Source of the DNA: Macrostomum lignano
Lineage: Eukaryota
Direction of reading: 5' to 3'
NCBI GenBank assembly: GCA_002269645.1
Contig: NIVC01000883.1
Location: 1-24,570, forward strand
DNA length: 24,570 nucleotides
A program made the translations under genes and the position numbers. This document shows positions 1-24,570 of the stretch, in pieces. The notes under the pieces were generated by a model. It worked only from the letters and a program-made list of their open reading frames with translations. It had not been told where the DNA came from and did not search any database. Within the stretch, counting starts at the first letter, position 1; each line of letters opens with the position of its first letter.

Positions 1-122
1 TCACAGAAGGAAAGGCAGCCCAGGCAAGCCCGCGGCGGCGTCGCAGGTCCTCGCGAGCGGTCTGGAACCAGACCGCCGAGCGTAGACGAACTGCTGACAT
101 CGCGGAGTTCGGTCGCCTGCCC

Positions 123-1876
123 GTCAGGAACTATAGATTCGGGTGTCAGGAACTATAGATTCGGCTGTCAGGAACTATAGACTCAGGTGTCAGGAACTAT
201 AGATTCCAGGTGTCAGGAACTATAGATTCGGGTTTCAGGAACTATAGATTCGGGTGTCAGGAACTATTAGATTCGGGTGTCAGGAACTATAATTCGGGTG
301 TCAGGAACTATAGATTCGGGTGTCAGGAACTATAGATTCGGGTGTCAGGAACTATAGATTCGGCTGTCAGGAACTATAGATTCGAGTGTCAGTATAGATT
401 CGCGGTGTCAGGAACTATAGATTCGGGTGTCAGGAACTATAGATTCGGTGTCAGGAACTATAGATTCGGGCTGTCAGGAACTATAGATTCGGATGTCAGG
501 AACTATAGACTCCAGGTGTCAGGAACTATAGATTCGTGTGTCAGGAACTATAGATTCGGTTGTCAGGAACTATAGATTCGGCTGTCAGGAACTATAGATT
601 CGGCTGTCAGGAACTATAGATTCGAGTGTCAGTATAGATTCGGGTGTCAGGAACTATAGATTCGGGTGTCAGGAACTATAGATTCGGTTGTCAGGAACAA
701 TAGATTTGGTGTCAGGAACTATAGATTCAGCTGTCAGGAAATATATATTCGGCTGTCAGGAACTATAGATTCCAGGTGTCAGGAACTATAGATTCGGGTT
801 TCAGGAACTATAGATTCGGGTGACAGGAACTATAGATTCGGGTGTCAGGAACTATAGATTCGGTGTCAGGAACTATAGATTCGGCTGTCAGGAACTTTAG
901 ATTCGAGTGTCAGTATAGATTCGGGTGTCAGGAACTATAGATTCGGGTGTCAGGAATTATAGATTCGGGTGTCAGGAACTATAGATTCGGGTGTCAGGAA
1001 CTATAGATTCGGCTGTCAGGAACTATAGATTCGGGTGTCAGGAACTATAGATTCGGATGTCAGGAACTATAGACTCCAGGTGTCAGGAACTATAGATTCG
1101 GTTGTCAGGAACTATAGATTCGGTTGTCAGGAACTATAGATTCGGCTGTCAGGAACTATAGATTCGGGTGTCAGGAACTATAGATTCGGATGTCAGGAAC
1201 TATAGACTCCAGGTGTCAGGAACTATAGATTCGGTTGTCAGGATCTATAGATTCGGTTGTCAGGAACTATAGATTCGGCTGTCAGGAACTATAGATTCGG
1301 CTGTCAGGAACTATAGATTCGAGTGTCAGTATAGATTCGGGTGTCAGGAACTATAGATTCGGGTGTCAGGAACTATAGATTCGGTTGTCAGGAACAATAG
1401 ATTTGGTGTCAGGAACTATAGATTCGGCTGTCAGGAACTATAGACTCCAGGTGTCAGGAACTATAGATTCCAGGTGTCAGGAACTATAGATTCGGGTTTC
1501 AGGAACTATAGATTCGGGTGTCAGGAACTATAGATTCCAGGTGTCAGGAACTATAGATTCGGGTGTCAGGAACTATAGATTCGGGTGTCAGGAACTATAG
1601 ATTCGAGTGTCAGTATAGATTCGGGTGTCAGGAACTATAGATTATAGGTGTCAGGAACTATAGATTCGGCTGTCAGGAAATATAAATTCGGCTGTCAGGA
1701 AATATAGATTCGAGTGTCAGGAACTATAGATTCGAGTGTCAGGAACTATAGATTCGGGTGTCAGGAATTACAGATTCGGCTATCAGGAAATATAGATTTA
1801 GGGTGTCAGAAACTATAGATTCGGCTGTCAGGAACTATAGATTAGGGTGTCAGGAACTATAGATTCGGGTGTCAGG
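123..1876. repeat. 22-bp minisatellite, consensus GTCAGGAACTATAGATTCGGGT, about 80 copies
   Basis: Head-to-tail units (GTCAGG at 123, 145, ...) with recurring variants (GGCT, GGTT, GGAT, GAGT, CCAGGT, and an 18-bp unit lacking GAAC). No unique spacers. Units decay toward the right edge. Confidence 0.97.
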
Positions 1877-2207
1877 GCATACATTTTTGAATCTTGAATT
1901 CGGGAGAGCAGCCGACAAGGGCGCAAGCGAGAGCTCAGGCTGAGCTGTCTGACTGGCTGCCTCTCAGCGCACGGATCTCGGGCACTTTTCTCCTCCCATC
2001 GGCAATTTTCGTGATTAACTCTTTCCACTCTTCTTTTGCCTCATCCGGGAAAATTTTGTGGCGGAGGCCCAGAAAAGGAAGCAGGGGACTGACTGGGATG
2101 CAGCTCCCTTGGCTGGATTGGGGGGGGGATTGGCGGGCGTGCCGCAGAGCAGCGACTTTTCAAGCGCCGGAAAAGGGGCGTTCTTTTATTCAATTGAGGG
2201 TCGCCCA

Positions 2208-12659
<10,452 letters not shown>

Positions 12660-12873
12660 AACTGCAACTAGTGGCCTGCCTGGCGACTCAATTTTCTCAG
12701 TTCTCAAAGTTCTCAGTGCTCTGTTTTAATTTAATATTTGTTCTCAATTCTACGGGCGTAAATAACTTATTTGTTGAACTTTTCAAGATGCTTATTCATA
12801 CACTTCTACGCTCTAAATCTGTTTTTCTATAGCACCTAACATCTTTAATATTTTTTGTGCAAGGCTTTAAGCT

Positions 12874-12984
12874 GCCAATCTTTAACCAATCAGCGTGCTT
12901 CAACTCACGTTTTTAACTAATTATGCGTACACATCTTTACTCAACACTGCTCAGTGCACCCCCAAAAGTCGCATATATATATAT
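12874..12984 (+). promoter_or_regulatory. Candidate Pol II promoter in the direct repeat (two CCAAT boxes plus a TATA-like (AT)6); second copy at about 14203-14313
   Basis: GCCAATC at 12874, AACCAATCAG at 12884-12893 and (AT)6 at 12973-12984, all upstream of the ribozyme. Motif match only. Confidence 0.25.
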
Positions 12985-13032
12985 TGAAATTATGTTACAA
13001 TAACTTCACTGCCAATATATTTGTTTTAAACC

Positions 13033-13088
13033 CGAATAAATAAACCCTGACGAAGGCCCAGTCTGGGCCGAAATATCGGTTTTTTTCG
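13033..13088 (+). ncRNA. Minimal type I hammerhead ribozyme, copy 1; predicted cleavage after C13077
   Basis: Core CUGACGA at 13047-13053 plus one extra A. Stem II GGCCCA/UGGGCC (13055-13069, loop GUC). GAAA at 13070-13073, palindromic AUAU in place of stem III, AUC cleavage triplet. Stem I AAACC/GGUUU with distal CGAA/UUCG. Confidence 0.88.
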
Positions 13089-13153
13089 AACATTCGACAA
13101 CTGGTAACCTTCAATATCTTCCGAGTGCGTGGTTTGCAGTTTCAAACTGCCTT

Positions 13154-14161
13154 ATGAATATCTGTACCCAGGACCGGACTATTATTGAGGCTCGCCATGT
13201 TTGTCAACAAAATATCTTCGTATACGAGCTATTCTCCGCCAAAAATCTACTTGGGATAAGCAAGAGTACTATTTCTGCAGCTGAATATTTAAGACGCACG
13301 ACACTACTACGACTACGGCTACGACTACGACTGTACTACTACTACTCTACTACCACTACTACTACTACTGCAACTACTAGTGCTACTACTACTGAAAATC
13401 TAGCTTCAACTGATCCGCAGTGCCCAGTCGCCTGTGACCAGGGGCTGTGCAGGCGGCGATCTGTGACCAGACGCCGCCAACTGCGACTAGTGGCCTGCCT
13501 GGCTACTTCAAATAACTGCTTACCAGTACGTCTCTACTACGACTACGCCTACGACTGCTCTACTACTACTCTACTAATACTTGTACTACTACTACTTCCA
13601 TTACTACTACTACGAGCTACTACTGCAACTACTAGTGCTACTACTACTGATAATCTAGCTTCAACTGATCCGCAGTGCCCAGTCGCCTGTGACCAGGGGC
13701 TGTGCAGGCGGCGATCTGTGACCAGACGCCGCCAACTGCGACTAGTGGCCTGCCTGGCTACTTCAAATAACTGCTTACCAGTACGTCTCTACTACGACTA
13801 CGCCTACGACTGCTCTACTACTACTCTACTAATACTTGTACTACTACTACTTCCATTACTACTACTACGAGCTACTACTGCAACTACTAGTGCTACTACT
13901 ACTGATAATCTAGCCTCAACTGATCTGCAGTGCCCAGTCGCCTGTGACCAGGGGCTGTGCAGGCGGCGATCTGTGACCAGACGCCGCCAACTGCAACTAG
14001 TGGCCTGCCTGGCGACTCAATTTTCTCAGTTCTCAAAGTTCTCAGTGCTCTGTTTTAATTTAATATTTGTTCTCAATTCTACGGGCGTAAATAACTTATT
14101 TGTTGAACTTTTCAAGATGCTTATTCATACACTTCTACGCTCTAAATCTGTTTTTCTATAG
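13154..14161 (+). CDS. Hypothetical 335-aa ORF inside the element, built largely from the 85-codon tandem unit and Thr/Leu low-complexity sequence
   Basis: True ATG at 13154, lying wholly between the two ribozyme cut sites. No recognisable domain; much of its length is explained by repeats. Confidence 0.15.
   Translation: MNICTQDRTIIEARHVCQQNIFVYELFSAKNLLGISKSTISAAEYLRRTTLLRLRLRLRLYYYYSTTTTTTTATTSATTTENLASTDPQCPVACDQGLCRRRSVTRRRQLRLVACLATSNNCLPVRLYYDYAYDCSTTTLLILVLLLLPLLLLRATTATTSATTTDNLASTDPQCPVACDQGLCRRRSVTRRRQLRLVACLATSNNCLPVRLYYDYAYDCSTTTLLILVLLLLPLLLLRATTATTSATTTDNLASTDLQCPVACDQGLCRRRSVTRRRQLQLVACLATQFSQFSKFSVLCFNLIFVLNSTGVNNLFVELFKMLIHTLLRSKSVFL
13303..13393. repeat. Imperfect (CTA/ACT)n trinucleotide tract
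   Basis: ACTACTACGACTACGGCTACGACTACGACTGTACTACT...; related tracts recur in each 255-bp unit. Confidence 0.85.
13362..14013 (+). repeat. Internal 255-bp tandem repeat, about 2.56 copies
   Basis: GCAACTACTAG at 13370, 13625 and 13880 (spacing 255). Copies are nearly identical. The last 25 bp overlap the start of the right direct repeat. Confidence 0.95.
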
Positions 14162-14488
14162 CACCTAACATCTTTAATATTTTTTGTGCAAGGCTTTAAG
14201 CTGCCAATCTTTAACCAATCAGCGTGCTTCAACTCACGTTTTTAACTAATTATGCGTACACATCTTTACTCAACACTGCTCAGTGCACCCCCAAAAGTCG
14301 CATATATATATATTGAAATTATGTTACAATAACTTCACTGCCAATATATTTGTTTTTAAACCCGAATAAATAAACCCTGACGAAGGCCCAGTCTGGGCCG
14401 AAATATCGGTTTTTTTCGAACATTCGACAACTGGTAACCTTCAATATCTTCCGAGTGCGTGGTTTGCAGTTTCAAACTGCCTTATGAA

Positions 14489-14493
<5 letters not shown>
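13989..14493 (+). repeat. Right direct repeat (pseudo-LTR), 505 bp
   Basis: Copy of 12660-13163. Its last 5 nt (TATCT) are shared with the downstream array. Confidence 0.96.
14363..14418 (+). ncRNA. Minimal type I hammerhead ribozyme, copy 2; predicted cleavage after C14407
   Basis: Identical to 13033-13088 at an offset of +1330. Confidence 0.88.
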
Positions 14494-22844
<8,351 letters not shown>

Positions 22845-23156
22845 ACCTATTTTTAGTGTGAACTGATCCTGACCCTCTTTTAGACATATTACCCCAGTCA
22901 TTATCTGTCCAAAATTATTTACGCTTGAGCTCAAGCTCACCAGGATATACTCAGAATCTCTCATCATCTCCCATAACTCAAATGACTCAAATCTTTAGTT
23001 TGAGCTCAATGAAGCGAATTGAACACTCGAGCAGAGATTCGATCCTCGCTTCGTTTTAAAAGCCGGCTGGTTGTCCGAGTCGATGCGTCTGCTATCGGTG
23101 CATAACTTTATCGTGAGAAAATTCCCAGGATAAAAATAAACCAAAGTCCGACAAAA

Positions 23157-23157
<1 letters not shown>

Positions 23158-23201
<44 letters not shown>

Positions 23202-23202
23202 C

Positions 23203-23233
<31 letters not shown>

Positions 23234-23248
23234 CACAGACAGACACTA

Positions 23249-23329
<81 letters not shown>
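23158..23329. repeat. (GACA)n microsatellite, about 43 units
   Basis: Direct reading; a few CACA, CTAA and AACA interruptions. Confidence 0.97.
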
Positions 23330-23360
23330 TAAACAAACATCTATCTATCCATCTATCAAT

Positions 23361-23410
23361 GACATAAACAGACATAAACAGACATAAACAGGCATTAACA
23401 GACATAAACA
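23361..23410. repeat. 10-bp tandem repeat GACATAAACA x5
   Basis: Four perfect units and one GGCATTAACA variant. Confidence 0.9.
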
Positions 23411-23437
23411 GATATCGTCTCCTTGCTCACCCCGCAG

Positions 23438-23558
23438 ACTCGGGAGCGGCAGAGGATGACCGGGAGCTCGCAGGCGGAGCAAGATTCGTCACGGTGCTGC
23501 TTGACGCCGAGGAATATCACGTGACCATTCTGGACGCTGAGACGGACCAGGATGAGGG
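23438..23558 (+). CDS. Candidate internal coding exon (121 nt, phase 1 to phase 2), peptide (x)SGAAEDDRELAGGARFVTVLLDAEEYHVTILDAETDQDE(G); possibly an RGK/Ras-like small GTPase segment
   Basis: Acceptor CTCACCCCGCAG ends at 23437 (branch-like CTCAC); donor GG|GTGAGC at 23559. Exactly one forward frame is open. GC-rich island between repeats. Family resemblance is from memory only. Confidence 0.45.
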
Positions 23559-23885
23559 GTGAGCCAGACATGCGTTTCGTGTGTTTTGAAATAATCGTTT
23601 TTTGTCGCCACCCCTGGATTGCCCCTGAAATGTAATCTAATATTCGAGCGTTCAGGTTCGAAATTGGATTTGTAGCGAGCCGGCGGCCGCCGTGTTCCGA
23701 GACGTCACGTGACTCCATCAATGGCGTCACCAGACACCCTGGGATGCGGGCAGACGGCTGAAAATTGAATTTTAGTCCCGCTTATGAAACATGGAAAACT
23801 GTGAATGCGGACGAGACTCAAAGACAGGCACCGCAAAAGAATATAGGGTTATAATCTAAAAAATGAATGAAGGGGTCATGGAAAC

Positions 23886-24570
23886 GACACACACAAGGCC
23901 ATAAAGAAGACACACACTGCCATACGAGTAAACAAAGACGTACACAAGGGCATAAAAAGACACACAAGGTCATAAATAAAGACATACACAAGGCCATAAA
24001 TAAAGAAGTCATAAATAAAGACATACACAAGGTCATAAATAAAGACATACACAAGGTCATAAATAAAGACATACACAAGGCCATAAATAAAGACATACAC
24101 AAGGTCATAAATAAAGACATACACAAGGCCATAAATAAAGACATAAAGCAAGGTCATAAATAACATACAAAGATGCATAAACAAGAAGGTCATAAATAAA
24201 CGACATACCACAAGTCATAAAAATAAAGACATACACAAGGCCATAAATAAAGACATCACAAGGTCATAAATAAAGACATACACAAGGCCATAAATAAAGA
24301 CATACACAAGGTCATAAATAAAGACATACACAAGGCCATAAATAAAGACATAAGCAAGGCTATAAATAAAGACCTACCCAAGGTCATAAATAAAGACATA
24401 CACAGGGCCATAAACAAAGACGTACACAAGGGGCATAAACAAGACATACACAAGGCCATAAATAAAGACATACACAAGGTCATAAACAAGACGTACACAA
24501 GGCCATAAACAAAGACATACACAAGGTCATAAACAAAGACGTACACAAGGGCATAAACAAGGACACACAC
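23886..24570. repeat. 24-bp minisatellite, consensus ACACAAGG(T/C)CATAAATAAAGACAT, about 28 copies, runs off the window
   Basis: Direct reading. Degenerate at the left edge; frequent alternation of GGTC and GGCC units. Confidence 0.95.

What the first reader, a model, noticed from the sequence alone, without database searches (positions are those of the whole stretch)
12660..14493. Hammerhead-flanked, non-coding retroelement (retrozyme / non-autonomous PLE) embedded in a giant GATA array
Seen: a 1,834-bp insert with direct repeats identical but for 1 nt, two hammerheads exactly 1,330 nt apart, and no RT or endonuclease. Established: PLEs have partial-tandem pseudo-LTRs with minimal type I hammerheads, and metazoan retrozymes are processed by such ribozymes into monomeric linear and circular RNAs of a few hundred nt. 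Inference: this is a young, unusually large (1.33-kb monomer) member mobilised in trans and possibly specialised for (GATA)n. It is the best candidate for an undescribed system in this window.
Basis: partly seen in the sequence, partly recalled or inferred. Interest (0 to 1): 0.88.

Follow-up and report, generated by a model that had tools for sequence, protein, structure and literature searches.

The report
Hammerhead-bearing retroelement targeting GATA repeats
This is a young copy of a flatworm (Macrostomum lignano) mobile element that has no enzymes of its own, carries a minimal hammerhead ribozyme in each terminal repeat, and always lands the same way round in (GATA)n repeats; it is a new family of an already described class, not a new kind of system.

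Summary
A 1,834-bp insert (12660-14493) interrupts an 18.8-kb (CTAT)n array. Its 504/505-bp terminal direct repeats differ by one T. Two identical hammerhead motifs lie 1,330 nt apart, and there is no RT or endonuclease.

The motif has the 'minimal' type I architecture described for Penelope-like element (PLE) pseudo-LTRs: a 5-bp helix I, a bulged A, a 6-bp helix II and only a palindromic AUAU for helix III. Rfam does not detect it.

The longest ORF matched Macrostomum lignano gene models, which gave five more loci. All six independent insertions lie in (CTAT)n in the same orientation. The five visible 3' junctions are identical (…GAATATCT|ATCT). 5' ends vary, and four of six stop at or in one GC hairpin. 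Copy number runs from under 1 to about 7 tandem units of 1,330-1,876 bp. This is the signature of target-primed reverse transcription.

The fixed 3' end lies 86 nt downstream of the ribozyme cleavage site, so the template RNA was continuous across that site: circular, uncleaved or end-joined. The 335-codon ORF is not kept in an older subfamily.

Verdict: a new (GATA)n-specific, unusually large family of non-autonomous PLE derivatives/retrozymes. No autonomous partner, cleavage or circular RNA was shown.

The parts
2208..12659 (.). Left part of the target (CTAT)n = (GATA)n array
   Evidence: TRF reports period 4 and 5,152 copies over 2208-22843. CTAC-variant doublets with 76+8 nt spacing occur on both sides of the insert, so the array existed before the insertion.
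12660..13163 (+). Upstream pseudo-LTR (504 bp), a 5'-truncated partial extra unit
   Evidence: It is identical to 13989-14493 apart from a 1-nt T indel. Its first base corresponds to the base immediately after GC hairpin copy 3.
13042..13082 (+). Minimal type I hammerhead, copy 1. Helix I AAACC/GGUUU; core CUGACGA; bulged A13054; helix II GGCCCA-GUC-UGGGCC; GAAA; palindromic UA; U16.1 C17. Predicted cleavage between C13077 and G13078.
   Evidence: The MFE of the 66-nt context forms helices I and II exactly (-17.9 kcal/mol, z -2.1). The architecture matches the PLE min-HHR description in PMC4209133.
13136..13163 (+). 3'-terminal module: hairpin GCAGTTT-C-AAACTGC (13136-13150) followed by ...TTATGAATATCT, whose last 5 nt (TATCT) match the target repeat
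   Evidence: All 5 visible 3' junctions fall at this same position, and every internal unit-unit junction is ...GAATATCT|GTACC. In the older relative L022 an A->G change in the hairpin keeps pairing as G.U.
13164..13361 (+). Unique internal segment (198 bp)
   Evidence: 99.5-100% identical in all M. lignano units.
13362..14017 (+). Internal 255-bp tandem repeat, 2.57 copies (13362-13616, 13617-13871, 13872-14017), rich in ACT. Copy number varies between units elsewhere: two, three or four full repeats plus the partial one.
13452..13478 (+). GC hairpin GGCGGCG-ATCTGTGACCAGA-CGCCGCC, copy 1. Copies 2 and 3 are at 13707-13733 and 13962-13988. Preferred 5' end of insertions.
   Evidence: One search gives the coordinates. 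The fold of the surrounding segment has z -2.8. 4 of 6 independent insertions end in it or right after it. It is perfectly conserved three times in the diverged L022 copy.
13989..14493 (+). Downstream pseudo-LTR (505 bp), the 3' end of the full unit
14372..14412 (+). Minimal type I hammerhead, copy 2. Predicted cleavage between C14407 and G14408.
13154..14161 (+). 335-codon ORF (open frame 13040-14158), probably fortuitous
   Evidence: It is the only open frame. It has no Pfam domain and its only relatives are M. lignano gene models. It is not conserved in L022: the repeat period there is 214 nt, all frames are closed and the ATG is lost.
14494..22843 (.). Right part of the target (CTAT)n array

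Best explanation
The insert is a young copy of a non-autonomous retroelement family of the flatworm Macrostomum lignano. It belongs to the hammerhead-bearing Penelope-like-element (PLE) lineage and can equally be called a very large 'non-LTR retrozyme'.

A full unit runs GTACCC...(198-bp unique segment)...(two to four full 255-bp repeats plus a partial one)...(504-bp terminal segment with the hammerhead)...GAATATCT. The window copy is 1.38 units, which is why it appears to have LTRs.

Proposed mechanism:
1. Inferred: an RT/GIY-YIG protein supplied in trans by an autonomous PLE nicks the GATA strand of a (GATA)n array.
2. Shown by the junctions: the ...AGATA-3' end pairs with UAUCU just after the 3' hairpin of the element RNA and primes cDNA synthesis. 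This gives one fixed 3' junction and one orientation.
3. Shown by the copies: synthesis runs on for less than one to about seven unit lengths.
4. Shown for 4 of 6 ends: it tends to stop at a GC-rich hairpin present in every 255-bp repeat. The cause of the stop is inferred.

The priming site lies 86 nt downstream of the predicted ribozyme cut, and every internal hammerhead site is uninterrupted. The template must therefore have been continuous across the cut site. The simplest version is a hammerhead-processed, ligated circular RNA copied by rolling-circle reverse transcription. An uncleaved multimeric transcript, or end-to-end template jumping between cleaved monomers, would give the same DNA.

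After insertion, unequal exchange between the flanking arrays and between the internal repeats duplicates copies and changes unit length.
For: Repeat anatomy and the hammerhead:
-.
- The motif has the traits listed for PLE min-HHRs in PMC4209133: a long helix II, a bulged nucleotide 5' of stem II, a 4-5-bp helix I, and either no helix III or a 2-nt palindromic one that requires dimers.

Host:
- The ORF is 99% identical to an M. lignano protein.

Relatives, in GCA_002269645.1:
- Window, L001, L002, L003, L004 and L022 are six independent insertions.
- All lie in (CTAT)n in the same orientation.
- The 3' junction ...ATATCT|ATCT is identical in the 5 that can be seen.
- 5' ends differ, and unit counts range from 0.8 to 6.9.

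5' ends:
- 4 of 6 fall within a 19-nt stretch at the GC hairpin. When only five insertions were known the binomial P was about 1.6e-5 for 4 of 5, before allowing for post-hoc choice of the stretch.
- The window's end is the first base after the hairpin.

Other points:
- The array is pre-existing: the variant pattern continues across the insert.
- In L022, whose terminal repeat is 9% diverged, all hammerhead core bases, the GC hairpin and the 3' hairpin pairing are kept.
- Duplicated copies with identical 5' junctions in L001 and L003 show later array-level recombination.

Literature:
- PLE microsatellite bias and pseudo-LTRs: PMC8557442.
- Target-primed circRNA model for animal retrozymes: PMC7229834.
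- Retrozymes as PLE derivatives: 10.64898/2026.07.22.740005.
Against: - No autonomous PLE sharing the 3' module was found. The tools cannot search the M. lignano genome at the DNA level, and the roughly 110 kb of M. lignano sequence held contains no RT ORF.
- No Rfam hammerhead model matches, even at E<=10. However, 6 metagenomic hammerheads of the same build with a CAUG-type (CAUG, UAUG or CUAG) loop 3, or none, are also missed.
- Copies are too similar for covariation, and the one helix II change in L022 breaks a pair.
- Minimal PLE hammerheads cleave poorly in vitro (PMC4209133).
- Units within single insertions differ in the number of 255-bp repeats (L001b: 4, 2, 3; L004: one of six spacings is 1,876). 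Simple rolling-circle copying does not predict this unless slippage followed.
- The circular monomer is only modestly structured (48% paired, z -2.65), unlike the highly self-paired small retrozyme circles.
Confidence: 0.7

Rival explanations
1. The element is mobilised by a non-PLE reverse transcriptase, for example a microsatellite-specific LINE that recognises the 3' hairpin and the ATATCT tail. The hammerhead would then be inherited baggage or serve only in RNA processing.
For: The fixed 3' end, 5' truncation and target microhomology fit any target-primed reverse transcription. No PLE partner was found. PMC7229834 leaves 'LINEs or PLEs' open as mobilisers.
Against: Partial-tandem pseudo-LTRs, multimeric insertions and a min-HHR inside the terminal repeat are the PLE signature (PMC4209133, PMC8557442). 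There is no poly(A) or simple-repeat tail generated by the element itself.
Confidence: 0.15
2. It is not a retroelement but a 1.3-1.9-kb satellite that arose once inside a GATA array and spread by unequal crossing-over and segmental duplication.
For: Copies with the same 5' junction are duplicated within L001 and L003. Unit length varies through gain or loss of 255-bp repeats. M. lignano is highly duplicated.
Against: The insertions sit on five different contigs with different unique neighbours: DnaJ and GTPase genes in L002, segment X in L004 and a homeobox exon in L022. Their 5' truncation points differ, yet the 3' junction is identical to the base. An older 80-91% subfamily shows the same junction.
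Confidence: 0.06
3. It is a protein-coding gene family (a Thr/Cys/Leu-rich repeat protein of 273-561 aa, as annotated in M. lignano) that happens to lie in GATA arrays.
For: One + frame is open for 373 codons while the others reach at most 79. The 255-bp repeat is 85 codons, and a 36-bp indel between subfamilies keeps the frame. The frame is intact in about half of the units. GenBank gene models exist.
Against: There is no domain and no homologue outside M. lignano among 1.8 billion cluster representatives. The ACT tracts change phase within the ORF (Leu, Tyr, Thr runs). The 4 variable sites split 1 synonymous to 3 non-synonymous. In the older relative the repeat period is 214 nt, all frames carry 11-16 stops and the ATG is lost. 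P0002 is a chimera of host exons and the element tail.
Confidence: 0.04

Closest known systems
EN+ Penelope-like elements with minimal hammerheads in their pseudo-LTRs (e.g. Cercyon of Schistosoma mansoni, Penelope/Poseidon, Neptune; PMC4209133, PMC8557442)
   Same: Partial-tandem pseudo-LTRs. A min-HHR inside the terminal repeat with a long helix II, a bulged base, a short helix I and a palindromic vestigial helix III. Tandem multimers. Insertion bias for microsatellites. Variable 5' ends.
   Different: No RT/GIY-YIG ORF, so it cannot be autonomous. The target is (GATA)n; the targets reported are (TA)n, (CA)n, (C)n, telomeric repeats and 28S rDNA. No inverted 5'-truncated partner copy was seen. 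The interior is a 255-bp variable tandem repeat.
Animal non-LTR retrozymes (PMC7229834; bioRxiv 10.64898/2026.07.22.740005)
   Same: Non-autonomous tandem repeats, each with one type I hammerhead. Low to moderate GC. Proposed target-primed copying of a circular RNA into tandem cDNA. Now argued to derive from PLE pseudo-LTRs.
   Different: Units are 1,330-1,876 bp, against ~170-400 nt circles and 51-972 bp consensus lengths. The hammerhead is minimal rather than canonical with loop-loop contacts. The monomer is predicted to be only 48% paired. Targeting is strict, to one microsatellite in one orientation.
Plant LTR retrozymes (PMC4918200)
   Same: Non-autonomous, with a hammerhead in each terminal repeat, and a 600-1,000-nt circular RNA intermediate closer in size to this unit.
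   Different: They have type III hammerheads, true LTRs with PBS/PPT and 4-bp TSDs, and are mobilised by Ty3/Gypsy. None of these features is present here.
Microsatellite-specific retrotransposons: Naiad/Hydra PLEs at (TA)n and Chlamys at (CA)n (PMC8557442), and R1-clade LINEs such as Waldo, Mino, Kibi/Koshi and Dong (the LINEs from my own knowledge)
   Same: Orientation-specific insertion into a simple repeat, with microhomology between the RNA 3' end and the target.
   Different: A different repeat, (GATA)n. This element encodes nothing, so the specificity must come from the partner's endonuclease and/or the 5-nt UAUCU match.

Membership tests
Hammerhead ribozyme, type I, minimal (PLE-type) variant | Conserved core CUGANGA ... 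GAAA ... UH with the cleavage site 3' of H17 | tested here: met
   CUGACGA / GAAA / U-C|G at 13047-13077 and 14377-14407. All core bases are also intact in the 9%-diverged L022 copy.
Hammerhead ribozyme, type I, minimal (PLE-type) variant | Helix I (open ends, 4-5 bp) and helix II (6-8 bp hairpin, unpaired base at its 5' side) | tested here: met
   AAACC/GGUUU, and A + GGCCCA-GUC-UGGGCC. Both helices form in the MFE structure. The descriptor matched 0 of 5,000 shuffles.
Hammerhead ribozyme, type I, minimal (PLE-type) variant | Helix III absent, or a short palindrome that can form only between two copies | tested here: met
   A15.1-UA-U16.1 gives the palindrome AUAU. A 2-nt loop cannot close in a monomer. 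The same kind of 2-nt palindromic insertion is described for the D. virilis variant in PMC4209133.
Hammerhead ribozyme, type I, minimal (PLE-type) variant | Covariation supporting the helices | tested here: inconclusive
   Young copies are identical. The only change (L022, G->A) makes a C.A mismatch but leaves a 4-bp helix II.
Hammerhead ribozyme, type I, minimal (PLE-type) variant | Match to a curated covariance model (Rfam hammerhead families) | tested here: not met
   No hit at the gathering score or at E<=10. Six metagenomic HHR-like motifs of the same build are also missed, so the models do not cover this variant.
Hammerhead ribozyme, type I, minimal (PLE-type) variant | Self-cleavage | not testable with these tools
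   Needs in vitro transcription of monomeric and dimeric constructs.
Penelope-like element (autonomous, EN+) | Single ORF with a TERT-like RT and a GIY-YIG endonuclease | tested here: not met
   No RT/EN domain was found in the longest ORF, and no other frame is open for more than 79 codons. At most it is a non-autonomous derivative.
Penelope-like element (structure of insertions) | Partial-tandem pseudo-LTRs, or multimeric tandem copies | tested here: met
   The window copy is 1.38 units. Other loci reach 6.9 units, with precise unit junctions.
Penelope-like element (structure of insertions) | Hammerhead located in the pseudo-LTR near the 3' end | tested here: met
   The cleavage site lies 86 nt from the 3' end of each repeat.
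Penelope-like element (structure of insertions) | Insertion bias for microsatellites | tested here: met
   6 of 6 independent insertions abut (CTAT)n at the 3' side or lie inside it, all in the same orientation.
Penelope-like element (structure of insertions) | Shares its 3' module with an autonomous PLE in the same genome | not testable with these tools
   The M. lignano genome cannot be searched at the DNA level here. No RT ORF is present in the held loci.
Animal non-LTR retrozyme | Tandem repeats, each with one type I HHR, and non-autonomous | tested here: met
Animal non-LTR retrozyme | Small monomer (~150-450 bp; consensus 51-972 bp) with a canonical HHR having loop 1/loop 2 contacts | tested here: not met
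   Units are 1,330-1,876 bp. The motif is minimal and has no defined loop 1.
Animal non-LTR retrozyme | Expressed as linear and circular monomeric RNA | not testable with these tools
   The only indirect hint is that transcript-based gene models overlap copies.

The most novel reading that the evidence does not exclude
The family could be a natural record of rolling-circle, target-primed reverse transcription of a large (1.3-1.9 kb) hammerhead-processed circular RNA by a telomerase-related PLE RT. Priming would occur at an internal UAUCU site by the GATA strand. The same RT might also lengthen (GATA)n arrays by reiterative copying of that site, so that element and giant arrays build each other. 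Less likely, the long ORF might encode a lineage-specific protein.
Probability: 0.12. Interest if true: 0.7.

Novelty: new member of a known kind. Interest (0 to 1): 0.4.

Why it matters
How PLEs and animal retrozymes form tandem or pseudo-LTR insertions, and what their hammerheads are for, are open questions (PMC8557442, PMC7229834). This family gives unusually clean junction data:
- one target repeat and one orientation;
- one 3' junction that lies 86 nt past the ribozyme cut;
- a preferred 5' stop at a conserved hairpin;
- insertions from under 1 to about 7 units.

M. lignano is a transgenic-capable laboratory flatworm, so the circular-RNA versus template-jumping models could be tested there. 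The family also adds (GATA)n to the list of microsatellites targeted by this lineage. It is a practical annotation warning too: GenBank carries at least five 'hypothetical protein' models that are really this repeat.

Tried and rejected
- Rfam at gathering and at E<=10 gave no ribozyme family. The weak DicF, mir-34 and InvR hits are noise.
- An exact 35-nt hammerhead search of JGI metagenomes found 0 hits.
- A relaxed pattern found 17 motifs of the same architecture (L005-L021). They have no RT ORF nearby and no sequence relation to this element, so I used them only as a control for Rfam sensitivity.
- Exact look-ups of the window's 335-aa and 53-aa ORFs found nothing on record.
- I tested the ORF as a real gene and rejected it as unlikely.
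- I tested for a viroid-like rod structure of the circular monomer. It is only 48% paired with z -2.65, so it is not rod-like.
- The 86-nt 3' tail as a whole is not unusually stable (z +0.3).
- An autonomous partner could not be sought. I decided against spending a large protein search on a PLE RT consensus made from memory, because M. lignano hits would be unlikely to surface among all metazoan PLEs.
- Literature searches for Macrostomum with Penelope or hammerhead, and for PLE with GATA, found no prior description. Repbase and Dfam could not be consulted.
- Helitron, DIRS or LTR origins were rejected: no inverted repeats, PBS/PPT or matching ORFs.
Full report
OBSERVATION

The window is dominated by a (CTAT)n array at 2208-22843. 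At 12660-14493 it is interrupted by 1,834 bp of complex sequence. The first 504 bp and the last 505 bp of this insert are direct repeats that differ only by one T in a T run.

The pattern CTGANGA-N(4-30)-GAAA occurs exactly twice in the window, on the + strand at 13047 and 14377, 1,330 nt apart. 0.01 matches are expected by chance.

I wrote a descriptor for the 'minimal hammerhead' of Cervera & de la Pena (PMC4209133). It matched both sites and 0 of 5,000 dinucleotide shuffles of the unit on either strand.

No RT or endonuclease is encoded. The longest ORF has no Pfam domain, and the other frames are closed.

THE HAMMERHEAD

The motif reads AAACC-CUGACGA-A-GGCCCA-GUC-UGGGCC-GAAA-UA-UC|GGUUU, at 13042-13082 and 14372-14412.
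- Helix I (5 bp) and helix II (6 bp) are the MFE structure of the 66-nt context.
- Helix III is reduced to A15.1-UA-U16.1. This cannot close in one molecule, but as the palindrome AUAU it can pair between two copies.

These traits are the ones reported for PLE pseudo-LTR hammerheads: a long helix II, an unpaired base 5' of stem II, a 4-5-bp helix I, and either no helix III or a 2-nt palindromic one. Those hammerheads are thought to act as dimers and cleave poorly in vitro (PMC4209133).

Rfam finds nothing, even at E<=10. A relaxed pattern search of metagenomes retrieved 17 motifs of the same build, most with a palindromic CAUG-type loop 3. I ran six of them through Rfam and all six were missed as well. 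The negative Rfam result therefore reflects model coverage. Predicted cleavage falls after C13077 and after C14407.

ORIGIN AND RELATIVES

The 335-aa ORF (13154-14161) is 99% identical to a Macrostomum lignano 'hypothetical protein'. Cluster members and one distant hit led to five loci of assembly GCA_002269645.1. Mapping the element's segments onto them gave the following.

| Locus | Position | Structure | 5' end |
|---|---|---|---|
| L001 | 5833-12996 | 4 terminal repeats; a shorter duplicate with the same 5' junction at 2458-3520 | repeat position 106 |
| L002 | 15604 to an assembly gap | at least 4 units, period ~1,619 | repeat position 100, after an 8-nt filler |
| L003 | 9760-11340 and 12064-13899 | two copies of the window's own subfamily sharing one 5' junction | terminal-repeat position 255 |
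| L004 | 6449-17732 | 7 terminal repeats; spacings 1,620/1,621 and one of 1,876 | repeat position 116 |
| L022 | 10009-11151 | older relative; 91% identical in the terminal repeat, 76-80% inside | in the ACT-rich tract |

Points common to the loci:
- Every insertion has (CTAT)n at its 3' side, and five also have it at the 5' side.
- All are in the same orientation.
- The 3' junction is identical to the base in the five cases where it can be seen...ATATCT|ATCTATCT.
- Unit-unit junctions are always ...GAATATCT|GTACC.
- Five distinct 5' ends come from the loci above. The sixth is the window's own, at the first base after the third hairpin copy.
- Four of the six 5' ends lie in or immediately after the hairpin GGCGGCG-ATCTGTGACCAGA-CGCCGCC. 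When only five insertions were known the binomial P was about 1.6e-5 for 4 of 5, before correction for post-hoc choice of the stretch.
- A fixed 3' end, variable 5' ends and differing unique neighbours mark independent target-primed reverse transcription events. They do not fit a locally amplified satellite.
- The CTAC-variant pattern of the array continues on both sides of the window's insert, so the array was there first.
- Copies that share a 5' junction within L001 and L003 show that unequal exchange between flanking arrays later duplicates insertions.

MECHANISM

Shown:
- The last five element bases (TATCT) are also the target repeat, so a GATA-strand end ...AGATA-3' can pair with UAUCU and prime.
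- A second ATATCT only 44 nt upstream (13114-13119) is never used. Microhomology alone therefore does not set the start.
- The adjacent hairpin GCAGTTTCAAACTGC is kept in L022 through a G.U-compatible change. It is a plausible RT recognition element (inferred).
- The start site is 86 nt downstream of the ribozyme cut, and every internal hammerhead is uninterrupted.

From the last point it follows that the ribozyme does not create the element's 3' end, and that the template was continuous across the cut.

Inferred:
- The simplest template is a cleaved and ligated 1,330-nt (or longer) circle copied more than once round, as proposed for animal retrozymes (PMC7229834).
- Uncleaved multimeric transcripts, or template jumps between cleaved monomers, would yield the same DNA.
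- Heterogeneous 255-bp repeat numbers within L001 and L004 argue either for later slippage or against a single circle.
- The circular monomer is only modestly structured (48% paired, z -2.65).
- The enzyme source is inferred to be an autonomous PLE. PLE microsatellite bias and variable second-strand cleavage are documented (PMC8557442). I could not search the genome for the partner.

THE ORF

One + frame is open for 373 codons. The other two + frames carry 27 and 37 stops and are open for at most 41 codons, and no frame on either strand exceeds 79. The 255-bp repeat is 85 codons, and a 36-bp indel between subfamilies keeps the frame. I therefore took the ORF seriously.

Against it:
- There is no domain.
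- There is no homologue outside M. lignano among 1.84 billion cluster representatives.
- The ACT tracts shift phase within the ORF.
- The 4 variable sites split 1 synonymous to 3 non-synonymous.
- In L022 the repeat period is 214 nt, all + frames carry 11-16 stops, and the ATG is lost.

The ORF is most likely a by-product, and 'non-coding' stands with that caveat.

COMPARISON AND NOVELTY

The element works like, and is built like, a non-autonomous PLE or animal retrozyme.
- It fails the autonomous-PLE test because it has no RT/EN.
- It lies outside the reported retrozyme size range: 51-972 bp consensus lengths (10.64898/2026.07.22.740005) and ~170-400 nt circles (PMC7229834).
- It carries a minimal rather than a canonical hammerhead.
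- (GATA)n is not among the PLE targets listed in PMC8557442: (TA)n, (CA)n, (C)n, telomeric repeats and 28S rDNA.
- Library searches found no description of hammerheads or PLEs in Macrostomum.

I rate it a new family of a known kind. It is moderately interesting for its clean junction evidence, but it is not an undescribed system.

Noticed in passing
L001:7514-8740: A 1.2-kb non-autonomous DNA transposon is nested in one unit of the element. It has the terminal inverted repeat CAGTGTTGGGCA and the 8-bp target duplication CTTACCAG (hAT-like), so that copy is old enough to have been hit itself.
   Followed up: partly
L004:6070-6448 and L004:18560-18930: The 380 bp of unique sequence just 5' of the 7-unit insertion recurs 100% identical after the 3' (CTAT)n stretch. 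The structure is array-X1-element-array-X1-X2. It is either a ~1.2-kb target duplication or an assembly/recombination product.
   Followed up: partly
L002:15596-15603: An 8-nt filler, TTTAAACC, sits at a 5' junction. It equals element positions 13025-13032, just upstream of the hammerhead, which suggests a short template switch during cDNA completion.
   Followed up: no
L002:10001-16085 (protein P0002, PAA55498.1): This GenBank gene model fuses exons of a host gene to the element's repeat and terminal-repeat sequence as its C-terminus. Together with P0001, P0003, P0004 and P0005, at least five M. lignano 'hypothetical proteins' are this repeat.
   Followed up: partly
window:123-1876: A 22-nt satellite (GTCAGGAACTATAGATTCGGGT, ~80 copies, higher-order period 111) lies directly upstream of the GATA array.
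   Followed up: no
window:23157-24570: (AGAC)n lies at 23157-23329, a 10-nt repeat at 23361-23412, and a 24/48/72-nt minisatellite from 23934 to the window's end. The whole window is tandem-repeat DNA apart from the insert.
   Followed up: no
L005-L021 (JGI metagenome contigs): Seventeen hammerhead-like motifs have the form CUGANGA-U-GGCCC...GGGCC-GAAA-(CAUG/UAUG/CACG)-UC|GG with matching helix I. Most are one repeat family, probably host (eukaryotic) DNA in the samples. Six were run through Rfam and none was detected.
   Followed up: partly
window:12974-12983 and 13035-13040 (also 14303-14312, 14365-14370): A TATATATATA run lies ~65 nt upstream of the hammerhead and an AATAAA 2 nt upstream of it, both inside the terminal repeat. 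They are possible promoter and polyadenylation signals; no insertion carries a poly(A) tail.
   Followed up: no
L022:4673-5035: A homeobox exon (…[25 protein letters not shown]) lies about 5 kb from the old insertion, so that (CTAT)n array sits near a Hox-type gene.
   Followed up: no
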